Below are positions 1-64,000 of a stretch of 64,000 nucleotides of DNA, one piece after another. This DNA comes from Candidatus Aldehydirespirator sp. (GTDB lineage Bacteria > Actinomycetota > Acidimicrobiia > Acidimicrobiales > Aldehydirespiratoraceae), in NCBI GenBank assembly GCA_965220485.1, contig OZ244832.1, forward strand, positions 481,943 through 545,942, in the 5' to 3' direction. The notes below the pieces were generated by a model. That model ran no database searches and was not told the origin of the DNA. It was given only the letters and a program-made list of their open reading frames with translations. Made by a program: the position numbers and the translations under genes. The first letter of the stretch is position 1, and the number at the start of each line of letters is the position of its first letter.

Positions 1-62
1 TGCTGTTGGTTGGCGGCGTGGCGCTGGTGCGCGACATTCTCGACCCCGTCAGCTTCGGCTAG
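1..62 (+). CDS. 3' end of an upstream gene (partial); hydrophobic tail ...LLVGGVALVRDILDPVSFG*
   Basis: Open frame runs off the left edge, stop TAG 60-62. The slot upstream of ispG is often an RseP/Rip1-type site-2 protease in actinobacteria, but 20 aa cannot confirm this. Confidence 0.3.
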   Translation, partial: LLVGGVALVRDILDPVSFG

Positions 63-104
63 ACCCCATCGAGCGCTTCACCAGATTCGGATAGACTCGC
101 CATC

Positions 105-1346
105 GTGAAGGTCACGGCACAATTTCCGCGGCGAGACACTCGACAGATCATGGTCGGAACGGTCCCGGTCGGCGGTGGCGCGCCGGTGACCGTGCAGTCG
201 ATGACGGTCACCAAGACGGCTGACTACGAGGCCACTCTCCAGCAGATCTACGCGCTGGCAGCCGCAGGCGCCGACATCGTGCGCTGCACCTGCAACAAGC
301 CCGAGGCCGCGGAGGGTCTTGCCCGCATCGTGCCGCGCTCGCCGGTGCCGATCGTCGCCGACATCCACAACAACTATCGGATGGCGCTGGCCGCGCTGGA
401 GGCTGGGGTGCACTGCCTGCGCCTGAACCCCGGCAACATCCGCAGGCCCGAGCACATCAAAGCCGTGGCCCGGGAGTGCAGGGACCGCGGCGTGCCGATC
501 CGCATCGGAGTCAACGGAGGGTCGCTCGATCCCGACCTGTACGACTCCGAACTGGGAGTGACGCCCGAGGCGATGGTGGCCTCCGCGATGCGCGAGCTCG
601 CCTACTTCGACGATGTCGGGTTCGACCGGGTGAAGATCTCGGTGAAGGCGTCGAGCGTTCCGCTCATGATCGAGGCGTACCGGCAGCTCGCCGACGCGAC
701 AGACCATCCACTGCACCTCGGGGTGACCGAGGCCGGACCCCCGCCTGCCGGGACCATCAAGTCGACAGCCGGAATAGCCTCTCTGCTCACCGAGGGCATC
801 GGTGACACGATCCGTTATTCGCTGACCACCGATCCGGTTGAGGAGGCTCGGGCCGGCCGGCAGTTGCTGGAGGCGCTCGGCCTGCGTGAGCGCCGCAACG
901 TTGACCTGATCGCCTGCCCCAGCTGCGGGCGGGCCGAGGTGGACGTGTTCGGGGTGGCCCAGCGGGCCATGGAGGCCTTCGGCGAGCGTCGCATACCGCT
1001 TCAGGTGGCCGTGATGGGCTGTGTCGTGAACGGTCCAGGCGAAGCCCGTCACGCCGACCTCGGCATCGCCGCAGGGAACCGCCGGGGACACCTGTTCGTG
1101 AAGGGCGAGAACGTGGCGGTGGTGGCCGAGGACGCGATGGTGGACGCTCTGGTCGAATGGGCCGAGTTCATCTGTGAGCACGGCTCCGAGGCCGCACTCG
1201 AGCGGGCCAAGGAGACGCGTGCCTCAGCTAGGCGTGCGGCCGAGGAGGATCGCCGCCGCAACCTCGATGAGCTCGGTGACGATGCCAACAACTCAGAGGC
1301 CGTGGTGGCGGGCATCCGGCGCAAGGGGGGCCTCTCGAACCCGTAG
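105..1346 (+). CDS. ispG: 4-hydroxy-3-methylbut-2-en-1-yl diphosphate synthase (IspG/GcpE)
   Basis: Full-length 413-aa ORF (GTG start) with typical IspG sequence: VGGGAPVTVQSMT, RLNPGNI, ACPSCGR, VMGCVVNGPGE. Confidence 0.95.
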   Translation: MKVTAQFPRRDTRQIMVGTVPVGGGAPVTVQSMTVTKTADYEATLQQIYALAAAGADIVRCTCNKPEAAEGLARIVPRSPVPIVADIHNNYRMALAALEAGVHCLRLNPGNIRRPEHIKAVARECRDRGVPIRIGVNGGSLDPDLYDSELGVTPEAMVASAMRELAYFDDVGFDRVKISVKASSVPLMIEAYRQLADATDHPLHLGVTEAGPPPAGTIKSTAGIASLLTEGIGDTIRYSLTTDPVEEARAGRQLLEALGLRERRNVDLIACPSCGRAEVDVFGVAQRAMEAFGERRIPLQVAVMGCVVNGPGEARHADLGIAAGNRRGHLFVKGENVAVVAEDAMVDALVEWAEFICEHGSEAALERAKETRASARRAAEEDRRRNLDELGDDANNSEAVVAGIRRKGGLSNP

Positions 1347-1384
1347 AACGGGTATACTGGCGGCACGTTCGATTCTTCGGAAGC

Positions 1385-1406
1385 GGCGTGGGCTCGTGCC
1401 CACGCC
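1385..1406 (+). terminator. Stem-loop between ispG and rimP (GGCGTGGGC-tcgt-GCCCACGCC)
   Basis: Perfect 9-bp stem with a 4-nt loop, 40 nt after the ispG stop. There is no U-tract, so it would be an I-shaped terminator at best. Confidence 0.3.
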
Positions 1407-1464
1407 GTTGCCGGTTCGGGGCACCAACCCGAGCAAACTCGAGAGCAGAATTCCAGGGAATATC

Positions 1465-1968
1465 ATGGCGATCGTCGATCGCGTCCGCGAACTCGTTGCC
1501 CCGATGGCAGAGGCCGCCTCGGTGGATCTGTATGACGTCGAGCATCACGGCGGCACGGTCCGGATCCTCGTCGACACCGACGGTGGCATTGAGCTCGATG
1601 CCATCGCCCGGCTGTCGCGGTCGGTGAGCCGTGCCCTCGATGAGCACGATCTCATACCGGGCCGGTACACGCTGGAGGTCTCGAGCCCCGGCTTGGAGCG
1701 TCCATTGCGCACCCCCGAGCACTTTCGCCGTGCTACCGGATCTGAAGTGAGGGTGAAGACCCTCGCCGGCTTCGACGGGCCGCGCCGGCTGACGGGAACA
1801 TTGGAGGCGGTGGCCGACGACGGCGTCGAGCTGCGCAGCAGCGACGGCGAGTTGTGCCGCATCGCCTTCGAGCAGTTGGCATCGGCCCGCACAGTCTTCG
1901 ATTGGGGACCGGGCCGGCACCAACCAAACCAGCCCCAGGGACGAGATCACAGGGAGGCGAAGCGATGA
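1465..1968 (+). CDS. rimP: Ribosome maturation factor RimP
   Basis: MAIVDRVRELV...YTLEVSSPGLERPL motif. The stop overlaps the nusA ATG (ATGA). Canonical rimP-nusA-infB order. Confidence 0.9.
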   Translation: MAIVDRVRELVAPMAEAASVDLYDVEHHGGTVRILVDTDGGIELDAIARLSRSVSRALDEHDLIPGRYTLEVSSPGLERPLRTPEHFRRATGSEVRVKTLAGFDGPRRLTGTLEAVADDGVELRSSDGELCRIAFEQLASARTVFDWGPGRHQPNQPQGRDHREAKR

Positions 1969-3137
1969 ACGCAGAGATGATGGAGGCGCTCCAGGCGATG
2001 GCGGCCGAGCGGGGGATAACGGTCGATGCGCTGTTTGCGGCCCTGGCCGACGCCTTGGAGTCCGCCTACAAGCGAATGCCCGACGCCAAGGAGTATGCCT
2101 GGGTCACGATTGATCCCTCCACTATGGAGTTCCACGTGCTGGCCCAGGATCTGGATGAGGACGGCAACCCGGTCGGCGAGGAGTACGAGGTGACTCCGGA
2201 CAACTTCGGGCGCATCGCCGCGCAGACTGCCCGCCAGGTCATGACCCAGCGCATCCGCGAGGCGGAGCGGGAGCTGAAGTATGAGGAGTACGCGGGCCGT
2301 GAGGGAGACATCGTCACGGGCATGATCCAGCAGACCGACGCGCGCTACACCCTGCTCGATCTAGGCCGGGTCGAGGCACTGCTGCCCCAGGCAGAGCAGG
2401 TTCCCTACGAACGTCCCGACTCCAACACTCGGCTGAAGGCCTACATCGTCGAGGTTCGCAAGACGGCAAAGGGCCCCCAGATCGTGGTGAGCCGAACCCA
2501 TCCCGGTCTGGTGAAGCGGCTCTTCGAGTTGGAGGTGCCCGAGATCGCTGACGGGATCGTAGAGATCAAGGCATGCGCACGCGAACCGGGCCACCGCACC
2601 AAGATCGCGGTGTTCTCGAACGACCCGAACGTCGATCCGGTGGGTGCGTGCGTGGGGGCTCGGGGAGCGAGGGTGCGCCAGGTCGTCAACGAGTTGCGAG
2701 GCGAGAAGATCGACATCGTGCCGTTCAGCAGCGAGCTCGAGGAGTTCGTGATCAAGGCGTTGTCACCGGCCAGGATCAAGGAGGTCCGCCCCAACGAGCT
2801 GACCGGAGACTGCGACGTGATCGTCCCCGACTACCAGCTGTCGCTCGCCATTGGCAAGGAGGGCCAGAACGCTCGCCTGGCCAGCCGGCTGACCGGCTGG
2901 GGCATCAATATCAAGAGCGAGTCCCAGCTGGCCGAGGAGGCGGCTTACGGCGAGGTGGAATGGGCGGAGGGAGAGTGGATCATCGATCCCGAGACAGGAG
3001 AGCAACTGTGGCGGCCGGCTGACGGCGGCGAGGCGGTCAGCGCTGAGGCGTGGGCCGCAGCCATGGCGCAGGACGAGGTCGAGGACTCCAACTCGGAGGA
3101 AGTCACCCCCGCGGCGGAGCAGGCGGAGAGCAGCTGA
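1965..3137 (+). CDS. nusA: Transcription termination/antitermination factor NusA
   Basis: S1 and KH domain sequence ([10 protein letters not shown]..., [39 protein letters not shown]). ATG at 1965 is coupled to the rimP stop. Confidence 0.95.
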
Positions 3138-3421
3138 GCCCGATCCGCACCTGTATCGGCTGCCGCACCCGCCGCCCGGGTGCGGAGATGCGGCGCGTGG
3201 GCGTGGGCCCGGACGGCGCGCTGGTTGTCGGGCCAGGCCCTGGGCGGGGCGCCTGGCTGTGCCAGGACATGGCCTGCTTCGACTCGGCCGAGCGCCGGCG
3301 AGCCTTCGGACGGGCCTTGCGGGCTGATGTGAAGCCGAGCGAGATCGCTAGGCTTCGGGAAGCGTGGCCGTCGCGCCCGGGGAGCGCTCCCGGGCCGAGT
3401 GGCCGCGCTGGCCGGTCCTGA
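3050..3421 (+). CDS. ylxR: YlxR/DUF448 family RNA-binding protein
   Basis: Conserved IRTCIGCR...GRGAWLC motif in the nusA-infB gap. The only ATG upstream of the motif is at 3050, overlapping the nusA 3' end, so the true start is uncertain (a CTG lies near 3134). Confidence 0.75.
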   Translation: MGRSHGAGRGRGLQLGGSHPRGGAGGEQLSPIRTCIGCRTRRPGAEMRRVGVGPDGALVVGPGPGRGAWLCQDMACFDSAERRRAFGRALRADVKPSEIARLREAWPSRPGSAPGPSGRAGRS

Positions 3422-3433
3422 AGGGGGCAAGCG

Positions 3434-6400
3434 TTGCCAGGCAAGATCCGCGTCCATGAGCTCGCCAAAGAGCTCGGGTTGTCAAATCAGGAGACGCTCG
3501 ATCTTTGCGTCGCGCTCAGCATCGGAGTGAAGTCGCATTCCTCGAGCATTGTCGAGGCCCAGGCTGACCGCGTCCGGCGAAGGGCGGAACGCGACGGCCT
3601 GTTGAAGCCTCCTCCGCCTCCTCCGCCCCCGCCCCCTCCACCCCCGGTCGAAGTCGTGGAGCCGGAGACTAAGAAACCGCAAGCCACCAAGCCGGTCGCC
3701 ACCAAGCCGGTCGCCACCAAGCCGGTCGCCACCAAGCCGGTCGCCACCAAGCCGGTCGCCACCAAGCCGGTCGCCACCAAGCCGGTCGCCACCAAGCCGC
3801 AAGCCACCAAGCCGCAAGCCACCAAGCCGCAAGCCACCAAGCCGCAAGCCACCAAGCCGCAAGCCACCAAGCCGCAAGCCACCAAGCCGCAAGCCACCAA
3901 GCCGCAAGCCACCAAGCCGCAAGCCACCAAGCCGCAAGCCACCAAGCCGCAAGCCACCAAGCCGCAAGCCACCAAGCCGGTCGCGGAGGCTGCCCGTTCC
4001 GAGCCCACCGCCGCCCCTGCGAAGCCCGCCCCTGCGAAGCCCGCCCCTGCGAAGCCCGCCCCTGCGAAGCCCGCCGCTGAGGTGCCCGACTCCCGGATGC
4101 CGCTGCCGGACGCGCCAGACTCGGCGACCGCACCGCCCGTCGCGGCGAGATTGCAGGTGGATGAACCCGCCGCGGCGAAGCCCAAGGTGACGATCTCCTC
4201 CAGCGGTAGCGTCGCTCCGGCCAAAAGAACCACAAGAGACGAGCCCCAGCCGGTGTCGGAGGAGCAGGCGCCGCCGAAGCCGGCAGGCCGAAGAGTGCAG
4301 GCCAGCGCAGCTCCGACCCGCCCCCTAAAAGCCGGAAGCCCGCCGGTGTCACGGTCTGGCAAGCCGATCCCTCCGCCTCCTCCGCCTCGCCGCCTCCGGC
4401 CTCCGGCCCCTCAGGGCGCCCCCGGCCGTGGTGCTGCGGCCGCCCCTGAACGCCGGCCGGCCGGTCCTGGCGCACGCCCGTCGGGCCCCCGGCCTCCCGC
4501 TGATCGACCGGCTGGCCCTCGCCGGGGCGCGCCTTCGGGAGGTCCTCGCTCGCTCGGCGGGGCCCGTCCTGCGATGCCCGGACCTCCGGGCCGGCCTGCG
4601 GGCAGAGGCGCTCCCGGCGGTGCCCAGCGGCGTCCGCCCCGACGCAAGAGCCGCAGGCGCCGCGTGCGTGAGGAACTCCAGCCGATGGATGTCCCGACGT
4701 ACACGCCGCGCCACGCAGCCGTGCCCGAGGGCGTGGTTGTGGTGGAGCGGGCCTCGGCCGCCCAGGACTTCGGCCCCAAGCTCAATCGCACCGCCGCCGA
4801 CGTGGTCCGCTTCCTGATGCAGCACGGCGAGATGGTCACGGCCACGCAGTCGCTCAGTGACGAGATGATGGAACTCTTCGCGGCGGAGATCGGCGCCGAG
4901 ATGCGTCTCGTCGATCCGGGCGAGGAGCAGGAGGCTGAACTCCGCAAGCTCCTTGGGATCGACGGTGACGAGGCCGGCGGCGGAAGCGAAGCCCCTCTAC
5001 GGCCTCCTGTGGTCACCGTCATGGGCCATGTGGACCACGGCAAGACGCTGCTGCTGGACCGTATCCGCAACGCCAACGTGGTTGATGGCGAGGCGGGCGG
5101 GATCACGCAGCACATCGGCGCCTATCAGGTCGAGCGCAATGATCGGACGCTCACATTCATAGACACGCCGGGCCACGAAGCGTTCACCGCCATGCGGGCC
5201 CGGGGAGCAAGCGCCACAGACATCGTGGTGCTGGTCGTGGCCGCCGACGACGGCGTGATGCCCCAGACGATCGAAGCCATCAACCACGCCAAGGCGGCAG
5301 GCGTTCCCATCGTGGTGGCGGTCAACAAGATCGACCGTCCCAACGCGGATCCACAGAGGACGGTCGCCGGAGTGGCCGAGCAGGGGCTGGTTCCGGAGTC
5401 CTGGGGCGGAGAGACGATCTACTGCGAGATTTCGGCACTGACCGGCGAGGGGATCGAGGACCTGCTGGACCAGGTACTGCTGGTAGCTGAGGTCGAGGAT
5501 CTGCGGGCCTCGCCCGAGGGTCGAGCAGGCGGGGTTGTGCTCGAGTCGAACCTCGACATCGGGCGGGGCCCCGTGGCCACCGTGCTGGTGCAGCGGGGCA
5601 CGCTGCGCATAGGCGATCCGGTGGTCGCAGGGGCGTCGTGGGGACGTATCCGGGCTCTGCTCGACGACCGGGGCGAGGGCGTCACCGCGGCTGCTCCGTC
5701 GACCCCGATCCAGGTTCTGGGCTTGTCGGAGGTTGCCATCGCGGGCGACGCCTTCGCGGTGGCCCCCAACGAGAAGGTCGCCGGGCGGGTTGCCGACACC
5801 CGTGAGCACTGGCAGCGCTTGTCGAGCCTGGGCCGCGAGGCTCACGCCCTGTCCGGCGGGGCCAAGCTCGAAGATCTGTTCACCCGGATCCGGCGCGGCG
5901 AGACTGCAACCCTCAACGCGATCGTGAAAGCCGACGTGAATGGCTCGCTCGAAGCGGTCACCGGGAGCCTCCGCAAGCTGGAGACCGGCGATGTCCGCAT
6001 CGCTATCGTGCATCGCGGCGTCGGGGGCATCACCGAGAACGACATCCAGCTCGCATCCGCCTCGAACGCGACCATCATCGGGTTCAACGTTCGGCCCGAC
6101 CGCAAGGCCCGCGAGGCCGCCGATGCCGAGAACGTCGAGATCCGCACCTATGAGATCATCTACAAGCTGCTCGAGGACGTGTCGTCGGCCATGGTCGGGA
6201 TGCTCGCCCCCGACATCGAGGAGATCGTGACCGGCGACGCCGAGGTACGTCAGGTCTTCCGCATCCCCCGGGTCGGGGCGGTGGCAGGCTGCTACGTGCA
6301 GAACGGCACGATCACCCGGGGATCGAAGGTGAGGTTCCTGCGCGACGGGGCGATCATCTGGAAGGGGACCATCACGTCGCTCAAGCGCTTCACCGACGAT

Positions 6401-6523
6401 GTCCGCGAGGTTCACTCCGGCTTTGAGTGCGGCATAGGCCTGAGCAACTTCCAGGACCTCAAGGCGGGCGACATCATCGAGACCTTCGAAGAGCGAGAGG
6501 TGGCCCGAACCCTCGAAGGGTGA
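3434..6523 (+). CDS. infB: Translation initiation factor IF-2 with an expanded low-complexity N-terminal region
   Basis: TTG start. N-terminal IF2_N ([11 protein letters not shown]), GTPase motifs ([17 protein letters not shown]) and the C-terminal IF-2 domain. Confidence 0.95.
3674..3979 (+). repeat. In-frame 15-bp tandem repeat inside infB (~20 units; KPVAT x7 and KPQAT x13)
   Basis: Directly visible AAGCCGGTCGCCACC and AAGCCGCAAGCCACC units. A Pro12 run lies upstream and 4x PAKPA (4014-4075) downstream. Confidence 0.95.
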
Positions 6524-6550
6524 GGGTCCGGCATCCGGCCCGCAACAACC

Positions 6551-6686
6551 GATGACACGACGAACCCGATGACACCGCGGCACCGATGACACGACGAACG
6601 CGATGACACCGCGGCACCGATGACACGACGAACGCGATGACACGACGAACGCGATGACACCGCGGCACCGATGACACGACGAACCC
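6551..6686 (+). repeat. 17-bp tandem array (8 units) between infB and rbfA
   Basis: Units GATGACACGACGAACSC and GATGACACCGCGGCACC alternate. The last unit contains the rbfA ATG. Confidence 0.95.
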
Positions 6687-7066
6687 GACGCTTGCATCCC
6701 GACCCTCGGGCCGGCCATCGCACCGCCCGGGTGGGCGAGCTCATCAGGCGCATAGTCGCCGAGTCCATGGAGCAGCTGGATGACGACCGTCTGGCCATGG
6801 TGTCCGTGACGGGCGTGGACGTGGACCGGGACCTGCACCGAGCCGTTGTGTGGTTCACCTCGCTCGGCGATACCGAAGAGGGCGATGTCGGCATTGCCGA
6901 GGCCTTCGAGGAGCACGCCAGCAGGCTGCGACGCAGCGTTGGGGATCAGACTCGGTTGCGACGCACGCCGGAGTTGGTGTTCCGTCCGGACACTGTGCTG
7001 CGCTCAGCCGAGCGCATCGAGAGGCTCCTCGACGAGATGGCCGGTGACCCGGATCCCGATAGCTGA
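6671..7066 (+). CDS. rbfA: Ribosome-binding factor A
   Basis: RVGELIRRIVAE...DDRLAMVSVTGVDVDRDLHRAVVWF is typical RbfA, in the infB-rbfA-truB order. The start sits inside the tandem array. Confidence 0.85.
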   Translation: MTRRTRRLHPDPRAGHRTARVGELIRRIVAESMEQLDDDRLAMVSVTGVDVDRDLHRAVVWFTSLGDTEEGDVGIAEAFEEHASRLRRSVGDQTRLRRTPELVFRPDTVLRSAERIERLLDEMAGDPDPDS

Positions 7067-7080
7067 TGTCCCTCGGAGCG

Positions 7081-7222
7081 AGCGCGGGTGGGACTCACCT
7101 CCTCGCGGTGCAAATTCGTATTCCCCGCTCTTGTTCGCTGCGCTCACGGGCCGCTCGGGCCACGGCCTCGCTCAGCGCCCCTGCAAGTCCTCGATGACTC
7201 GCCGCCTATCCGCTCGGCCTCT
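7081..7222 (-). repeat. ~140-bp intergenic repeat family, copy 1 (inverted)
   Basis: Contains the core CCCGCTCTTGTTCGCTGCGCTCACGGGCCGCTCGGGCCACGGCCTCGCTCAG and the end CCTATCCGCTCGGCCTCT. Overlaps the truB start. Confidence 0.85.
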
Positions 7223-8102
7223 GGACGGGGTCGCGGTCATCGACAAGCCCGCGGGGTGGACGAGCCACGACGTGGTGGCCAAGGCGAGGGGGGTGTTAGG
7301 CACCCGAAAGGTGGGCCACAGCGGAACGCTCGATCCTGACGCCACCGGGGTGCTGGTGCTCGGCGTGGGCAGGGCCACACGGCTGCTGCGGTATGTCACC
7401 GAGCTTCCCAAGAGCTACGAAGCGGAGATAGTGCTCGGAACCGAGACCGACACCCTCGACTCGGCGGGACGGGTGACGGCGCGCCACGACATGGCCGGGG
7501 TGAGCGAGCAGCAGGCGCGCCAGGCTGCCGCGGCCCTGACTGGCGCCATCCTCCAGGTGCCGCCCATGGTCTCGGCGGTGAAGGTGGGAGGGAGAAGGCT
7601 TCACGCCCTCGCCCGCGCCGGCGTGGAAGTGGAGCGCGAAGCGCGACCGGTCACCGTCTATCGCTTCGACGTCGCCGGTGTGCCCGGCTGCGAGGGTGTG
7701 CTGCGCGCCGTGGTCGACTGCTCGTCGGGCACCTACGTGCGAGCGCTCGCCGCGGATCTGGGCCGGGCGCTCGGCGGAGGCGCCCACCTGCGGATGCTGC
7801 GCCGCACTGCGGTGGGGAGTTTCGGGCTCGCCGGCGCCCGCTCGGTGGAGTCGGCTGAGGTCCTGCCGATGTCTCGGGCCGTCAAGCACCTCGCGGGCGT
7901 GCGGGTGGACCCGATGGTGGCGGCCGAGGTGGCCAATGGTCGGGTGCTGGACCTCGTCCGCCTTGGTGTTGCCGACGCCCTGGAGGGGGGAACTGCGCCC
8001 GGGCCCTGGGCCGTCCACGACTCCGAAGGCGAACTGCTCGCCGTGTACGAGCGGTTCCGCAACGGCGCGAAGCCAACGGTGGTCGTGACGAGCGCGCCGT
8101 AG
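7194..8102 (+). CDS. truB: tRNA pseudouridine-55 synthase TruB
   Basis: VIDKPAGWTSHDVV...GHSGTLDPDATGVLVLGVG catalytic motif. The long ORF from 6846 reads through the repeat and is not credible. Confidence 0.9.
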   Translation: MTRRLSARPLDGVAVIDKPAGWTSHDVVAKARGVLGTRKVGHSGTLDPDATGVLVLGVGRATRLLRYVTELPKSYEAEIVLGTETDTLDSAGRVTARHDMAGVSEQQARQAAAALTGAILQVPPMVSAVKVGGRRLHALARAGVEVEREARPVTVYRFDVAGVPGCEGVLRAVVDCSSGTYVRALAADLGRALGGGAHLRMLRRTAVGSFGLAGARSVESAEVLPMSRAVKHLAGVRVDPMVAAEVANGRVLDLVRLGVADALEGGTAPGPWAVHDSEGELLAVYERFRNGAKPTVVVTSAP

Positions 8103-8234
8103 CTGTAGGGGACGCCGCGCACGGCAGGCGCGTTGGGCCGATGGCGGCAGGTGTGAGGTAGCCAGCGCGCATCGGTAGCCTTCCAGGTACCGGCCCCGGG
8201 CCCGGAATCGTCACTATCCGCGCTGGAGGCGTCT

Positions 8235-9182
8235 GTGGAGCTGCTGCATGATCGGCGCGATCAACTCCCCCCCATGGTGTCTGTCGCGGCTGCGATAGGC
8301 GTTTTTGACGGAGTGCACCTCGGCCACCAGGAGGTGCTGACCCGGGTCCGGCAGACCGCCGAGCGCCTAGGGGCGGCGTCGGCGGTCGTCACGTTCGACA
8401 CCCACCCGGCTTACGTGGTGCGGCCGGAGAACGCGCCGAAGCTGCTGACAACCCTCGAGCAGAAGCTGGAGCTGCTCGAGGCCCAAGGGCTCGACTACGG
8501 CTACGTGATCCAGTTCGACGAGGCTCGCGCCGGCACCAGGCCGGAGGAGTTCGTGGAGCAGGTCTTCCTCGACGCCCTCCACGCCCGGGCCGTGGTGGTG
8601 GGGGAGGACTTCCACTTCGGCAAGGGCCGCACCGGCAACGTCGCCGAACTGCAGCGCCTGGGACACCAGTGGGGTTTCGAGGTGGTCCCTCTCGAGCTCA
8701 TCCGCCACCGCCACGACGCCCGCGAACCGGTGTCGTCCACCGCGGTGCGCCGGGCTCTGGCCGGCGGCGATGTGGCTCGCGCCGCGGCCATGCTCGGGCG
8801 CTACTACGAAGTGCGCGGCACAGTCGTTCCCGGGGACCGGCGGGGGATGGTGGTCGGATTCCCCACCGCCAACGTGCCGGTTCCCAAGTTCATGGCCTGG
8901 CCGGCCGACGCGGTCTATGCGGGGTGGTGCACGCTGCCGGACGGCAGCCGGCGGGGCTGCGCCATCAACATCGGCCGCCGTCCCACGTTCTACGAGCACG
9001 CTCAGCAGTCCCTCTTGGAGGCCCACGTCATCGACTTCGACGGCGACCTGTACGGATGCGAGGTTCGGGTGGAGTTCGTTGACTTTCTGAGGAGCGAGCG
9101 CAAGTTCGAGGGCATGGAACACCTCTCTGCTCAGCTCGCCATCGATGTGGCCGACGCGCGGCAGCGGCTCGGGCTGGCGTAG
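8235..9182 (+). CDS. ribF: Bifunctional riboflavin kinase / FAD synthetase
   Basis: GVFDGVHLGHQ nucleotidyltransferase motif and a C-terminal riboflavin kinase domain (GFPTANV...EAHVIDFDGDLYG). Confidence 0.9.
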   Translation: MELLHDRRDQLPPMVSVAAAIGVFDGVHLGHQEVLTRVRQTAERLGAASAVVTFDTHPAYVVRPENAPKLLTTLEQKLELLEAQGLDYGYVIQFDEARAGTRPEEFVEQVFLDALHARAVVVGEDFHFGKGRTGNVAELQRLGHQWGFEVVPLELIRHRHDAREPVSSTAVRRALAGGDVARAAAMLGRYYEVRGTVVPGDRRGMVVGFPTANVPVPKFMAWPADAVYAGWCTLPDGSRRGCAINIGRRPTFYEHAQQSLLEAHVIDFDGDLYGCEVRVEFVDFLRSERKFEGMEHLSAQLAIDVADARQRLGLA

Positions 9183-9322
9183 AGGCCGAGCGGACAGGCC
9201 GCAGTTGCATGAGCATTTTGCGACGCGCTGAGCGAGGCCGTGGCCTGAGCGGCCCGTGAGCGCAGCGAACAAGAGCGGGAAACACGACACTGCACCGTGA
9301 GGCGGCATCACCTACCCGCGCG
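9180..9322 (+). repeat. ~140-bp intergenic repeat family, copy 2
   Basis: Starts at the ribF TAG (TAGAGGCCGAGCGGACAGGCCGC) and ends ...CATCACCTACCCGCGCG. Confidence 0.85.
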
Positions 9323-9367
9323 TGTTCTTGGCCAACCGGGTTCTGCAGTTCAGAAACGTTCTGAAGT

Positions 9368-11911
9368 TCAGACACTCAGGACTGCGGCGGCGAGGCGCTC
9401 GGACTCGCGGGCGCGCAGGGCGACGTTGATGTCGAGCCGCTCAAGGTGCTGGGCGACCTGTTTCGCTCCCTGGGGAAGCGGGTGCGCGGCCATGAAGTCG
9501 TGCACGTGGGAGGCCAGCTCGGCCTGGTCGAGCGCCACCACTCCTTCCAGCATCCGAGCCAGCGAGTAGTTGGTCGGGAAGATGCCGAGAAGGCGGTCCC
9601 AGTGCTCGGCCAGGAAGTCCCAGGCATCGGATCCGCAGCCGCGGTTGGCGAGGGCGCGGCGGATCAGGTAAGGGCCGTCCTGGGTGCGCACCGAGCCGTC
9701 GAGGGTGCCTTCCAGGATCGTGCGAACCAGCTCAGCGTCGGGAAAGTCGGCCAGGGCCGCTAGATGGCGCTGCTCGGTCTGGGGGTCCGACGCCGTCTCG
9801 AAACGCCGCCGGATCCGGGCGAAGTCTTCGGCGTCTCCATGGGCGGCCACCACGCCTAGGGCCGCCGCGGCCAGCGTGGCGTCCAGATGGTCGAGCCGCT
9901 CGCGGCACGCCGCGATCGTGGCGGGGTGATCTGCGGTCGCGCCCCGCAGCCTCAGCAGCGTCGCCCGTAGCTCGCCGGTGCGCTCGTCTTCGGTGCCGCT
10001 GGGCGGCGAGTCGAGGCCGACGGTGGCCGCAGCCACCTCGGAGGCGGCCACGACGAGCTCGCCGAAGCGCTGAGCTGCGTCGCCGTGCAGCAGTCTGCGG
10101 AGGTGGGCCACGGGGCCGGCGATGGCTTGCCACACGGTGAGGTCGCGCTCGTCGGTGAATCCTCTCAGCACAAAGTCGAGGAAGTCCGGCCCGTCGAGGC
10201 TGCCGGCCAGGGTCGCGGCCCAGGCGTCGTCGACGAGGCCGTGGCGCTCCTCGGCGCTGCGGTCGCCGGGTCCCGCGGCCGCGACAGCCGCGAGCGCCGC
10301 GGCGTCCGGGTCGTCGCGGTAGAAGCCGGAGGCGCCGCCGTTCACCGTCACCGCCTCGGTTGCTGCGACCGTCAGGGTCAGGCGGGGCCGGTCAAGCAGG
10401 AGTCGTAGTTCGCGCCGGCTGTCTTCGCGTCCCTGGACTCGCAAGCGCAGCGGGACCACCCAGCTGCGTTCGTCCGCTCGCTCGGGGTCCAGCGTGAAAT
10501 GGCGCTGGGACACTTCGAGGCCGTGCTCGGTCGCGGCCGCGCTCACCGCCGGATATCCGCCCTGGTAGATCCAGTGCTCCATGATCTGTCCCACGGGCTG
10601 GCCCGACGCGTCGGCGAGCGAGGCCCACAGGTCCGCGGTGACCGTGTTGGCGTAGGCGTGCCTTCGCAAGTAGAGGCGCACCCCGGCCCGGAACGCCTCG
10701 GGGCTGACATACTGCTCCAGCATGCGGACCAGGGCCGCGCCCTTCTCGTAGGTGATCACGTCGAACATGTCCTCGGCCTCGGCGGGGGAGTGCACCGGGT
10801 ACTCCACCGCCCGGGTGGTGCCGAGGGCGTCAGTAGAGAGCGCCGAGGACCGGCTTCGGCAGAACGTCGACCACACCCGCCAGTCGGGCCGGTAGGCGTC
10901 GGTGCAGGCCGTTTCCATGAACGTGGCGAAGGCCTCGTTGAGCCAGATCCCCTCCCACCAGGCCATGGTCACGAGGTCCCCGAACCACATGTGAGCCAGC
11001 TCGTGGTTGATCACCTCGGCCACCCGCTGCAGCTCGGGCTGGCTGGCAGAGCCGGGGTCCACTAGCAGCAGCACCTCCCGGAAGGTGACGCAGCCCAGGT
11101 TCTCCATGGCACCGAACGCGAAGTCGGGGATGGCGACTAGATCGAGCTTGTCCGACGGATAGGGCAGGCCGTAGTAGTCGGAGTACCACTCCAGGGCGTG
11201 GGCCGCGACATCGAGGGCGAAGCCAGTCTGGTCGCCGCGGCCGGGCCGGTGGATGACTCGCACGGGCACGCCGTCGCAGTCGATCGCCTCGGTGGCCTCC
11301 AGCGGTCCTACCACGAAGGCCACCAGGTACGTCGACATCGGCATGGTGGTGGCGAATATGACTCTGACGCGTCCGTCGCCCAGCGGCTCGCGGCCGGTCT
11401 CCGCGGTGTTGGACACCGCCAGCAGGCTCTCGTCCACCACCAGCGTCGCCGCGAAGGTGGCCTTGAGGGCGGGCTCGTCGAAGCAGGGGAAGGCTCGTCG
11501 GGCGTCGGTTGACTCGAACTGGGTGGTGGCGATGGTGTGCGTGGCGCCGGCGTCGTCGGAGTAGGTGGAGCGGTAGAAGCCGTGCAGTTGGTCGTTGAGC
11601 ACACCGCTGAAGGAGATGTCCAGCCGGGCCGATCCCGCTGCGAACCGGCCGGCCTCGTCGTGGTGGCTCAGCGTCAGGCGCTCGGACTCCTCATGGAGCT
11701 CGAAGCCGAGCTTGACGGCCTCACCGGATGCTGCGACGAGCTGTGCGCTGAAGATGTTCAGGTCCGCCGCGTTCAGCACGATCGAGCCGACCGGCTCTGT
11801 GACGTCGATGTCGATGGCGACGTGTCCGGCGAAGGTCGCGGCCTCGAGGTCGGGCTCCAGCTCGATGGCGTAGTGCCGGGGCGCAACGCCGGTGGGCAGT
11901 CTCGGACTCAT
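9368..11911 (-). CDS. pepN: Aminopeptidase N (M1 family zinc metallopeptidase)
   Basis: GAMEN exopeptidase motif and HELAHMWFGDLVT...WLNEAF (HEXXH-E18) in an 847-aa ORF. Confidence 0.9.
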   Translation of the reverse strand: MSPRLPTGVAPRHYAIELEPDLEAATFAGHVAIDIDVTEPVGSIVLNAADLNIFSAQLVAASGEAVKLGFELHEESERLTLSHHDEAGRFAAGSARLDISFSGVLNDQLHGFYRSTYSDDAGATHTIATTQFESTDARRAFPCFDEPALKATFAATLVVDESLLAVSNTAETGREPLGDGRVRVIFATTMPMSTYLVAFVVGPLEATEAIDCDGVPVRVIHRPGRGDQTGFALDVAAHALEWYSDYYGLPYPSDKLDLVAIPDFAFGAMENLGCVTFREVLLLVDPGSASQPELQRVAEVINHELAHMWFGDLVTMAWWEGIWLNEAFATFMETACTDAYRPDWRVWSTFCRSRSSALSTDALGTTRAVEYPVHSPAEAEDMFDVITYEKGAALVRMLEQYVSPEAFRAGVRLYLRRHAYANTVTADLWASLADASGQPVGQIMEHWIYQGGYPAVSAAATEHGLEVSQRHFTLDPERADERSWVVPLRLRVQGREDSRRELRLLLDRPRLTLTVAATEAVTVNGGASGFYRDDPDAAALAAVAAAGPGDRSAEERHGLVDDAWAATLAGSLDGPDFLDFVLRGFTDERDLTVWQAIAGPVAHLRRLLHGDAAQRFGELVVAASEVAAATVGLDSPPSGTEDERTGELRATLLRLRGATADHPATIAACRERLDHLDATLAAAALGVVAAHGDAEDFARIRRRFETASDPQTEQRHLAALADFPDAELVRTILEGTLDGSVRTQDGPYLIRRALANRGCGSDAWDFLAEHWDRLLGIFPTNYSLARMLEGVVALDQAELASHVHDFMAAHPLPQGAKQVAQHLERLDINVALRARESERLAAAVLSV

Positions 11912-12004
11912 GGCCCGACCGTACCGGCGACGTCGGCGGTGTCAGCCGTCGATGAGCTTGTAACGCTGGTTCAGGGGCCAGTAGCGCCGGGACAGCAGGT
12001 GCTC

Positions 12005-12245
12005 GCGGACTCGCCGCCACCTTGTCGGCCTCGTCGAGCAGTGCAGCCCCGTCCACTGTGAGCACATCGCCGTCGTCCACCACCAGCGTGCCGTTCACCA
12101 GGACGCTCTTCACGTCGGTGCCGACGGCGTAGCGCACCAGCGACCCGACCGGATTGTGCCTAGGCGACAGTCGTAGGTTCTCGCCGTCGATGACGGCGAT
12201 GTCGGCAGCCTTGCCGACTTCGAGCGAACCGATCTCGTGATCCCA
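12005..12245 (-). pseudogene. C-terminal remnant (~80 codons) of an amidohydrolase-family gene
   Basis: Frame reads WDHEIGSLEVGKAADIAVIDGENLRLSPRHNPVGSLVRYAVGTDVKSVLVNGTLVVDDGDVLTVDGAALLDEADKV, a typical amidohydrolase tail. No N-terminal body is present and the space is only ~370 bp. Confidence 0.55.
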
Positions 12246-12285
12246 AGCTGCTGATGATCGAGGCCTCGCCCGGATTCTCCATCGT

Positions 12286-13371
12286 TTGGCTCCGGTAGTC
12301 TGCGACCTCGTGCCTGAAGTTGCCCGCTACGGAGGCGGGAGTCTCGCGATCGAGGCTCGCGAACTGGTCCGGACGTTCGGCAGCAAGCGGGCCGTGGACG
12401 GCGTGGACCTCGCGGTGAACGCCGGGGAGGTCTACGGATTCCTCGGCCCCAACGGGGCGGGGAAGAGCACCACGGTATTGATGCTGTGCACCCTGCTGAA
12501 GCCCACCGCGGGCCAGGCCTCGGTGGCCGGCTTCGACGTGGTTGACAGTCCCGGCGAGGTTCGCATCCGCATCGGCGTTGCCCTGCAGGAGGCCGCGCTC
12601 GACGAACGCCAGACCGGCCGCGAGATACTCGACCTGCAGGCCCGGCTGTACGGGCTGAGCGCCGCCGACCGGGCCGCATCCATCGCACGGGCCATCGACC
12701 TGGCTGACATCGGAGACGCCATGGATGACCGGGTTGGCACCTACAGCGGCGGCATGAGACGCCGATTGGACCTCGCGGCCTCGCTCATACACGGCCCCGA
12801 GGTGCTCTTCCTGGACGAGCCGACCACTGGCCTCGACCCCGTGAGCCGGACGCAGGTCTGGGACGAGGTGCGTCGCTTGAACCGTGAGCTGGGGGTGACG
12901 GTGTTCCTCACCACTCAGTACCTTGAGGAGGCCGACGCGCTGGCCGACCGGGTGGCCATCATCGACGGCGGACACATCGTCGAGCAGGGCTCTCCCTCCG
13001 AGTTGAAGAGGGCCGTTGGGGCGGACGTGATCGTCGTCGATCTGCCCTCCGAGGCCATCGCTCCGGCTGCGGCCGTTGCTGAGACAGTGCCGCGAGTCGA
13101 TGCCGTCACCCAGGGACGCCGCGGTATCACCATCGCCACCCCCGACGGCGCGGCGGTCGTCGGCAGCGTAGCCGTGGCTCTGTCGGCGGCAGGACTGCAC
13201 CCGCAATCGCTCACCGTGCGCACGCCCTCGCTGGACGATGTGTTCCTGCTGGCAACCGGGTATCGGATGTCCACAGCGGACTCAGCCGCCCAGGACACTG
13301 CCGCCGCCGACGCCGTAGTGGAGGCTCACTCCGGCGCGCCTGGAGTGCCCGAGGAGAGCGGTCAGCGATGA
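12286..13371 (+). CDS. ABC transporter ATP-binding protein (DrrA-like, ABC-2 exporter type)
   Basis: Walker A GPNGAGKST, signature YSGGMRRRL, Walker B LFLDEPTTGLD. The start is uncertain (TTG 12286 or GTG 12310). Confidence 0.9.
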   Translation: MAPVVCDLVPEVARYGGGSLAIEARELVRTFGSKRAVDGVDLAVNAGEVYGFLGPNGAGKSTTVLMLCTLLKPTAGQASVAGFDVVDSPGEVRIRIGVALQEAALDERQTGREILDLQARLYGLSAADRAASIARAIDLADIGDAMDDRVGTYSGGMRRRLDLAASLIHGPEVLFLDEPTTGLDPVSRTQVWDEVRRLNRELGVTVFLTTQYLEEADALADRVAIIDGGHIVEQGSPSELKRAVGADVIVVDLPSEAIAPAAAVAETVPRVDAVTQGRRGITIATPDGAAVVGSVAVALSAAGLHPQSLTVRTPSLDDVFLLATGYRMSTADSAAQDTAAADAVVEAHSGAPGVPEESGQR

Positions 13372-14180
13372 GCACGCAGGCTGCCGCACCGGCCGCGCCG
13401 GGTGGCGGCATGGTCCGTTCTGTCAGTGTCGTCGCCGACATCGCCACGGTGGCCCGCCGCTCCGTGCGCAGCCTGTGGCGCGAGCCCGAGGCCATGGCGC
13501 CGGCACTGATCATTCCGACGTTCTTCTTTGTCGTCAACATCGGGGCGCTGGAGTCGTTCGTGGAGCGCACGCCGGGCATCGACTACAGGGCATTCCAGAT
13601 ACCTGTCGCCATAATCTTCGCGGTCACGGGCATCTCCCGAGCGTCGGTGCTGGTCATCGACATCCAGACCGGCTACCTCAACCGGATGCTGGTCACGCCG
13701 GTCCGTCGCACCACGCTGCTGCTCGGCATGATGGTCGCCGACGTTGTTCTGGCTGTGGCGTTGTCGCTCGTCGTGATCGCCATGGGCTTGGTCTTCGGGG
13801 TGCGATTCGGAACCGGGCTGCTGGGGGTCCTGGTCTTTCTGGCCCTGGCGGTGGCGTGGAGTCTCTCGTTCACGGGATTCCCGTACACGGTGGCCCTGCG
13901 CACCGGGAACCCAGCCGCGGTCAACTCGTCCTTCCTCATCTTCTTTCCCTTCGCCTTCCTGACGCCCGCATACCTGCCGCGCCATCTCATGACCGGCTGG
14001 ATGCAGGCCGTGGCCGCCTGGAACCCGGTGACCTACCTGCTCGAAGCGATGCGGTCGCTGATGTCCGACGGCTGGGATGTAGTGTCTCTCGGCAAGGGAA
14101 TCGCCGCCATCGCCGGACTGGGCGCCGTCACCTTCGTGATGGCCTTCCGCTCGCTGGCCCGCCGGGTGGCAACCGGCTGA
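13368..14180 (+). CDS. ABC-2 type transporter permease
   Basis: ATGA overlap with the ATPase gene. The 270-aa product is multi-pass and hydrophobic. Confidence 0.85.
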   Translation: MSTQAAAPAAPGGGMVRSVSVVADIATVARRSVRSLWREPEAMAPALIIPTFFFVVNIGALESFVERTPGIDYRAFQIPVAIIFAVTGISRASVLVIDIQTGYLNRMLVTPVRRTTLLLGMMVADVVLAVALSLVVIAMGLVFGVRFGTGLLGVLVFLALAVAWSLSFTGFPYTVALRTGNPAAVNSSFLIFFPFAFLTPAYLPRHLMTGWMQAVAAWNPVTYLLEAMRSLMSDGWDVVSLGKGIAAIAGLGAVTFVMAFRSLARRVATG

Positions 14181-14225
14181 GAGCCCCGTTGCCGCCTACT
14201 GTTCAGGGCGAACTGGGGAGGCTCT

Positions 14226-15218
14226 GTGGAACCTGCGCTCGATGTGGTGGGTGTCGGCAACGCCATCGTGGATGTGATCGCCACCGTGCCGGACTCGTTC
14301 ATTCGCGACTACGGGCTGGTGAAGGGAGCCATGACCCTGGTCAGCGCGGAGAGATCGGCTGAGCTGTACGACGCCATGCCGACGGGGATCGCGGCTTCCG
14401 GCGGGTCCGCGGCCAACACGGTGGCCGGCGTCGCCTCCTTCGGCGGTCGGGCTGCATTCATCGGCAAGGTGCGCGACGACCAACTCGGCGAAGTGTTCGT
14501 CCACGACATCCGGGCGACGGGCGTCGCCTTCGGCGTGCCACAGTCGCCGGACGGTCCTCCCACCGCCCGCTGTCTGGTGCAGGTAACCCCCGACGCCGAG
14601 CGCACGATGAACACTTTCCTGGGCACGGCTGCGCTGCTGGGTCCCCGCGATGTGGACACCGCCCTGGTTGCCTCGGCTGCCATCACTTACTGCGAGGGCT
14701 ATCTGTGGGACGTGCAGGTGGCCAAGGACGCCATCCGCTTGGCCATGGCGGCAGCCGGGGACGCCGGCAGGACGGTGGCGCTGGCTTTGAGCGACTCGTA
14801 TTGCGTGAAGCGCCACCGCGACGAGTGGCTCGCGTTGATCGACGACAGCGTCGACGTGGTGTTCGCGAACGAGGCAGAAGTGTGCGCCCTCCACGAGACC
14901 GACGACTTCGGCGCGGCACGGAACCGCACAGCCGAGATGGCCCGCACGGTGGTGGTCACCCGCGGCGCCCGCGGCTCGGTGGTGGCGCAGGGCTCGACAC
15001 TGGAGACGGTGCCGGCGGCCGTGGTGGCGGAGGTCGTCGATGCCACCGGAGCCGGTGATCTGTATGCCGCGGGATTCCTGTGGGGTCTTGGCCGGGGCGC
15101 GCCCCCGGCGCGCTGCGCCGAGTTGGGCAGCCTGGCCGCGGCAGAGGTCATCAGCCATGTCGGCGCCCGTCCCTTGGCATCGCTGTCAAGGCTCGCAGCG
15201 GCCGCTGGGCTTGCCTAG
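14226..15218 (+). CDS. PfkB-family carbohydrate/adenosine kinase
   Basis: VGVGNAIVD N-terminus, GGSAANT, and the C-terminal DATGAGDLYAAGF PfkB signature. Confidence 0.85.
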   Translation: MEPALDVVGVGNAIVDVIATVPDSFIRDYGLVKGAMTLVSAERSAELYDAMPTGIAASGGSAANTVAGVASFGGRAAFIGKVRDDQLGEVFVHDIRATGVAFGVPQSPDGPPTARCLVQVTPDAERTMNTFLGTAALLGPRDVDTALVASAAITYCEGYLWDVQVAKDAIRLAMAAAGDAGRTVALALSDSYCVKRHRDEWLALIDDSVDVVFANEAEVCALHETDDFGAARNRTAEMARTVVVTRGARGSVVAQGSTLETVPAAVVAEVVDATGAGDLYAAGFLWGLGRGAPPARCAELGSLAAAEVISHVGARPLASLSRLAAAAGLA

Positions 15219-15357
15219 AGGCCGAGCCGATAGGCCGCGTTTCGCGATGTGCTCGCAAGGCACTGAGCGAGGCCGTGGCCCGAGCGGCCCGTGAGCGCAG
15301 CGAACAAGAGCGGGAAGCACCACGCTGCGCGGCGAGGCAGCATCACCTACCCGCGCT
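15216..15357 (+). repeat. ~140-bp intergenic repeat family, copy 3
   Basis: Starts at the kinase TAG (TAGAGGCCGAGCCGATAGGCCGC). The core is identical to the other copies. Confidence 0.85.
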
Positions 15358-15375
15358 GTCTCTTAGGCTCGGCTG

Positions 15376-15819
15376 GTGGCGACCATTCGGGTCTCGACTG
15401 TCGTGCCCGCGGAGCCCGCGGTGGTGTGGGAGGACCTCCGCCACATCGCTCGCCACGTCGACTGGATGAGCGATGCCGAGTCGATCCGCTTCCTGAGCGA
15501 AGCCACACAGGGCATCGGCGTGCGCTTCGAGTGCGCTACGCGAGTCGGCCCGATTCGGCTCATCGACCGGATGGAGGTCACCGAGTGGAGCGACAGCCAG
15601 GCGATGGGAATCCGACATCGCGGGGTGGTCTCGGGCACGGGACAGTTCAGGCTCACGGCGCTCCCTGCGTCCGGCGGCGAGATCCACACGCAGTTCGAGT
15701 GGACCGAGAAGCTGCAGTTCCCGTGGTGGATGGGCGGAGCGGTCGGTGCAGTGCTGGCCCGTCGCATGCTTCGCGCCGTCTGGAAGCGCAACCTGAGCAG
15801 ATTCGTCGCCCGTTTCTGA
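15376..15819 (+). CDS. SRPBCC (START/polyketide cyclase-like) family protein
   Basis: 147 aa with the typical SRPBCC N-terminus (IRVSTVVPAEPAVVWEDL) and overall pattern. Confidence 0.75.
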   Translation: MATIRVSTVVPAEPAVVWEDLRHIARHVDWMSDAESIRFLSEATQGIGVRFECATRVGPIRLIDRMEVTEWSDSQAMGIRHRGVVSGTGQFRLTALPASGGEIHTQFEWTEKLQFPWWMGGAVGAVLARRMLRAVWKRNLSRFVARF

Positions 15820-15861
15820 CTGCTGATCGGTGCCGAGGCATGCCGCGGCTGGCGCTCTCTC

Positions 15862-15903
15862 AGAGGCCTAGCGGATGCGACACGGTGGCACCTAGCCGCG
15901 CTG
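15862..15903 (+). repeat. 42-bp core-less mini copy of the ~140-bp repeat
   Basis: AGAGGCCTAGCGGATGCGAC...CACCTAGCCGCGCTG matches both ends of copy 3 but lacks the ~100-bp interior. Confidence 0.6.
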
Positions 15904-15984
15904 TCTCTTGTTGCGGCTGTGGCTGTCAGCAGAATCGCAGATTGCGTCTCCGTCGCCGGAATGGTGGATTCCGGTCAGAGCAGC

Positions 15985-16060
15985 CAATACGATTATGGAT
16001 AATGCTAACATATTTCACTAAATAACGATTATTATCAATAACGGCTATTATCGCGTTTGG
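15985..16060. promoter_or_regulatory. AT-rich promoter/operator region upstream of the TetR gene
   Basis: A sharp AT-rich patch in GC-rich DNA. It holds the palindrome ATTATGGATAAT and two 15-bp direct repeats, ATAACGATTATTATC (16022-16036) and ATAACGGCTATTATC (16038-16052). Confidence 0.5.
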
Positions 16061-16067
16061 CCCACGA

Positions 16068-16775
16068 ATGGACACTCCCGCAAGAGACGCTGCTGCAAGA
16101 GTCACTGCTGCAACAGACACGGTCGGGGAGATCGACTCGACTCACGACGACCACCCCGAGTCCCGTGACGCCACGGAGAGAGTCAGCGATCCCCGCGATG
16201 TGACGAAGCGCCTGCTCGACGCGGCCGTCGCCGCGTTCGCGGAGCAGGGGTTCGAGGCGGCCAGGGTCGCTCAGATCGCGCACCGTGCCGGCCTCACGAC
16301 CGGTGCCATCTACTCGCGCTGGTCCGGCAAGCGCGCTCTGATCCTTGACGCCGTCCGCCACATCTGTCCGCAGTGCATGCACCTTCCGGCGGCGGCGACC
16401 GAGATGTGCGCTCCCGAGACGCTGGCGGCGGTGGGCACGGATCTCATGGCGACCGAGGGAGTCCAGGTTCGGGACGTGATGATCGAGGCACTCGTCAGCG
16501 CGCGGCGCGACGACAGCTTCCGTGCCGCGGTCTCCAACTCGATGAGCGAAGAGGCGGCCAAGCTGAGGGCGGTCGTCTCCCAGGGCAAGGCTGAAGGCCT
16601 TATAGACCCGGAGGTGAGCACCCACGCCATAGTGGCCCTCTACCAGGCCCTGGGCCTCGGCATGCACCTGGTCAGATCGTCGCAGCCCGAGGAAGGCCAT
16701 GTTCCAGTCGCGGAATGGGATGAGCTCATCCGGAGACTGATCGCAGCTGTGACCCCACCGTCTGGCGCGGACTAG
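16068..16775 (+). CDS. TetR/AcrR family transcriptional regulator
   Basis: TetR HTH: RLLDAAVAAFAEQGFEAARVAQIAHRAGLTTGAIYSRW. Confidence 0.9.
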   Translation: MDTPARDAAARVTAATDTVGEIDSTHDDHPESRDATERVSDPRDVTKRLLDAAVAAFAEQGFEAARVAQIAHRAGLTTGAIYSRWSGKRALILDAVRHICPQCMHLPAAATEMCAPETLAAVGTDLMATEGVQVRDVMIEALVSARRDDSFRAAVSNSMSEEAAKLRAVVSQGKAEGLIDPEVSTHAIVALYQALGLGMHLVRSSQPEEGHVPVAEWDELIRRLIAAVTPPSGAD

Positions 16776-16783
16776 CCCGAGCC

Positions 16784-16927
16784 TGATGCCGAGAGAGTCT
16801 GATGCTGAGAGAGTCTGATGCTGAGAGAGTCTGATGCCGAGAGAGTCTGATGCCGAGAGAGTCTGATGCCGAGAGAGTCTGATGCCGAGAGAGTCTGATG
16901 CCGAGAGAGTCTGATGCCGAGAGATTG
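16784..16927 (+). repeat. 16-bp tandem array (~9 units, TGATGCCGAGAGAGTC)
   Basis: Directly visible. Two units carry a C>T variant. The last unit contains an ATG (16914) in frame with the downstream hydratase gene. Confidence 0.95.
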
Positions 16928-16967
16928 GTCCGGTCCTGCGGCCGGCCGCCCGGGTTACGCTGCGGGC

Positions 16968-17807
16968 ATGGGCTACAGATGCTTCGAGGTGGAGGAGTCC
17001 GGGCGTATAGCGCACCTGCGCCTCAGCCGCGGCGAGCAATTGAACACGATGATCCCGGAGTTCTGGTCGGAGTTGCCGGCCATCGTGGACGAGATCTCCG
17101 ACGCGGGACGGGCGCGGGTGATCGTGCTCTCGTCGGAGGGACGCCACTTCTGCGCGGGCATGGACCTGTCGGTCTTCTCGGACGACTCGAGTCTCCATCC
17201 GGAGTCGGGCGAGATCGGCCGGCGCCGGGCGAACCTCAGGCTCAACGTGCTGCACCTGCAGCGTGCGTTCACCGCGCTCGAGCAGGCCAGGATGCCGGTG
17301 CTGGCCGCAATCCAGGGCGCATGCGTCGGCGGTGCAGTAGATCTCGTGACCGCGGCCGACTGCCGCTACGCCACCGCCGACGCCTGGTTCTCGATCCATG
17401 AGATCAACATCGGGATGACCGCCGACGTAGGAACCCTGCAGCGCCTGCCCAAGCTGATTCCCTCCGGAGTGGCCCGCGAGTACGCGTACACAGGCCGGCG
17501 CCTGCACGCGAAGCGGGCACTGGAACTGGGACTGGTCAACGAGGTCTTCGAGGACCAAGGCTCGATGATGGACGCGGTGACGGATATCGCCGCCGAGATC
17601 GCCGCCAAGTCGCCGCTGGCGATACACGGCACCAAGGAGGCGATCAACTACAGCCGGGACCACACCACCGAGGAATCGCTCCGGCACATCGCGCTGTGGC
17701 AGTCGGGGATGTTCCACCCTGATGACCTGGAGGAGTCGTTCAGGGCCGAGTCCGAAGGCCGCCTCCCGTCCTACGAGGACCTGCCCGAGGTGCGCCGAGG
17801 ACTGTGA
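16968..17807 (+). CDS. Enoyl-CoA hydratase/isomerase (crotonase) family protein
   Basis: RVIVLSSEGRHFCAGMDL and AAIQGACVGGAVDL crotonase motifs. The ATG at 16968 gives a typical N-terminus. Confidence 0.9.
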   Translation: MGYRCFEVEESGRIAHLRLSRGEQLNTMIPEFWSELPAIVDEISDAGRARVIVLSSEGRHFCAGMDLSVFSDDSSLHPESGEIGRRRANLRLNVLHLQRAFTALEQARMPVLAAIQGACVGGAVDLVTAADCRYATADAWFSIHEINIGMTADVGTLQRLPKLIPSGVAREYAYTGRRLHAKRALELGLVNEVFEDQGSMMDAVTDIAAEIAAKSPLAIHGTKEAINYSRDHTTEESLRHIALWQSGMFHPDDLEESFRAESEGRLPSYEDLPEVRRGL

Positions 17808-17950
17808 GAGGCCGAGCGGATAGGCCGCGACTCACGTACGAGATCAGCGGGTCGTTGAGCGAGGCCGTGGCCCGAGCGGCCCGTGAGCGCAGCGAACAAG
17901 AGCGGGAAGCACAACCCCTCATCGCGAGGTGCTCATCACCTATCCGCGTG
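17805..17950 (+). repeat. ~140-bp intergenic repeat family, copy 4
   Basis: Starts at the hydratase TGA (TGAGAGGCCGAGCGGATAGGCCGC). Confidence 0.85.
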
Positions 17951-17987
17951 GCTGCTGAGTCGCGCCGCGCCGCGCCGCGGGGGTTGA

Positions 17988-18593
17988 TCAGTCGCTGAGC
18001 GCCGGCTTATAGCGCAGTTCGAGGTCGTCGAGACGCACCAGCATCGAGGCGATCCACCCGCCCAGGGCGTTGAAGTGCTTGTCGAGTTCCGCGCCGTCGG
18101 ACAGGCCCGCCTCGTCTAGCTCATAGGCACCCTCGTAGCTGACGTCGACGGCGTACTCGGTCGCGTCGGCATCGTCGAGATCCTCTGCATACATCGACTC
18201 CACCCGGAGCCCTCCCCGAGTGAGTGGTTCGCCATCGATGTTGGGGCTGGTGGGGGGCAGCACATCCACGACCATCGCGGGATCGGGCGCCTCGGCGAGG
18301 CATTGGGCCCGCAGCAGAATCTTGATCTCGATACGAGGCGGCTCGACGTAGCCGTCCCCCGCGTACCAGCTCAGGTAGGCCGCCTGCGACCAGGTGGGCC
18401 AAACGCAGCTGACATCGGCGCACACCCGGGGCGGCTGCCCCTCCCCGGGCAGGGCGTAGGAGTTCTCCCAGGAGACGTCGCCCAGCAGCACATCGGTCTG
18501 GAACCGTTCCTCGCCCGCCTGCCGTTCCAGCAGGGCGTCCTCGAAGGCGTCGCGCAGGGCGCCGATGGCGTCGGTAAAGACGTGGTCCAGCAT
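17988..18593 (-). CDS. Hypothetical acidic protein (201 aa)
   Basis: Clean ORF from ATG 18593 (MLDHVFTDAIGAL...). I recognise no family. Confidence 0.55.
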   Translation of the reverse strand: MLDHVFTDAIGALRDAFEDALLERQAGEERFQTDVLLGDVSWENSYALPGEGQPPRVCADVSCVWPTWSQAAYLSWYAGDGYVEPPRIEIKILLRAQCLAEAPDPAMVVDVLPPTSPNIDGEPLTRGGLRVESMYAEDLDDADATEYAVDVSYEGAYELDEAGLSDGAELDKHFNALGGWIASMLVRLDDLELRYKPALSD

Positions 18594-18624
18594 GGTCAGG
18601 TCCGTCGGGCGCTGATTCGTTCGT

Positions 18625-18840
18625 TCATCGCGGCTCTCCGTCAGGCGGCGGGCCGGTGGTGCCCCGCACCACCAGCTCGGGTTGGAGAGTATGGCGCACG
18701 GCATCGCCGGGGCCGTCGTTGAGTCGTTGGAGCAGGGTGTCGACTGCCAGGCGTCCCATGGCCAGGGTGGGCTGGTTGATGGTCGTGAGCGAGAAGTAGT
18801 GCAGAGCGGCGATGAAGGTGTTGTCGAACCCTACGAGCCC
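18625..18840 (-). pseudogene. C-terminal fragment of a LacI-family regulator
   Basis: VGFDNTFIAALHYFSLTTINQPTLAMGRLAVDTLLQRL...LQPELVVRGTT is the LacI sugar-binding domain tail. The HTH and most of the body are absent. Confidence 0.7.
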
Positions 18841-19038
18841 CACAGCCCCTGGCAGCGGCCCACCAACGAGCAGAACAACTCTGTGCTGCGCCGCTGGCTG
18901 CCCAAAGGCAGCGACCTCGACATCGGCCAGGCCCGCCTGTGGGCCATCGAGGACCACATCAACACCATGCCCCGACGCCTCCACAACTGGCACAACTCAG
19001 AGATCCGCTACACTGCCCTCGCGAGAAACCACCGCTAG
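18838..19038 (+). pseudogene. C-terminal fragment of an IS30-family transposase
   Basis: HSPWQRPTNEQNNSVLRRWLPKGSDL...INTMPRRLHNW matches the IS30 C-terminal signature (PWQRGxNENxNGLLRxxxPKGxD...RPRK). It abuts the LacI fragment. Confidence 0.7.
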
Positions 19039-19207
19039 AGCTTGCCGGCCTTTCCGCGGTGGCCTGGCTCAGGCGCAATGCCGATCTGAGCCTGGACTTC
19101 CTGAGAGGTCTGGTGCCCGCCCGTGCGGGCAGCGGAGCACAACACAACACTGCCAAGATCACGATGCGTAACTCACGACCACAATACACAACTCTCGATC
19201 AGCACTG

Positions 19208-19729
19208 TCAACCATACTGAAGCCAGAGTAATCCCAAAGACAAAGCAATCATCACAACTCCGCCAATAATGGCTAACTTCTCAATAGACATATATAACAA
19301 GCGCTCTGCTAGCGCTAGGTTTGTTGCGGGTCGTTGCATCTCATTGTCAGAGCGCTGCTTATCGAGCGGCGCAGACTGCCAAAGCATCCAGAATGTTCCA
19401 AAGATTGTGACAATCACCCCACCCATCAGCGGAAACACGAGACCGACGGCGACCGGATCCTCAACTTTAATTGCAATGTTAGCGCCGATTGCCAAGAACG
19501 CTAGAATTGCGCTATGCCGAATTAGCAAGAAGCGGGTATCGTCGAAACTGTGTAGGATGTCTTGTAGCAATTGCTTGTGATCGCTGAGCCTGTTGGCGTT
19601 CCACAAGTGCATAGCGTAATAATAGAATGCAGAGAAACGCAGTACGTCATCACGACCGTCTTGCTCAAACTGATCGGAGCGCTGAGTCCAAAGCGTGATG
19701 TCTGTCGGTCGGAGCACCATACTGGTCAC
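19208..19729 (-). CDS. Hypothetical membrane protein in a low-GC islet
   Basis: 173-aa ORF (GTG) with hydrophobic segments (AILAFLAIGANIAI, VGLVFPLMGGVIVTIFGTFWMLW, LAIIGGVVMIALSLGLLWL). AT-rich codon usage is foreign to the surroundings. Confidence 0.55.
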   Translation of the reverse strand: MTSMVLRPTDITLWTQRSDQFEQDGRDDVLRFSAFYYYAMHLWNANRLSDHKQLLQDILHSFDDTRFLLIRHSAILAFLAIGANIAIKVEDPVAVGLVFPLMGGVIVTIFGTFWMLWQSAPLDKQRSDNEMQRPATNLALAERLLYMSIEKLAIIGGVVMIALSLGLLWLQYG

Positions 19730-19883
19730 AAATCTTGAACAGCCAGGCTCCTAAACCGAGTTCATAATCCCACCCGCGGTCAGGGTTTGCGTCTGTGAGT
19801 GTTTGAAGACGCTGAGCTTCGTCAATGAAGTCAGCCAGTATCTCATTCTGATCGGAACTATGGTCGGATGCCATATTCGTCAT
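19665..19883 (-). CDS. Hypothetical 72-aa ORF overlapping the next ORF by 65 nt
   Basis: Same low-GC islet. It may be the frameshifted N-terminus of the 19208-19729 gene. Confidence 0.35.
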   Translation of the reverse strand: MTNMASDHSSDQNEILADFIDEAQRLQTLTDANPDRGWDYELGLGAWLFKICDQYGAPTDRHHALDSALRSV

Positions 19884-19947
19884 GTCTACATGCTATCTCA
19901 TCAACTTAAGATGACATGGACAAGTGTCGTAGAATCGGAGGGACGAC

Positions 19948-20898
19948 ATGGAAAATCTCTGTTGGCGCATCTGGATCGACCGCCGACCGCCGCCCGAGGT
20001 CGCGGTGCCCGACGACGTCGAGTTCACCGACGACCTCTCTGACGCGGACGGCGCCGTGGTCGGCGCGGAGGAGTTCTGGGATGCGGACACCTGCCGCCGC
20101 TTGCCCCGGCTGAAGGTGGTGGCCCGCTCCGGCATCGGCTACGACAACGTCGAAGTCGCGGCGTGCGCCGCGGCGGGAGTGGCCGCGTGCAACACGCCCG
20201 ACGCTCCCACGGTGTCCACCGCCGAGCACGCTCTGGCCCTGCTGCTGGCCGTGTCCAAGCGGATCAAGCCCTCCGAGCGCAGCCTGCACACTCGCCTCGG
20301 CGACTATCGGGCCGCTCACCGGGCCCTCGAACTGGAGGGCAGGACTCTGGGCCTGCTCGGCTGCGGGCGCATCGGCAGCCGCGTGGGGCGTTACGCAGTT
20401 GGCCTGGGCATGAGCGTGCTCGTGCACGATCCTCATCTCGACGCCTCCGATGTGGCTGTGGGAGAACTCGTAGACCTCGACGACCTCTGGCTCCGCAGCG
20501 ACGCGGTGTCGCTCCACGCCCCCGCCATCGAAGCCACACGCCACATCGTCAATGCCCGGAGCATCGCGGCCATGAGGCCGGGGGTCATCATCATCAACTG
20601 CGCGCGGGGCGCGCTCATCGACCACGACGCGCTGCTCGCCGGGCTGGAGTCCGGCCACATCGCAGGAGCCGGCCTCGACGTGACTGAGCCCGAACCGCTG
20701 CCCGAAGGCCATCCGCTGCTGGGGCGCGATGATGTGATCGTCACCCCGCACGTCGCCTCGGCCACCACCGTGGGAACGGTCCGGCTGATCAGCCAGGCGC
20801 TCGGGCAGGCGGCCCAGTGGCTGCGGGGCGGGACTCCCGATCACCTGCTCGATCCGGCCGCGGCCGATCCGGCAGTGGACCGCCGGAGGGCGTCGTGA
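19948..20898 (+). CDS. D-isomer-specific 2-hydroxyacid dehydrogenase family protein
   Basis: LGLLGCGRIGSRVG NAD-binding motif, NCARGALID and TPHVAS signatures. A GGAGGGA RBS lies upstream. Confidence 0.9.
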   Translation: MENLCWRIWIDRRPPPEVAVPDDVEFTDDLSDADGAVVGAEEFWDADTCRRLPRLKVVARSGIGYDNVEVAACAAAGVAACNTPDAPTVSTAEHALALLLAVSKRIKPSERSLHTRLGDYRAAHRALELEGRTLGLLGCGRIGSRVGRYAVGLGMSVLVHDPHLDASDVAVGELVDLDDLWLRSDAVSLHAPAIEATRHIVNARSIAAMRPGVIIINCARGALIDHDALLAGLESGHIAGAGLDVTEPEPLPEGHPLLGRDDVIVTPHVASATTVGTVRLISQALGQAAQWLRGGTPDHLLDPAAADPAVDRRRAS

Positions 20899-21023
20899 GC
20901 CGTTCCACCCCCCGGGCGGCGGCCCACTTGAAGCTTGATTGCCGGAGGGCAAGATGACCATGAGCCGACGTCTTGGATGGCCGCCGGCGGCGACCCCGCG
21001 GCCGCATTCGACGAGTGGGCGAG

Positions 21024-21356
21024 ATGACCATGATCCGACGTCTTGGGGTGGCCGTGATCGGCTTCGGCTGGATGGGCCAGGCCCACGCCCGGTCCTACGC
21101 GCGCCTTCCTCTGATCTTCGAGGGTCTCGGTTACCGCGCCGAGTTGACGGTGTGCGCCGACACCGATGCGGAGCGGCGCGCCGCGGCATTGACCGACTGC
21201 GGTTTCCGCGAGGCCACCGACGACTGGCGCGCCGCGGTCGACCATCCCGATGTGGACGTGATCGCGATCTGCGCGCCCAACATGATGCACTGCGAGATGG
21301 TTCGCGGTGCTCGCCATCGACCACCGCGACTCGCTTCGGGCTGTTCTGGCCCCTGA
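21024..21356 (+). pseudogene. N-terminal fragment of a Gfo/Idh/MocA-family oxidoreductase
   Basis: MTMIRRLGVAVIGFGWMGQAHARSY...DVDVIAICAPNMMHCEM is a typical Rossmann N-terminus. Similarity ends near 21300 (about 92 codons) and the expected EKP motif and C-domain are absent. Confidence 0.7.
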
Positions 21357-21592
21357 CTGGCCGAACTGCGTCGCGTAGTGTCGTAACCCTCGTGAGCGAG
21401 CCTCGCGCTGCCGCCGCGAACTCCAGGAAGCGCTGGCGTGGAACAGCGCAGTCTGGCTCGACGGCCGGTCTGGCAACACTCCGATACGCACTATCAGTTG
21501 CATTGTCAACCCAGTGCACAAGTGAGCTGGCCCAGCATGGCCAGACCATTCACGATCTGGGGAGAGTCTCACCGTAGTGTCATGGTGTTCCC

Positions 21593-22609
21593 ATGAGCAG
21601 CATCAAGACCCGAGCCGAGTCCTCCGTTGCGAATCTCGTCGTGGTGGGCGTGCCGATCAACAACGAGACGGTGGCCGCCGCGGCGCCCCGGTCGCTTCTC
21701 GAGCGTGTGAGAGCTGAGCCCCAGAGGGGGTTTCCCGCGATTGCCAAGGAGCCGGAATCGTACGCTCGGATCGCTCAAGCGGTCCGCAGTCTCCCGGGCG
21801 TCCATCGGCTCCATCTCGGGGACAGCCGGCATCTGGAACTCGGTGCAGACAGCGTCGAACTCGTGGTCACCTCTCCGCCCTACTGGACACTGAAGAAGTA
21901 CAACGACCAAGCGGGCCAGCTTGGTGAAATCGAAGACTACGAGCGCTTCTTGGACGAACTCGACGCAGTGTGGCGTCGCGTCTATCACGCGCTCGTGCCT
22001 GGCGGACGCATGGTGGTCGTGGTCGGTGACGTCAACGTGTCGCGCAAGGCGTTCGGACGGCATATGGTCTTCCCGCTTCACGCGAGCATCCAGGAGCGGT
22101 GCCGACAGATCGGATTCGACAACCTCGCTCCCATAATCTGGTACAAGATCGCCAACGCGCAATACGAAATGGGTGCCGGTGGGTTCTACGGCAAGCCCTA
22201 CGAGCCGAACGGTGTCATCAAGAACGACATTGAGTACATCCTGCTGCAGCGCAAGCCGGGTGGATATCGAAGGCCCGACCTGGCCATGCGGCTCATGTCG
22301 ATTCTCTCGGCAGACGACCACTCGGAGTGGTTCCAGCAGGTCTGGCGCCTCGGAGGCGCGTCGCTGCGGGATCATCCGGCGCCCTACCCGATCAGCTTGG
22401 CCGAGCGTCTGATTCGCATGTTCTCGTTCGTCGGCGACACCGTCTACGACCCCTTCCTAGGCACGGGCACGACATCGGCGGCAGCTGCGACCTGCGGCCG
22501 CAACAGCGTCGGCTGTGAGATCGACCCGGCGTACTTCAAGCAGTGCGTCGAGAGGGTGAGCGGTGCAGCGAGCGCATCGCGCCAACCGGCACTGGACCTG
22601 ACGGCATAG
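21593..22609 (+). CDS. Site-specific DNA methyltransferase (N4/N6 PF01555-type, beta class; SPPY suggests N4-cytosine)
   Basis: Motif IV VVTSPPYW precedes AdoMet motif I VYDPFLGTGTT. Confidence 0.9.
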   Translation: MSSIKTRAESSVANLVVVGVPINNETVAAAAPRSLLERVRAEPQRGFPAIAKEPESYARIAQAVRSLPGVHRLHLGDSRHLELGADSVELVVTSPPYWTLKKYNDQAGQLGEIEDYERFLDELDAVWRRVYHALVPGGRMVVVVGDVNVSRKAFGRHMVFPLHASIQERCRQIGFDNLAPIIWYKIANAQYEMGAGGFYGKPYEPNGVIKNDIEYILLQRKPGGYRRPDLAMRLMSILSADDHSEWFQQVWRLGGASLRDHPAPYPISLAERLIRMFSFVGDTVYDPFLGTGTTSAAAATCGRNSVGCEIDPAYFKQCVERVSGAASASRQPALDLTA

Positions 22610-22618
22610 CTGTGGCGG

Positions 22619-23329
22619 GTGCTCCCAAACCGACGGGGTCTTCATCTGGTCGACGGCCTAGCAGCCCTGAGTTCTCCGACGATCGGGGACTACTGCGCGG
22701 CGTCAGCGGAGTACATCAGGTCGGCGACCACGGTGGGCCTCGAGAAGCGCAAGGCCGCGCAGATCCGACTCTCGGCCGGCCTGGCCCAAGCAACGGTCGC
22801 CAGTCTTCGGGCCAAAGGGCTTGGCTTGGCCGCCGCCGCCGCCGGTGAACGCACAGTCGGCGGTGGTCTGCGAAGCGTGAAGGCCGATGTCTCGGAATTG
22901 ACGGAGATCGATGGCCTCAAGTTGGCCGTCGAGATCAAACCCGTTCACTTGGCGGTGGGCCGAGCGATATGGAATCGCTTCGGCGACATTCGGAAGTTCG
23001 CTGTCAATCTCCACCTCAAGTTTCCCTTCGCGGTCGTGGGCGGCATTCTCACCCTGCCGACAACCGAACGGGCCACCTCGGGAGACGACCTTCACTGGAA
23101 GCCGACAACGCACCTGATCGAGCGAGCTGTCAGCCGCTTCATGCGCGCTGGCGGTCGGCAGACCGAGGGCGACGCCGGGCATCTACTCGAGGGCATCGCT
23201 GTCGTCGTGTTCGATCGAGTGAGTGGGCTGGTCAAACCCGATCTTCCACCTGCTGGCTCCGGCCTGCGCTGGGAGGAGTTCATCGACAAGGTAGCCGCAG
23301 CCTACGCTGGGCGCTTCAGCGAGGAATGA
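22619..23329 (+). CDS. Putative type II restriction endonuclease (PD-(D/E)XK-like)
   Basis: Begins 10 nt after the methylase stop. A candidate catalytic pattern lies in ADVSELTEIDGLKLAVEIKPV. I recognise no family. Confidence 0.5.
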   Translation: MLPNRRGLHLVDGLAALSSPTIGDYCAASAEYIRSATTVGLEKRKAAQIRLSAGLAQATVASLRAKGLGLAAAAAGERTVGGGLRSVKADVSELTEIDGLKLAVEIKPVHLAVGRAIWNRFGDIRKFAVNLHLKFPFAVVGGILTLPTTERATSGDDLHWKPTTHLIERAVSRFMRAGGRQTEGDAGHLLEGIAVVVFDRVSGLVKPDLPPAGSGLRWEEFIDKVAAAYAGRFSEE

Positions 23330-23335
23330 GGCGCT

Positions 23336-23959
23336 GTGGGCATCGTCACTGGTGCTGATCGCCTCGATACTTGCCGCGGGGCGGTTCCCGCGGCGATGGC
23401 GATGAAGGCGGCGCTGGCCTTGGCCTTCGTAGTGGCGCTGACCGTGCCGTTGGACCAGCTCGAGGGCAAGGGCATGGCGTTCCGGTTCCCGCTGTTCATG
23501 CTGTCGGCGGCGGTGGTGCCGCTGGTGTGGCGGCGTCGCTTCTCGCCTTATCCGGCAACCGCGGACGTGCTGGTGGTGGCGCCGTTCCTGATCGACACGC
23601 TCGGCAACCTGGTCGGGCTCTACGACGCCTACGACGCCACCGACGATGTGATGCACGCACTCAACTGGGTGCTGCTGGTGGCTGCGTTCCACTCCCTGCG
23701 CTTCCGTAGGGGCGGGTCCGAGCGGGCCCTGTCGCCAGCCGACGCCTGGCTGCTGGGCGCGGGCATCGGCGCGCTGGCCATCGTGGGCTGGGAGATCGCG
23801 GAGTGGATCGTCGCCGAGACCGGCGCCGGGGGAGGCCTGGCGCTCACCTACGGTGACACGGTAGGCGACCTGGCCCTGTCCACTGCTGGCGGAATGGTCG
23901 GTTCCTGGCTCGGCGTGCGCTTCCTCGGCGATCGCCGTCAGCCATCAGGCGCTGCGTGA
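23336..23959 (+). CDS. Hypothetical integral membrane protein
   Basis: Several hydrophobic helices. The start is uncertain (GTG 23336 or ATG 23396). Confidence 0.55.
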   Translation: MGIVTGADRLDTCRGAVPAAMAMKAALALAFVVALTVPLDQLEGKGMAFRFPLFMLSAAVVPLVWRRRFSPYPATADVLVVAPFLIDTLGNLVGLYDAYDATDDVMHALNWVLLVAAFHSLRFRRGGSERALSPADAWLLGAGIGALAIVGWEIAEWIVAETGAGGGLALTYGDTVGDLALSTAGGMVGSWLGVRFLGDRRQPSGAA

Positions 23960-24342
23960 ACACGGAATCCGAGGGCTCTCTGCAGGTTCGACAGGTAATC
24001 GGCATAGGCCCGCCGCCCGGCCGAGGTGGCCTGAACCCAGGTGCGGGGCTTGGAGCCCTGGAACTCCTTGGTGATGGCCACGTAGCCCGCGGCTTCAAGC
24101 TTGCGCAAATGGATGGTCAGGTTGCCGCCGGTCAGCCCCAGGGTCTGCTGGATGAATCCATAGGCAAACCGGTCCGACTCTGGCACCGAGACCAGCAGCG
24201 TCATGATGCGCAGCCGAGTCGGCTGATGGATCGTCTCATTGAGGACGACTTCCTCGCCGGTCGACGTGGGATCCGCGCCCGGGGACCGCTGGGCGGTCAT
24301 CGAGGCTTCGTCGTTCACCATTCTCCGGTCTTGAATACCCAC
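23938..24342 (-). CDS. Winged-helix (ArsR/MarR-like) transcriptional regulator
   Basis: IHQPTRLRIMTLL...LGLTGGNLTIHLRKLEAAGYV wHTH pattern. Start is ambiguous (GTG 24342, ATG 24321 or ATG 24300). Confidence 0.8.
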   Translation of the reverse strand: MGIQDRRMVNDEASMTAQRSPGADPTSTGEEVVLNETIHQPTRLRIMTLLVSVPESDRFAYGFIQQTLGLTGGNLTIHLRKLEAAGYVAITKEFQGSKPRTWVQATSAGRRAYADYLSNLQRALGFRVHAAPDG

Positions 24343-24965
24343 GCGAAACCGGCAGCGGTCATCGCCAGCATCGCTGATCCCGACACCGCCATTGCAACGT
24401 CGCCGAGGAGGTACTCCGGGATGTAGAACGCCGTCGCGTAAGCCAGTCCTAACACCGCGATCATGGGACGGTGCATGATGCCGAACAGGACGTACCCGAG
24501 TGCTATCACGCCGACAAAGACGCGCGCGGAGTTGTCAGCGTTCTCGGGGTTCCACAACCCTGCCGCGGATGTGAGGAGGAACGCGGCCACCACCACGGAG
24601 CCCCAGAAGAAGAACACCCTGATCCCTGCACGGCGGGCTGCTTCGCTGTTCGCCATGTTGCTACTCGCTCGGTGGCCGATGATGCCGCTGCACACCCCAC
24701 CCACTGTCCCGAGGCTGCCCCACAACGGGCCTGGGAACCAGGGCCTGCCCTCGGCGAACTCGGTGGCGAGAGTGTCGATGGCGTAATGGGAGAAATATCC
24801 CACTGAGACGATCACGCCCCACAGCAGCATGATCGCGGTGCTCCCGGCCAGGTACATGGAGCTGCGGGCATCATCCATGGTGGTGTGGATGGTCTGCCAG
24901 CTCTCCTCTGCCGTCAGGGCATCTGCGCCCTCGTCGAATGCCTGCACTTTGTCCGCCTCCCGCAA
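24315..24965 (-). CDS. Hypothetical multi-pass membrane protein co-transcribed with the wHTH regulator
   Basis: 216 aa with 5-6 hydrophobic segments. Its stop overlaps the regulator gene. Confidence 0.65.
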   Translation of the reverse strand: MREADKVQAFDEGADALTAEESWQTIHTTMDDARSSMYLAGSTAIMLLWGVIVSVGYFSHYAIDTLATEFAEGRPWFPGPLWGSLGTVGGVCSGIIGHRASSNMANSEAARRAGIRVFFFWGSVVVAAFLLTSAAGLWNPENADNSARVFVGVIALGYVLFGIMHRPMIAVLGLAYATAFYIPEYLLGDVAMAVSGSAMLAMTAAGFAWVFKTGEW

Positions 24966-24968
24966 ATG

Positions 24969-24996
24969 GTTTGTATTACAAACTAGTTTGTATCAC
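24969..24996. promoter_or_regulatory. Candidate operator: perfect palindrome GTTTGTA-T-TACAAAC plus an adjacent half-site TAGTTTGTATCAC
   Basis: Lies 4 bp upstream of the start of the membrane-protein/wHTH operon, in an AT-rich patch. Confidence 0.45.
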
Positions 24997-25061
24997 CAAG
25001 ACATGGTTGTCAAGTGTTGGCTGCAAACCCGAAGGCGCGGATAGGGATGCGACAGCGAGTG

Positions 25062-25991
25062 TCAGTAGCCGAGGGCTATGTCGACTAGGCCCAGCAGATC
25101 CTCGCCGGCCAGCCAGCGGCGCACGTTCTCTCGCACCCGCCCGGTGATCAGCGGCAGGCCCATCTCGCGGGTGTTGCCGATGTGGGGCGTGATCACGCAG
25201 TTCGGCAGGGCCCACAGCGCGGAGCTGTCCGGCAGCGGCTCCGGGTCGGTCACGTCGAGCACCGCCCCGGCGATCACACCCGCCCGCAGCGCGGCCCCCA
25301 AGGCAGCGTGGTCCACGTGGCCGCCGCGGGCCACGTTCACCAGCCAGCACTGCGGCCCCATCGACTCCAGCAGCGCCGCGTCCACCAAATGGCGGGTCTC
25401 GCCAGTCAGTGCCAGCGCCACCACCACCGCGTCGGCGCCGGCCACCGCCTGGTGCACCCGAGCCAGCGTCACCGTCCGGGTTGCGCCCTCGAAGGGTGCC
25501 TCGGAGCGTCGCACGACCGTCACCTGGCAGCCCCACGGCTCCAGCAGACGCATCAGCGAGCGGGTGATGCCGCCCCCACCCAGCACGGTGATTCTCGCGC
25601 CCAACAGGTTGCGCCCCGACTCCGGGCACCACGAGTCGGCTGGCGCGAACAGATGGAAGTCCCGCAGGCCCATCAGCAGCGCGGCCATGACCCATTCCGC
25701 CACCGGGTCGGCGTACACACCCTTGGCGCAGGTCCACACCAGGCGGGTGTCGAGATAGTCGAGAAACGGCTCGACACCCGCGTAGGGGAGCTGCACCCAC
25801 TCCACGGCCGGGGCCGAGGCGATCATCTCCGGGTACATGCCGGCCGCGTACGGGTCGGCCCACACCAGGGCCCGAGCCTCCGCCAGGCTCGCCACTTCGC
25901 CGCCGGCGTCGCGCACCGCGGCCACGAACGCGTCGTGCATCACGGGCCGGGTGTCGGGCGCCACCGCTATCGGGCGTCTCATGCGGTCCAC
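25062..25991 (-). CDS. D-isomer-specific 2-hydroxyacid dehydrogenase family protein
   Basis: VLGGGGITRSL NAD motif, NVARGGHVD and TPHIGNT signatures. Confidence 0.9.
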   Translation of the reverse strand: MDRMRRPIAVAPDTRPVMHDAFVAAVRDAGGEVASLAEARALVWADPYAAGMYPEMIASAPAVEWVQLPYAGVEPFLDYLDTRLVWTCAKGVYADPVAEWVMAALLMGLRDFHLFAPADSWCPESGRNLLGARITVLGGGGITRSLMRLLEPWGCQVTVVRRSEAPFEGATRTVTLARVHQAVAGADAVVVALALTGETRHLVDAALLESMGPQCWLVNVARGGHVDHAALGAALRAGVIAGAVLDVTDPEPLPDSSALWALPNCVITPHIGNTREMGLPLITGRVRENVRRWLAGEDLLGLVDIALGY

Positions 25992-26011
25992 CCGACAGCC
26001 AGCCCGACGCC

Positions 26012-26191
26012 GGGAATCAGACCGATGTCGGGAATCAGCTGGACGCTGGCAGCCAGCTGGACGCCGGGAATCAGCTGGACGCCGGGAATCAGCCGGGCAC
26101 CGGCAGCCAGCTGGACGTCGGGAATCAGCTGGACGTCGGGAATCAGCCGGGCACCGGCAGCCGGCCGGCCGAGGCGGCCGGACCGGCCGTT
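26012..26191. repeat. 18-bp tandem array (~10 units, GGGAATCAGCTGGACGYC / GGCAGCCAGCTGGACGYC / GGGAATCAGCCGGGCACC)
   Basis: Directly visible. Intergenic between upp and the dehydrogenase gene. Confidence 0.9.
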
Positions 26192-26214
26192 ACGACCTCG
26201 CGGCCAAGTCCGGG

Positions 26215-26841
26215 TCACGACCAGTTGAACTGGCGATCCCCAGCGTCACCGAGGCCGGGGACGATGAACCCGTTGTGGTCGAGCGACTCGTCGACGGCGG
26301 CTACGCACACGGCGTCGGCCAGACCCGATTCGCGCACCCGCTCGATTCCCTCGGGAGCGGCCAGAACGCAGACCGCGGTCACCCGCCCTGCGCCGCTGCC
26401 CCTGAGCGTCTCCAAGGCGTGGACGCAAGATCCGCCCGTGGCCAGCATCGGGTCGAGGATCAGGGCGTCCCGCCCGTCGAGGTCGTCGGGAAGAGTGCTC
26501 GCATACTGGCGAGCCTCCAGGGTGCGTTCGTTGCGCCTGAGGCCCACGAACGCCACCTCCACGTCGCCGAGCAGCTCCAGCGCGGCGTTGAGCATCCCCA
26601 GCCCGGCCCGCAGCACCGGCACCACCACCGGGAGACGGTCGAGGCGGGTGCCCACAGTCGGACCCATGGGCGTGGTGACGTCGACGGGGACGAGCGGGGC
26701 CTGCCCCATGGCCTCATAGACCAGTATCGAGCTCAGATCGCGCAACAGGCGCCGGAACTCGTGGTTGGGGGTGGACGAGTCGCGCAGGCGTGTCACCCGG
26801 TCGGCGACCAGCGCATTGTCGATCACATGGATCTCGGTCAC
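26215..26841 (-). CDS. upp: Uracil phosphoribosyltransferase
   Basis: VPVLRAGLGM, LILDPMLATGGS PRPP motif, and the C-terminal IVPGLGDAGDRQF. Confidence 0.95.
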   Translation of the reverse strand: MTEIHVIDNALVADRVTRLRDSSTPNHEFRRLLRDLSSILVYEAMGQAPLVPVDVTTPMGPTVGTRLDRLPVVVPVLRAGLGMLNAALELLGDVEVAFVGLRRNERTLEARQYASTLPDDLDGRDALILDPMLATGGSCVHALETLRGSGAGRVTAVCVLAAPEGIERVRESGLADAVCVAAVDESLDHNGFIVPGLGDAGDRQFNWS

Positions 26842-29800
26842 GGTCTTCTCGCTATCTCGATGCGGCCCCCCTCACCGTAGAGCGCGCCGGCCAGTGCCCG
26901 CACGTCCTCACGGGTCAAGCGGGTCAGCTCCTGGAACAGGCGCGGCTGCGTGAGCACGTTCTCGTCGTCGACGTGGCGCCTGGAGAGCAGCGCGCTGAGA
27001 AGCTGGGGATTGGTCGACCTGGCGTAGTCGGTCGCCAAGATGGCGATGGCCTGCGCGTACTCCTCGGGCGTCAGCCCGTTGGCAGCCACATCGGCGACGA
27101 TGTCCAGCATCACGCCATAGATCTCGTCGTACCGGCTCGGATCGAGAGTGGCGTACACCACCGAGTCGACGAACTGGCTGGGGGCGTTGTTGACATCGAC
27201 CGCGGCCCCCGCGCCATAGGAGGCACCCAGCTCCTCGCGTATCACTAGGAAAAGGCGCTCGCTCAGCCCGGTTGTGAGCACATCGGCCGCCACCGTGCCT
27301 AGCGGGGTTACCGGCCGCTCGGCCTCGTAGTGGATCTCCAGCACCGCGCTCTCGCCCTCGTCGAGCTTCACCTGCCGCTGCACGAGCCCAGTGGGCATGG
27401 GCGGTCGGCGGTTGACGTAGGTGTCGGCCTCGCCTGCGGGAAGCGTGCCGATGTAGTGGCGGGCCAGACGCTCGATCACTGATGCGTCGGTGTCCCCGAC
27501 AACGGCCACCACTAGGTCGTCAACCGAGGCGAGACGGCTCTGGTACATGGAGAGCAGCCGCTGCGGGGTGAGCGACTCGACCTCCTCGCGGGTGGCGACG
27601 GCCCGGTGCCAGGTGTTGCCGTAGCGGGCCTCGAGGTAGGCCACGGCCGCCTGCCAGCGGGGGTCGCGCTCGGCCCGCTCCACCCTCGTCTCGGCTGTGT
27701 GGACGGCGTCCTCGTAGGCTTGGTCGTCCACCCGGGGTGCGGTCACCAGCAGGTTGATGAGCTGGAACATGGTCTCGGTGTCTTGGGTGCCGGCCTCTCC
27801 GACAAAGCCCTCGACCGTCTCGCCTATGAAGGCACTCATAGACACGGTGCGGCTCTCGAGGAAGCGGTTCAGCTCCGATCTCGACAGGTCGCCCAGGCCG
27901 CTGCCCTGCACCGCGTCCACGGCGATGGCCGACAGGGCCCGGTCGCCGGGCTCCAGCAGCGACCATCCCCCCAGGGATTGGGCTTGCAGGTGGACCACGC
28001 CCTCGGCGATGTCGGAGGGCGCGAACATGACTCGGGCCCCGTTGGCGAACTCCCACTCGTATCCGCCTTCGAGAAGGTCGAAAGATCCCTCCGAGACCGG
28101 GTCAGCGGGCTCCGGAACGTCCATCAGCTGCTCTATGACGACCTCTTCTGCGGGGGGTGATCCGGGAGCGGCCGCGGCCAGGGCGGCATCGAGTTCGGCG
28201 ACCGTCGGCACGCTGGATGGATCGGGGCCGACGGCGATGGCCACCAACCCGCCCCGCTCCATCTGCCATCGGTAGTGTTCGGTCAGCTCCTCGGGTGTGA
28301 GATCCGCCAGCAGTGCCATGGTCCGCGCCACCGACATCTCGACGGTGTCGATGTCAGCCCCGTAGAAGAAGTGCTGCTGGTAGAGATCAGCCCACTGATT
28401 GTCCTGGGTCGTTGGTGCGCGGTTGAGCTGGAGCTGTAGGAATGTCTCGATCTGGCCGACGGCCCGCTGCCGGTCGCCGGGGGTGAAGCCGTACTGCTGC
28501 GCGGTCAGGAGCACCGAGAGATAGTCGGTGGAGGCGGAATCGAGGTTGTCGCCCCGCCAGTTGGTTCCGTAGTACCTCAGCCCGCGGTTGTAAGTGAAGC
28601 TCGAGAAGTGCGGCGGGTCGACCTGGCCTAGCTCGCCCCGGTAGTAGGCGTCGGTGAGGCGGTTCTGGATCATCACCCCGATGAGAAGCTCCATCGTGCT
28701 GAGTCGATCCCCGCCGACGGTGCTGAGATCGTGGGGAGCGACGGGAATATCCAACGAGATGTAGGTGTAGCCCTGCCTCGGGTCGGTGACCACATGGGTC
28801 GAGGACCCGGCGGGCGTTATGTCCACGCGGGGAGGCTGGCGTCCCTCGCCGGACGGCAGCGGCCCGAAGTGCTCCTCCACCAGGGCCTCGAGATCCTCCA
28901 CGGACAGGTCGCCCACCGCCACCACCGCCATGTTGGACGGGACGTACCACTTCTCGTAGAAGGCTCGCAGCATCTCCGGTGTTATCGACTCCACCGTGTC
29001 GATGGTGCCGAGGGGGTCGCGCTCCGCATACGGGGTGCCCAGCGTGTAGACCCGGTCGAATTCGGAGTTGATGAAGCCGCTGACGGTCTCGTGCCTGAAA
29101 CGCATCTCGTCGAGGACGACGCCCCGCTCGGATTCGACCGCGTCGTCCTCGAAGGTGGCCGCGCCGGCCATCTGCGACAGGGCGTGGAACACCAGGGGCA
29201 CCTTGTGGGGCTCGTCGTCTCGCACTGCCACCTGATAGACGGTCTCGTCGTGGCCCACATGGGCGTTGATGTCGGGCCCCAGCTCGACGCCGGTCTCCCG
29301 CAGCGCCTCCCCCAAGGAGTTGCCGGGGTAGTCCGCGGTGCCGTTGAACATCATGTGCTCAATGAAGTGCCCGATGCCGGCCTCCTCGTCGGTCTCGTCG
29401 ACTGATCCCACGTTGACGAGCAGCCGCACTGCGAGGTTCTTGCCCGGATCGTCGTTGTGCCGCAGGTAGTAGGTGAGGCCGTTTTCCAGGGTCCCGATGC
29501 GAACGGCCGGGTCCACGGGTAGAGGGGTCGGGTCGATCTCGGGCTGGTAGGCGGGCTCCACGGGCGCGGGTAGATCCACCAGTCCGGCCGCTCGGGCCAG
29601 GAACGTGGCCATCTGTCCCCGGGTCACATGCTGCTGCGGGCAGTAGCGCGCCGGGTCGGCCTCGCAGCCTGCTGTGATCCTCGCCGCCGCGATCCGGTCG
29701 ATGTCGGCCGCGTGGGCGTGGTCGGCGGGCACGTCGGCGAACCCCGCGGCCTCGGCGGCCCGCAGGTCGAACGCCCTGGCCAGCAGCCCGGCCATCCCGG

Positions 29801-30248
29801 CTCGTTCGACGGTCCTGTCTCCGCAGAACTGCAGCGGCTCCGTGCTGCAGCCCGGGTCGATGCCCAATTCGGCCAGGCGCTCGGCGTGGGCGGCCCACCG
29901 CTTGCCGGCGTCCACATCGCCGTAGCGCGACGGGGTGGCCGCGGGCGGGTCGGCCCGGTCGATGACCCTTACCAGCCAGACAGCCATTTCCCAGCGCAGC
30001 AGCGGCTCGTGGGGACACAGTCCGTCGCCGTCGGTGCACCCGGTGCCGGCGAAGACGTCCACGTTCTCCAGAGCGGCCAGAGCGTCGACCGCAGGCTGGT
30101 GCACGCCCGCGTCGGCGGCCTCCACGCCCGCGTCGGCGGCTTGCACGGTCGTGCCGGAAGGGGCCGCCGCGGCGGGCGTGAGGGCGAGCACCGAGGCCAC
30201 CACGGCCAGAGCGGCCAGCAGAGCGACACGGCGACGGGTTGGGGTCAT
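26838..30248 (-). CDS. Secreted M16 (pitrilysin/insulinase) family zinc peptidase with N-terminal SLH-like repeats
   Basis: Signal peptide (LLAALAVVASVLALTPAAA), three SLH-like repeats (e.g. FADVPADHAHAADIDRIAAARITAGC...TRGQMATFLARA), and the inverted zinc motif HFIEHMMFNGT, in a double M16 module of 1136 aa. Confidence 0.9.
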   Translation of the reverse strand: MTPTRRRVALLAALAVVASVLALTPAAAAPSGTTVQAADAGVEAADAGVHQPAVDALAALENVDVFAGTGCTDGDGLCPHEPLLRWEMAVWLVRVIDRADPPAATPSRYGDVDAGKRWAAHAERLAELGIDPGCSTEPLQFCGDRTVERAGMAGLLARAFDLRAAEAAGFADVPADHAHAADIDRIAAARITAGCEADPARYCPQQHVTRGQMATFLARAAGLVDLPAPVEPAYQPEIDPTPLPVDPAVRIGTLENGLTYYLRHNDDPGKNLAVRLLVNVGSVDETDEEAGIGHFIEHMMFNGTADYPGNSLGEALRETGVELGPDINAHVGHDETVYQVAVRDDEPHKVPLVFHALSQMAGAATFEDDAVESERGVVLDEMRFRHETVSGFINSEFDRVYTLGTPYAERDPLGTIDTVESITPEMLRAFYEKWYVPSNMAVVAVGDLSVEDLEALVEEHFGPLPSGEGRQPPRVDITPAGSSTHVVTDPRQGYTYISLDIPVAPHDLSTVGGDRLSTMELLIGVMIQNRLTDAYYRGELGQVDPPHFSSFTYNRGLRYYGTNWRGDNLDSASTDYLSVLLTAQQYGFTPGDRQRAVGQIETFLQLQLNRAPTTQDNQWADLYQQHFFYGADIDTVEMSVARTMALLADLTPEELTEHYRWQMERGGLVAIAVGPDPSSVPTVAELDAALAAAAPGSPPAEEVVIEQLMDVPEPADPVSEGSFDLLEGGYEWEFANGARVMFAPSDIAEGVVHLQAQSLGGWSLLEPGDRALSAIAVDAVQGSGLGDLSRSELNRFLESRTVSMSAFIGETVEGFVGEAGTQDTETMFQLINLLVTAPRVDDQAYEDAVHTAETRVERAERDPRWQAAVAYLEARYGNTWHRAVATREEVESLTPQRLLSMYQSRLASVDDLVVAVVGDTDASVIERLARHYIGTLPAGEADTYVNRRPPMPTGLVQRQVKLDEGESAVLEIHYEAERPVTPLGTVAADVLTTGLSERLFLVIREELGASYGAGAAVDVNNAPSQFVDSVVYATLDPSRYDEIYGVMLDIVADVAANGLTPEEYAQAIAILATDYARSTNPQLLSALLSRRHVDDENVLTQPRLFQELTRLTREDVRALAGALYGEGGRIEIARRP

Positions 30249-30331
30249 GGCTGAGTCCTGACGATCATCGGATTTCTGGCGCAGCGCCTCGGAGGAGCGA
30301 CACGGCGACGGGTTGGGGTCATGGCTGAGTC
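30221..30331. repeat. 37-bp perfect direct duplication (30221-30257 and 30295-30331) of the peptidase translation start region
   Basis: GAGCGACACGGCGACGGGTTGGGGTCATGGCTGAGTC occurs twice, 74 bp apart. Confidence 0.95.
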
Positions 30332-30492
30332 TCCTGTGTTGTTGGGGGGAGGGGGTCGGGTGAGGCTGCGGCCGGCCGCATCGGTTGGTCCACCGGGGCG
30401 GGGCGCAACAGCATCGAGGGGGGCTGTGACAGATCGAGGGGGTCTCCGGGGCTCAACCTCAGTTCTCGGGGCTCCATGGGTGCCACTAAGCG

Positions 30493-31539
30493 TCAGGCGG
30501 GGGGCTCGCTCTGGGCCGCCTCCAGCGGAGCGTATCCGGGCTTGATCACGCCCTCGATGATCTGCAGCCGCTCCCGGAACGGCAGGAAGCTCGACTTCAT
30601 CGCATTGACCGTCAGCCATCTGAGGCGGACCCAGTCGTAGCCGAACGCATCGGCGAGGGCTGCCATCTCCGAGGTCATCGAAACGTTCGACATCAGCCGG
30701 TTGTCAGTGTTGACGGTCACCCGGAACCGCAGCGCGACCAGCGTGTCTATCGGGTGCTCCGCGACGGAGGGCACGACGCCGGTGTTGACATTGGACGTGG
30801 GGCACACCTCCAGCGGGACGCGACGGTCCCTGATGTAGTGGGCCAGCCGGCCCAGGGTGCGGTCCCCGTCGGCGGCAGTGACGATGTCCTCGACGATGCG
30901 TATGCCGTGCCCGAGGCGCTCGGCGCCGCAGAACTGCAATGCCTTCCAGATGGAGCGGGGTCCGTAGGCCTCGCCCGCGTGGATCGTGATGTGGAAGTTC
31001 TCGCGATGGCAGTATTGGAAGGCGGCCAGGTGGTCGTCGGGCGGGTAGCCGTCCTCGGGTCCGGCGATGTCGAAGGCCACCACGCCCCGGTCTCTCCAGC
31101 GAACCGCGGCCTCGGCCACCTCGACCGACCGGTGCAGATGGCGCATGGCGGTGCAGATGGCTCGGATGGTCAGGCCGGTTCCGGCGGTGCCCTGGGTGAA
31201 TCCCTCCAGGACCGCCTCGATGGCGTCGTCGAGCGTGAGGCCCCGCTCGACGTGCAGTTCGGGGGCGAACCTGACCTCGGCGTACACGACCCCGTCGGCG
31301 GCGAGATCCACTGCACACTCGCGTGCCGCCCGGACGATGGCCTCGGAGGTCTGCATCACCCCGACGGTGTGGGCGAACGTCTCCAGGTACAGAGTCAGAT
31401 CCTTGCGGTTGGCGCCGCGCCGCATCCAGGCGGCTAGCCCGGTCGGATCGGTGGTGGGCAGGTCTGCGTAGCCCGTCTCGTCGGCCAGCTCGATGATGGT
31501 CTCCGGGCGCAGCCCGCCGTCGAGGTGGTCGTGGAGCAC
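30493..31539 (-). CDS. add: Adenosine deaminase
   Basis: LHDHLDGG metal motif, HAGE, and the NTDNRLMS C-terminal motif. GTG start. Confidence 0.9.
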   Translation of the reverse strand: MLHDHLDGGLRPETIIELADETGYADLPTTDPTGLAAWMRRGANRKDLTLYLETFAHTVGVMQTSEAIVRAARECAVDLAADGVVYAEVRFAPELHVERGLTLDDAIEAVLEGFTQGTAGTGLTIRAICTAMRHLHRSVEVAEAAVRWRDRGVVAFDIAGPEDGYPPDDHLAAFQYCHRENFHITIHAGEAYGPRSIWKALQFCGAERLGHGIRIVEDIVTAADGDRTLGRLAHYIRDRRVPLEVCPTSNVNTGVVPSVAEHPIDTLVALRFRVTVNTDNRLMSNVSMTSEMAALADAFGYDWVRLRWLTVNAMKSSFLPFRERLQIIEGVIKPGYAPLEAAQSEPPA

Positions 31540-31609
31540 GACCTTGGGGGCACGGCGGATGCGTTGGGGGGTGGGAGGTCCAACCTCGACAGCGTTTACG
31601 GGATTCAGG

Positions 31610-32854
31610 ATGCCTCAGGGTAGCCTTGTGGCTCTGATGGCCCTTTCTGATCCGCTCGTCGATGTCCGCCCCCTGGGCTCCGACGATTCCGAACCGGTCC
31701 CCGCCGGGTCCGGCTCCTTCGCCGACCTCGGATTGTGCGACGAGTTCGTGGTGGCGCTGGCCGCTCGGGGAATCACCGCTCCGTTCCCCATCCAGACGCT
31801 CACCATTCCCGATGCACTGGCCGGCCGCGACGTGTGCGGCAAGGCCAAGACGGGCTCGGGCAAGACGCTCGCCTTCGGCCTGCCCGTGCTGCAGCGGCTG
31901 CCCCGGTCCAAGCCTGGCTCGCCCACCGGCCTGGTTCTCGCTCCCACCCGTGAGCTGGCCAACCAGATCTGCGACGAGCTGGCCGCGCCGGCCGCCGCGG
32001 TCCGTCGGCGGGTGCTCGCCACCTACGGCGGCGCTCCGATCGACAAGCAGATCGCCAGGCTGCGCGACGGCGTCGACTTGGTGGTGGCCACACCGGGCCG
32101 GATGATCGACCTGATCGACCGGGGCGCGGTGAGCCTGCGCGCCGTGCGCCACGTGGTGGTGGACGAGGCCGACCGGATGGCTGACATGGGCTTCCTGCCC
32201 CAGGTCGAGTGGGTCCTGCGCAACGTCGAGAGCGGGCATCAGACCCTGCTGTTCTCCGCCACCCTCGACGGTGCCGTCGACTCGCTGATCAGGCGCTACC
32301 AGAGCAACCCGTCGATGCACTCTGTGGCTCCCCGCGAGATCACCGTGGCCGAGATGGTCCATCACTTCGTGGGCGTCCACAAGCTCGACAAGGTCAAGGT
32401 GGCCGCGGCCATAGCCAACTCGGTGGGGCGCACGCTGATGTTCACCCGCACCAAGATTGCGGCCGACCGCTTGGCCCGCGACCTGCGCCGCGAGGGCGTG
32501 AAGGCCGCTCCGATACACGGCGACCTGCGCCAGGTGGCCCGGGAGAAGTCCCTGCGGCAGTTCATCGCCGGAGAGCTGCCGGTGCTGGTGGCGACCGATG
32601 TGGCCGCCCGCGGGATCCACGTCGACGATGTGGATGTGGTGGTGCAGTACGACCCGCCCTCGGATCACAAGACCTATGTGCACCGGGCCGGGCGCACGGC
32701 CCGGGCCGGCGAGTCCGGCGTGGTGGTGACCCTGTCGCTGTGGGACGAGGAGCTCGACGTGAAGAGGATCCAGCGGCGCCTCGAGCTCGACGAGCCGATC
32801 GTGGAGATGTTCTCCAACGACGCCCGCCTGCGGGATCTGGTTCACGGGATCTAG
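31610..32854 (+). CDS. DEAD-box ATP-dependent RNA helicase
   Basis: Q-motif FPIQ, AKTGSGKT, DEAD (VVDEADRM), SAT, and HRAGRTARAG. Confidence 0.9.
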   Translation: MPQGSLVALMALSDPLVDVRPLGSDDSEPVPAGSGSFADLGLCDEFVVALAARGITAPFPIQTLTIPDALAGRDVCGKAKTGSGKTLAFGLPVLQRLPRSKPGSPTGLVLAPTRELANQICDELAAPAAAVRRRVLATYGGAPIDKQIARLRDGVDLVVATPGRMIDLIDRGAVSLRAVRHVVVDEADRMADMGFLPQVEWVLRNVESGHQTLLFSATLDGAVDSLIRRYQSNPSMHSVAPREITVAEMVHHFVGVHKLDKVKVAAAIANSVGRTLMFTRTKIAADRLARDLRREGVKAAPIHGDLRQVAREKSLRQFIAGELPVLVATDVAARGIHVDDVDVVVQYDPPSDHKTYVHRAGRTARAGESGVVVTLSLWDEELDVKRIQRRLELDEPIVEMFSNDARLRDLVHGI

Positions 32855-32988
32855 AGGTCGAGCGGATGGGCCGCGTCTGATGAGGACTTCGTGAGGCGCT
32901 GAGCGAGGCCGTGGCCCGAGCGGCCCGTGAGTGCAGCGAACAAGAGCGGGAAACGCGTCGCTGACGCGAGCTGACGGCCGCCGCGCTG
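32852..32988 (+). repeat. ~140-bp intergenic repeat family, copy 5
   Basis: Starts at the helicase TAG (TAGAGGTCGAGCGGATGGGCCGC). The core is conserved. Confidence 0.8.
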
Positions 32989-33077
32989 GCCGGGCGGGCG
33001 GATCTGCGCAGATCTCACCGTTGGCTGGGCGGAGCGCGCTTTGTGCTCTGCTGGCCTAGACTGGTCGGCGACCCCTA

Positions 33078-33180
33078 CGGGTCACATCATCACGAGCGGT
33101 TCGGCCTCCGGGTCGGGCCCGGCAACCTGGGACGGACACCCAAGGTGCCATCCCGCCTCCGGGCGGGGATGCGGCGTTGG
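33078..33180 (+). promoter_or_regulatory. Candidate SAM riboswitch (SAM-I/SAM-IV-like core) in the metX leader
   Basis: AUCACGAG...GGCCCGGCAACC...CCAAGGUGCCAUCC resembles the SAM-binding core consensus (AUCAAGAG, GGCAACC, GGUGCC), followed by the hairpin CAUCCCGCC-UCCG-GGCGGGGAUG. It lies upstream of methionine biosynthesis genes. I could not draw P1 convincingly. Confidence 0.5.
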
Positions 33181-33308
33181 CCCAGCCGGCGCAACCAAGT
33201 GTCCTGCGGGGAACCCCCGGAGCCACTGGCCCTTGAGTATCCGGTCCCGGCACCGGCCGTCGCTCCGGGCGGAGTGACGGCGCCGAGCACCTACAACGAG
33301 GAGCAAGG

Positions 33309-34595
33309 TTGAGCGCGGGTTCCCACATCGAGCCTCCGACTCCCGCGGTCGGGCGTGCCGGCAGCCACAGCCCCATCGGGTGCAGGTCGTCCTCATCTCC
33401 GACTGCCGCGGGCGGGCGAGCCGGCCCCGGAGGGCGCTTCCCGGCCGGGCTGCCCGTTACGGGTGCCTGGCAGCCTGGCGATCCTGTCGGCGACCGCCAG
33501 TTCGTGACCGTCACCGACGGGCGACCCTTCGCGCTGGAGTGGGGCGGCCGCCTGACCGAGGTCCGGCTCGCCTACGAGACGTGGGGCCGGCTCGACTCGC
33601 AGGCCTCCAACGCGGTGCTGGTGTGCCACGCGCTCACCGGGGACTCGCACGCGGCCGGCGAGAGCGGCCCGTCGCACCCCACCGCGGGCTGGTGGGCCGA
33701 GATGATCGGTCCCGGCAAGGCAATTGACACCGACCGCTACTTCGTGGTGTGCAGCAATGTCCTGGGTGGCTGCCAGGGCACGACCGGCCCCGCGGACGTC
33801 GACCCGGCGGTCGGCCGCCGCTACGGCCCGCGCTTCCCGGTGGTGACGATCCGCGACATGGTGCGGGCCCAGGCGCTGCTGGCCGACCATCTGGGCGTCC
33901 GTTCGTGGCTTGGAGTGGTCGGCGGTTCGATGGGGGGCATGCAGGTGCTGGAGTGGGCGGCCATGTACCCGCGGCGGGTGCGGTCGATCCTGCCGCTGGC
34001 CACCTGCGCCGCGGCCAGCGCTCTGCAGCTCGCATGGAGCGCGGTGGAGCGCCTCGCTATCGCCACCGACCCCGGCTGGTACGACGGCGACTACTACGAC
34101 AAGCCCGAGGGCCCCTGGATGGGCCTGGCGGTGGCGCGCCAGATCGCCCAGGTGACCTACCGGTCCGGCGAGTCCTTCGAGCGCCGCTTCGGGCGGCGGA
34201 TGTACGACCCGGCCGAGGCCTTCGATCTGTGGGGCCGTTTCCAGATGGAGTCGTATCTGGACCATCACGGCCAGAAGCTGGTGCGGCGCTTCGACGCCAA
34301 CACCTACGTGGTGCTCAACCGGTCGATGGACTTGCACGACATCGGCCGGGGACGGGGCGGCACGTCCGCCGCGCTGGGCCGCATCAGGGTGCCGGTGCTC
34401 ACCGCGTCGGTCACCAGCGACCGCCTGTATCCGCCCCACGAGCAGCACGAGCTGACCGACGGGATCCTGGCGGGCGGTGGAGACTGCCGCCACGTGATCC
34501 TCGACAGCGGCGAGGGCCACGATGGGTTCCTGATCGAGCACGAGCTGCTGCACGATCCCGTGAGCAGCTTCCTGGAGGAGGTCCACAATGCCTGA
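33309..34595 (+). CDS. metX: Homoserine O-acetyltransferase
   Basis: AVLVCHALTGDSHAAG, VVGGSMGGMQ nucleophile elbow, and the GHDGFL C-terminal motif. TTG start after GAGGAG; the exact start is uncertain. Confidence 0.9.
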   Translation: MSAGSHIEPPTPAVGRAGSHSPIGCRSSSSPTAAGGRAGPGGRFPAGLPVTGAWQPGDPVGDRQFVTVTDGRPFALEWGGRLTEVRLAYETWGRLDSQASNAVLVCHALTGDSHAAGESGPSHPTAGWWAEMIGPGKAIDTDRYFVVCSNVLGGCQGTTGPADVDPAVGRRYGPRFPVVTIRDMVRAQALLADHLGVRSWLGVVGGSMGGMQVLEWAAMYPRRVRSILPLATCAAASALQLAWSAVERLAIATDPGWYDGDYYDKPEGPWMGLAVARQIAQVTYRSGESFERRFGRRMYDPAEAFDLWGRFQMESYLDHHGQKLVRRFDANTYVVLNRSMDLHDIGRGRGGTSAALGRIRVPVLTASVTSDRLYPPHEQHELTDGILAGGGDCRHVILDSGEGHDGFLIEHELLHDPVSSFLEEVHNA

Positions 34596-35937
34596 CGCTG
34601 CCGGCGCAGGGCACGCCGCCGATCCAGCGTCCGCCGATCTGGCCTCCGCCGATCCGGGCGCCGAGGATCTGGCCTCCGCCGATCCGGGCTTTGGGGATCC
34701 GGGCTTTGGGCATCCGGGCTCCGGGGAACCGGCCTCCGAGGCGGACGTGCCCTCCACGGGCAGGCTGCACGCCCACACCCGGGCGATCCGAGCCGGGCGG
34801 GACGACAACCAGAACGCGCTGGCCCCGATCCTGTGGGCCACGTCCACGTTCACCGCGGCCAGCGTCTCGGAGGCCCGCGACCTGGCGGTGGACACCCACT
34901 CGACGCGTTTCTACACCCGCTACGGCAACCCGACCGTGAAGGCGTTCGAGGACGCGGTGGCCGACCTTGAGGGCACCGAGTCGGCCCGGGCGTTCGCCTC
35001 GGGCATGGGCGCGCTGAGCGCCATCGTGCTGGGGCTGTGCTCCAGCGGTGATCATATCGTCGCCCAGCGCCAACTCTATGGCGGCACGCAACTGCTGCTG
35101 CAGACGGCGTGTCCCCGCTTTGGCATCGGCGTGAGCTTCGTGGACGGCACCGAGCCGGACGCCTTCGCCGATGCCGTCATTCCGGGGCGCACGATGCTGG
35201 TGATCGCGGAGTCGCCCGCCAACCCGAAGCTGGCCGTGGTCGACCTGGCCGAGCTGGGGGCGATAGCGGGGCCGATGACCGTGGTGGACTCGACGTTCGC
35301 CACGCCGCTGGCGCAGAGGCCCGCCGAGTACGGGGTCGATCTGGTGGTGCATTCGGCCACCAAGGCCATCGCCGGCCACAACGACGCAACCATCGGAGTG
35401 GTGGCCGGAAGCGAGGAGCTGCTGGCGTGGCTCTGGAACTACGCCGTGCTCCACGGCGCGGCGGCCTCCCCGTTCGACGCCTTGAACGCCCTGAGGGGCA
35501 TCCGGACGCTGGCGGTGCGCCTGCGCCAGCAGACCGACACCGCCACCGCGCTGGCCGGGGCGCTGGAGGGCCATCCGGCGGTGGAGTCGGTCCACTATCC
35601 GGGTCTGGAGTCTCATCCCCAGCACGAGCTGGCGGCCAAGCAGATGGAGCTGGCCGGCGGTCTCGTCACCTTCGACCTGAGAGGCGGGTACGAGGCTGGT
35701 GAAGCCTTCATGGAGGAGGTTCGGGTGGTGCGGTTGGCCACCTCGCTGGGCGGACCGGAGAGCATCGTCACCCATCCGGCGTCCACCACCCATGTGAGCT
35801 TGCTCCCGCAGGAGCTCGAGGCGTTGTGCATCGGCGCGGGCACGGTCCGGTTCTCGGCCGGGCTGGAGCACACCGACGATGTGATCGCCGACGTGATCGC
35901 TGCGCTGGACCGGTTGGACGGGATCGTTGCTTCTTAG
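34588..35937 (+). CDS. Cys/Met-metabolism PLP-dependent enzyme (O-acyl-homoserine sulfhydrylase / cystathionine gamma-synthase family)
   Basis: YTRYGNPT, SGMGA, and the VVHSATKAIAGHND PLP-lysine motif. It overlaps the metX 3' end and has a repetitive acidic N-terminal extension. Confidence 0.85.
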   Translation: MPDAAGAGHAADPASADLASADPGAEDLASADPGFGDPGFGHPGSGEPASEADVPSTGRLHAHTRAIRAGRDDNQNALAPILWATSTFTAASVSEARDLAVDTHSTRFYTRYGNPTVKAFEDAVADLEGTESARAFASGMGALSAIVLGLCSSGDHIVAQRQLYGGTQLLLQTACPRFGIGVSFVDGTEPDAFADAVIPGRTMLVIAESPANPKLAVVDLAELGAIAGPMTVVDSTFATPLAQRPAEYGVDLVVHSATKAIAGHNDATIGVVAGSEELLAWLWNYAVLHGAAASPFDALNALRGIRTLAVRLRQQTDTATALAGALEGHPAVESVHYPGLESHPQHELAAKQMELAGGLVTFDLRGGYEAGEAFMEEVRVVRLATSLGGPESIVTHPASTTHVSLLPQELEALCIGAGTVRFSAGLEHTDDVIADVIAALDRLDGIVAS

Positions 35938-35939
35938 AG

Positions 35940-36083
35940 CGAGCGCAAACCAGTTGCGAGCGCCTCGCGGCACGGCGTTGCCTCTCCCGCTCTTGTTCGC
36001 TGCGCTCACGGGCCGCTCGGGCCACGGCCTCGCTCCGCACCTTTCGGAGTAGCCAGGTGATTCGTGCCTATTCGCTCGGCCTC
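35940..36083 (-). repeat. ~140-bp intergenic repeat family, copy 6 (inverted)
   Basis: Core CCCGCTCTTGTTCGCTGCGCTCACGGGCCGCTCGGGCCACGGCCTCGCT and end CCTATTCGCTCGGCCTCT. Confidence 0.8.
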
Positions 36084-36107
36084 TTCGGCCCGGTAGCGTC
36101 GGGAGTC

Positions 36108-36713
36108 GTGCGTTTGGGTAGAGGTTGGATGGCAGCACTGCTGCTGGCGGTGGCGGTGTGCCTGTCGGCTGCCGCACCGGCTTCGGCTGCCGGCGACCGC
36201 GACAACACGGCGGTCAGTGCTGCCCAGTCCGACACTCTGAGGGTGGTGGACTCCGCCCAGTCGGAATTGGACGCCGATGCGGATTCCGGCTCGGATCGGC
36301 GCCTGGTCGACCGCGCCAGCAGCGAGCGGATCGATGCGGTGGTGATCGCCCTGTGGGCGATCGCGGCGGTGATGACGGTGCTGATGGGGGTCTTCCTGTG
36401 GCACACCAGCCCCCGCCGGCGCCTGAGGCTGGCCGGCGACGGATCGGCCCGGCTGTCTGGAGAAGCCGAGGTTGACCCGGAGCCTGCCGGCGGCGAGTCT
36501 CGGGAGGCGAGGGGGGACCCTGGGTCTGCCGAAGGACGAGGCTTGACGATTCTGGGGAGGACGCTGAGTCTGCCGAGGATGAGTCTGGGGAGTTGGTGGA
36601 GGTCTGTGAGCCTGCCGGGTGGCGAGGCTCAGCAGAAGCCCGGCAGGGAGTCCGAGGTCGAGTCGCAGGGGCCAGGGTCGAGTGAAGAGGACGGCGGGGA
36701 GCGTTCGGTCTAG
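36108..36713 (+). CDS. Hypothetical secreted/membrane-anchored protein
   Basis: Signal-like N-terminus (MAALLLAVAVCLSAAAPASA) and an internal TM segment (AVVIALWAIAAVMTVLMGVFLW). Start is GTG 36108 or ATG 36129. Confidence 0.5.
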   Translation: MRLGRGWMAALLLAVAVCLSAAAPASAAGDRDNTAVSAAQSDTLRVVDSAQSELDADADSGSDRRLVDRASSERIDAVVIALWAIAAVMTVLMGVFLWHTSPRRRLRLAGDGSARLSGEAEVDPEPAGGESREARGDPGSAEGRGLTILGRTLSLPRMSLGSWWRSVSLPGGEAQQKPGRESEVESQGPGSSEEDGGERSV

Positions 36714-36714
36714 A

Positions 36715-36951
36715 TTGGCGGACGTGGCCGAGGGTTTCGATGCCGACGCGATGATCGAGCGCTTCCGCGAGCGCGCCGCGGGCGTGAAGCACCGCAACCT
36801 CCCGCCGGTGGCTGGCGAGGAGCGGCGGCACTTCCTGGAGCAGGCCCAGCTGGACTTCCAGGACTTCGCCATGATCGGCGACGCCGAGGCCACGCTCGAG
36901 GACGGCGTCCTTCGTCTGAGCATCGATCTGCGCCCGCCGGAGGCTCGCTGA
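36715..36951 (+). CDS. Hypothetical 78-aa protein
   Basis: TTG start immediately after the preceding stop. The sequence looks globular (AEGFDADAMIERFRERAAGV...). No family recognised. Confidence 0.4.
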   Translation: MADVAEGFDADAMIERFRERAAGVKHRNLPPVAGEERRHFLEQAQLDFQDFAMIGDAEATLEDGVLRLSIDLRPPEAR

Positions 36952-37032
36952 GAGGCTGAGCGGATGGTGCGCCATTGACGAGAGTCATTGCGAGGCGCCG
37001 AGCGAGGCCGTGGCCTGAGCGGCCCGTGAGTA
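36949..37032 (+). repeat. ~140-bp intergenic repeat family, copy 7 (3'-truncated)
   Basis: Starts at a TGA (TGAGAGGCTGAGCGGATGG) and stops within the core after ...GGCCCGTGAG. Confidence 0.7.
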
Positions 37033-37161
37033 GCCCGATGTCAACCGAAGTCTCCCAAATCTGCATGGATTTTGTCGATAGGTGACGGCTTTCTCTACAG
37101 ATTTGGTGGTGCTCTAAGGGCGTGGCCGTCGGGGCCTGGCCTCGGTAGGATCGTCAAACCC

Positions 37162-37234
37162 GCGGACGTAGCTCAGTTGGTAGAGCGCAACCTTGCCAAG
37201 GTTGAGGTCGCCGGTTCGAGGCCGGTCGTCCGCT
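37162..37234 (+). tRNA. tRNA-Gly (anticodon GCC)
   Basis: Manual cloverleaf: acceptor GCGGACG/CGTCCGC, D-arm GCTC..GAGC, anticodon arm CAACC-TTGCCAA-GGTTG, and a T-arm with TTCGA. Confidence 0.9.
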
Positions 37235-37237
37235 CGG

Positions 37238-37933
37238 ATGGATACCGCCCGAGCCCTCCGCGTGGACCCGGACGCGGGGCTCGGCGAGACAGTCGGCGTT
37301 GAGATCTGCACGCTCGGCGATTACTGGCAGCCCGACCGCGATGAGCGCACCGGGATCGGTCTGCTGGTGCACCGGACCAAGGACAAGGCCGACCCTGGGG
37401 CTGCACAGGAACTGGCAGAGCGGTTCGCGAGCTTGGCCAGGGTCCTGCCGGAGGCCCCCGACGGCTTGCCGCGCCTAGTGGTGCCGGTCCCGTCCGTGCC
37501 AGCCTCGTCGGTGCCGGTGCCGTCCGTGCCGGCCTCGTCCGTGCCGGTGCCGTCCGTGCCGGCCCCGTCCGTGCCAGCCTCGTCCGTGCCGGTGCCGTCC
37601 GTGCCGGCCCCGTCCGCCGAAGACGATCGGCCGAAGCTCGCGGATCTGCTGGCCGCGTCTCTAGCTGCGGCCGGAGCGGGGGAGTACCGGCCCGGCCTTC
37701 TGACAAAGACCAATCCCACCCCGCGCATGCGCTACGTCGATCCCGAGCGGCGGGCCGAGGTCGTGGACTCGGCGGGCTATCGAGTTCGTGAGCCGGTGGT
37801 TGGACGCGACATCGTGGTGGTCGACGACGTGGTCCTGACCGGCACGACGCTGTGTGCCGTGGCGGCCTGCCTGCGCGACGCGGGCGCAGTCTCGGTGACG
37901 GCGGCCGTGGCCGCCCGCACAAGGCTTAGCTGA
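37238..37933 (+). CDS. ComF-family / phosphoribosyltransferase-domain protein with an internal tandem repeat
   Basis: C-terminal PRTase motif IVVVDDVVLTGTTL. The start, 4 nt after tRNA-Gly, is uncertain. Confidence 0.7.
   Translation: MDTARALRVDPDAGLGETVGVEICTLGDYWQPDRDERTGIGLLVHRTKDKADPGAAQELAERFASLARVLPEAPDGLPRLVVPVPSVPASSVPVPSVPASSVPVPSVPAPSVPASSVPVPSVPAPSAEDDRPKLADLLAASLAAAGAGEYRPGLLTKTNPTPRMRYVDPERRAEVVDSAGYRVREPVVGRDIVVVDDVVLTGTTLCAVAACLRDAGAVSVTAAVAARTRLS
37481..37615 (+). repeat. In-frame 15/30-bp tandem repeat (VPVPSVPASS-type units) inside the ComF-like gene
   Basis: GTGCCGGTGCCGTCCGTGCCGGCCYCGTCC units are directly visible. Confidence 0.9.
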
Positions 37934-37995
37934 GGACGACCGGCACCGTCGCTGGGTCCGTCCCAAGGTTTGTCGCCGGTACGCTGCGGTTCCCT

Positions 37996-38070
37996 GCGCC
38001 GGTGCCCGAGCGGACCAAGGGAACGGCCTGCAAAGCCGTAAAGCCGCGGGTTCAAATCCCGCCCGGCGCT
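37996..38070 (+). tRNA. tRNA-Cys (anticodon GCA)
   Basis: Acceptor GCGCCGG/CCGGCGC, anticodon arm ACGGC-CTGCAAA-GCCGT, T-arm GCGGG-TTCAAAT-CCCGC. Confidence 0.85.
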
Positions 38071-38273
38071 CCGAGGTGGCTTCGTGTGGTGAGTGCCTCC
38101 CCATCGCGAAACACAGGGCACACCAGACCCTCCAGGAATCCCAGGGAGGTTCATAGGGCTGAGCGCTCCTTGGTGTAGCTGGTCACTTCTTGCCCATCCG
38201 GGTCCTCGTGGTCATCGCTGTGGGCTGGCTTGGGTCGCTGCGACCGCACGACCAGCGAGATTGTGGTTCGTCC

Positions 38274-38351
38274 ATAGGCGAATAGCCTGTGCCCGCGGTC
38301 CTCTTTCATGTATAGGCGAAGTTGTGGTGTAGACTAGCTGTCTTCGCCTAT
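38274..38351. promoter_or_regulatory. Candidate HipB operator set
   Basis: ATAGGCGAAG (38312-38321) and its exact complement CTTCGCCTAT (38342-38351), plus a third half-site ATAGGCGAAT (38274-38283), lie just upstream of hipB. Confidence 0.4.
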
Positions 38352-38385
38352 CAGCGAAGCCACGCTACCGAGGGGAGGCAGCGCC

Positions 38386-38688
38386 GTGCAGATGAACCCG
38401 CACCCCATTGAGGCGCTGGGGTCCGACTTGCGAGAGCTGGGTGCGTTGTCGCGCGCCTTCGCGCGTCGTCGCCGTGATCTCGGCCTTACCCAAAGACAGG
38501 TGTCGGATGCCTGCGGGGTGTCGGTGCAGTGGTTGTCGGAGTTCGAGAACGCCAAGGGAGATTTCGGCGTCATCCGCGTGATGCGCGTGGCGGCGGTGCT
38601 GGGTTTGTCGTTGGCTGTGCATCAACGGCCTGTCACCGATATCGACTTGGTGTTCGAGCAGATGAGAGCGAAGGGGCGGCCACAATGA
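38386..38688 (+). CDS. hipB: XRE-family HTH antitoxin (HipB-like)
   Basis: LGLTQRQVSDACGVSVQWLSEFENAK HTH. Its stop overlaps the hipA ATG (ATGA). Confidence 0.8.
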   Translation: MQMNPHPIEALGSDLRELGALSRAFARRRRDLGLTQRQVSDACGVSVQWLSEFENAKGDFGVIRVMRVAAVLGLSLAVHQRPVTDIDLVFEQMRAKGRPQ

Positions 38689-40004
38689 GCACGCGACAGT
38701 TGATGGTCTTGATGTCGGGCCAGACGGCCGGTCGTGTGACCCGTGCTGCCGATGGCAGCGGGCCGCTGGTGTTCGAGTACGACGAGCCCTACGCTCACGG
38801 GCCCGCTGCTGTGCCGTTGTCGTTGAGCATGCCGTTGCCACGGAGGCGCTTCGCGGACGCCAGGGTGCAGGGCTGGATGGAGGGGCTCTTGCCCGGGCAT
38901 TCCCGTGTGCGCAGCCACTGGGCCGCCAAGCATGAGGCAGCCTCGGTTGAGCCGTTCGACCTGTTGTCCACCAAAGTGGGGCTTGAGTGCGCAGGAGCGG
39001 TGCAGTTCTGTGGCCCCGAGACGCTCGCCGACGCTGAGCGGCCCGGCGGTGTCAGCTGGTTGACGCCGGCACAGACCGAAGAGATGGTTGTCGATATGGT
39101 GCGCAATGCTTGGCTGTGGGGGCGCCTACTGCGCACCAGCGCCTTCAGTCTTGCAGGAGCGTTCGCCAAGACTGCCCTGTACAGAGACGGCTCCGATGCC
39201 CGCAGATGGGGCGAGCCGCACGGCTCGCGCCCGTCGACTCATATTCTCAAGGTCCCGGTGCCGGGCGAGCCCGAACGGTCCATCAACGAGCACCTGTGTC
39301 TCGCAACGGCCCGCTACTCGGGGCTTGACGCCGCTGAGACCGAACTGCAGACATGGGCGGGCCACACCGTGGTGGTCGTGACACGCTTCGACCGGATCCG
39401 CGACGCTGGCGGTGTGCTGCGCCGCGTCCACCAGGAGGATCTCCACCAGGCAGTCGGCGACTACAAGGCGTCGATCTATCAGCGCTCCAGCACCGGCCGC
39501 GCCTCGGGCCACGACCCGGCGCGCCTGGCCCGGCTGCTGCGAGACCATTCGACCGAACCCGCCCGTGACGCAGCCGCCTTCTTCGAAGCGCTGGCCTTCA
39601 ACTGGCTGATCTGCAACACCGACGCCCACTCCAAGAACTACAGCATCCTCCTCGGGCCAAGCGCAGCACGGCTCGCTCCGCTCTATGACATCTGGTCGGT
39701 TATGCCAGGGGACCCGCACCACTACCAGGCGCACTCTCTGGCGATGTCCGCTCTCGCCGACCCGCGCATCCTCGCAGCCGACAGCCCGCAGGCATGGCGA
39801 GCGACAGCGGCGGAGGTGGGGCTTGACCCGTCCGAGGGCGTCGACCGGGTGGAGCGGATCGCTAGTGCCATGCCCGAAGCGCTCGAGCGTGCCGTCTCCG
39901 AGCTCGACCCAGAACATCGCTCGGCCCGAGTCGTTGCTGCTCTTTTGTCGATGGTCCCAAACAGGATCTCAAAGTGCCTTTCTGCGCTTGCGGGGCGGTG
40001 CTGA
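38685..40004 (+). CDS. hipA: HipA-family serine/threonine kinase toxin
   Basis: N-terminal coupling domain (LMVLMSGQTAGRV...) and the catalytic C-terminus with ICNTDAHSKNYSILL. Confidence 0.9.
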   Translation: MSTRQLMVLMSGQTAGRVTRAADGSGPLVFEYDEPYAHGPAAVPLSLSMPLPRRRFADARVQGWMEGLLPGHSRVRSHWAAKHEAASVEPFDLLSTKVGLECAGAVQFCGPETLADAERPGGVSWLTPAQTEEMVVDMVRNAWLWGRLLRTSAFSLAGAFAKTALYRDGSDARRWGEPHGSRPSTHILKVPVPGEPERSINEHLCLATARYSGLDAAETELQTWAGHTVVVVTRFDRIRDAGGVLRRVHQEDLHQAVGDYKASIYQRSSTGRASGHDPARLARLLRDHSTEPARDAAAFFEALAFNWLICNTDAHSKNYSILLGPSAARLAPLYDIWSVMPGDPHHYQAHSLAMSALADPRILAADSPQAWRATAAEVGLDPSEGVDRVERIASAMPEALERAVSELDPEHRSARVVAALLSMVPNRISKCLSALAGRC

Positions 40005-40324
40005 TCGAGGGCGTGCGATGGTGCGGGCACCGGTTGCGAACCAGTTGACCCAGCAATGGCGAAGCAGCTATGGTAGGGGGCTATTCGCCTGGGCGTATGA
40101 GCAGGGGCTGCTCCCGTAGCGGGGAGAACTGGCCGTCTTGGCGGGCCTCGCAGATGCTGTTGACCGAAGTGGTGAGCGAGACCTCGCGCCGCCGACAAGA
40201 ACTCATCGATCTGATGGTGCGTTCGACAGCGCAACGGGTGCCGAACTCTGGCGCGGCGCAACGCCATTCCCAACCAACGCGAGCCCGATGACCCACCGGG
40301 CGCGGTCGGGGCAGCAGTTCGTCG

Positions 40325-41551
40325 TTATCGCCACGGTTGCCACGTGCGATAGGGCGCGCAGCGCCATGCCCATTCGAAGGGCCCGTACCGGAACCGTGCC
40401 AGCCACCACGTCAACCACCAGAACTGTAGCCCCCAGACCGGAGTTTGGCGGGTTGGCGGGGGTTTGGTGGTGGGAGATAGCCGCTGACCTGGGGTTTTGT
40501 GTTGTGAGCCGGCGTCAGGCGGAGGTTTGTAGGGGCGACACATACTTGACAGTCTGACGGCGATCATCGTGCGGCTGAGGTCGACGTCGTCCCACCACCA
40601 CGTGAGCATGATGACGCCCAGGATGGTCTGGGAGAGATAGTTGGTTAGCGCCATCCGGCCGGCGTTGCGGAAGCGTTCGATGTGGTGGCCGTTGCGCCGG
40701 TTCCAGATGATGATCAGCGCCATGTAGCTGAGGGCCATGGGGATCGTCCCCAGGCCGGTGGGGATGTGTCCCGTGAGCGCGTAGTCCGGTGACCAGTCGT
40801 CCGCGATCCGGAACACGATCTCGGCTGCGGTGACCGTCGTTCCCGCAACGAGACCCCACCGGGCCATGCGCCGGTAGTACTCGTGGTCTCGCTGTCCCTG
40901 CACGATGCCGAGCCGGAACAGAGCGACGCCGATCAGCATCAGCCCCAAGGCTCGCCCGGAGACATCCAGGTAGAACCAGCCCGAGACCACGTCCGACTTG
41001 TCGCCCGCGTCAGTGAACCAGTAATCGCCGAGCTCGATTCCGTCGGCACCGACGGTGTTCTGGAACAAGGGCGCGGCGAGGCTGCCCACGAGGGCCAGCG
41101 CAACGCCCGAGCCGATCAGCAGGCCCGCCGGGAGTCTGCGGACCAGGAGCACGATCGGCGCGCACATGGCGTAGAGGATCAAGACGTCGCCCTCCCACAC
41201 GGCGTGGTGGCCGAGGCCGACGACGAACAGCAGCAGGAAGCGCCACAGGCTCAGCCAGACGACCCGGCGACCCTTGGCTTTGGCACGATCGGCGAAGACG
41301 ACGACGCCCACGCCGAACAGCAGCGAGAACAACGCCATCATCTTCTGGTTGACGAAGATCATGGTCGCCACGCCGACGACCCAGTCGAAGGGTTGACGGA
41401 TCCCGTCGGCGGACACGTTGAAGTAAGCGGCCGACGCCAGGCCGAAGGCCAGCGCGTTCATGGGCAGGATGCCGAGTGTGGCCACGCCCCGCACAGCGTC
41501 AAGCGAGGAGATCCGTTCGGCCGCCGAGATCGGACCCGATGCCCGCTTCAT
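40325..41551 (-). CDS. DUF418/YeiB-like membrane protein with an internal repeat-derived insertion
   Basis: N-terminal RISSLDAVRGVATLGILPMN, LTNYL motif, and the C-terminal FRYGPFEWAWR signature. Confidence 0.8.
   Translation of the reverse strand: MKRASGPISAAERISSLDAVRGVATLGILPMNALAFGLASAAYFNVSADGIRQPFDWVVGVATMIFVNQKMMALFSLLFGVGVVVFADRAKAKGRRVVWLSLWRFLLLFVVGLGHHAVWEGDVLILYAMCAPIVLLVRRLPAGLLIGSGVALALVGSLAAPLFQNTVGADGIELGDYWFTDAGDKSDVVSGWFYLDVSGRALGLMLIGVALFRLGIVQGQRDHEYYRRMARWGLVAGTTVTAAEIVFRIADDWSPDYALTGHIPTGLGTIPMALSYMALIIIWNRRNGHHIERFRNAGRMALTNYLSQTILGVIMLTWWWDDVDLSRTMIAVRLSSMCRPYKPPPDAGSQHKTPGQRLSPTTKPPPTRQTPVWGLQFWWLTWWLARFRYGPFEWAWRCAPYRTWQPWR
40430..40560. repeat. MITE-related segment inside the DUF418 gene (approximate limits)
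   Basis: Carries GGAGTTTGGC and GCTGACCTGGGGTTTTGTG, strings otherwise found only in the 107-bp MITEs of this window. Confidence 0.4.
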
Positions 41552-41615
41552 GTGGACGGAGACGCGGCTTCCTTACACGCCCTGGCGGTGGAGGTTCACG
41601 CCGGGACGGCTGCGG

Positions 41616-42272
41616 CTATCGCAGGGAGAACGGCGGGTAGCGGTCGGTGATGAGCAGCCACATGTAGGCCGAGACGCGCAGTCCCCAGCGCTGCACGCCG
41701 AGCACGAAGTCGAACAATCCTCGGGGGTAGCGGCCGGTGAAGATGATCGCGAACCATGCGATCACCACGCAGATGAGCGCTGCTATTCCCAGCACAGCCA
41801 GCACGATGTAGTGCGGGATCGCCAGGATCCACTTGACCAGCGGCAACCAGCGGTTCAGATCCCGGGCCGCGTCGGGATAGTCCAGCCCCAGGCGGACGGC
41901 CTGCTGCTCATCGGTCGAGGGGTACTCGTCGCGCATCAGCGACAGGTAGGCATAGACGCGGGTGGTGAGCCGCGTCAGTTCGAGATTCCAGTCGAACCAC
42001 CAGCGGGGGTACTTCTGCCGGAACAGGACCATCAGCAACGTCGGCCCGAACAGCACGCCGGCCGAAGTGAGCTCTGGCCAGTTGGTCTCGCCGGGCGCCA
42101 ATTTGGTGGCGAAGGAACCAGCGACCAGACCGACTACGACTGCGATGGGTATGACGAGGATGATCCGGAACAGCGTCGTTACCCGATTGAGCCCGTCCTC
42201 GGGATACTCGATATCGAGTCTCGCCGGATAGCCGGGACTGCCGGACTCGCCGGTGCTATGAGCGTCTGACAT
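41616..42272 (-). CDS. DUF4389 domain membrane protein
   Basis: YPARLDIEYPE...NRVTTLFRIILVIPIA and a second repeat NRWLPLVKWILAIPHYIV...FTGRYPRGLFDF. ATG at 42272 with an RBS. Confidence 0.8.
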   Translation of the reverse strand: MSDAHSTGESGSPGYPARLDIEYPEDGLNRVTTLFRIILVIPIAVVVGLVAGSFATKLAPGETNWPELTSAGVLFGPTLLMVLFRQKYPRWWFDWNLELTRLTTRVYAYLSLMRDEYPSTDEQQAVRLGLDYPDAARDLNRWLPLVKWILAIPHYIVLAVLGIAALICVVIAWFAIIFTGRYPRGLFDFVLGVQRWGLRVSAYMWLLITDRYPPFSLR

Positions 42273-42473
42273 TGAGGTTCTCCCCTGGTAGGCGTCCAGC
42301 CGGGAAGCTAGCAGTTCCCCTCTTGCTACTCGCGCCACGCGGACCACTGTGCGCGGTTGCCGGGTCCGTGTCGATACGCACCAGATGGGGGTGTTGTTCG
42401 CTGGCCCCGTCTGATGTTCGGGGTCTATTCTCACAGCCAAACGCGACTGAACGTTTTGACTGGGGCTACGTTC

Positions 42474-43115
42474 GTGACGAGGTCGCTACTACGTCGGATG
42501 CTGCTGCTGTCGGTGTCCGCGGCGCTGCTGGCCGTTGCATGCGGCGGCGAGGTGACAGACTCCGTCCCGGCATCCGACACCGCGCCTCAGACGACGGAAT
42601 CTGAGCCCGCGGCAGCGGAACCGGAGCCCGAGCCCGACACGACGGAATCTGAGCCTGGATCCACCGATGGTTCGATGATTGGGGGGCGTGCAGGGGCTTG
42701 TGGTGCGGTACCATCTGCCCGCGAATTGGCAGCGGAGAAGGCCAAGAAGGGCGCTCCACGACACCTAGGCGCCAACGGCGGATCAGGCGCCAACCACGAG
42801 TCCGAGGAGCGTGTCACGGGGGTGGAGGCCTACGGCATGGTCGGCCTGGTGTGCGAGGTCATGCGCAACGCGTTGCGGGCCGTCTACGACGCGGGCGACA
42901 ACCCCACCCGGGCCGACATCTACGCCAAGCTGGCCTCGCTCGGGCCGGTGGACTCCCTCGACATGATCCCCGCCTCGATACGGTCGGGCAAGACCGCCAC
43001 GCCCGACGCGATCCACTACCTGGTGTTCGAGTACCCGTGTGAGCAGCCGGCACCATTCGGCGTCGAGAACATCTGCATCTATCCGATCACCGACTACCGG
43101 CCCCCGCCGAGCTAG
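42474..43115 (+). CDS. Hypothetical lipoprotein
   Basis: GTG start, lipobox LLAVAC, acidic Pro/Glu linker, and a Cys-containing C-terminal domain. Confidence 0.55.
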   Translation: MTRSLLRRMLLLSVSAALLAVACGGEVTDSVPASDTAPQTTESEPAAAEPEPEPDTTESEPGSTDGSMIGGRAGACGAVPSARELAAEKAKKGAPRHLGANGGSGANHESEERVTGVEAYGMVGLVCEVMRNALRAVYDAGDNPTRADIYAKLASLGPVDSLDMIPASIRSGKTATPDAIHYLVFEYPCEQPAPFGVENICIYPITDYRPPPS

Positions 43116-43163
43116 CCGCCACCCTCCAGGCTTCCGGGCGAGGTTGGAGTCGCAGCGGGGGTG

Positions 43164-44799
43164 TTAGGCGGCCGGGTTGACGACGCGGCCCACGAACACG
43201 ATGGCGCCGGTCTGTTGGTGGACGATGGCCCACAGGAACGGACGGTCGGCCACGATCGTGAGCTCGGGCTCGGGAGGCACAGACGTCCGGAAGACCAAGG
43301 CGGTGGCCGCGGCCGCCTCAGTGCCCTTCTCGTCGACGATCACCTTGGCACCGTGGAGCGCAGCGCTCATGAAGATGCCGGGAGCGATCCCTTCGAAGGG
43401 GGCGTCGCGGCAGAACCCCTGCGGGCAGAGCCATCCGAACAGGTCGGCGGGCGGCAGGGTCTGTTCCCACTTAGGCATGGCGACCACAACGGGCCCCGTC
43501 CTAGGTGGCTGGTGTTAAATGGCAATTTGCCACAATTCGCAAGTCGCTGACCTGGGGTTTTGTGACCGCAATACCCCCATTTCGGGAGTTTGGCACCAGC
43601 CACCTAGCGGCGCGCGGCAGCCCGGTGAGAGCGGCCGCGTCGAGCGATTCCTCAACGGCGGCGAGGCCGCCGGGGTCGTGGGGGACGATGAGCCACATGG
43701 CGAGTTCGCGGCCCACATAGGGGAGCTCCACCGCGTCGGCCTCGTCGAGCTGGACGTAGCGGCGCTCGACCGGATTCCCGTCGCTCATGAACGGCACCGT
43801 CACCGTCTGGCCGTCGCCGGTGGTGAACGGGCCGTCGCTGGTCAACTCCGCCTGGAACGGCACGATCCAGTCGGCCTTGAGGTACACCGTGTTGACGAGC
43901 ACGAGCTTCTGGTCCTGCACGGTGCCTGCGTCGACGATCGTGGGGATGAGGCCGCGGGTGCGCTCCGAAACCCACCGGTTGACGGTGTCGGCTGCGGCCG
44001 CGCCGTCGGCGGTGTCGACGGGCTCGACCGTTGCCCCGTACTGGGTGGCGGCGGTGTGGGAGAACTCGGGCCGCGACGAGAACTGGTCGTCGGGGAAGAG
44101 CCGGTTGGCCACCTCGAGGGTGTTGGGTTCCACCGAGGCCTTGGCCAGGCTGAGGTCGACGGCGTTGGCGGCCTGGTGGGTGCCGGCCTCGGGGAATCCG
44201 AAGATCTCGTCGAGGGCGGCCGCGGAGTCGGCCGATGCCCCGGCCCGGCTCATGCTGAAGGCCATACCGATGCTCATCGGGCTGGAGACGGCGTTGCCCT
44301 CAAGGTGCCGGTGGAATCCCCATCCGGCCGCGTTGACACCGGCGACCCAGTCGGCGGCCGCGGCTTCAGGGTCAGCCGGCAGCTGATCAACGACCGGATC
44401 CGGGACTGTGGTGGTCGTGGTTGTAGGTGGGGCGTCGGGTTCGGGTTCCGGTTCGGGTGTTGTTGTGGTGGTGGGCGGTTGGGTTGTCGTGGGTGGGGCG
44501 TCGGGTTCGGGTTCCGCGGTCTCCTCGGTGTCCGCGGGTTCGGGTTCAGCGGGTTCGTCGGTCTCGTCGGTGTCCGCGGGTTCGGGTGCTGTGGTGGTGG
44601 TTGTGGTGTCCGCGGGTTCTGGTTCGGGTGCTGTGGTGGCGGGTGGTTCTGGTTCGGGTGCCGTGGTGGTGGTTGTGGACTCTGCGGCTTGGGTGGGTTC
44701 GGAGTCAGTGACCGGTTCCGGCGCGGCCGTTGTGTCCGAGGAAGTACAGGCCGCGGCGACAGAGCACAGCAGCACCAGGCCTGCAAGCAACTTCGTCAT
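43164..44799 (-). pseudogene. Lipoprotein serpin, disrupted by a MITE insertion
   Basis: The N-part ORF (43501-44799) and the C-part ORF (43164-43487, with hinge GTEAAAATALVF) are colinear with the intact paralog. The frames rejoin if 103 bp are removed. Confidence 0.85.
43501..43607 (+). mobile_element. 107-bp MITE (TIR CTAGGTGGCTGGTG) inserted in the serpin gene
   Basis: Bounded by CTAG on both sides. The termini are identical to those of the IS at 58783-60805. Confidence 0.9.
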
Positions 44800-44991
44800 G
44801 CCAATTCGACGCTACATCAGCGCTACAGGTTCCCGGAGACGTCGACCACGGCGATAGTGGGTCTCGGACACGTCGTAGGCGGCCGCGCACTTACAGGATC
44901 GATTCGGTGAGCAGGCCCGCTGGTCGGCGCGCAACGCGCCAGCATCCACTGGCGCTATCTGAAGATGTGCAGAGTCAGGTCCCGTGCTGTC

Positions 44992-46377
44992 CTACGCGGC
45001 GGGGTCGACGAGGCGGCCCACGAACAGGAGGGCACCGGTGTCCTGGTGGATGATGGCCCACAGGAAGGGGCGGTCGGCGACGATCGTGAGATCGGCCGGG
45101 GGAGGTCCGGATTCTGCGAACATCCCGGCGGTGACCGCGGCTGCCTCGGTGCCCTTCTCGTCGACGATCACTTTGGCTCCGTGGAGAGCGGCGGTGATGA
45201 AGATGCCGGGGGCGATGCCGTCGAAGCCTGCGCCGGGGCAGAACCCCTGAGGACATAGCCATTCGAAGAGGTCGGCGGCCGGGAGGGTCTGTTCCCACTT
45301 GGGCATGGTGACATCGACCAGACCCTGTTGCGCTTCGCGGTGGAGACCGGTCACGGCTTCAGCGTCGAGCGCTTCCTCGACTGCTGGCAGACCGGCGGGA
45401 TCGTGGGGGACGATGAGCCACATGGCCAGCTGGCCGCCCTTGTAGGGGAGTTCGACGGTGTCGGCGCCTTCCAGTTGAACGAAGCGACGACTCGTCGGCT
45501 CCCGGTCGCTCATGAACGGCACTGTCACCGTCCGGCTGTCGCCCGTGGTGAACTGGCCGTCCTCGGTCCGCCCGGCCAGGAACGGCTCGACCCAGTCGGC
45601 CTTCAGGTACACCGTGTTCACGAGAACCAACTGCTGGTCTTGGACCGCGCCGGCGTTGACGATGGTGGGGATGAGCCCGCGGGTGCGGTTCGACACCCAC
45701 CGGTTGACGGCGCGGGCTGCGGCCGAGCCGTCGGCGGTGTCGACCGGCTGGACAACGGCTCCGTACTGTGCGGCCGCGACCTCCAGGAATTCCGGCAGCA
45801 TCGAGAAGTTGTCGTCGGGGAAGAGACGGTTGGCGACCTCGAGGGTGGTGGGCCCCACCGAGGCTTCCGCCAGCCGGAGGTCGACGGCGTTGGCGGCGCT
45901 GTGGGCGTCGGCCTCGGGGAATCCGAAGATCTCGTCGAGGGCGGCCCCGGAGTCGGCCGACGCCCCGGCCCGGCTCATGCTGAAGGCCGTGCCGATGCTG
46001 ACCGGGCTCGAGACTGCGTTGCCCTTCAGGTGCCGATGGAAGCCCCACCCGGCTGCGTTGACGCCGGCGACCCAGTCACCGGCCGGGGCGTCGGGATCGG
46101 CCGGCAGCCGATCAGCCACCGGCTCCAACACCGTCGTGGTCGTGGTCGTGGTGGCGGCCGTCTCCGCGGGATCCTCAGCGGCCGCGGGATCTTCTGCGGC
46201 CGCGGGATCTTCTGCGGCCGCGGGATCTTCTGCGGCCGCGGGATCTTCTGCGGCCGCGGGATCTTCTGCGGCCGCGGGATCACTTGCCGGCTCCGGCACC
46301 GTCACAGTCGTGTCCGAGGAACTGCAGGCCACTGCGATCGAGCACAGCAGGACCAGGAGTCCGAGCAACTTGGTCAT
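44992..46377 (-). CDS. Lipoprotein serpin (serine protease inhibitor family), intact
   Basis: Lipobox LLCSIAVAC, serpin body, hinge and reactive loop EKGTEAAAVTAGMFAESGPPP, and the C-terminal FLWAIIHQDTGALLFVGR. Confidence 0.9.
   Translation of the reverse strand: MTKLLGLLVLLCSIAVACSSSDTTVTVPEPASDPAAAEDPAAAEDPAAAEDPAAAEDPAAAEDPAAAEDPAETAATTTTTTTVLEPVADRLPADPDAPAGDWVAGVNAAGWGFHRHLKGNAVSSPVSIGTAFSMSRAGASADSGAALDEIFGFPEADAHSAANAVDLRLAEASVGPTTLEVANRLFPDDNFSMLPEFLEVAAAQYGAVVQPVDTADGSAAARAVNRWVSNRTRGLIPTIVNAGAVQDQQLVLVNTVYLKADWVEPFLAGRTEDGQFTTGDSRTVTVPFMSDREPTSRRFVQLEGADTVELPYKGGQLAMWLIVPHDPAGLPAVEEALDAEAVTGLHREAQQGLVDVTMPKWEQTLPAADLFEWLCPQGFCPGAGFDGIAPGIFITAALHGAKVIVDEKGTEAAAVTAGMFAESGPPPADLTIVADRPFLWAIIHQDTGALLFVGRLVDPAA
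46164..46283 (-). repeat. In-frame 18-bp tandem repeat (AAEDPA x ~6) in the serpin linker
   Basis: GCGGCCGCGGGATCTTCT units are directly visible. Confidence 0.9.
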
Positions 46378-46436
46378 GACAATTGGACGATAGGGCAGCG
46401 CCCCAGGTTCCCGAGGCCATTGGTAGCGTCTGCGCG

Positions 46437-47195
46437 ATGACCGACTCTGTGGCCATCGAGATTGGCGACGACTACGTGGCCACCATCGAGCTGCGGCGCC
46501 CGCCCAACAACTTCTTCTCGCTGGAGATGATCGCCGGGATTGCCGACGGGTTGGAGTCGCTGGACGACGACCCCCGGTGTCGGGCCGCGGTGCTGTGCGC
46601 GCAGGGCAAGCACTTCTGCGCCGGCGCTGATTTCTCACCCGAGGGCGCCCGTTACACCACTGAGGACCTCTACGCGGCCGCGGTCCGGATCTTCCGCACC
46701 CACACGCCGGTGGTGGCCGCGGTGCAAGGCGCGGCGGTGGGCGGCGGTCTCGGCCTGGCGCTTGCGGCCGACTTCCGGATAGCTGCGCCCGAGGCCCGCT
46801 TCAGTGCGAACTTCGCCCGTCTGGGTTTCCATCAGGGCTTCGGTCTGAGTGTGACCCTGCCCCGGCTGGTGGGCCCGCAGGTGGCCGCCGACCTGCTGTA
46901 CACGGGACGGCGAGTACCAGGGGAGGAGGCGGCGCATCTCGGCTTGGCAGACGGCCTGGCAGATCGGGACAACCTCCGAGCCGCGGCTTGGGGGATCGCC
47001 CGCGAGATCGCGATGTCGGCGCCACTGGCGGTGAGGTCGATCCGGGAAACGCTGCGCGGCGACTTGGCCGACCAGGTGGAGGCGGCCACCGCTCACGAGC
47101 ACCGGGAGCAGACTCGCCTGCAGCAGACCGCCGACTTCGCCGAGGGCAGCCGGGCGATGGCCGAGCGCCGGATTCCCGAGTTCCGAGGCGAGTGA
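46437..47195 (+). CDS. Enoyl-CoA hydratase/isomerase family protein
   Basis: AAVLCAQGKHFCAGADF and AAVQGAAVGGGLGLALAAD crotonase motifs. Confidence 0.9.
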   Translation: MTDSVAIEIGDDYVATIELRRPPNNFFSLEMIAGIADGLESLDDDPRCRAAVLCAQGKHFCAGADFSPEGARYTTEDLYAAAVRIFRTHTPVVAAVQGAAVGGGLGLALAADFRIAAPEARFSANFARLGFHQGFGLSVTLPRLVGPQVAADLLYTGRRVPGEEAAHLGLADGLADRDNLRAAAWGIAREIAMSAPLAVRSIRETLRGDLADQVEAATAHEHREQTRLQQTADFAEGSRAMAERRIPEFRGE

Positions 47196-47218
47196 CGCCT
47201 GCTACCCTGCGTGGCTCG

Positions 47219-47296
47219 GGGCCGTTAGCTCAGCCTGGTTAGAGCGCCTGCTCGACACGCAGGAGGTCAGAGGTTCAAATCCCCTACGGCCCACCA
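47219..47296 (+). tRNA. tRNA-Val (anticodon GAC), CCA encoded
   Basis: Acceptor GGGCCGT/ACGGCCC, D-arm GCTC..GAGC, anticodon arm CCTGC-TCGACAC-GCAGG, T-arm AGAGG-TTCAAAT-CCCCT. Confidence 0.9.
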
Positions 47297-48873
47297 ACGT
47301 GTGTGGAAGCTAGCACCGAGCCGTTAAGGGCCACCTTCTCGGTGACCCCTCCAGCTAAAAAACTGTCCTCGGGCATAGGCACGGTGTAGCGCATCAGGGC
47401 GTTGTCGGGCATGACGATGACCTCCTTGACGAAGGACTCGATGAAGGTCCTGCGCTCTGTAAGCTCACTCTCCTTCAGGAACGCGCTCATGTCCTGGGCG
47501 TAGGCGGCGATGGTGTTCACGTCGTCGAGGACATTCCGGCGCTGGGCCAGGGCCGCCCTCGCCTGGTCAGCGGAAAACTCGAGGCGCTCCTGCCGCTCCC
47601 GGTGCTGGCGTATGCGGGGGGTGAAGTCGGCCATCTCCACCTCGGTGGTCTCCACGAGGTTGTAGATCGTATCCAGCCTGCGGCGCACGTCGGCAAGCTC
47701 CTTCTCGATGGTCTGGAGCTTCTTGCGCTGATCTCCGGCCACACCGTCCATCTGCTCGTCCACGACCTTCACCAGGGCGCGGATGTTGCCGTCGGTGAGG
47801 ATGTTGGAGCGAATCTTGGTGACGACCATCTCCTCGAAGCGTCGGGCTGCGAGGCGGGGAGTCTTGCAGGCTTCCTTGCCCTGCTTCATGAGCGACTGGC
47901 AGACGTAGTAGGGGAACTGGCCGCTCTTGGAGTACTGGCCTGTGAGCGCCCGGTTGCAGGTCTTGCACTTGACCAGCCCGCTGAGCAGGAAGGAGCTTCC
48001 GACCCGTCTGGGGTTGACGACCTTGGGGGCGCGGCGGCGCAGCTGCCGGTTGACTCGGCGGAACCGGGTCTTGGAGACGATGGCGGGAAACGCCTTCTCC
48101 ACCCGCACGGGGTCTGCCCCGTCCTTTGCGTTGGCGCCCCAGACCAGAGTCCCCGTGTACGCCTCGTTGGTGAGGACCTTGTGGATGCTGGTCTTACCCC
48201 AGACCTTCCCTGCTGGGCTGGCGATGCCCTCGTCGTTGAGGGTGCGGGTGATGTCCAGCATCCCCTTACCGGCCTCGGACATCGCGAAGATGCGCTCGAC
48301 GATGGGGGACGTGGCGGGGTCGGGTTCCAGGGTGGGGCGCTTCTTGGGTCCGTCCTGGACGTAGAGCTTGCTGAAGCCGTAGGGCGCCTTGCTGCCGACC
48401 CAGAAGCCTCTGGATGCGGCCTCTCTCATTCCCCGCAAGACCTCTTGCGCAAGATTTTCGCTGTAGAACTCGTCCACGCTCTCGATGATGCCCTCAAGCA
48501 ACCTTCCGGTGGCGGTGTCCTCGGCCTGCTCGGTTATGGACACCACCCGGATGACCTTGCGCCGGAGCATGGACTTGAAGGCAACGGCGTGCTCGCGCTT
48601 GCGGGTGAACCTGGAGAACTTCCAGACCAAAATCTCCCGAAACGGGGCGTTGGTCCTGCTGGCCTCGTCGATCATCTTGCGGAACTCGGGGCGGTTGGCG
48701 ATGCGTCCGCTCTCCGCCTCGTCCACGTACTCGCGGGCGACGATGTAGTCGTTCTTTTCGGCGTAGTCCCTGAGCGCCCGCAGCTGTGCGGCCACGGACA
48801 GGTCCACGTCCTGCCGGTCGCTGGACACCCTGGCGTAGAGTGCCACCGGCGTGTAGTCGTGTCGTTCAATCAT
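47284..48873 (-). CDS. Large serine recombinase
   Basis: Resolvase catalytic N-terminus (ALYARVSSDRQD...), a recombinase domain, a Cys-rich zinc-ribbon region (CKTCNRAL...YYVCQS) and a coiled-coil tail. ATG at 48873 with an AGGAGG RBS. Confidence 0.9.
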   Translation of the reverse strand: MIERHDYTPVALYARVSSDRQDVDLSVAAQLRALRDYAEKNDYIVAREYVDEAESGRIANRPEFRKMIDEASRTNAPFREILVWKFSRFTRKREHAVAFKSMLRRKVIRVVSITEQAEDTATGRLLEGIIESVDEFYSENLAQEVLRGMREAASRGFWVGSKAPYGFSKLYVQDGPKKRPTLEPDPATSPIVERIFAMSEAGKGMLDITRTLNDEGIASPAGKVWGKTSIHKVLTNEAYTGTLVWGANAKDGADPVRVEKAFPAIVSKTRFRRVNRQLRRRAPKVVNPRRVGSSFLLSGLVKCKTCNRALTGQYSKSGQFPYYVCQSLMKQGKEACKTPRLAARRFEEMVVTKIRSNILTDGNIRALVKVVDEQMDGVAGDQRKKLQTIEKELADVRRRLDTIYNLVETTEVEMADFTPRIRQHRERQERLEFSADQARAALAQRRNVLDDVNTIAAYAQDMSAFLKESELTERRTFIESFVKEVIVMPDNALMRYTVPMPEDSFLAGGVTEKVALNGSVLASTHVGGP

Positions 48874-49136
48874 CGGTTCCTCCTTCTGTTTCTTGCCGTT
48901 CGATCCTGGTCTCGTCCCACCGGACGCTCCACGTCTTCGGAGGCGATGCCCTGCCCGCGGGCGGGCCGTTGTCCGTACCGTTCGAGGCGTCTCCCCTCCG
49001 CCTCCCGCATGTACAGGCGGAGGGCCTCGCGGACAAGCCCGCTCATGGTGCGGTCCTCCTCCTCCATCAGTTGCCTGACCTGCTCGGCCATCTGCGGGGG
49101 CAGCGAGATGGTGATGACCTCGGTGGTTCTGGGCAT
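48870..49136 (-). CDS. Ribbon-helix-helix (CopG-like) protein
   Basis: VITISLPPQMAEQVRQLMEEEDRTMSGLVREALRLYM. ATGA overlap with the recombinase start. Confidence 0.7.
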   Translation of the reverse strand: MPRTTEVITISLPPQMAEQVRQLMEEEDRTMSGLVREALRLYMREAEGRRLERYGQRPARGQGIASEDVERPVGRDQDRTARNRRRNR

Positions 49137-49280
49137 GTTTTTTGCCTCGCTTAGTAATACTGAGTCTTATCCTTATCATGAACGAATCCGGCTTACGTTG
49201 TCAAGGGTCCGGCATCTGTAAGAGGCAGTCCAAATCGGGTAAAATGGGGTGGTAGACACTTCGACGAAGAGGCTTCCTCT

Positions 49281-49637
49281 ATGGGGACATTCAAGTGGCC
49301 GCTGCGGATCGCCAGCATGGACGGCCAACGGGTGCGGGAGATTGAGGCGACGGTGGACACCGGAGCCGCCTACACCACGCTGCCGGGCAGCCTGCTGCGC
49401 GAGCTCGGGGTCGAGCCGATGGGGAATCGCCGGTTCTTGCTGGCGGACGGGCGGCGGGTGGACATGGAGTACGGGAGGGCCTGGGCCACCATCAACGGCG
49501 ACAGCGAAGTGACCATCGTGGTCTTCGGAGAGGACGACGCTCCGGCTCTGCTGGGGGCCTACACCCTGGAGGGACTTGCCCTGGCTGTGGACCCGACCTC
49601 GCAGCGTCTCGTCCCCACCCATCTGATCATGTACTAG
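49281..49637 (+). CDS. Retropepsin-like (clan AA) aspartic protease, single-domain
   Basis: 118 aa with the catalytic ATVDTGAAYTTL motif. Confidence 0.7.
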   Translation: MGTFKWPLRIASMDGQRVREIEATVDTGAAYTTLPGSLLRELGVEPMGNRRFLLADGRRVDMEYGRAWATINGDSEVTIVVFGEDDAPALLGAYTLEGLALAVDPTSQRLVPTHLIMY

Positions 49638-49822
49638 GACCGGCGCCGTCTCCCGGGGCGCGCCGGTCTCTCAGCCGCTCCACCCCGATTCTCCGGTCGC
49701 CGCCGGTAGTCCTTCCCGTAGCACCTGAGTCTGCACCACCCCTCGGTCCCGGCGTTGCGCCGGAAACGGCGGTAGTAGACCCTGCCGCACTCCCTGCATA
49801 CCTTCTTCCTGTACTTGACCAT
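49634..49822 (-). CDS. Small basic Cys-containing protein (possible zinc ribbon)
   Basis: CRECGRVYY...WCRLRCYG pattern in a 62-aa ORF, in an operon-like arrangement. Confidence 0.35.
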   Translation of the reverse strand: MVKYRKKVCRECGRVYYRRFRRNAGTEGWCRLRCYGKDYRRRPENRGGAAERPARPGRRRRS

Positions 49823-49851
49823 CGTCTGAACCTCCTGGGTATTGCGGGGGA

Positions 49852-50085
49852 TCAGGCCCCCTCCTCCTCTTCGCCGTCCTCGGTTGGGTCCCCGGCGTCC
49901 GCGTCCGCCTGCCGCTTCATGTGGGCGCGGATGGCGACGTCCGCCAGGATGCGGAACCCCTTGACGAAGACCTTCCGCTGCTTGGGGGTGTAGGAGGACA
50001 GCAGCTCGGCCAGGGACTCGTCGGGGACTTCCCCGGCGGGCCTCCGGCGTCTGTCGTGCTCGTTGTGGCCGGTGGTATCTTTCAT
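49852..50085 (-). CDS. Hypothetical 77-aa protein with an acidic tail
   Basis: ORF in the same-strand gene string. No family recognised. Confidence 0.4.
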   Translation of the reverse strand: MKDTTGHNEHDRRRRPAGEVPDESLAELLSSYTPKQRKVFVKGFRILADVAIRAHMKRQADADAGDPTEDGEEEEGA

Positions 50086-50241
50086 GGTGCGTAGTCGCAG
50101 CGGCGGGTCGTCGGTCCGCTGGCCTCTCGTTTGCAGGTCTTTGGATTTCGCCTCCCGGCGCGGACGGAAAGGGCGAGCGCCGGTCGGCGTCTATGCCGGC
50201 TCAGGCCCCGCCGTTGCGGTTGCGCGGGCGGGGCGGGCCGA

Positions 50242-50565
50242 TCAGCTGCTGAAGAAGGTCAACTGGAACCCCTCGCCCATGAGGATCTGCAGTCCGCCGG
50301 GGAACCGGGCGGCGTACATGTAGAGGGCGTGCAGGGCTCCCCCGGACGGCTCGACCCCCTTGCGCCACCGGTACATCTGCTTGTAGTCGACGCCGATGGC
50401 GGCCGCGAGTCCGCTCCAGGTGAGGCCGGTGACCTCCTTGAAGCGTTCGAGGCGCTGGGGGAAGTCCTTCGGCAGCAGGCTGACGAAGGGCAGGCGCTGG
50501 ACGTCGTCCGGGTCCAGTTCCAGGCTCCCGCCGAGGCGGGGCGAATCTTTGGTGTTACTCGTCAT
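50242..50565 (-). CDS. HTH-like protein, paralog 1 (single frame)
   Basis: FPQRLERFKEVTGLTWSGLAAAIGVDYKQMYRWRKG is homologous to the two ORFs at 51087-51676. Confidence 0.6.
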   Translation of the reverse strand: MTSNTKDSPRLGGSLELDPDDVQRLPFVSLLPKDFPQRLERFKEVTGLTWSGLAAAIGVDYKQMYRWRKGVEPSGGALHALYMYAARFPGGLQILMGEGFQLTFFSS

Positions 50566-50833
50566 CGCTTTCCTCCTGTGTAAAGAGTTCGTGGAAGTTC
50601 TCCACGCCTAGGGCCTTTTGCATCCGACGTCGGATGCGTCCCGAGGGCGCTCGCCCCTCGTTGACCAGCATGGAGAGGTAGCCGGGGCTAATCCCGATCT
50701 CCCTGGCGAGCCAGTTCTGGGAGCGGTTCAAGAGGTTGAGCCGCCGCCAGAGGGCTGCTGCGTCCAGCCGGACGACGGTCCGTCCTGCACGCCTCGGGCG
50801 TCCCTTCATTTGGTTGGCGTCTCGTGAACGCAT
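50555..50833 (-). CDS. XRE-family HTH regulator
   Basis: RSQNWLAREIGISPGYLSMLVNEGRAPS HTH motif. Confidence 0.8.
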   Translation of the reverse strand: MRSRDANQMKGRPRRAGRTVVRLDAAALWRRLNLLNRSQNWLAREIGISPGYLSMLVNEGRAPSGRIRRRMQKALGVENFHELFTQEESDDE

Positions 50834-51086
50834 GACTTTTTCAATCTCCTATATTCAGCAAAATCGGGAGGGCGCTTGTGCTCGCGCTCCCGCCGGTTTG
50901 TCCAGGTTCACCGGGGCGGCAGGGGCTGGGGCGACTCCCACTCTCCGGGGGATCGCCAGGCGCTGCCCAGGGGTCCCAGGGCGTCTATCGCCTCCTTGTG
51001 GGACACCCACAGGGGGAGGTCGTTGCTCCGGCGACGGCTTCCCCCTGCTCACCCATGTGTGTGGCCCTCTTTGCGTTTCAGCCGTC

Positions 51087-51331
51087 TTATCCCGTGAACA
51101 GGTGGCCGAGTCCCATGCTGTCGGCCAACTCCATGAGCGCCTTCCGGTGCTGATAGTTGGGCGGGCTTTGCCTTCAGCCCAACGCCACACCGTGTGGCGA
51201 TAGGTCCCCAGGCGGCGGGCGATCTCCGACCAGGACAGGCCGGACTCCTTCTGGAACCGCTTGAGGCGGTCCGGGAAGTTGCTGGGGAACTCGTAAGTCT
51301 CTCTGTCGTATTGGATGCGCTGTCGCGGCAT
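51087..51331 (-). CDS. HTH-like protein, paralog 2 (needs a -1 frame change near 51150)
   Basis: N-part MPRQRIQYDRETYEFPSNFPDRLKRFQKESGLSWSEIARRLGTYRHTVWRWAEGKARP, then C-part NYQHRKALMELADSMGLGHLFTG* in the -1 frame. Length is 2 mod 3. Confidence 0.45.
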
Positions 51332-51383
51332 GGCGTCCGTCTTCCCGGAGGGACAACCGGATGCCCCCTCCGATGGTGCATGG

Positions 51384-51676
51384 CTACCCCGCAGGGCTCC
51401 TTTCCCCGACGGAACCTGAGCGCCGGATGCTCCAGTCGGTGAGCAGGTGGGCGAGACCCAGGTCTTCGGCCAGCTCAAGCAGCGCCATCATGTGCTGCCA
51501 ATGGGGCCACACCCCTTCTTCCACCACCGCTTCGCGGTGTGGGGATAGGTCCCGAGACGGCGGGCGATCTCCGCCCACGACAGGCCCGACTCCTCCTTGA
51601 ACCGCTTCAACCGCCGCGGGAAGTCGTCGGGGAAGCCGTAGGTCTCTCTGCTGTGGTGTATGCGCTGTCTCGGCAT
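51384..51676 (-). CDS. HTH-like protein, paralog 3 (needs a -1 frame change near 51500)
   Basis: N-part MPRQRIHHSRETYGFPDDFPRRLKRFKEESGLSWAEIARRLGTYPHTAKRWWKKG, then VWPHWQHMMALLELAEDLGLAHLLTD... in the -1 frame. Length is 2 mod 3. Confidence 0.45.
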
Positions 51677-52040
51677 CGAGCCGGTCCTTCCCGAGGACGA
51701 TTCGCAGAGCCCTCTCCCCGATGGGAACGGCCTGGACGTCCGTCGCCCGGTGCGCGAGCTCCTGCTCTCTGCCCACCTCCAGGGAGTATGGGCCAATCCT
51801 CTCCGGGCGGGGCCGCAGCCCTCGCCTGCTCGTTCATGTGTGCGGCCTTTCTTGTTGCCCGGAAATCGGCGGTGTCTCCGGTTTCCGGGATCGAACGGGC
51901 GTGGGGTGCCCGAACACGGGCCCCGGAGCAGCCCGGACTCCTCCACCGGCGTCGCGACAGCACCGTAAAGCCCCAGCCCCGCTGCGACGCCGGGAGCTTG
52001 GCGCGGTCAGCCGGAAAGCGGCATGGCAGTCCGCGACCCC

Positions 52041-54722
52041 TTACTGGACGGTCGCGGTGTCCTCCCCGATGAGCAGGCCGGTGGTTGCGCTATCGCCCCC
52101 GCACCTGACCCTGAATGGTACTTCGTCCCCGGCTGTAAACAGGCCAGCGCTACTGGATTGGGAGGTGGCGAGTGTTCTCTCAGCAGGGTCCGTATCGCCT
52201 TGGATTGGACCAGCCACACTACCGGAGCCAGGTATCGTGAAATAGACCTTGTAACCTTCGGGGCATACGCCGTAGTGGAGGCTGCCATCGCCGAGAGGGT
52301 AGGCGGCGTCAGTCCAGCTGACGTCAGTCCTGATGTTGCTGCTCTCGATAGTTACCCTGGCCCTGGCGATGCCGCGGTCCATGGTGGCCGGGAAGGCGGC
52401 CGACGCCACTTCGCTGCCGTCGCTGAACACCGCCCAGACGCGGTACAGCACCAAAGAGGAGGCCGGCACGGTCGTGTCGTTCCAGGTTGACACGCCGGGC
52501 CCGACCGCTGGCCGGTCGCCGCCTCTCAGGTCGGCGTGGGTGAGCTCGGTCGTGCCGCCTGGCGCGGAGCGCTCTATCCTGTAGCCGGTCAGGCCCCCGG
52601 TGTCGCTGCCGGCGTCCCATTCCAGCACCACGGCGTCCTCGTCGGCGTCATAGATTGCGGACGCAACGCGGGGCTGCCGGCTGCTGGTGGGGGCGAGCGG
52701 TTCGTCACCGTCGTCGATGGTGACTATCGCCCCCTGCGCGGCCGCCGTCGACGCGGAGGATGCCGCTGTGGACACGGATATGATGAATCGTTCATCGCTT
52801 TCGGGCGTATTGTCGTCCACGATCCTGAATCGCGCTGCGTGCTTGATGGCCTCGAAGAACCCGCTGTCATAGTAGCCAAAGAAATCGGCAGGGCTGAACG
52901 TTACCGTTTCGGTGAACGGAAGGTAGTCGGTCCCTTCGTGCGCCGTATCCGGGAAGGATCGCACAGTCAAGGTCAAAGGCGCTTGCGGTTTTTCGTAGGA
53001 GTCCGTCCTCACCCTGACGGCTACGATGACCCCTCCCTGAGGCTCGTAGACCGTCCCGGTGACTAACACTGTGGCCGACAGGGTGATGTCCGAGGGCGCG
53101 GCGCCCGGCGCGGCCCGGGTGACCGTCACCGTGTAGGTCCGGGTGGTCACGCCGTCCGCGGCGGTCACTTTCACGCTGATCGTGTTGCTGCCCACGTCCA
53201 GGTTCACCTGGTGCCCGGCCGCGCTCGCGTCGGCGTCGACCGGGGTGATCTCCACCGTGGCGGCGGCATGGTTCAGCGTCGCCGTCACCGTGGTGGCGGA
53301 CACGCTGTTGGCGACGGAGGCGGTGTAGCCGGTGGTGGTGCCGCCGGAGAAGGTCGGCGTCAGCGTGACGCCGCTCAGACTCAGCCCGCTCAGGCTGGCG
53401 TCGCTGGACGCCGCGGGCGCGTCGTTGGCGGGGATGGTCACCGGCACCGTTGACTGGAGCAGGGTGACCTTGGGTGCGCCGCTGTTGGTCAGCACGAGGT
53501 GGAAGGTCTCGGCGCTCTCCTGGGTAGTGTCGTCCTTGACGGTCACCGTTCCGCTGTACACCCGCCACCAGCGTTGGCTCCCGCCGATCGTCACCGCGCT
53601 GAACCCGGCGGCGTCCAGGGCATAGGTCTGGTTGAAGGCGTCGTAGTCGCTGCTGGCGCTGGCCGTGATGTCGCTGCTGGCGACCGTCAGCGTCCCGCCC
53701 GGGCCGTGGGGCATCTCGTCCCGCTGCGTGGTCACGGTGACGGTCACCGTCGCCGTGCCCGGCTCGTTCACCGTGGTGGGGCTGACCGTCAGCGCCGCCG
53801 TCGCCGCCGGGAAGTCGTCGTCTTTCACCTGCGTCGACGCGCTGGCGGCGCTCAGGGTGTAGCCGGCGTTGGGCGGCGCCGTGACGCTGACCGTGGAGTG
53901 CTCCTCCCAGTCGCTGTCGTCGGCGCCGGTGTTCACCGTCAGGGTCGCCGCGGTGGCGTCGGCGGCGATGGTCACCGTCCTGTCGCCCTCCTCGGCGGCG
54001 GGAACCAGGTCCTCGCTCTCGGCGACGTTCACCGTCAGCGTCAGCGCGTCCCCGGCGGCGGGCGTGCGGCTCACGGTGAAGGTCAGGGAGTCGCCCTCCC
54101 CGGCCGTGGCCGCCGCCGCGCTGACGCTGACCGCGGGCGCGGCTCGCGTGAGCGTCAGCGTGTAGGTCTGGCTGGCGCTGCCCCTGGTCAGCTTGACCTT
54201 GATCGTGTTCTCCCCCACCGTCAGGTCGAACTGGTCGCCGGTGGTAGTGGAGTCCACGTCGCTCAGCGTGTTGCCCGCCCCGTCCTCGTAGGAGACGGTC
54301 GCGTCGGTGTCCGCCGTGGCGGTGACGGTGATGCGGTTGTTGCCGTAGGGCACGTCGGGGACGGTGTACGCCAGGGTGCCGCCGGCGAAGACCGGCGTCA
54401 CCGTCCCCGCGCTCACCGTCAGCGCGCTCAGCGCCGGCGGCGCGGCGCTGTCGGCGGCGGCCGTGGTATAGGTCCCCGGAATGCCCAGGTTGCTGTTGCC
54501 GGCGTCGCGGGGGACTGCCACCTCCCCGACCATGCGGCCCGAGCCCCGCTCTCCGCACCAGACCTGCATCAGGCCAACGTTGACTAAGCGAGAGTAAGTC
54601 TGCGTGATGACGTCCGCCGTGCTCGTGTCATCGTCCGGGATCTCGGGGGTGCTAAGGACCACGCCATGAAAGACAAGGACCGCATAGGCCTTGTACCCGT
54701 CAGTGCAGTCCTGCGTGTCCAC
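52041..54722 (-). CDS. Large surface/adhesin-like protein segment (cadherin-like, Calx-beta-like, FN3-like domains)
   Basis: Cadherin-like modules (LSALTVSAGTVTPVFAGG...TYTLTLTR; LSGLSLSGVTLTPTFSGG...TYTVTVTR), Calx-beta-like modules (EGDSLTFTVSR...; SSDYDAF...VKDDTTQESAETFHLVL) and an FN3-like module (LEWDAGSDTGGLTGYRIER). It is in frame with the upstream ORF across a single TAG. Confidence 0.8.
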   Translation of the reverse strand: MDTQDCTDGYKAYAVLVFHGVVLSTPEIPDDDTSTADVITQTYSRLVNVGLMQVWCGERGSGRMVGEVAVPRDAGNSNLGIPGTYTTAAADSAAPPALSALTVSAGTVTPVFAGGTLAYTVPDVPYGNNRITVTATADTDATVSYEDGAGNTLSDVDSTTTGDQFDLTVGENTIKVKLTRGSASQTYTLTLTRAAPAVSVSAAAATAGEGDSLTFTVSRTPAAGDALTLTVNVAESEDLVPAAEEGDRTVTIAADATAATLTVNTGADDSDWEEHSTVSVTAPPNAGYTLSAASASTQVKDDDFPAATAALTVSPTTVNEPGTATVTVTVTTQRDEMPHGPGGTLTVASSDITASASSDYDAFNQTYALDAAGFSAVTIGGSQRWWRVYSGTVTVKDDTTQESAETFHLVLTNSGAPKVTLLQSTVPVTIPANDAPAASSDASLSGLSLSGVTLTPTFSGGTTTGYTASVANSVSATTVTATLNHAAATVEITPVDADASAAGHQVNLDVGSNTISVKVTAADGVTTRTYTVTVTRAAPGAAPSDITLSATVLVTGTVYEPQGGVIVAVRVRTDSYEKPQAPLTLTVRSFPDTAHEGTDYLPFTETVTFSPADFFGYYDSGFFEAIKHAARFRIVDDNTPESDERFIISVSTAASSASTAAAQGAIVTIDDGDEPLAPTSSRQPRVASAIYDADEDAVVLEWDAGSDTGGLTGYRIERSAPGGTTELTHADLRGGDRPAVGPGVSTWNDTTVPASSLVLYRVWAVFSDGSEVASAAFPATMDRGIARARVTIESSNIRTDVSWTDAAYPLGDGSLHYGVCPEGYKVYFTIPGSGSVAGPIQGDTDPAERTLATSQSSSAGLFTAGDEVPFRVRCGGDSATTGLLIGEDTATVQ

Positions 54723-54761
54723 CCAGGTGATCTCGACTCTCCTGGTCTCATCGGTAACCCC

Positions 54762-56641
54762 CTAGGGGGCGGTGAGCACGACGGTCACCGAGTTGGCCGC
54801 CCGGGTGACGGTCACCGTGTAGGTCTGGGTGGTCGTGGTGTCCTCGGCGGTCACCTTGACGGTGACGACGTTGCTGCCCACGTCCAGGCTCACCTGGTGC
54901 CCCTCCGCGCTCGCGTCGGCGTCGGCAGGGGTGATCTCCACCGTGGCGGCGGCATCGGTCTGCTCCGCCGTCACCGTGGTGGACGTCACGCTGTTGTACA
55001 CGGAGGCTGTGTAGGTGGCGGTGGCGGTGGCAAAGTCCGGCGACAGCGTGACGCCGCTCAGGGCCAGCCCGCTCAGGCTGGCGTCGGTCGAAGTCCCCGG
55101 CAGCTGATGATGAAAGAGCTTCTTGTTGCCGATGCCGGTATTCCCCACCCACATGGTCGTTCCATCGGACCATGTGCCCCAATTCCGTGAAGAATTGCGC
55201 GAGCTCAAGTCCAGGTCGGCGTCGCGGCTCCCGCTGCTGATCGTATAGGCGAGGGCCTTGTTTAGGAAGGGATATACCACCCAGATGGTCGTTCCGTCCG
55301 ACCAGACTCCAGCGGGCGAACTGGGGCCCACGCTGAACTCCTTCGCTGTGTCGGGGTTACCGGTGGACAGCGTGTAGGCGTAGAGCTTCTTGTCGCTATC
55401 GTCCCCCACCCAGATGGTCGTGCCGTCCGACCAAACGCCCGTAACCCTGCCGTTGTCGCCCCCCAGCGTGATGTCCTTGCCCGAGTCGCGGGCCCCGGTG
55501 GACAGCGTGTAGGCGTAGAGCTTAGCGTCAGAGACGTCCCCCACCCAGATGGTCGTGCCGTCCGACCAGACGCCGGTAGCATCACCGTTGGCGCTGTCCA
55601 GCGTCATGTCCTTGCCTGAGTCGCGGGCCCCGTTGGACAGCGTGTAGGCGTAGAGCTTGTTGTCGCTATCGTCCACCACCCAGATCGTCGTGCCGTCCGA
55701 CCACACGCCAAGGGGAGACCCGTTCTGGGAGTCGAGGGTGATGTCGACGGGCGTGGACTGCTGCCGCGCCGAATCCGGCGGGTCGTCTTCCCCTTCTTCC
55801 GGCTCCGCCACGCTGAAGCTCGCCCTCGCCGAGGCCATCTCCACGCCGTCGGGCGACGATATGCTCGCTTCCAGGGTGTAGTCGCCCGCCGGACAGCCGG
55901 CGGAGATGGTCCCGGTGCGGGTCTCCGGGTCCTCGTCCACCTGGTACATGTAGCGGTCCACCCCAGGCCGTCGCCCTCGCAGGCGTCGGCGTCAACCACG
56001 TCGGCGCGGAAGATGTAGTCAGTGGTGTCGGTGTCCCAGTCGGACTGCAAGCCGATGAATCCCATGGTGACCGCGATGGCGGTTCCCTGCTCCACGGAGC
56101 TGGAGGGGAAGAGGGCAATCGCCACCAGCGGCGTGGGTTCCGGCGTCGGCTCAGGTGTGGGTTCTGGCGTCGGCTCAGGCGTTGGCGTTGGCGCCGGGGC
56201 CGTCACGGTGAAGCTCGCCCTCGCCGAGGCCAGCTCTACACCGTCGGGCGAGGAGATGCCGGCTTCGAGGGTGTAGTCGCCCGCCGGACAGTCGGCGGAT
56301 ATGGTCCCGGTGCGGACTTCGGGGTCCTCGTCCACCTGGTACATGTAGCGGTCCACGCCCAGGCCGTAGCCATTGGCCCGGTCCTCGCATTCGTCTGCCC
56401 CCACCACGTCGGCCCGGAAGACGTAATCCCTGGTTGCGGTGTCGGAGTCGGACTCCAGGCCGCCGAAGCTCATGGTGACGGTGATGGCCGATCCCTCCTC
56501 CACGGAGGCGGAGGAGAGGCTGACCGCCACCGACGGCGACGCCTGGGCGTGGGCCGGGTAGGGCAACGGCACGCCGGAGAGAAGGACGAGCGCGAAGGCT
56601 CCCAGGGCGGCAAGGACGGCGAAGGACAGTTTGCGTTTCAC
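54762..56641 (-). pseudogene. N-terminal part of the same adhesin-like gene (signal peptide, duplicated module, 6 propeller-like repeats, cadherin-like module); broken by a 1-nt frameshift at 55961-55964
   Basis: ORF 55604-56641 (MKRKLSFAVLAALGAFALVLL...) and ORF 54762-55961 join if one base is added to a G-run. Module 1 reads GLGVDRYMYQVDEDPE and module 2 reads GLGW/VDRYMYQVDEDPE. Confidence 0.75.
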
Positions 56642-56842
56642 GATGCCGGCCTCACTTTCGGCGGCCGCAAGGTGTGGATGGCGGGTAGGGGCGCTGCCCG
56701 GAAGGCAAGGAGAGACCTTCGGGCCTGCGCGCGGGCGCGCAGAAGCAGCCGCTCAGGGCAAGCGGCGATACGGGGGGAGAAGGGCGGTCCGAAAGAAGGA
56801 GCCGGACGGGGGTTTGGGGCTATCTAGATGACGATATTCGTC

Positions 56843-56859
56843 GGGGGGGGGGGGGGGGG
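56843..56859. repeat. Homopolymeric G17 tract ~200 bp upstream of the adhesin start codon
   Basis: Counted directly in the sequence (tcg + 17 g + tag). Confidence 0.9.
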
Positions 56860-57343
56860 TAGAAGGATTGCGCTCGTCGAGGCGCGTCCTCACGACGGCG
56901 GATACCGCCGGTGCGCCTGTGGACGCTGGTGCATTTTGCCGTCTATCGGAAGGCAACTAAATCCCTCTCCATCTATGTGAGGAGCACAACTAACCTACTG
57001 TGCCACCGCAACAATATCTGACAACCCGGCCTTTTGTCAATGTGATCGGCCCTGATTTGCCTACAGGATCACCCGTCGCGTTGCTCCTGCAAGAACGGGA
57101 TGGAGGGCTTTCAAAGTCTGCCTTCTTGTCAATATGCCCGGCCCCGGTTCTCAGAGGGCGGGCACATCGCAGCAGTTGGCCCCGGCATCCTCGACGCCAT
57201 CGGTTTCCCGTCACCCTCCCAAGCACGGGAGCTAGGGACGCTCCGATGGCGACGGGCTGGTTTTGTGTCGGGCTGAAGCACAAGAAGGGCGTATTCGCGG
57301 GCAGGCAGGGGAAGCGACGGAGCGGGAAGGAGGGGGAGACCGG

Positions 57344-57715
57344 CTACTCTCCGGCCTGGATGACGACGCGGCCGTCGGTCTCTACGTCGATGCTCAGGTT
57401 GTGGCGGTCCAGCAACCGCATCCCCACGAGGGGGGTGGTGTCTGCGACGTCGGCCTCTATGTATACCGGCTGGCCGTCCCAGAGCACGGCAACGTCGTGG
57501 ACATCGAATGTTGCCTCGCTGCCGTCGGCAAGGGTCGCACGGCTGGTGCCTCGTAAGTCCAATCCCAACTCCGTGACCAACACCGGAGTCACGGTCAGAA
57601 ATCCGGTGAAGCCGGTGTCTATAACGGCTTCGATATCGCTTGTCTGCCCCGACGGGCCTTGCACTGCAAGTCTTACGATGGGCTCGTAGGCGGCGTTCAC
57701 TACCCCTTCGATCAC
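57344..57715 (-). CDS. Retropepsin-like (clan AA) aspartic protease, single-domain
   Basis: 123 aa with the catalytic AVIDTGFTGFLTV motif. Overlaps the upstream ORF by 4 nt. Confidence 0.75.
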   Translation of the reverse strand: MIEGVVNAAYEPIVRLAVQGPSGQTSDIEAVIDTGFTGFLTVTPVLVTELGLDLRGTSRATLADGSEATFDVHDVAVLWDGQPVYIEADVADTTPLVGMRLLDRHNLSIDVETDGRVVIQAGE

Positions 57716-58044
57716 TCGGCTCTCCGCAGGGGACGCCCCCCAAAGTGATGCAGCGCCCGATACCCGACCCGGAGCAGCCAGACGTCAATAGCGTCCGGGC
57801 GTTGTGTCCGCAGACGATCCGTCGCAGCAATCACGTTGTCGCCAATCGCCCAACTTCCGCTGTCGACGTCGATGGCGACTACCTCTCCGTGGTGGTCGGC
57901 TTCAACCTGGGAGCGGATGTCCCGCTCGTAGAGTTCGTCGCCCAGGCGGGCGATCTCGTCCCGCGGTCGGGTTGGGAGCCTTCTGCTCCCCGCTTCTTGT
58001 GTGGGCGCCGGGGTGTCTGCGTCTCTCATGCGTCCCCCTTCCAT
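57712..58044 (-). CDS. Small partner protein of the aspartic protease (DUF5678-like by recollection)
   Basis: HHGEVVAIDVDSGSWAIGDNVIAATDRLRTQRP pattern. A stronger RBS (AAGGGGGA) precedes the internal ATG at 58029. Confidence 0.55.
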   Translation of the reverse strand: MEGGRMRDADTPAPTQEAGSRRLPTRPRDEIARLGDELYERDIRSQVEADHHGEVVAIDVDSGSWAIGDNVIAATDRLRTQRPDAIDVWLLRVGYRALHHFGGRPLRRAE

Positions 58045-58384
58045 AGGCGTTCTTCCTACACCGCAATTCTACCATCTTGCGGAAGTGCGGGACAACGAGA
58101 AAGGCCGCGCACAGGGGCGGACGGGCCGACCAGCTATGACTTATACTATTGGCCTACAGGAGCTTACAGACTGCCGAGCCACATCTCGAACACGGTGCCA
58201 TCTACCGTCCACGTAGGCCCACCGCATTGGCTCCCAGGGTTTTGGCTGTTCGACTCCCAGAGTTTCGTGGTTGAGGCTGCAATGGGCTGCCGCGTGGGGG
58301 ATCGAGGGGTTTGTGGCCCCGGTTCGACGGGGTCGTGAAGCGCCGCGCTGCGGGGGTGCGCCTTCGGAGTTGTCGACGGGCGCG

Positions 58385-58418
58385 ACAGAGCTGACGGTCA
58401 ACTGACCGTCAGCTCTGT
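58385..58418. other. 34-bp near-perfect palindrome (ACAGAGCTGACGGTCA-AC-TGACCGTCAGCTCTGT)
   Basis: 16-bp arms read directly. No U-tract follows. Confidence 0.8.
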
Positions 58419-58576
58419 GGAGAGCTCAGCGGGGAGCTAGTGTCCTGGGTGCCAAGTTCATGAGCATTGTCTGGGATGCCTGACTCTATGGAAACATCAG
58501 GAAAGCTAGCGATATAGCTGTCGAGTGCCAGCATCACAACCATCGGAACAACCACACGAATTAGCCATACGGGACA

Positions 58577-58683
58577 CTAGGAGACTGCTGAGTAATGCCG
58601 ATTTCGGCCAACCCACAAGCCTCTGACCTGGGGTTTTATGATCACGAAACTAGCAATTTGTGACTTACTCAGCAGTCTCCTAG
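58577..58683. mobile_element. 107-bp MITE, variant X (TIR CTAGGAGACTGCTGAGTAA)
   Basis: Perfect 19-bp terminal inverted repeats, bounded by CTAG. It shares the internal CTGACCTGGGGTTTT string with the other MITEs. Confidence 0.85.
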
Positions 58684-58786
58684 GTGGCTGGTGCCAAACT
58701 CCCGAAATGGAGGTTTTGCGGTCACAAAACCCCAGGTCAGCGACTTGCGAATTGTGGCAAATTGCCATTTAACACCAGCCACCTAG
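58680..58786 (-). mobile_element. 107-bp MITE (TIR CTAGGTGGCTGGTG), inverted copy
   Basis: Near-identical to 43501-43607 in reverse orientation. It shares CTAG with both neighbours. Confidence 0.9.
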
Positions 58787-58941
58787 GTGGCTGGTGCCAA
58801 ATTGGTGTTTGGTGTGCTGGTGTCGGGTGACGGTGGGGTGTGGTGGTTCTGGGATCGTGTCCGGTTTTGGGTCGGGGCGGGTGCTGTGGTGTGGCGGGGT
58901 GTGCTGGGGCGTGTCAGGCGGGGGTCGGGAGGTTCGGGGGC

Positions 58942-60750
58942 TTAGATGAGGGCCCATCGGTCAGGTGTGGAGCGCAGTCCGAGCACGCCGAGGCGCGCGA
59001 TGTTGGCGGCTGCGGCCAGCAGGTTGAAGTCGGCGTCGACTTTGGCCCGGCCGCGCACGCGGGCGTGGCGGCCGCCGTGTTTTCGGCGCACGAGGTGCGC
59101 GAGTTTGCGTTCGACTTTGGGGCGCACGGCTCGGTAGTCGTTTCGCCATGCGGGGTCCTGTTGGCGGGCGCGCGACGCGGCGAGCACGGCCTCGTTCGCG
59201 CCGATGCGCACGGTGCGGCCGCCGGCGGCGTCGGTGCAGCGGCCGCGCAGCGCGCACCCGTGGCAGGCCGCGCCGAATGCGGCGGTGCCCGAGCCGTCGC
59301 TGCGGGCTCTGATGGCGACGGTCGTGCCGGCGGGGCAGGTGACGGTGCCGCTGAGCAAATCGACTTCGAAGCGGTCCTTGGTGAAGCGGCCCCCCGGCGC
59401 GGCCGCGGGCTGGGTGCGGCACCTCGAGTTGATGCGGCTCTGCTGGAGCAGCCCCTGGAACTCGCCGCTGCCGTACGCGCTGTCGCCATAGACCGTGGGC
59501 CTGCCCGCGAACTCCTCCACAACCCCGCCGTCCTCGGCGCCCTCGGCTGCGGTGTCGGCGGTGTCGGCGTCCTCGGCGGTGTCGGCGTCCTCGGCGGTGT
59601 CGGCGGTCTCGGCGGTGTCGGCGGTCTCGGCGGTGTCGGCGGTCTCGGCGGTGTCGGCGGTCTCGGCGGTGTCGGCGGTCTCGGCGGTGTCGGCGTCCTC
59701 GGCGGTGTCGGTGTCGGCGGTGTCGGCGTCCTCGGTGTTGTTGAGGAGGTCGTTGATGAGTTCTGGTGCGGGTTGGGCGTCGGCGGTGTTGGCCGCGGTG
59801 ACGGCGGTGGCGGTGACCAGTTCGGAGTCGGGGTCCACCGCGGTGTGGCCCTTGTAGCCGTCGAAGCGTCTCGCGGTGGTTTTGCGGCCGTGGCGGGCGT
59901 CGGGGTCCACAGTGGACAGGACCCGGTCAGCGGCCACGCGCCGAGCGATCATGAAACGCCCGCCGTCGTTTTGGCACAGGTCCTGGCCGGCCACCGCGGC
60001 CAGCAGCTCAGCGGCCTCGCCGAGCGCGCCGGCGAGCTCGCGGCCCTCGAGCGCGGCGAGCACCGCGGCCGCGTCCGCGCCGAGGCGGTCCACCAGCTCC
60101 TGTCGGGCACCGGGGTCGTCCCAGTCGCAGCGGGGCCCGGCGCCTGGGGCGTAGTCGCCGCGCAGCGCCGCGGCCACCCCCACCGCCGCGTCAGCGGCCG
60201 CGGCGAGCACCGCGCCGATCGCGCGGTAAAGCATCGTCACGGTGTCCTGGGTCGCCACCGCGTCATATATCGGCACAGAGTCCAGCACCCGCCGCTGAGA
60301 CAGCGCCCCCGCCCCACGGGCCGCGTCGAGCACCGCGTCGAAGATCCGCCGCGGCTGCCCAGAGGCCGCCAGCCGGGCCCGCATCCCCACCAGCACCGTG
60401 TGGCAGAACCCCCCGCCGTCGACGCCGAGGCCCCCGCACGCGAACCGCCAGCGCAGATCGAACTCGAAAGCCGCGACCGCCTCACGATCAGACAACCCGA
60501 ACCAGCGCTGCAGCACCATCACAGTGGCCACCACCCGCGGCGGCACGCTGCGCCGCCCCCGCGAGCTGAACAGATCATCGAACATCCCGTCGGGGAACAA
60601 CCGCCGCCCCTCGCGCTCCAGCACCGCGAACACCGACTCCGCCGCCAGCCGCTCACCCACGAACCCCGACCCCCTGAACAAATCAGCCTGACACGGCTCC
60701 TGACCCACCGTCACAGCACGAACCTCCCCGAGAGACCGAACAACACCCAT
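58942..60750 (-). CDS. IS1182-family (IS5-like DDE) transposase with an internal acidic tandem repeat
   Basis: N-terminal DUF772-like region (SVPPRVVATVMVLQRWFGLSDREAV), DSAYGSGEF, a Cys-rich segment (TCPAG...CHGCALRGRCT) and the C-terminal RPKVERKLAHL...NLLAAAANIARL. Confidence 0.85.
   Translation of the reverse strand: MGVVRSLGEVRAVTVGQEPCQADLFRGSGFVGERLAAESVFAVLEREGRRLFPDGMFDDLFSSRGRRSVPPRVVATVMVLQRWFGLSDREAVAAFEFDLRWRFACGGLGVDGGGFCHTVLVGMRARLAASGQPRRIFDAVLDAARGAGALSQRRVLDSVPIYDAVATQDTVTMLYRAIGAVLAAAADAAVGVAAALRGDYAPGAGPRCDWDDPGARQELVDRLGADAAAVLAALEGRELAGALGEAAELLAAVAGQDLCQNDGGRFMIARRVAADRVLSTVDPDARHGRKTTARRFDGYKGHTAVDPDSELVTATAVTAANTADAQPAPELINDLLNNTEDADTADTDTAEDADTAETADTAETADTAETADTAETADTAETADTAEDADTAEDADTADTAAEGAEDGGVVEEFAGRPTVYGDSAYGSGEFQGLLQQSRINSRCRTQPAAAPGGRFTKDRFEVDLLSGTVTCPAGTTVAIRARSDGSGTAAFGAACHGCALRGRCTDAAGGRTVRIGANEAVLAASRARQQDPAWRNDYRAVRPKVERKLAHLVRRKHGGRHARVRGRAKVDADFNLLAAAANIARLGVLGLRSTPDRWALI
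59548..59735 (-). repeat. In-frame 18-bp tandem repeat (ADTAET/ADTAED units) inside the transposase gene
   Basis: GGCGGTGTCGGCGKYCTC units are directly visible. Confidence 0.9.
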
Positions 60751-60801
60751 GCAATTCTACCGCACCAGCCAGCCCGAAACCCGCAGAAAAACACCAGCCA
60801 C

Positions 60802-60908
60802 CTAGGTGGCTGGTGTTAAATGGCAATTTGCCACAATTCGCAAGTCGCTGACCTGGGGTTTTGTGACCGCAAAACCCCCATTTCGGGAGTTTGGCACCAG
60901 CCGCCTAG
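60802..60908 (+). mobile_element. 107-bp MITE (TIR CTAGGTGGCTGGTG)
   Basis: Shares CTAG with the IS end and with the next MITE. Confidence 0.9.
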
Positions 60909-61011
60909 GTGGCTGGTGTTAAATGGCAATTTGCCACAATCCGCAAGTCGCTGACCTGGGGTTTTGTGACCGCAAAACCTCCATTTCGGGAGTTTGGCAC
61001 CAGCCACCTAG
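60905..61011 (+). mobile_element. 107-bp MITE (TIR CTAGGTGGCTGGTG)
   Basis: Tandem to the previous copy, with a few substitutions. Confidence 0.9.
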
Positions 61012-61559
61012 GGCGGCGCTCGGGTTGATAGTTCGGTGTCGTCGGCGCCTCGGTGACCTGTGCTGTTGGCGGTGCTGTTGCTGCAGTGGCGGGGTGGGCT
61101 CTTGAAGTGGGTGTGGTCGTAGCCGTGGACGATGTTCAGTTTGAGGTTGTAGACCACCACGGTGGCGATAGCGGCCATCATGTTGGGGGCGTGGCCGAGA
61201 GCCTTGCAGGCCTCGCCGCCGAGGCCCTTGTCGGACTTGATCCTTCCGAACACGGGTTCCACAGCGTGGCGGCGGGCATAGGAGTTCTTCCACACTGTTG
61301 TGCCGTAGGGGTGTTCCTGCCCAAAGACATCCACAATCTCACGTCGCCCTCCTGTCCTCCAAGGCATTCGTGTGGGGCGAGCCAGCATCCACCGCGCCGC
61401 CATGATGCCCAGCGAGACGAATGCAACCGCCCAGGTGGAGCGTCCTGACGCAAGCAGCACGTACGGGAGACCGGGTCCCGCGTCGCCTGTCGCTTCAACA
61501 CGGCAAATCCCCAGGTCAGCGCCCATATGGAGAGACGCGCAGACGAATTCGTCCTTCAA
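61012..61559 (-). pseudogene. C-terminal fragment of a DDE transposase (IS4/IS5 superfamily)
   Basis: Y-x2-R-x3-E-x6-K signature in YARRHAVEPVFGRIK, followed by ...AIATVVVYNLKL. No N-terminal catalytic region is present, and it abuts the MITE stack. Confidence 0.55.
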
Positions 61560-61684
61560 TTCTGGGGAATCGGGTCTAGCGATTTGGGGAATGTCCCAAG
61601 ATCGGCGCTAGAACACCCTCGATGACCTGGCTAAACGTAACCCGTGACAACTCAGGGATGAGATGGTCCACGGTTAGCGGACTG

Positions 61685-62710
61685 CTATCGCAGCGATGAG
61701 GGCTTCTTGCGGATCTGGCGGGCCACCTCGGACACCCAGGATCGGGACACTCCCAACGCCTTAGCGATCTCGGCGTGTGTCCGGTTGCCTTTGCGGAGTG
61801 CGTCTTCGATCTGTGGGCGTTTGGTGGTGGGTCCCGTCGGTGTTGTGTCGTGGTCTCGGGTTCGCTGCCGTCGCGGCTTGTTTGCCGTGCCAGAGGAGGC
61901 GGCGCCAGCCACGTGGTGGGATCGGAAAGAGCATTGGACGATCAGCTCATCGACGGCGGCGCGGCACGCGTCGAGCCCGAACGGTGTCGGTGCTTGCGCG
62001 CCGAAGGCTTGCAGTTCGGCGAGGTAGTGCGGGTCGGCCCACTTGGCGTCGAGGTTCGATACGACGCGGCCGAGACTCCAGCCAGAGGTGCGGTAGTGCT
62101 GAAAGCGCGCCGCGGCCTGTTGGGCTGTGGTGAGCCCTGCCGCGGTGGCCGCCCACACGTCGTAGGTGTCGCGGGGCTGTTTGCGGCCGAAGACGGCGGC
62201 TGCTTTGGAGGCGATCATCTCTTCGGGGGTGACCGAGACGATCTCTGCTGTTGTGGTGTCGCCGGGGTGGGCGACGGTCAGGGTGCGGGTCTGCGTTTGG
62301 GCTGGGACCGCCGGCGGGCTGGTGGGTATGTCGACTGTGATCTTCATGGTCGCGCCATCGGCGTAGGTGGCTCTGTATGTGACATGTGACACCAACCGTC
62401 CGGAGCTGGCGCGTGTCCTGGTGCCGTCTAGCCCGACGCGTTGGCCCGCGGCGCGCAATGCGTCGAAGGTCGCGCCCATGGGGGTGTCCTCGGTGCGGGC
62501 GTAGTCGAGGTCTTTGCTGTAGCGCCACGGCTCGGGGAGCCACAGCTTGTGCAGGCAGGTGCCTCCCTTGAGTACGAGCGCTTCGGCCAGGTACTTGTCG
62601 TTGGCGACCTCTGCCATTAGCCGTGTCAACACGATGTCCTGCTCGACTTGCTGGGTGTCCCAGCCGGGGCGTCGCCGCGCCGCTGCGTCGATTTCGTGGC
62701 GGGGGATCAC
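61685..62710 (-). CDS. AbiEii/AbiGii-family nucleotidyltransferase toxin with a C-terminal HTH-like extension
   Basis: VEQDIVLTRLM...LVLKGGTCLHKLW...SKDLDY motifs. The GTG start overlaps the AbiEi stop (GTGA). The tail reads NRTHAEIAKALGVSRSWVSEVARQI. Confidence 0.8.
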   Translation of the reverse strand: MIPRHEIDAAARRRPGWDTQQVEQDIVLTRLMAEVANDKYLAEALVLKGGTCLHKLWLPEPWRYSKDLDYARTEDTPMGATFDALRAAGQRVGLDGTRTRASSGRLVSHVTYRATYADGATMKITVDIPTSPPAVPAQTQTRTLTVAHPGDTTTAEIVSVTPEEMIASKAAAVFGRKQPRDTYDVWAATAAGLTTAQQAAARFQHYRTSGWSLGRVVSNLDAKWADPHYLAELQAFGAQAPTPFGLDACRAAVDELIVQCSFRSHHVAGAASSGTANKPRRQRTRDHDTTPTGPTTKRPQIEDALRKGNRTHAEIAKALGVSRSWVSEVARQIRKKPSSLR

Positions 62711-63558
62711 ACCGAGTATTCGATGGCCATGTCGACGAGCACGCCCCAACGGGGGTCGACGCGTTCTTCGGCACCGCTGTCGAGGCGCAGGCACGATTCC
62801 CGGCCCGCTGAGAGCCTCACCGTGCGCTGGGGCAGCGCTTTGACGTATCCCGCAAGGGGCTCGAGGTCCAGCGGACTGTCCATGTCCCAGGCGAGCTCGG
62901 ACTGCAGCCGGTCAACGAGCAGCCCGCCGCGGCGCACGACCGCCGCCGGATACAGACGCGCCGCGCTCGCCAGCGCGGCGCCGTCGAGAGCATCAACTGT
63001 CAACAGTTCAGCGACGAGGGTCGCGGTGTGCGAGAGGCCCAGCGCCAGGTCCGGCCGCGCGATCAGATCGAACACGGTCGTCTCGGGCGACGCGACCTCG
63101 ACGGTCGCGCCTGCTCGGGCGAGTGACCGCACGGGCAGGCGATCCAGGTCGGGGCGTGTCACGAACATCACCGGCCAGGAGCCGAGGCGGCGGCTGCGCA
63201 GCCGCGCTGTCGTTATCACCTGCAGGTCCCACCACCCGAAGTGCGCCGCTCCGTACATGGCCGCGGCGCTGCGATACCCCAAGCAGTAGCGGTGCCCCAG
63301 ATGAGACATCATCTCGCCGATGTACTCCACCGGCGGGTTGGTGCCCGCCGCGCAACGCGCCGGGCTCACCGGCGCCCAGAGCCCCTTGGTGACCGACAGC
63401 ATGCGCTTGTCGCGCCGGGGCACAGCCAAGCTGCGCGACACCCGCTCCGCGCGCACCCCCAGCAGCGCAGCTACTTGCTCAGTGGTGACGACCCTGTCAC
63501 CGCGCTCGATCAGAAAATCAGCCAGACCTGCCGGCTTGACCACCCGAGTTGCGCCCAC
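62707..63558 (-). CDS. AbiEi-family antitoxin/transcriptional regulator
   Basis: N-terminal wHTH (VTTEQVAALLGVRAERVSRSLAV...LSVTKGLW) and a C-terminal AbiEi_4-like domain (GYRSAAAMYGAAH..., PETTVFDL). Confidence 0.8.
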   Translation of the reverse strand: MGATRVVKPAGLADFLIERGDRVVTTEQVAALLGVRAERVSRSLAVPRRDKRMLSVTKGLWAPVSPARCAAGTNPPVEYIGEMMSHLGHRYCLGYRSAAAMYGAAHFGWWDLQVITTARLRSRRLGSWPVMFVTRPDLDRLPVRSLARAGATVEVASPETTVFDLIARPDLALGLSHTATLVAELLTVDALDGAALASAARLYPAAVVRRGGLLVDRLQSELAWDMDSPLDLEPLAGYVKALPQRTVRLSAGRESCLRLDSGAEERVDPRWGVLVDMAIEYSV

Positions 63559-64000
63559 GACTCACATCATACCCGGCAGTTTGATACATAAAGCGTCGGA
63601 GATGCGGCAACAGATCCCCCTCGGCGCGCGACAGTCTCGCCACAGCGGGGCTCACAGCCGGCAACTAACCACCGAGGCTCAACCCAAGGCCCACCACGCC
63701 ACGAGACGCCTTCCGCATCACGCGCCGCTTGGAGCTCGGCGGCAGTCTCTCTCCCCTCCCCAAGAAGTCCACAACGCCACGCCCCCGGCTACGATCGCGC
63801 CATGCCGTTCAGACGGATCCTTCGCAGTCTGTTCAGTTCCGGTGGCGCCCTTCCTCCGGCCGACCGGCAACCTCCGGCCGACCGGCGACGCGAAGCGCCT
63901 GAGCTGAAGACCAGCGAGGACTGGCGAGAGGAATTCGAGCTTGAGAAAGAACTCAGGAGGGGAATGAGAGGCGACTGAGGGCCGACGACTGAGACGCCGT

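Follow-up and report, generated by a model that had tools for sequence, protein, structure and literature searches.

A MITE family with a near-invariant core at gene ends in Acidimicrobiia

The 64,000-nt stretch of DNA analysed here, called the window, contains a short repeat that is present in seven copies plus one mini copy. We consider it probable that these copies belong to a family of non-autonomous MITEs of about 146 nt, with imperfect inverted ends and a 2-3-bp duplication of a preferred NAG, whose survivors gather at gene ends and whose core is cis-acting for mobilisation. For the insertion of these elements we infer a DDE-type mechanism. Below we describe the family, its ends and its effects on host genes, and weigh the readings that compete for its conserved centre.

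Identification and distribution of the family

The seven copies proposed in the initial annotation were recovered by three kinds of search. A 29-mer of the core matched six sites of the window with at most three mismatches, against none in 100 shuffles; the 16-mer GAGCGAGGCCGTGGCC matched exactly at 7/7 of the sites given earlier; and nhmmer, run with a profile of 39 full-length copies, found precisely the same seven sites in the window. The full element is about 146 nt long (AGGCC...CTCT). It has no coding capacity, and a protein-coding core was ruled out by indels in the arms and by invariance of the core at all three codon positions. On the sense strand of the element, stops occur in two frames within 30 nt (TAG at +14 and TGA at +28).

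The genome census gave 156 hits at 104 loci in at least 25 MAG species of Acidimicrobiia, and the metagenome census gave 157 hits in 120 loci, related copies being present on more than 120 metagenome contigs. Carriers include the complete chromosomes OZ244866.1, OY759762.1 and OZ242033.1. Many of the carrier MAGs apparently come from sponges, sponge metagenomes are among the samples with the family, and the hosts are uncultured Acidimicrobiia, probably associated with sponges. The plasmid, phage and viral-contig collections contained no match to the element. We estimate that the family makes up 1-2% of these uncultured genomes, extrapolating the window's density of roughly one copy per 9 kb and the additional non-seed copies that the fetched loci contained. 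Because the copies change gene ends, gene callers will mis-set starts and stops around them; assemblies will tend to break at them.

Derivatives comprise mini forms, short forms, tandem 103-nt arrays and end remnants. No longer form that shares these ends and carries a transposase turned up in about 1.7 Mb of loci, and searches for lone 5' motifs, for short forms with a distant 3' repeat and for 5'/3' pairs 0.4-5 kb apart returned chance hits only.

Table 1 Features of the element copies in the window. Refined element limits exclude the flanking 3-mers.
Feature	Position	Strand	Flanks	Remarks
Copy 1	7075-7220	-	CTC 7072-7074; CTG 7221-7223	Full length; antisense to rbfA and truB; nhmmer E=5e-35
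Candidate truB start in copy 1	7194-7196	+		ATG in frame with truB; translation MTRRLSARPL-DGVAVIDKP
Copy 2	9183-9328	+	TAG 9180-9182 (ribF stop); TGG 9329-9331	Full length; nhmmer E=9e-38
5' terminal motif of copy 2, AGAGGCCGAGCGGA	9181-9194	+		Within 5' inverted repeat
Core of copy 2	9230-9279	+		Near-invariant
3' inverted repeat of copy 2, CACCTACCCGCGCGTGTTCT	9309-9328	+		Terminal-helix pairing
Copy 3	15219-15363	+	TAG 15216-15218 (PfkB/adenosine kinase stop); TAG 15364-15366	Full length; nhmmer
Mini copy (eighth)	15862-15908	+		5' and 3' inverted repeats only, no core
Copy 4	17809-17956	+	GAG 17806-17808; GAG 17957-17959	Full length; nhmmer, Pfam
Copy 5	32855-32991	+	TAG 32852-32854 (DEAD helicase stop)	5' repeat, arm and core intact; 3' arm diverged; nhmmer alignment to model positions 1-121
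Copy 6	35936-36082	-	CTT 35933-35935; CTT 36083-36085	Full length; nhmmer
Remnant of native Cys/Met PLP 3' end	36086-36096	+		CG GCC CGG TAG; S-A-R-stop without the insert
Copy 7	36953-37030	+		5' repeat, arm and first half of core
Foreign module in copy 7 core	37031-37106	+		76 nt, after CCCGTGAG

Inverted ends, flanking repeat and empty sites

The inverted ends reported earlier are real, and longer than first given: the 5' end reads AGAGGCCGAGCGGATAGG and the reverse complement of the 3' end reads AGAGCGAGCGCGGATAGG, imperfect repeats that share 16 positions with two 2-nt indels. In the 39-copy alignment, 79-88% of the terminal-helix cells are paired, with few compensatory changes.

Outside these ends we found a short direct repeat. 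Among 56 unique full-length copies, the flanking NA is identical on both sides in 27 (9.8 expected, z 5.5) and the flanking NAG in 22 (8.1 expected), and a replicate set gave a flank match in 24 of 62 copies against 9.1 expected, with a permutation maximum of 17 (n=500). This repeat is a target-site duplication of 2-3 bp with statistical support, matching in only 40-48% of copies. Perfect pairs in the window are TAG/TAG, GAG/GAG and CTT/CTT. The favoured flank is NAG (CCNAG/AGGCC, the slash marking the junction), and in two occupied/empty pairs, L101/L063 and L005/L069, the empty site carries no NAG.

Since the fetched genome loci were too diverged to be aligned with the window, empty sites for the window copies were found through protein look-ups. 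At the ribF site, relatives with 73-92% identical RibF lack the element, and in two of them 16-19 nt lie between the ribF stop and the convergent stop of an M1 peptidase gene. The rbfA TGA overlaps the truB ATG in relatives, with no element there. At the PfkB site, three relatives (kinase 82-94% identical) have the two genes 0-34 nt apart and no element, and the mini copy is missing from the matching spacer of one relative (L229). Among syntenic loci, 12 further pairs of occupied and unoccupied sites were found. On the strength of the inverted ends, the short flanking direct repeat and the absence from close relatives, we regard the element as a MITE-like insertion.

The same comparison of orthologous loci, which the initial annotation had recommended, places the ribF and PfkB copies on native stop codons. 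For copy 2 this follows from the length of RibF, which is 314-315 aa in nearly all relatives. PfkB/adenosine kinase has 330 aa in most homologues, and copy 3, judged from sequence comparison, likewise sits on the native stop; the gene downstream of it starts at GTG 15376.

Effects on host genes and stop codons at the junctions

Copies of the element affect four genes of the window. In this window alone, a Cys/Met PLP enzyme (Pfam) is trimmed by three residues and the start of truB has likely been replaced. The current stop of the PLP enzyme is TAG 35935-35937; its closest homologues end in ...GIVASSAR and the window protein in ...GIVAS, while the former SAR-TAG codons persist at 36086-36096, where the reconstructed end agrees with the C-termini of the homologues. 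Copy 6 creates the new TAG and costs the enzyme the residues SAR, an outcome foretold ahead of reading the homologues. Copy 1 inserted after codon 3 of truB (inside codon 4), and in the window translation the truB frame stays open through the copy. The ATG inside it is likely the replacement start, as suggested by comparing the window translation (Table 1) with the sequence of a relative's TruB, MPPDGVAVVDKP. Copy 7 had been described as truncated; a copy is present there, but it is interrupted and not merely truncated, and beyond the foreign module TGGTGCTCT-AAG (37107-37118) resembles the 3' end of the element.

All five forward copies begin on a stop codon, as had been claimed (TAG at 9180, 15216 and 32852; TGA at 17805 and 36949), and Pfam identified RibF, PfkB, enoyl-CoA hydratase and DEAD helicase among the upstream genes. 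At copy 4, the first GAG flank overlaps TGA 17805-17807, which ends the enoyl-CoA hydratase gene, and TGA 36949-36951 before copy 7 ends a 110-codon ORF. Overlooked at that stage was that both reverse copies likewise lie near stops of + strand genes: the TAG of the PLP enzyme straddles the end of copy 6, and the rbfA stop TGA 7064-7066 lies 8 nt from copy 1. Across the family, a stop sits on the 5' junction in 33/84 and 26/63 copies (39-41%) and, on the other strand, on the 3' junction in 10/26 and 9/31 copies (29-38%). A crude null that assumes uniform NAG gives 11-16%.

Two ideas had been put forward for this association. That the element targets stop codons holds only in part, the preferred flank being NAG and both termini behaving alike; a residual excess of junction stops, about 2-3 times the crude null, remains. 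That the element supplies the stop is right for some copies, such as copy 6, where the T of TAG 35935-35937 belongs to the flanking repeat and the AG to the element. Both termini read AG(AG), which next to the NAG repeat preserves a TAG, TGA or TAA or makes a new one; stops are in use where T, TG or TA precedes the junction, and the same is seen at the other terminus on the other strand. Because NAG is preferred and the pattern recurs at the other terminus, the stop association does not arise from the 5' end alone; it reflects the geometry of both ends and the survival of harmless insertions. Stop usage near elements (TGA 55, TAG 34, TAA 6) is no different from that of the remaining genes (304/171/30), and the family has therefore left the choice of stop codon unchanged.

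These features suggest how the distribution could arise. Insertion would duplicate the preferred NAG target by 2-3 bp, and AG(AG) termini beside the duplicated NAG would give the junctions T/AG, TG/A or TA/A after a preceding T, TG or TA. Where the element lands on a stop codon or directly ahead of one, the stop would thus be kept or replaced at once, with further interior stops in two frames behind it. Selection would act as a filter: insertions elsewhere in genes would be lost, and survivors would accumulate exactly at gene ends in either orientation. Ends that rebuild stop codons are a neat and largely ordinary survival route for such elements, and the family offers a clean example of a mobile element that is harmless at gene ends, its termini regenerating stops in either orientation.

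Conservation of the core and alternative explanations

The core is much better conserved than the arms, as the initial annotation had noted from the window, and this holds in about 150 copies: conservation per position is 95-100% except at positions 84 and 93. Model position 84 takes all four bases (C 76%, A 16%). The 5' terminal motif AGAGGCCGAGCGGA is at least 90% conserved in the same set. Positions 82-100 played no part in fetching the genome loci and are nevertheless 96-100% conserved, except for 84, 93 (87% A) and 100 (93% G), so the conservation of the core is not an ascertainment effect. Conservation of at least 90% is also seen for the upstream core and the 5' motif in metagenome copies that were fetched by the opposite half of the core. 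At sites shared between genomes, the core and 5' motif are 94-98% identical and the arms just 61-64%; the core tail stands at 94%, the 5' motif at 95% and the flanking genes at 81-94%.

It had been argued that this conservation speaks for function rather than MITE decay. The core is indeed near-invariant, but the hallmarks of a MITE are present all the same, and on its terminal inverted repeats, its flanking duplication and its presence or absence between relatives the family remains one. MITEs usually conserve their inverted repeats more strongly than their centre, the opposite of what is seen here, and under a purely selfish model the contrast between core and arms at shared sites needs re-insertion or gene conversion. 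Read directly, the core includes both halves of the 5' terminal motif, GAGGCCG and CCGAGCGG, and it ends in the terminus-like AAGAGCGGG. The 48-nt core would most likely be the cis-acting sequence that active copies must retain, and it probably holds internal binding sites for the mobilising protein, which we propose because both halves of the terminal motif are repeated there. Also counting against the MITE reading are the absence of a transposase-bearing long form from about 1.7 Mb of loci, the partial flank match together with the two empty sites that have no NAG, the stop excess and the sense bias. Sharply bounded, found in at least 25 species and set between drifting arms, the near-invariant 48-base centre makes a concrete candidate for a site bound by a protein or an RNA.

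A role as a 3'-UTR module, a terminator or an sRNA, also raised in the initial annotation, drew no support from Rfam, covariation, folding, terminator scans or orientation. Rfam 15 over the whole window returned three tRNAs and nothing in the element copies, and permissive scans of two copies gave best E-values of 1-2.7, far under the gathering score. A hammerhead-like CUGAUGA...GAAAC in copy 5 was considered and dropped, as the stretch is variable in other copies and matched no model. Single copies folded with z from -3.7 to +0.3, and against mononucleotide shuffles the local folding of the arms had mean z of -0.05 and -0.28 and that of the core +0.2. Arm hairpins are not conserved (54-62% of cells paired). 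A named four-helix structure had 80.9% of cells paired against 80.0% in shuffles, its core hairpin never varying and hence uninformative, and a covariation score of 0.121 against 0.110 (11/500); the RNAalifold covariation term was -0.06. The covariance check recommended earlier thus found only weak covariation, in the terminal repeats and not outside them, whether by RNAalifold, by per-column pairing tests or in the four-helix structure. Promoter and terminator consensus sequences had no consistent match in the copies.

These results bear on the strongest alternative, in which the MITE spread and the host then kept the core and the 5' motif as a cis module at hundreds of gene 3' ends, with selection on each resident copy. 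Such a module might be bound as RNA by a protein or sRNA, might govern processing or stability, or might act on termination and re-initiation, with GAGG directly after the stop. We think this rather unlikely. A core that is conserved at 95-100% over at least 25 species, yet varies freely at a single position in its middle, is what such a module would look like, as is the retention of the core tail and 5' motif at shared sites where the arms diverge; at one of those sites (L044/L093), however, the arms belong to different subfamilies, which suggests turnover rather than conservation in place. Copies lie in sense more often than in antisense (58:20 and 37:15), and divergent gene pairs rarely enclose one (11 and 5 copies), but where the neighbouring genes run in the same direction about one copy in four is antisense, and the bias may come partly from the availability of NAG versus CTN in stop contexts, an estimate drawn from stop usage. 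Both termini are equally flanked by stops, which makes the position unspecific for a sense RNA, the covariation, folding and Rfam results above give the module no footing, and housekeeping genes of close relatives manage without the element. In its boldest form, the core and the GAGG-bearing 5' motif would be a domesticated cis-regulatory module at the 3' ends of hundreds of Acidimicrobiia genes, read by one protein or RNA; this we judge unlikely. If true, transposition would have wired a genome-wide post-transcriptional or termination-linked regulon, with conservation at shared sites and sense bias as its signature.

It is improbable that the core, as a recombination hot spot or attachment-type site, is kept uniform mainly by gene conversion among hundreds of copies and serves other mobile DNA as a landing pad, with no selection for a function of its own, although several rearrangements point that way. 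A module of 76-85 nt cuts the core at one point, after CCCGTGAG, in five independent loci (copy 7 and L030, L066, L094 and L101), with a 16-26-nt stretch of the core repeated beyond it. An IS1380-family element whose own ends differ lies on element termini in three loci, much as QMITE2 of Coxiella burnetii is a hot spot for IS1111 (PMC5896051). Arms have been swapped between subfamilies at the L044/L093 site, duplicated cores occur, and arrays of tandem 103-106-nt units are present in a few loci (L094, L088, L052, L033), most copies being single. Yet conversion alone leaves the free variation at position 84 beside fixed neighbours unaccounted for, and likewise the sharp conservation boundaries, and the analysis demonstrated no conversion tract.

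It is very improbable that the element is REP/REPIN-like or derived from IS200/IS605, with an HUH (Y1) transposase moving it in single-stranded form and NAG as the cleavage or target motif: the high copy number, the location outside genes at their ends, the strand bias, a fixed NAG by both ends, the two empty sites without NAG and the many copies without a 3' inverted repeat would fit it, but the variable N matches between flanks far above chance, a sign that target DNA was duplicated, the ends form inverted repeats and not subterminal hairpins, the arm hairpins are no more stable than shuffled sequence, and there is no GTAG-type REP unit.

Comparison with known systems

The closest likeness is to QMITE1 and QMITE2 of Coxiella burnetii, small non-coding inverted-repeat elements with many copies (PMC5896051). 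Each functional gene affected by them is struck at its 3' end with an overlap of 1-50 bp, some copies give C-terminal residues or the stop codon, and one of the families is a hot spot for another IS (PMC5896051). An invariant core is not reported for them, nor are termini able to restore stops in either orientation (PMC5896051). The present element resembles the QMITEs in being small, non-coding and multicopy, with inverted repeats and a place at gene 3' ends; it differs in that there is no sequence relation and that their host is gammaproteobacterial.

Correia elements (CREE/NEMIS) of Neisseria are MITEs of about 100-150 bp with inverted repeats and a TA target duplication. Hundreds of copies lie beside genes and are co-transcribed with them, and an RNA hairpin that is a target of RNase III, promoters and an internal IHF binding site are documented. 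That internal site is a precedent for a conserved MITE centre; the target, by contrast, is TA there and NAG here, the analysis brought out no comparable RNA hairpin or promoter in the present element, and the sequences are unrelated.

REP/BIME sequences and REPINs with RAYT are extragenic, number hundreds of copies, lie mostly just past stops, between convergent or co-directional genes, and are targets for other IS. REPs are GC-rich palindromes of 20-40 nt that carry a GTAG-type motif and insert without duplicating their target. The present element, in contrast, is 146 nt long with inverted ends, a flanking duplication and a conserved non-palindromic centre, and thus has neither the palindromic unit nor the duplication-free insertion of REP/REPIN.

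MIRUs of Mycobacterium are intercistronic, with ends that overlap the upstream stop and sometimes the downstream start, and are mainly tandem minisatellites without inverted ends. They share with the present element an actinobacterial host, intercistronic position, stop overlap and tandem units (the 103-nt arrays in L094), but the present copies are as a rule single and dispersed, with inverted repeats, head-to-tail tandems are not the normal state, and there is no sequence relation. The literature that we searched held no description of this family, but its kind is already known: with its small size and many copies, inverted repeats, target duplication, non-coding sequence and insertion polymorphism, it is a MITE.

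A repeat family of Acidimicrobiia

The seven-copy repeat family described in the initial annotation is real. The 29-nt core was found at six window sites with at most three mismatches versus none in 100 shuffles, the 16-mer from the core start matched exactly at all seven reported sites, and nhmmer, with a profile of 39 full-length copies, recovered exactly these seven. An eighth, mini copy lies 43 nt past the stop of an SRPBCC gene (15376-15819), and the closest relative carries none in the matching spacer. Every window copy, eight in all, falls within 7-37 kb, and the final 27 kb is free of them.

Beyond the window, we searched one-genome-per-species bacterial assemblies with an exact 31-mer of the core, and metagenomes with a 38-mer from the other core half. 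The 31-mer was present in more than 104 loci; all 80 of the matches listed with titles were Acidimicrobiia, many labelled Candidatus Aldehydirespirator or Acidimicrobiaceae, and these first 80 loci came from at least 25 different assemblies. The 38-mer was present in more than 120 metagenome contigs, and a search of viral contigs, phages and plasmids gave no match. The profile gave 156 copies in the fetched genome loci and 157 in those from metagenomes. Judged by isolate names, several core-bearing genomes presumably come from sponge metagenomes. The window RibF is 92% identical to its best database protein, and by such sequence comparison the window itself is related to element-carrying genomes.

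Coordinates of element copies and of other mobile DNA (L numbers, fetched loci)
Feature	Position	Remark
Copy 1	7075-7220(-)	
Copy 2	9183-9328(+)	
Copy 3	15219-15363(+)	
Copy 4	17809-17956(+)	
Copy 5	32855-32991(+)	
Copy 6	35936-36082(-)	
Copy 7	36953-37030(+)	
Mini copy	15862-15908(+)	two terminal repeats only; eighth window copy
Core-interrupting module	window 37031-37106	also L030, L066, L094, L101
IS1380-family element	L058:1247-2888; L003:113-1760; L004:5653-7328; L096:5938-7587	

Anatomy and conservation of the element

The element begins with AGAGGCCGAGCGGATAGG, and the reverse complement of its 3' end reads AGAGCGAGCGCGGATAGG. The inverted ends noticed earlier are thus present but longer than first drawn, so that copy 2 reaches 9328 and not 9322. 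In the long form, the 5' and 3' inverted repeats enclose a ~50-nt core with a variable arm on each side; the arm between the 5' repeat and the core measures ~35 nt, or ~25 nt in one subfamily. Short forms end a few bases past the core (~103-108 nt), some forms continue from the core into a direct copy of the 5' motif, and mini forms (two terminal repeats only) and lone 5' ends also occur. In L094 (4835-5290), L088, L052 and L033, a 103-106-nt unit made of 5' repeat, arm and core forms tandem arrays; tandem units and tandemly duplicated cores were seen in these loci and in L115 and L128.

Conservation reaches 90% or more in the 5' motif AGAGGCCGAGCG. Core positions 53-100 of the model are 95-100% conserved, except 93 (87% A), 100 (93% G) and the variable position 84, where every base occurs (C 76%, A 16%, G 5%, T 3%). 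The arms reach only 35-70%, in agreement with the original remark that the core is far more conserved. This is not an ascertainment effect, since positions 82-100 lay outside the search pattern for the genome loci, and metagenome copies fetched with the downstream core half keep the upstream core and the 5' motif at 90% or more. By direct reading, the core holds GAGGCCG and CCGAGCGG a few bases apart, each being one half of the 5' terminal motif, and the end of the core, AAGAGCGGGAA, resembles the terminus minus 6 nt. Lone 5' ends are common (a stop, AGAGGCCGAGCGG and a few bases), and several apparently empty sites (L094, L098 and L060, occupied in L088, L036 and L019) keep GAG(G/A)CCGA immediately behind the stop or in its vicinity; decay of the element seems to spare the 5' end.

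Flanking repeats and empty sites

The two bases that border the element, one preceding AGAGG (5' end) and one following CTCT (3' end), coincide far above chance. Among 56 unique full-length copies, NA was identical at both flanks in 27 and NAG in 22, where permutation predicts 9.8 and 8.1, and the match was replicated in the metagenome set (24/62 versus 9.1 expected). Window flank pairs include TAG/TAG, GAG/GAG and CTT/CTT, and the 5' flank consensus is C C N A G before AGGCC.

Orthologous loci without the element were found at the ribF, rbfA/truB and PfkB sites. Four relatives whose RibF is 73-92% identical have rbfA and truB overlapping or directly adjacent, and their ribF stop lies 16-19 nt from the convergent M1 peptidase stop or overlaps the GTP cyclohydrolase II start, which leaves no room for copies 1 and 2; nhmmer found no element at these two sites of the four relatives. 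The PfkB kinase is followed by the next gene after 0-34 nt in three relatives (kinase 82-94% identical), versus 157 nt in the window. Among syntenic pairs of fetched loci, twelve copies face a site without a detectable copy in the other species.

At L231:1890-1920, a relative's locus, the sequence reads TAG, 22 nt, TAG, where the window (15216-15366) reads TAG, element, TAG, with an identical downstream flank. The 22 nt contain a 10-nt reverse match to the core; they may be what a deletion left behind, or else represent the ancestral state. Between copy 2 and the M1 peptidase, where the relatives' spacer is just 16-19 nt, the window has two direct 16-18-nt repeats (9340-9373), each partly palindromic (GTTCTGCAGTTCAGAAAC / GTTCTGAAGTTCAGAC), the second containing the M1 peptidase stop (9368-9370, minus strand).

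Why the ends fall on stop codons

All five forward copies start on a stop codon, as initially reported (TAG at 9180, 15216 and 32852; TGA at 17805 and 36949), and Pfam confirmed RibF, the PfkB kinase, the enoyl-CoA hydratase and the DEAD helicase as upstream genes. We then called coding frames from GC periodicity. In 33 of 84 copies (39%) with a gene reading toward the element, the distance from the start of the stop to the A of AGAGG is 2, 1 or 0 nt; another 12 have the stop 7-9 nt upstream, and about 24 have it inside the element, most commonly as TGA at +28 or TAG at +14. At the 3' end, 26 genes converge on the element from the other strand, and 10 of them (38%) have their stop 1-2 nt before AGAGCG. 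In the metagenome set, the stop falls on the junction in 26/63 cases at the 5' end and 9/31 at the 3' end. Stops therefore abut both ends at like rates, and the association is symmetric rather than special to the 5' end.

This symmetry arises because the termini begin AG(AG) beside a duplicated NAG. The 5' junction reads T-AG, T + GAG or T + AAG, and the 3' junction on the other strand CTT-AG, CTG-A or CTA-A (hyphens marking the junction). For a crude null, we counted every NAG site in a stretch that opens 15 nt ahead of each stop and closes at the next gene, or after 100 nt at most; of these sites, 11% (pooled) to 16% (per gene) fall on the stop. The observed 39-41% is about 2-3 times this value, and the true excess may be smaller, since the gene calls probably overestimate spacer lengths. 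Of the suggestion that the element targets stop codons, the placement of its ends on stops stands, but this would come from ends and target duplication that rebuild stops, plus loss of harmful insertions. Gene calls of L001-L104 and the window gave TGA 60%, TAG ~34% and TAA 6%; the TAG share seems high for a 68% G+C actinobacterium and is equal near and away from elements.

Effects on window genes

Copies 2 and 3 sit exactly at the native stop position, as nearly all relatives have a RibF of 314-315 aa and a kinase of 330 aa. Element-free orthologues carry TGA or TAA after the same last ribF codon, and TAA or TAG after the kinase. That the element supplies the stop is true of copy 6, for which no stop link had been drawn. 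The insertion point of this reverse copy is 9 nt short of the native stop in the gene for a Cys/Met-metabolism PLP enzyme. The present stop of this gene (TAG, 35935-35937) consists of the T of the flanking CTT and AG of the element. Removing copy 6 and one CTT in silico restores ...GCT TCT TCG GCC CGG TAG; the closest homologues end ...GIVASSAR, the window protein ends ...GIVAS, and the old end codons persist at 36086-36096.

Copy 1, also reverse, follows the third codon of truB, whose ATG overlaps the rbfA TGA in relatives; it parts the native truB start from the rest of the gene (7066-7226). The truB frame is open through copy 1, and an in-frame ATG inside it (7194-7196), probably the new truB start, would give MTRRLSARPL-DGVAVIDKP instead of MPP-DGVAVVDKP.

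Readings of the conserved core

We compared ten syntenic locus pairs with a copy at the same site in both. The 5' motif (95% identity) and the unascertained core tail (94%) exceed the first arm (64%) and the region after the core (61%), with flanking genes at 81-94%; L044 and L093, from two species, differ in arm subfamily at a shared site. These data point to one of three processes: selection of the core in place, homogenisation of copies by conversion, or re-use of insertion sites.

Between same-direction genes, sense and antisense copies number 58:20 in genomes and 37:15 in metagenomes, and copies between divergent genes are few; both observations favour some strand-specific constraint. From stop usage, we estimate that part of the sense bias stems from stop contexts offering NAG (TAG, TGAG, TAAG) rather than CTN (CTGA, CTAA, CTTAG). 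From conservation and orientation bias, a host function of the core is possible; the initial argument for function over MITE decay is borne out in its observation of core conservation, but the family is nonetheless a MITE.

The reading as a 3'-UTR module, terminator or sRNA gained no support: no Rfam family matches the element, single-copy folds were not consistently better than shuffles, neither the arms nor the core folded better than shuffled sequence, RNAalifold gave almost no covariation, with a few compensatory changes in the terminal repeats only, and no terminator or promoter consensus recurs across copies. A four-helix structure that we specified has 80.9% of its cells paired versus 80.0% in shuffles; for the arm hairpins the share is only 54-62%, and the core hairpin, with zero variation among copies, is neutral as to structure.

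Other mobile DNA and known parallels

A 76-85-nt module (TAGCCC.A.GTCAA...CAAATCTG...GACGG.TTTCTCTAC.GATTT.GG) interrupts the core at one identical point, after CCCGTGAG, in five loci, and in four of these a 16-26-nt stretch is repeated before the core continues. In L094 the module, in its 85-nt form, lies within one unit of the array, and it also occurs inside a MITE with IS1380-type ends in L046. The window module lies ~55 nt upstream of tRNA-Gly (37162-37235); the module may carry a promoter. A 1.65-kb IS1380-family insertion sequence, encoding a 440-aa DDE transposase (PF13701), has ends reading CCTGGATCCACCGG and 4-5-bp duplications (CTTAG, TTTAG, CTCAG, TTAG), and three of its four loci have it placed exactly at a terminus of the repeat element.

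The element is a new family of MITE; a search of about 1.7 Mb of locus sequence gave no longer element with the same ends. MITEs of Coxiella overlap gene 3' ends by 1-50 bp, donate C-termini or stops, and are also hot spots for other IS elements (PMC5896051). Our element resembles them in overlapping the 3' ends of genes, and what is unusual in it is the sharply bounded invariant centre and the symmetric, stop-rebuilding ends.

Follow-up and report, generated by a model that had tools for sequence, protein, structure and literature searches.

The gene pair at 57344–58044 of the window (the whole 64,000-nucleotide stretch of contig OZ244832.1 from Candidatus Aldehydirespirator sp.) is predicted to encode a small retropepsin-like aspartic protease and, directly upstream, a partner protein of a family without a name. 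We see an even chance that the pair is an autonomous module of the toxin-antitoxin kind that moves horizontally, with the partner holding the protease in check. This reading is put forward because the protease is not kept without the partner, the partner seems to do no harm by itself and the unit has the behaviour of selfish mobile DNA. Comparative genomics gives this toxin-antitoxin-like interpretation good support.

The coordinates of all features are collected in Table 1. A preliminary description of this DNA had placed a protease gene at 57344–57715 and a partner reading frame at 57712–58044 that contains a quoted motif, and both are found there, motif included. The protease is also, as described there, a protein of 123 residues with IDTGF, and its 4-nt overlap with the upstream gene reads GTGA. 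The TGA stop codon of the partner has three bases in common with the frame opened by the GTG of the protease. The partner had been given a size of 105–110 residues. The frame of 110 codons is present, but the shorter form is favoured: the true start is most likely the second ATG (58029), because partner homologs are nearly always 104–105 residues long and because a conserved Shine-Dalgarno block, GGGGGA, precedes this ATG in the aligned upstream regions of 67 loci. The first ATG (58044) falls in the 5′ leader and is missing from the other aligned loci.

Table 1. Features of the gene pair, its upstream region and the second protease locus (positions in the window)
Feature	Position	Strand	Remarks
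Two-gene cassette, extent	57342–58224	−	limits of DNA homology to other loci (blastn)
Protease gene	57344–57715	−	123 aa, GTG start; single-domain clan AA (retropepsin-like), TIGR03698 family
Catalytic motif codons D33-T34-G35-F36	57608–57619	−	IDTGF is protease residues 32–36
GTGA stop/start overlap, predicted translational coupling	57712–57715	−	partner TGA and protease GTG, 4 nt
Partner gene	57712–58029	−	105 aa (most likely start); family without a name; upstream ATG at 58044 would give 110 aa
Shine-Dalgarno GGGGGA of partner gene	58033–58038	−	within conserved block AAAGGGGGACGCATG, ahead of second ATG
Imperfect palindrome GGTGT-N7-ACGCC	58046–58062	−	between −10 and Shine-Dalgarno
Extended −10 element TGGTAGAAT	58066–58074	−	consensus scan, sequence checked
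−35-like hexamer TTGTCC	58090–58095	−	consensus scan; TTGTCC-18 nt-TAGAAT, TG before −10
RHH gene	48870–49136		divergent from second protease
Second lone clan AA protease	49281–49637	+	118 aa, VDTGA; outside the two-gene module

The paired protease scores 65 bits against the NCBIfam model TIGR03698 ('clan AA aspartic protease') and covers model positions 2–104 of 107. The curated cut-off of this model is 57.35 bits, and a genome-wide search with it gave the same above-cut-off result for the paired protease. Its suggested place among TIGR03698-type proteases of clan AA is thus confirmed by the score, and the predicted fold agrees with it. The AlphaFold2 model (pLDDT 77) predicts a retropepsin fold with a single lobe, and Foldseek matched it with the XMRV, HTLV-1 and EIAV proteases, Rickettsia APRc and the RVP domain of Ddi1 (E 3.5e-5, probability 1.00, TM 0.5–0.6). 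The second signature of the fold, L96-V97-G98, is also present. Of 130 paired proteases, 127 retain DTG[F/Y] and all have G98, so the protease appears to be under selection to stay active. The 1612 relatives found are almost all 123 residues long. With a pI of 4.1 the protein is very acidic, and it lacks a signal peptide. Since each chain has the size of one lobe and carries one DTG, we infer homodimerisation and proteolytic activity. Prokaryotic single-domain proteases of the retropepsin-like kind (COG5550/TIGR03698) were recognised more than 15 years ago as candidate kin of retroviral proteases and as genes without an assigned role. In a survey of 2009, it is stated of TIGR03698/COG5550 proteases that 'little is known' (PMC2642776).

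The partner has no match in Pfam, NCBIfam or PADLOC, even at E = 10. Its family is nevertheless large, with 1320 close relatives, and a profile search reached 2251 clusters at 50% identity. None of fifty diverse family members is found in Pfam, and annotations, where given, are 'hypothetical protein' or evidently spurious names. Given the relatives of the partner and of the protease in these numbers, and the TIGR03698 score, both reading frames are judged to be far beyond chance. In the AlphaFold2 model of the partner, residues 21–95 form a core at pLDDT above 90 with the topology alpha-beta-beta-alpha-beta (long helix, beta-hairpin, helix, strand). On either side of the core the model is disordered, with a Pro-rich stretch at the N-terminus and a tail at the C-terminus. 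Like the protease, the partner has no signal peptide. Foldseek gave no significant match for this fold (best E 0.63 in the PDB and 0.4 in BFVD, a set of predicted viral structures). The partner profile against PDB sequences was likewise non-significant, with chymotrypsin inhibitor 2 as the best hit at E 1.2. No DNA-binding domain is detected by Pfam, NCBIfam or fold search, and searches of Pfam, NCBIfam and the PDB show no likeness to any antitoxin family in sequence or fold. Tandem-fused partner proteins occur naturally; they suggest, as a hint and no proof, a dimeric partner matching a dimeric protease.

A relation of the partner to DUF5678 (PF18929), offered in the preliminary description, is not supported. 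The HMM has no match to the partner even at E 10 and none in the whole genome. One of 50 partner relatives matched it, at E 0.15, and hhalign against the DUF5678 domain gives a probability of 0.8%. The sole database protein with both signatures (P0031) joins a DUF5678 gene to the neighbouring partner gene through an in-frame run-on, and a search seeded with its DUF5678 half gave no result.

The region upstream of the partner gene has a conserved layout. In the 67 aligned upstream regions, it consists of the extended −10 (TGGTAGAAT), a stretch of 36–39 nt and AAAGGGGGACGC-ATG; TGnTAGAAT keeps this constant spacing from the ATG in most of the loci. An inverted repeat equivalent to the palindrome in Table 1 occurs at the same position in many loci, with a consensus of about GYGTA-N4-6-TACGCC, and it is perfect in several of them (e.g. 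L017, L019 and L029). The palindrome is a candidate operator or 5′-terminal mRNA hairpin. Its conservation at the promoter and leader is compatible with autoregulation, although this is a hint and no proof. The single conserved promoter is predicted to give one bicistronic message for both genes. Adjacent small genes with coupled translation are characteristic of toxin-antitoxin modules; here the GTGA overlap is conserved across phyla and there is one promoter. Four public runs that contain the locus, of unknown kind, are uninformative on transcription because genes and spacers are covered evenly.

Linkage of the two genes was counted in three independent samples, and all three give the same picture. 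The first consists of 80 partner-centred loci from species-representative genomes, all of them Chloroflexota (Dehalococcoidia, Caldilineaceae) and many from sponge metagenome bins. A full protease lies immediately downstream of the partner in 59 of these 80 loci, with the 4-nt overlap in 57 of the 59, while 12 have a truncated or frameshifted protease (one merely from a contig end) and 9 have none. The second sample, 80 protease-centred loci from JGI metagenomes at 45–77% identity, is much more diverse than the first. The partner is directly upstream in every one of the 76 loci with enough upstream sequence, and the overlap is 4 nt in 65 of them. The third is a six-frame census of 28 Chloroflexota genomes. 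All 92 strong protease matches in it have a partner directly upstream, and 86 of them are intact and full-length. Strong partner matches number 119, and the protease next to them is full in 87, broken in 14 and absent in 18; 17 of these 18 protease-less partners are intact. Lack of co-conservation in other genomes had been named beforehand as an outcome that would speak against the module, and the two genes are co-conserved (76/76 metagenome loci, 92/92 census matches).

Decay of the pair is one-sided. Intact partners without an intact protease amount to 21/80 in the partner-centred loci and 31/118 in the census, or 26–27%, while intact proteases without a partner amount to 0/76 in the metagenome loci and 0/86 in the census. 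The asymmetry is significant by Fisher's exact test both between the locus samples (p = 2e-7) and within the 28-genome census (p = 8e-9). Remnants of the protease N-terminus lie just downstream of orphan partners, suggesting that the protease was lost secondarily and the partner kept intact. In the same census, no partner is listed for a small number of partial protease remnants. Judged from these loci, linkage is nearly absolute and runs one way: the protease appears to need the partner, and the partner persists alone. Orphan antitoxins without lone toxins are the mark of a toxin-antitoxin system, and the pair has the corresponding pattern. Polarity could partly explain the asymmetry, since deletion of the promoter-proximal partner would silence the protease, which would then decay.

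The strict need of the protease for its partner fits an obligate complex equally. The pair may then be a non-toxic, housekeeping-type device of regulated proteolysis with a physiological role or one in stress, the partner being an obligate cofactor, adaptor, chaperone or dedicated substrate and mobility being incidental; we regard this as possible but doubtful. The partner has no antitoxin-like DNA-binding domain, its disordered N- and C-terminal tails could serve as cleavage substrates, and RimB and RloA, two of the characterised bacterial retropepsin-like enzymes, act in regulation or stress and not as toxins (PMC12239564). In such a pair, however, the loss of either gene should be tolerated equally, whereas intact lone partners are common and lone intact proteases were never seen. 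The extreme patchiness within the genus, the plasmid copies, the 14–18 copies per genome and the tandem arrays described below are also unusual for a physiological role.

The same counts make a reversal of roles, with a toxic partner and the protease as an enzymatic antitoxin that degrades it, very improbable. If the partner were a toxin, the orphan partners would be lethal, but they are well conserved and frequent, as the 18 protease-less matches (17 intact) and the 14 with a broken protease in 28 genomes and the 21/80 loci show. Gene order and coupling also favour an excess of the partner and not of the protease. Enzymatic antitoxins do exist in other toxin-antitoxin types, and the disordered tails of the partner would be open to attack by the protease.

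The mobility assigned to the toxin-antitoxin-like module is seen in its borders and its distribution. In blastn comparisons with 170 loci, DNA homology begins at 58050–58224, that is 20–195 nt upstream of the partner start, and it ends at about 57342, at the protease stop codon, in nearly all of them. Clustering of the flanking ORFs of 80 loci gave no third conserved gene. With such discrete homology limits and no recurring flanking gene, the pair probably moves as one piece of ~0.8 kb that brings its promoter along. Of 18 further species in the genus, 8 have the pair; it was found in none of 12 other families of the order and in none of 120 genomes sampled from the class. In the source genome of the window there are three intact pairs, along with a single partner pseudogene. 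Copies from Dehalococcoidia and Caldilineaceae are 70–90% identical, which across two classes points to horizontal transfer. Both genes also stand next to each other on nine cyanobacterial plasmids, at 31–38% identity. Among these plasmids, pCC7120alpha of Nostoc sp. PCC 7120 has two copies, annotated as 'hypothetical protein' and 'clan AA aspartic protease' with the 4-nt overlap, and one of these copies adjoins ParDE and NucA/NuiA. The Nostoc partner proteins are WP_010999914.1 and WP_044523651.1. The earlier expectation that such cassettes are widespread in bacteria, unannotated and located on mobile or accessory DNA is therefore borne out by the cyanobacterial plasmids, by the patchiness in the genus and by the strain-specific region around the window copy.

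This region lies downstream of a tRNA-Val gene, bears a recombinase and is variable in 11/11 congeners examined. Compared with these 11 congeners, its left boundary is the 3′ end of the tRNA-Val (47294–47305). A direct repeat of the tRNA-Val end that could represent attL/attR was not found, and the DNA that follows the tRNA-Val in congeners has no match within the window. The location of the window copy in a recombinase-bearing accessory region and the retroviral-protease-like predicted fold would both suit a maturation enzyme of an integrated element or virus-like particle, comparable to retroviral proteases. We find this hardly credible: the cassette is met in dozens of unrelated genomic settings, no capsid gene, recombinase or other neighbour recurs beside it, and the phage collections IMG/VR and INPHARED contain no relatives of either protein.

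A second clan AA protease is found at the other side of this region, next to the RHH gene, whose stop overlaps (ATGA) the start of a 529-residue serine recombinase at 48873. The preliminary description gave its length of 118 residues, its VDTGA motif and its position beside the RHH/recombinase genes correctly. It had also taken this protease for a paralog-like part of the same system, and that part of the claim is not supported. The second protease reaches 25.8 bits with Pfam Asp_protease_2 (cut-off 24.3) and 44 bits with TIGR03698, which is under the cut-off, and it is 39% identical to the paired protease over 44 residues. Its subfamily has seven sub-cut-off TIGR03698 matches in the genome. 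Five of them are full-length, and these five share no conserved neighbour gene that could be a partner. On this comparison, the second protease should be treated as a distant, partnerless member of clan AA, separate from the module.

Copy number is highest in sponge-type symbionts, with maxima of 14 proteases and 18 partners per genome. In one genome, eight complete, diverged pairs are arranged head to tail within 7.3 kb. The proteases of this array (49–73% identity) diverge more than the partners (62–93%), and the promoter and the partner N-terminus are homogenised, with the first 21 partner codons almost identical. Expansion and divergence of this kind would fit an abortive-infection system against phages or plasmids, in which the partner is a sensor and guard that frees the protease upon meeting an invader protein and the diverged copies are a recognition repertoire. 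Its restraint architecture would be identical to that of the toxin-antitoxin-like module, and some loci adjoin restriction-modification-like, OLD/AAA-like and toxin-antitoxin genes. Across 80 loci, however, defence-island neighbours are not consistent, and PADLOC-DB has no match at E up to 1 for the protease, the partner or the second protease. An abortive-infection role is accordingly rather unlikely. It overlaps with the toxin-antitoxin-like module in mechanism and differs in biological role only. Unlikely, too, is the fuller form of this idea, a protease-based immune module with the partner as guard or decoy, the diverged arrays as recognition repertoire and the partner as a new inhibitor fold for clan AA proteases. 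In a guard or decoy arrangement, an invader protein would displace or destroy the partner and the protease would become active; the arrays in question comprise the eight pairs in 7.3 kb and genomes with up to 18 partners.

For the toxin-antitoxin-like module with a restraining partner, the mechanism may be pictured as follows. The effector would be a cytoplasmic homodimeric retropepsin-like aspartic protease and the upstream protein of 105 residues its dedicated neutraliser. The GTGA overlap makes translation of the protease depend on the partner having been translated first, so that every protease molecule would be matched by at least one of the partner. The two proteins would be expected to form a 2:2 complex. 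Through its folded alpha/beta core, the partner may bind the protease near the flap and block either substrate access or dimerisation. If the partner were depleted or displaced, for instance when the DNA is lost, when stress proteolysis attacks the partner's disordered tails or when an element invades, the protease would be set free. The freed enzyme would then cleave cellular proteins and arrest growth, and the outcome would be stabilisation of the carrying DNA or an aborted infection. Covariation between the two proteins touches the proposed interface. The strongest signal connects partner residues 60–61, 81–85 and 93 with protease residues 54–58; the former belong to the beta-sheet and the latter adjoin the predicted flap. 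This signal scores 0.72, compared with a maximum of 0.26 in pairing shuffles, at an Neff of only ~70 and with a control that leaves shared phylogeny in. Covariation near the flap is suggestive only.

Among known systems, type II toxin-antitoxin modules such as VapBC, ParDE and epsilon/zeta are closest to the cassette. They share with it two small co-directional genes, the 4-nt overlap, the protective gene in first position and an own promoter with a palindrome. They are also patchy, multi-copy and located on plasmids or islands, and in both cases orphan 'antitoxins' are common and lone 'toxins' absent. There are also differences. An aspartic protease as the putative toxin has no counterpart among the toxins described in the literature searched, and full-text searches gave no description of the pair or of any toxin-antitoxin system with an aspartic-protease toxin. 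The partner has no RHH, HTH, AbrB or Phd-type domain and no similarity to an antitoxin family. Neither protein matches a toxin-antitoxin family in Pfam, NCBIfam or PADLOC. The resemblance to toxin-antitoxin or addiction modules drawn in the preliminary description thus stands for size, coupling, patchiness, multi-copy state and one-sided decay, but no known toxin or antitoxin model matches. By these features the module is type II-like, yet it cannot be filed under any described toxin-antitoxin family.

Staphopains and staphostatins show another way of restraining a protease, in which a small protein of the same operon shields the producer cytoplasm from its own protease. Staphopains are secreted cysteine proteases and the staphostatin inhibitor gene is downstream. 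In contrast, both cassette proteins have no signal peptide, and the folds are unrelated. The TIGR03698/COG5550 proteins (AF_0612 family) are like the paired protease in their length of roughly 120 residues and their DTGF, but an obligate upstream partner and cassette behaviour are not among the descriptions found of them. RimB/RimK, RloA-C of Pseudomonas and APRc of Rickettsia have the stand-alone bacterial retropepsin fold as well (Foldseek matches 5c9b and 9g58) and are also operon-linked to functional partners. RimB has an ATP-grasp ligase as its counterpart, the secreted RloA affects envelope physiology, and APRc is a membrane-anchored, autotransporter-like enzyme; none of RimB, RloA and APRc has the partner, coupling or distribution of the cassette (PMC12239564). 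Saci_1895 of the Sulfolobales, a small retropepsin-domain protein of roughly 100 residues, is linked to type III CRISPR loci (PMC3973734). It is single-domain and retropepsin-like as the paired protease is, but its neighbours are cas genes and not the partner family. A TIGR03698 match was also obtained in the Sulfolobus acidocaldarius control genome.

With these results, one large branch of TIGR03698/COG5550 is tied to an obligate and previously unnamed partner family. The pair shows the population-genomic behaviour typical of toxin-antitoxin modules, and this provides a testable function for a protease family that had been without one. If the interpretation is true, it would add aspartic proteases to the toxin classes, reveal a new protein fold that inhibits clan AA proteases and explain a heavily expanded gene family of sponge-associated Chloroflexota.

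The tRNA-Val gene marks a sharp boundary. In 11 species of the genus (loci L181-L191), homology with the window ends at the 3' end of this gene (47294-47305), and the next 1.5 kb is different in each species and has no match in the window; tRNA-Val is therefore a hotspot for differing insertions. Downstream of it, the TGA stop of the RHH gene overlaps an ATG that lies inside the long recombinase ORF (ATGA, 48870-48873), and GGAGGA precedes this ATG. Because of these two features, the serine recombinase probably starts at 48873 rather than 49179, giving 529 aa, and its translation is probably coupled to that of the RHH gene.

The window's genome (G000) carries further cassette copies on a second island, L179 (see the table). 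The lone VDTGA protease recurs on this island in almost unchanged form, and the 107-bp MITE found at window 58577-58683 recurs there with 100% identity. Segments of L179 match window 56601-57073 at 79-90% identity, so the DNA downstream of the window's cassette is itself repeated. The pseudogene in L003 and the fragment in L013 are decayed leftovers of additional cassettes.

Partner-protease cassettes and related features outside the window; G000 is the window's genome and G124 another genome
Feature	Location	Description
Second island in G000	L179 (G000:C1:3679000-3694500)	Two further partner-protease pairs
Orphan partner pseudogene	L003 (G000:C1:56169-56462)	One in-frame TAG
DTGF-type protease fragment	L013 (G000:C1:2025918-2026070)	66 aa
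Head-to-tail array	L177 (G124:C1:866500-877500), positions 1761-9006	Eight complete partner-protease pairs and two protease remnants within 7.3 kb
DUF5678-domain gene reading in frame, without a stop, into a partner gene	L024 3734-4315	193-aa ORF, protein P0031
Cyanobacterial partner-protease pair	L175 3648-5761 (Nostoc PCC 7120 pCC7120alpha)	Adjoins a ParDE module and a NucA nuclease/NuiA inhibitor pair

In the L177 array, the proteases are 49-73% and the partners 62-93% identical. Despite this divergence, the first 21 residues of the partners (MMDAKMPAAAQSPRPTAPTRP) are nearly invariant among copies, which suggests that the 5' ends are under gene conversion while the remainder diversifies.

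Partner genes also occur in longer reading frames. Only the run-on in L024 was found to connect DUF5678 with the partner family; it may be the origin of the DUF5678-like assignment suggested in the preliminary description. Proteins P0001, P0241, P0242, P0245 and P0247 (~175-225 aa) each contain two tandem partner domains and are natural fused partner dimers. On the Nostoc plasmid, the surroundings of the cassette are a cluster of gene pairs of the effector-plus-immunity kind.
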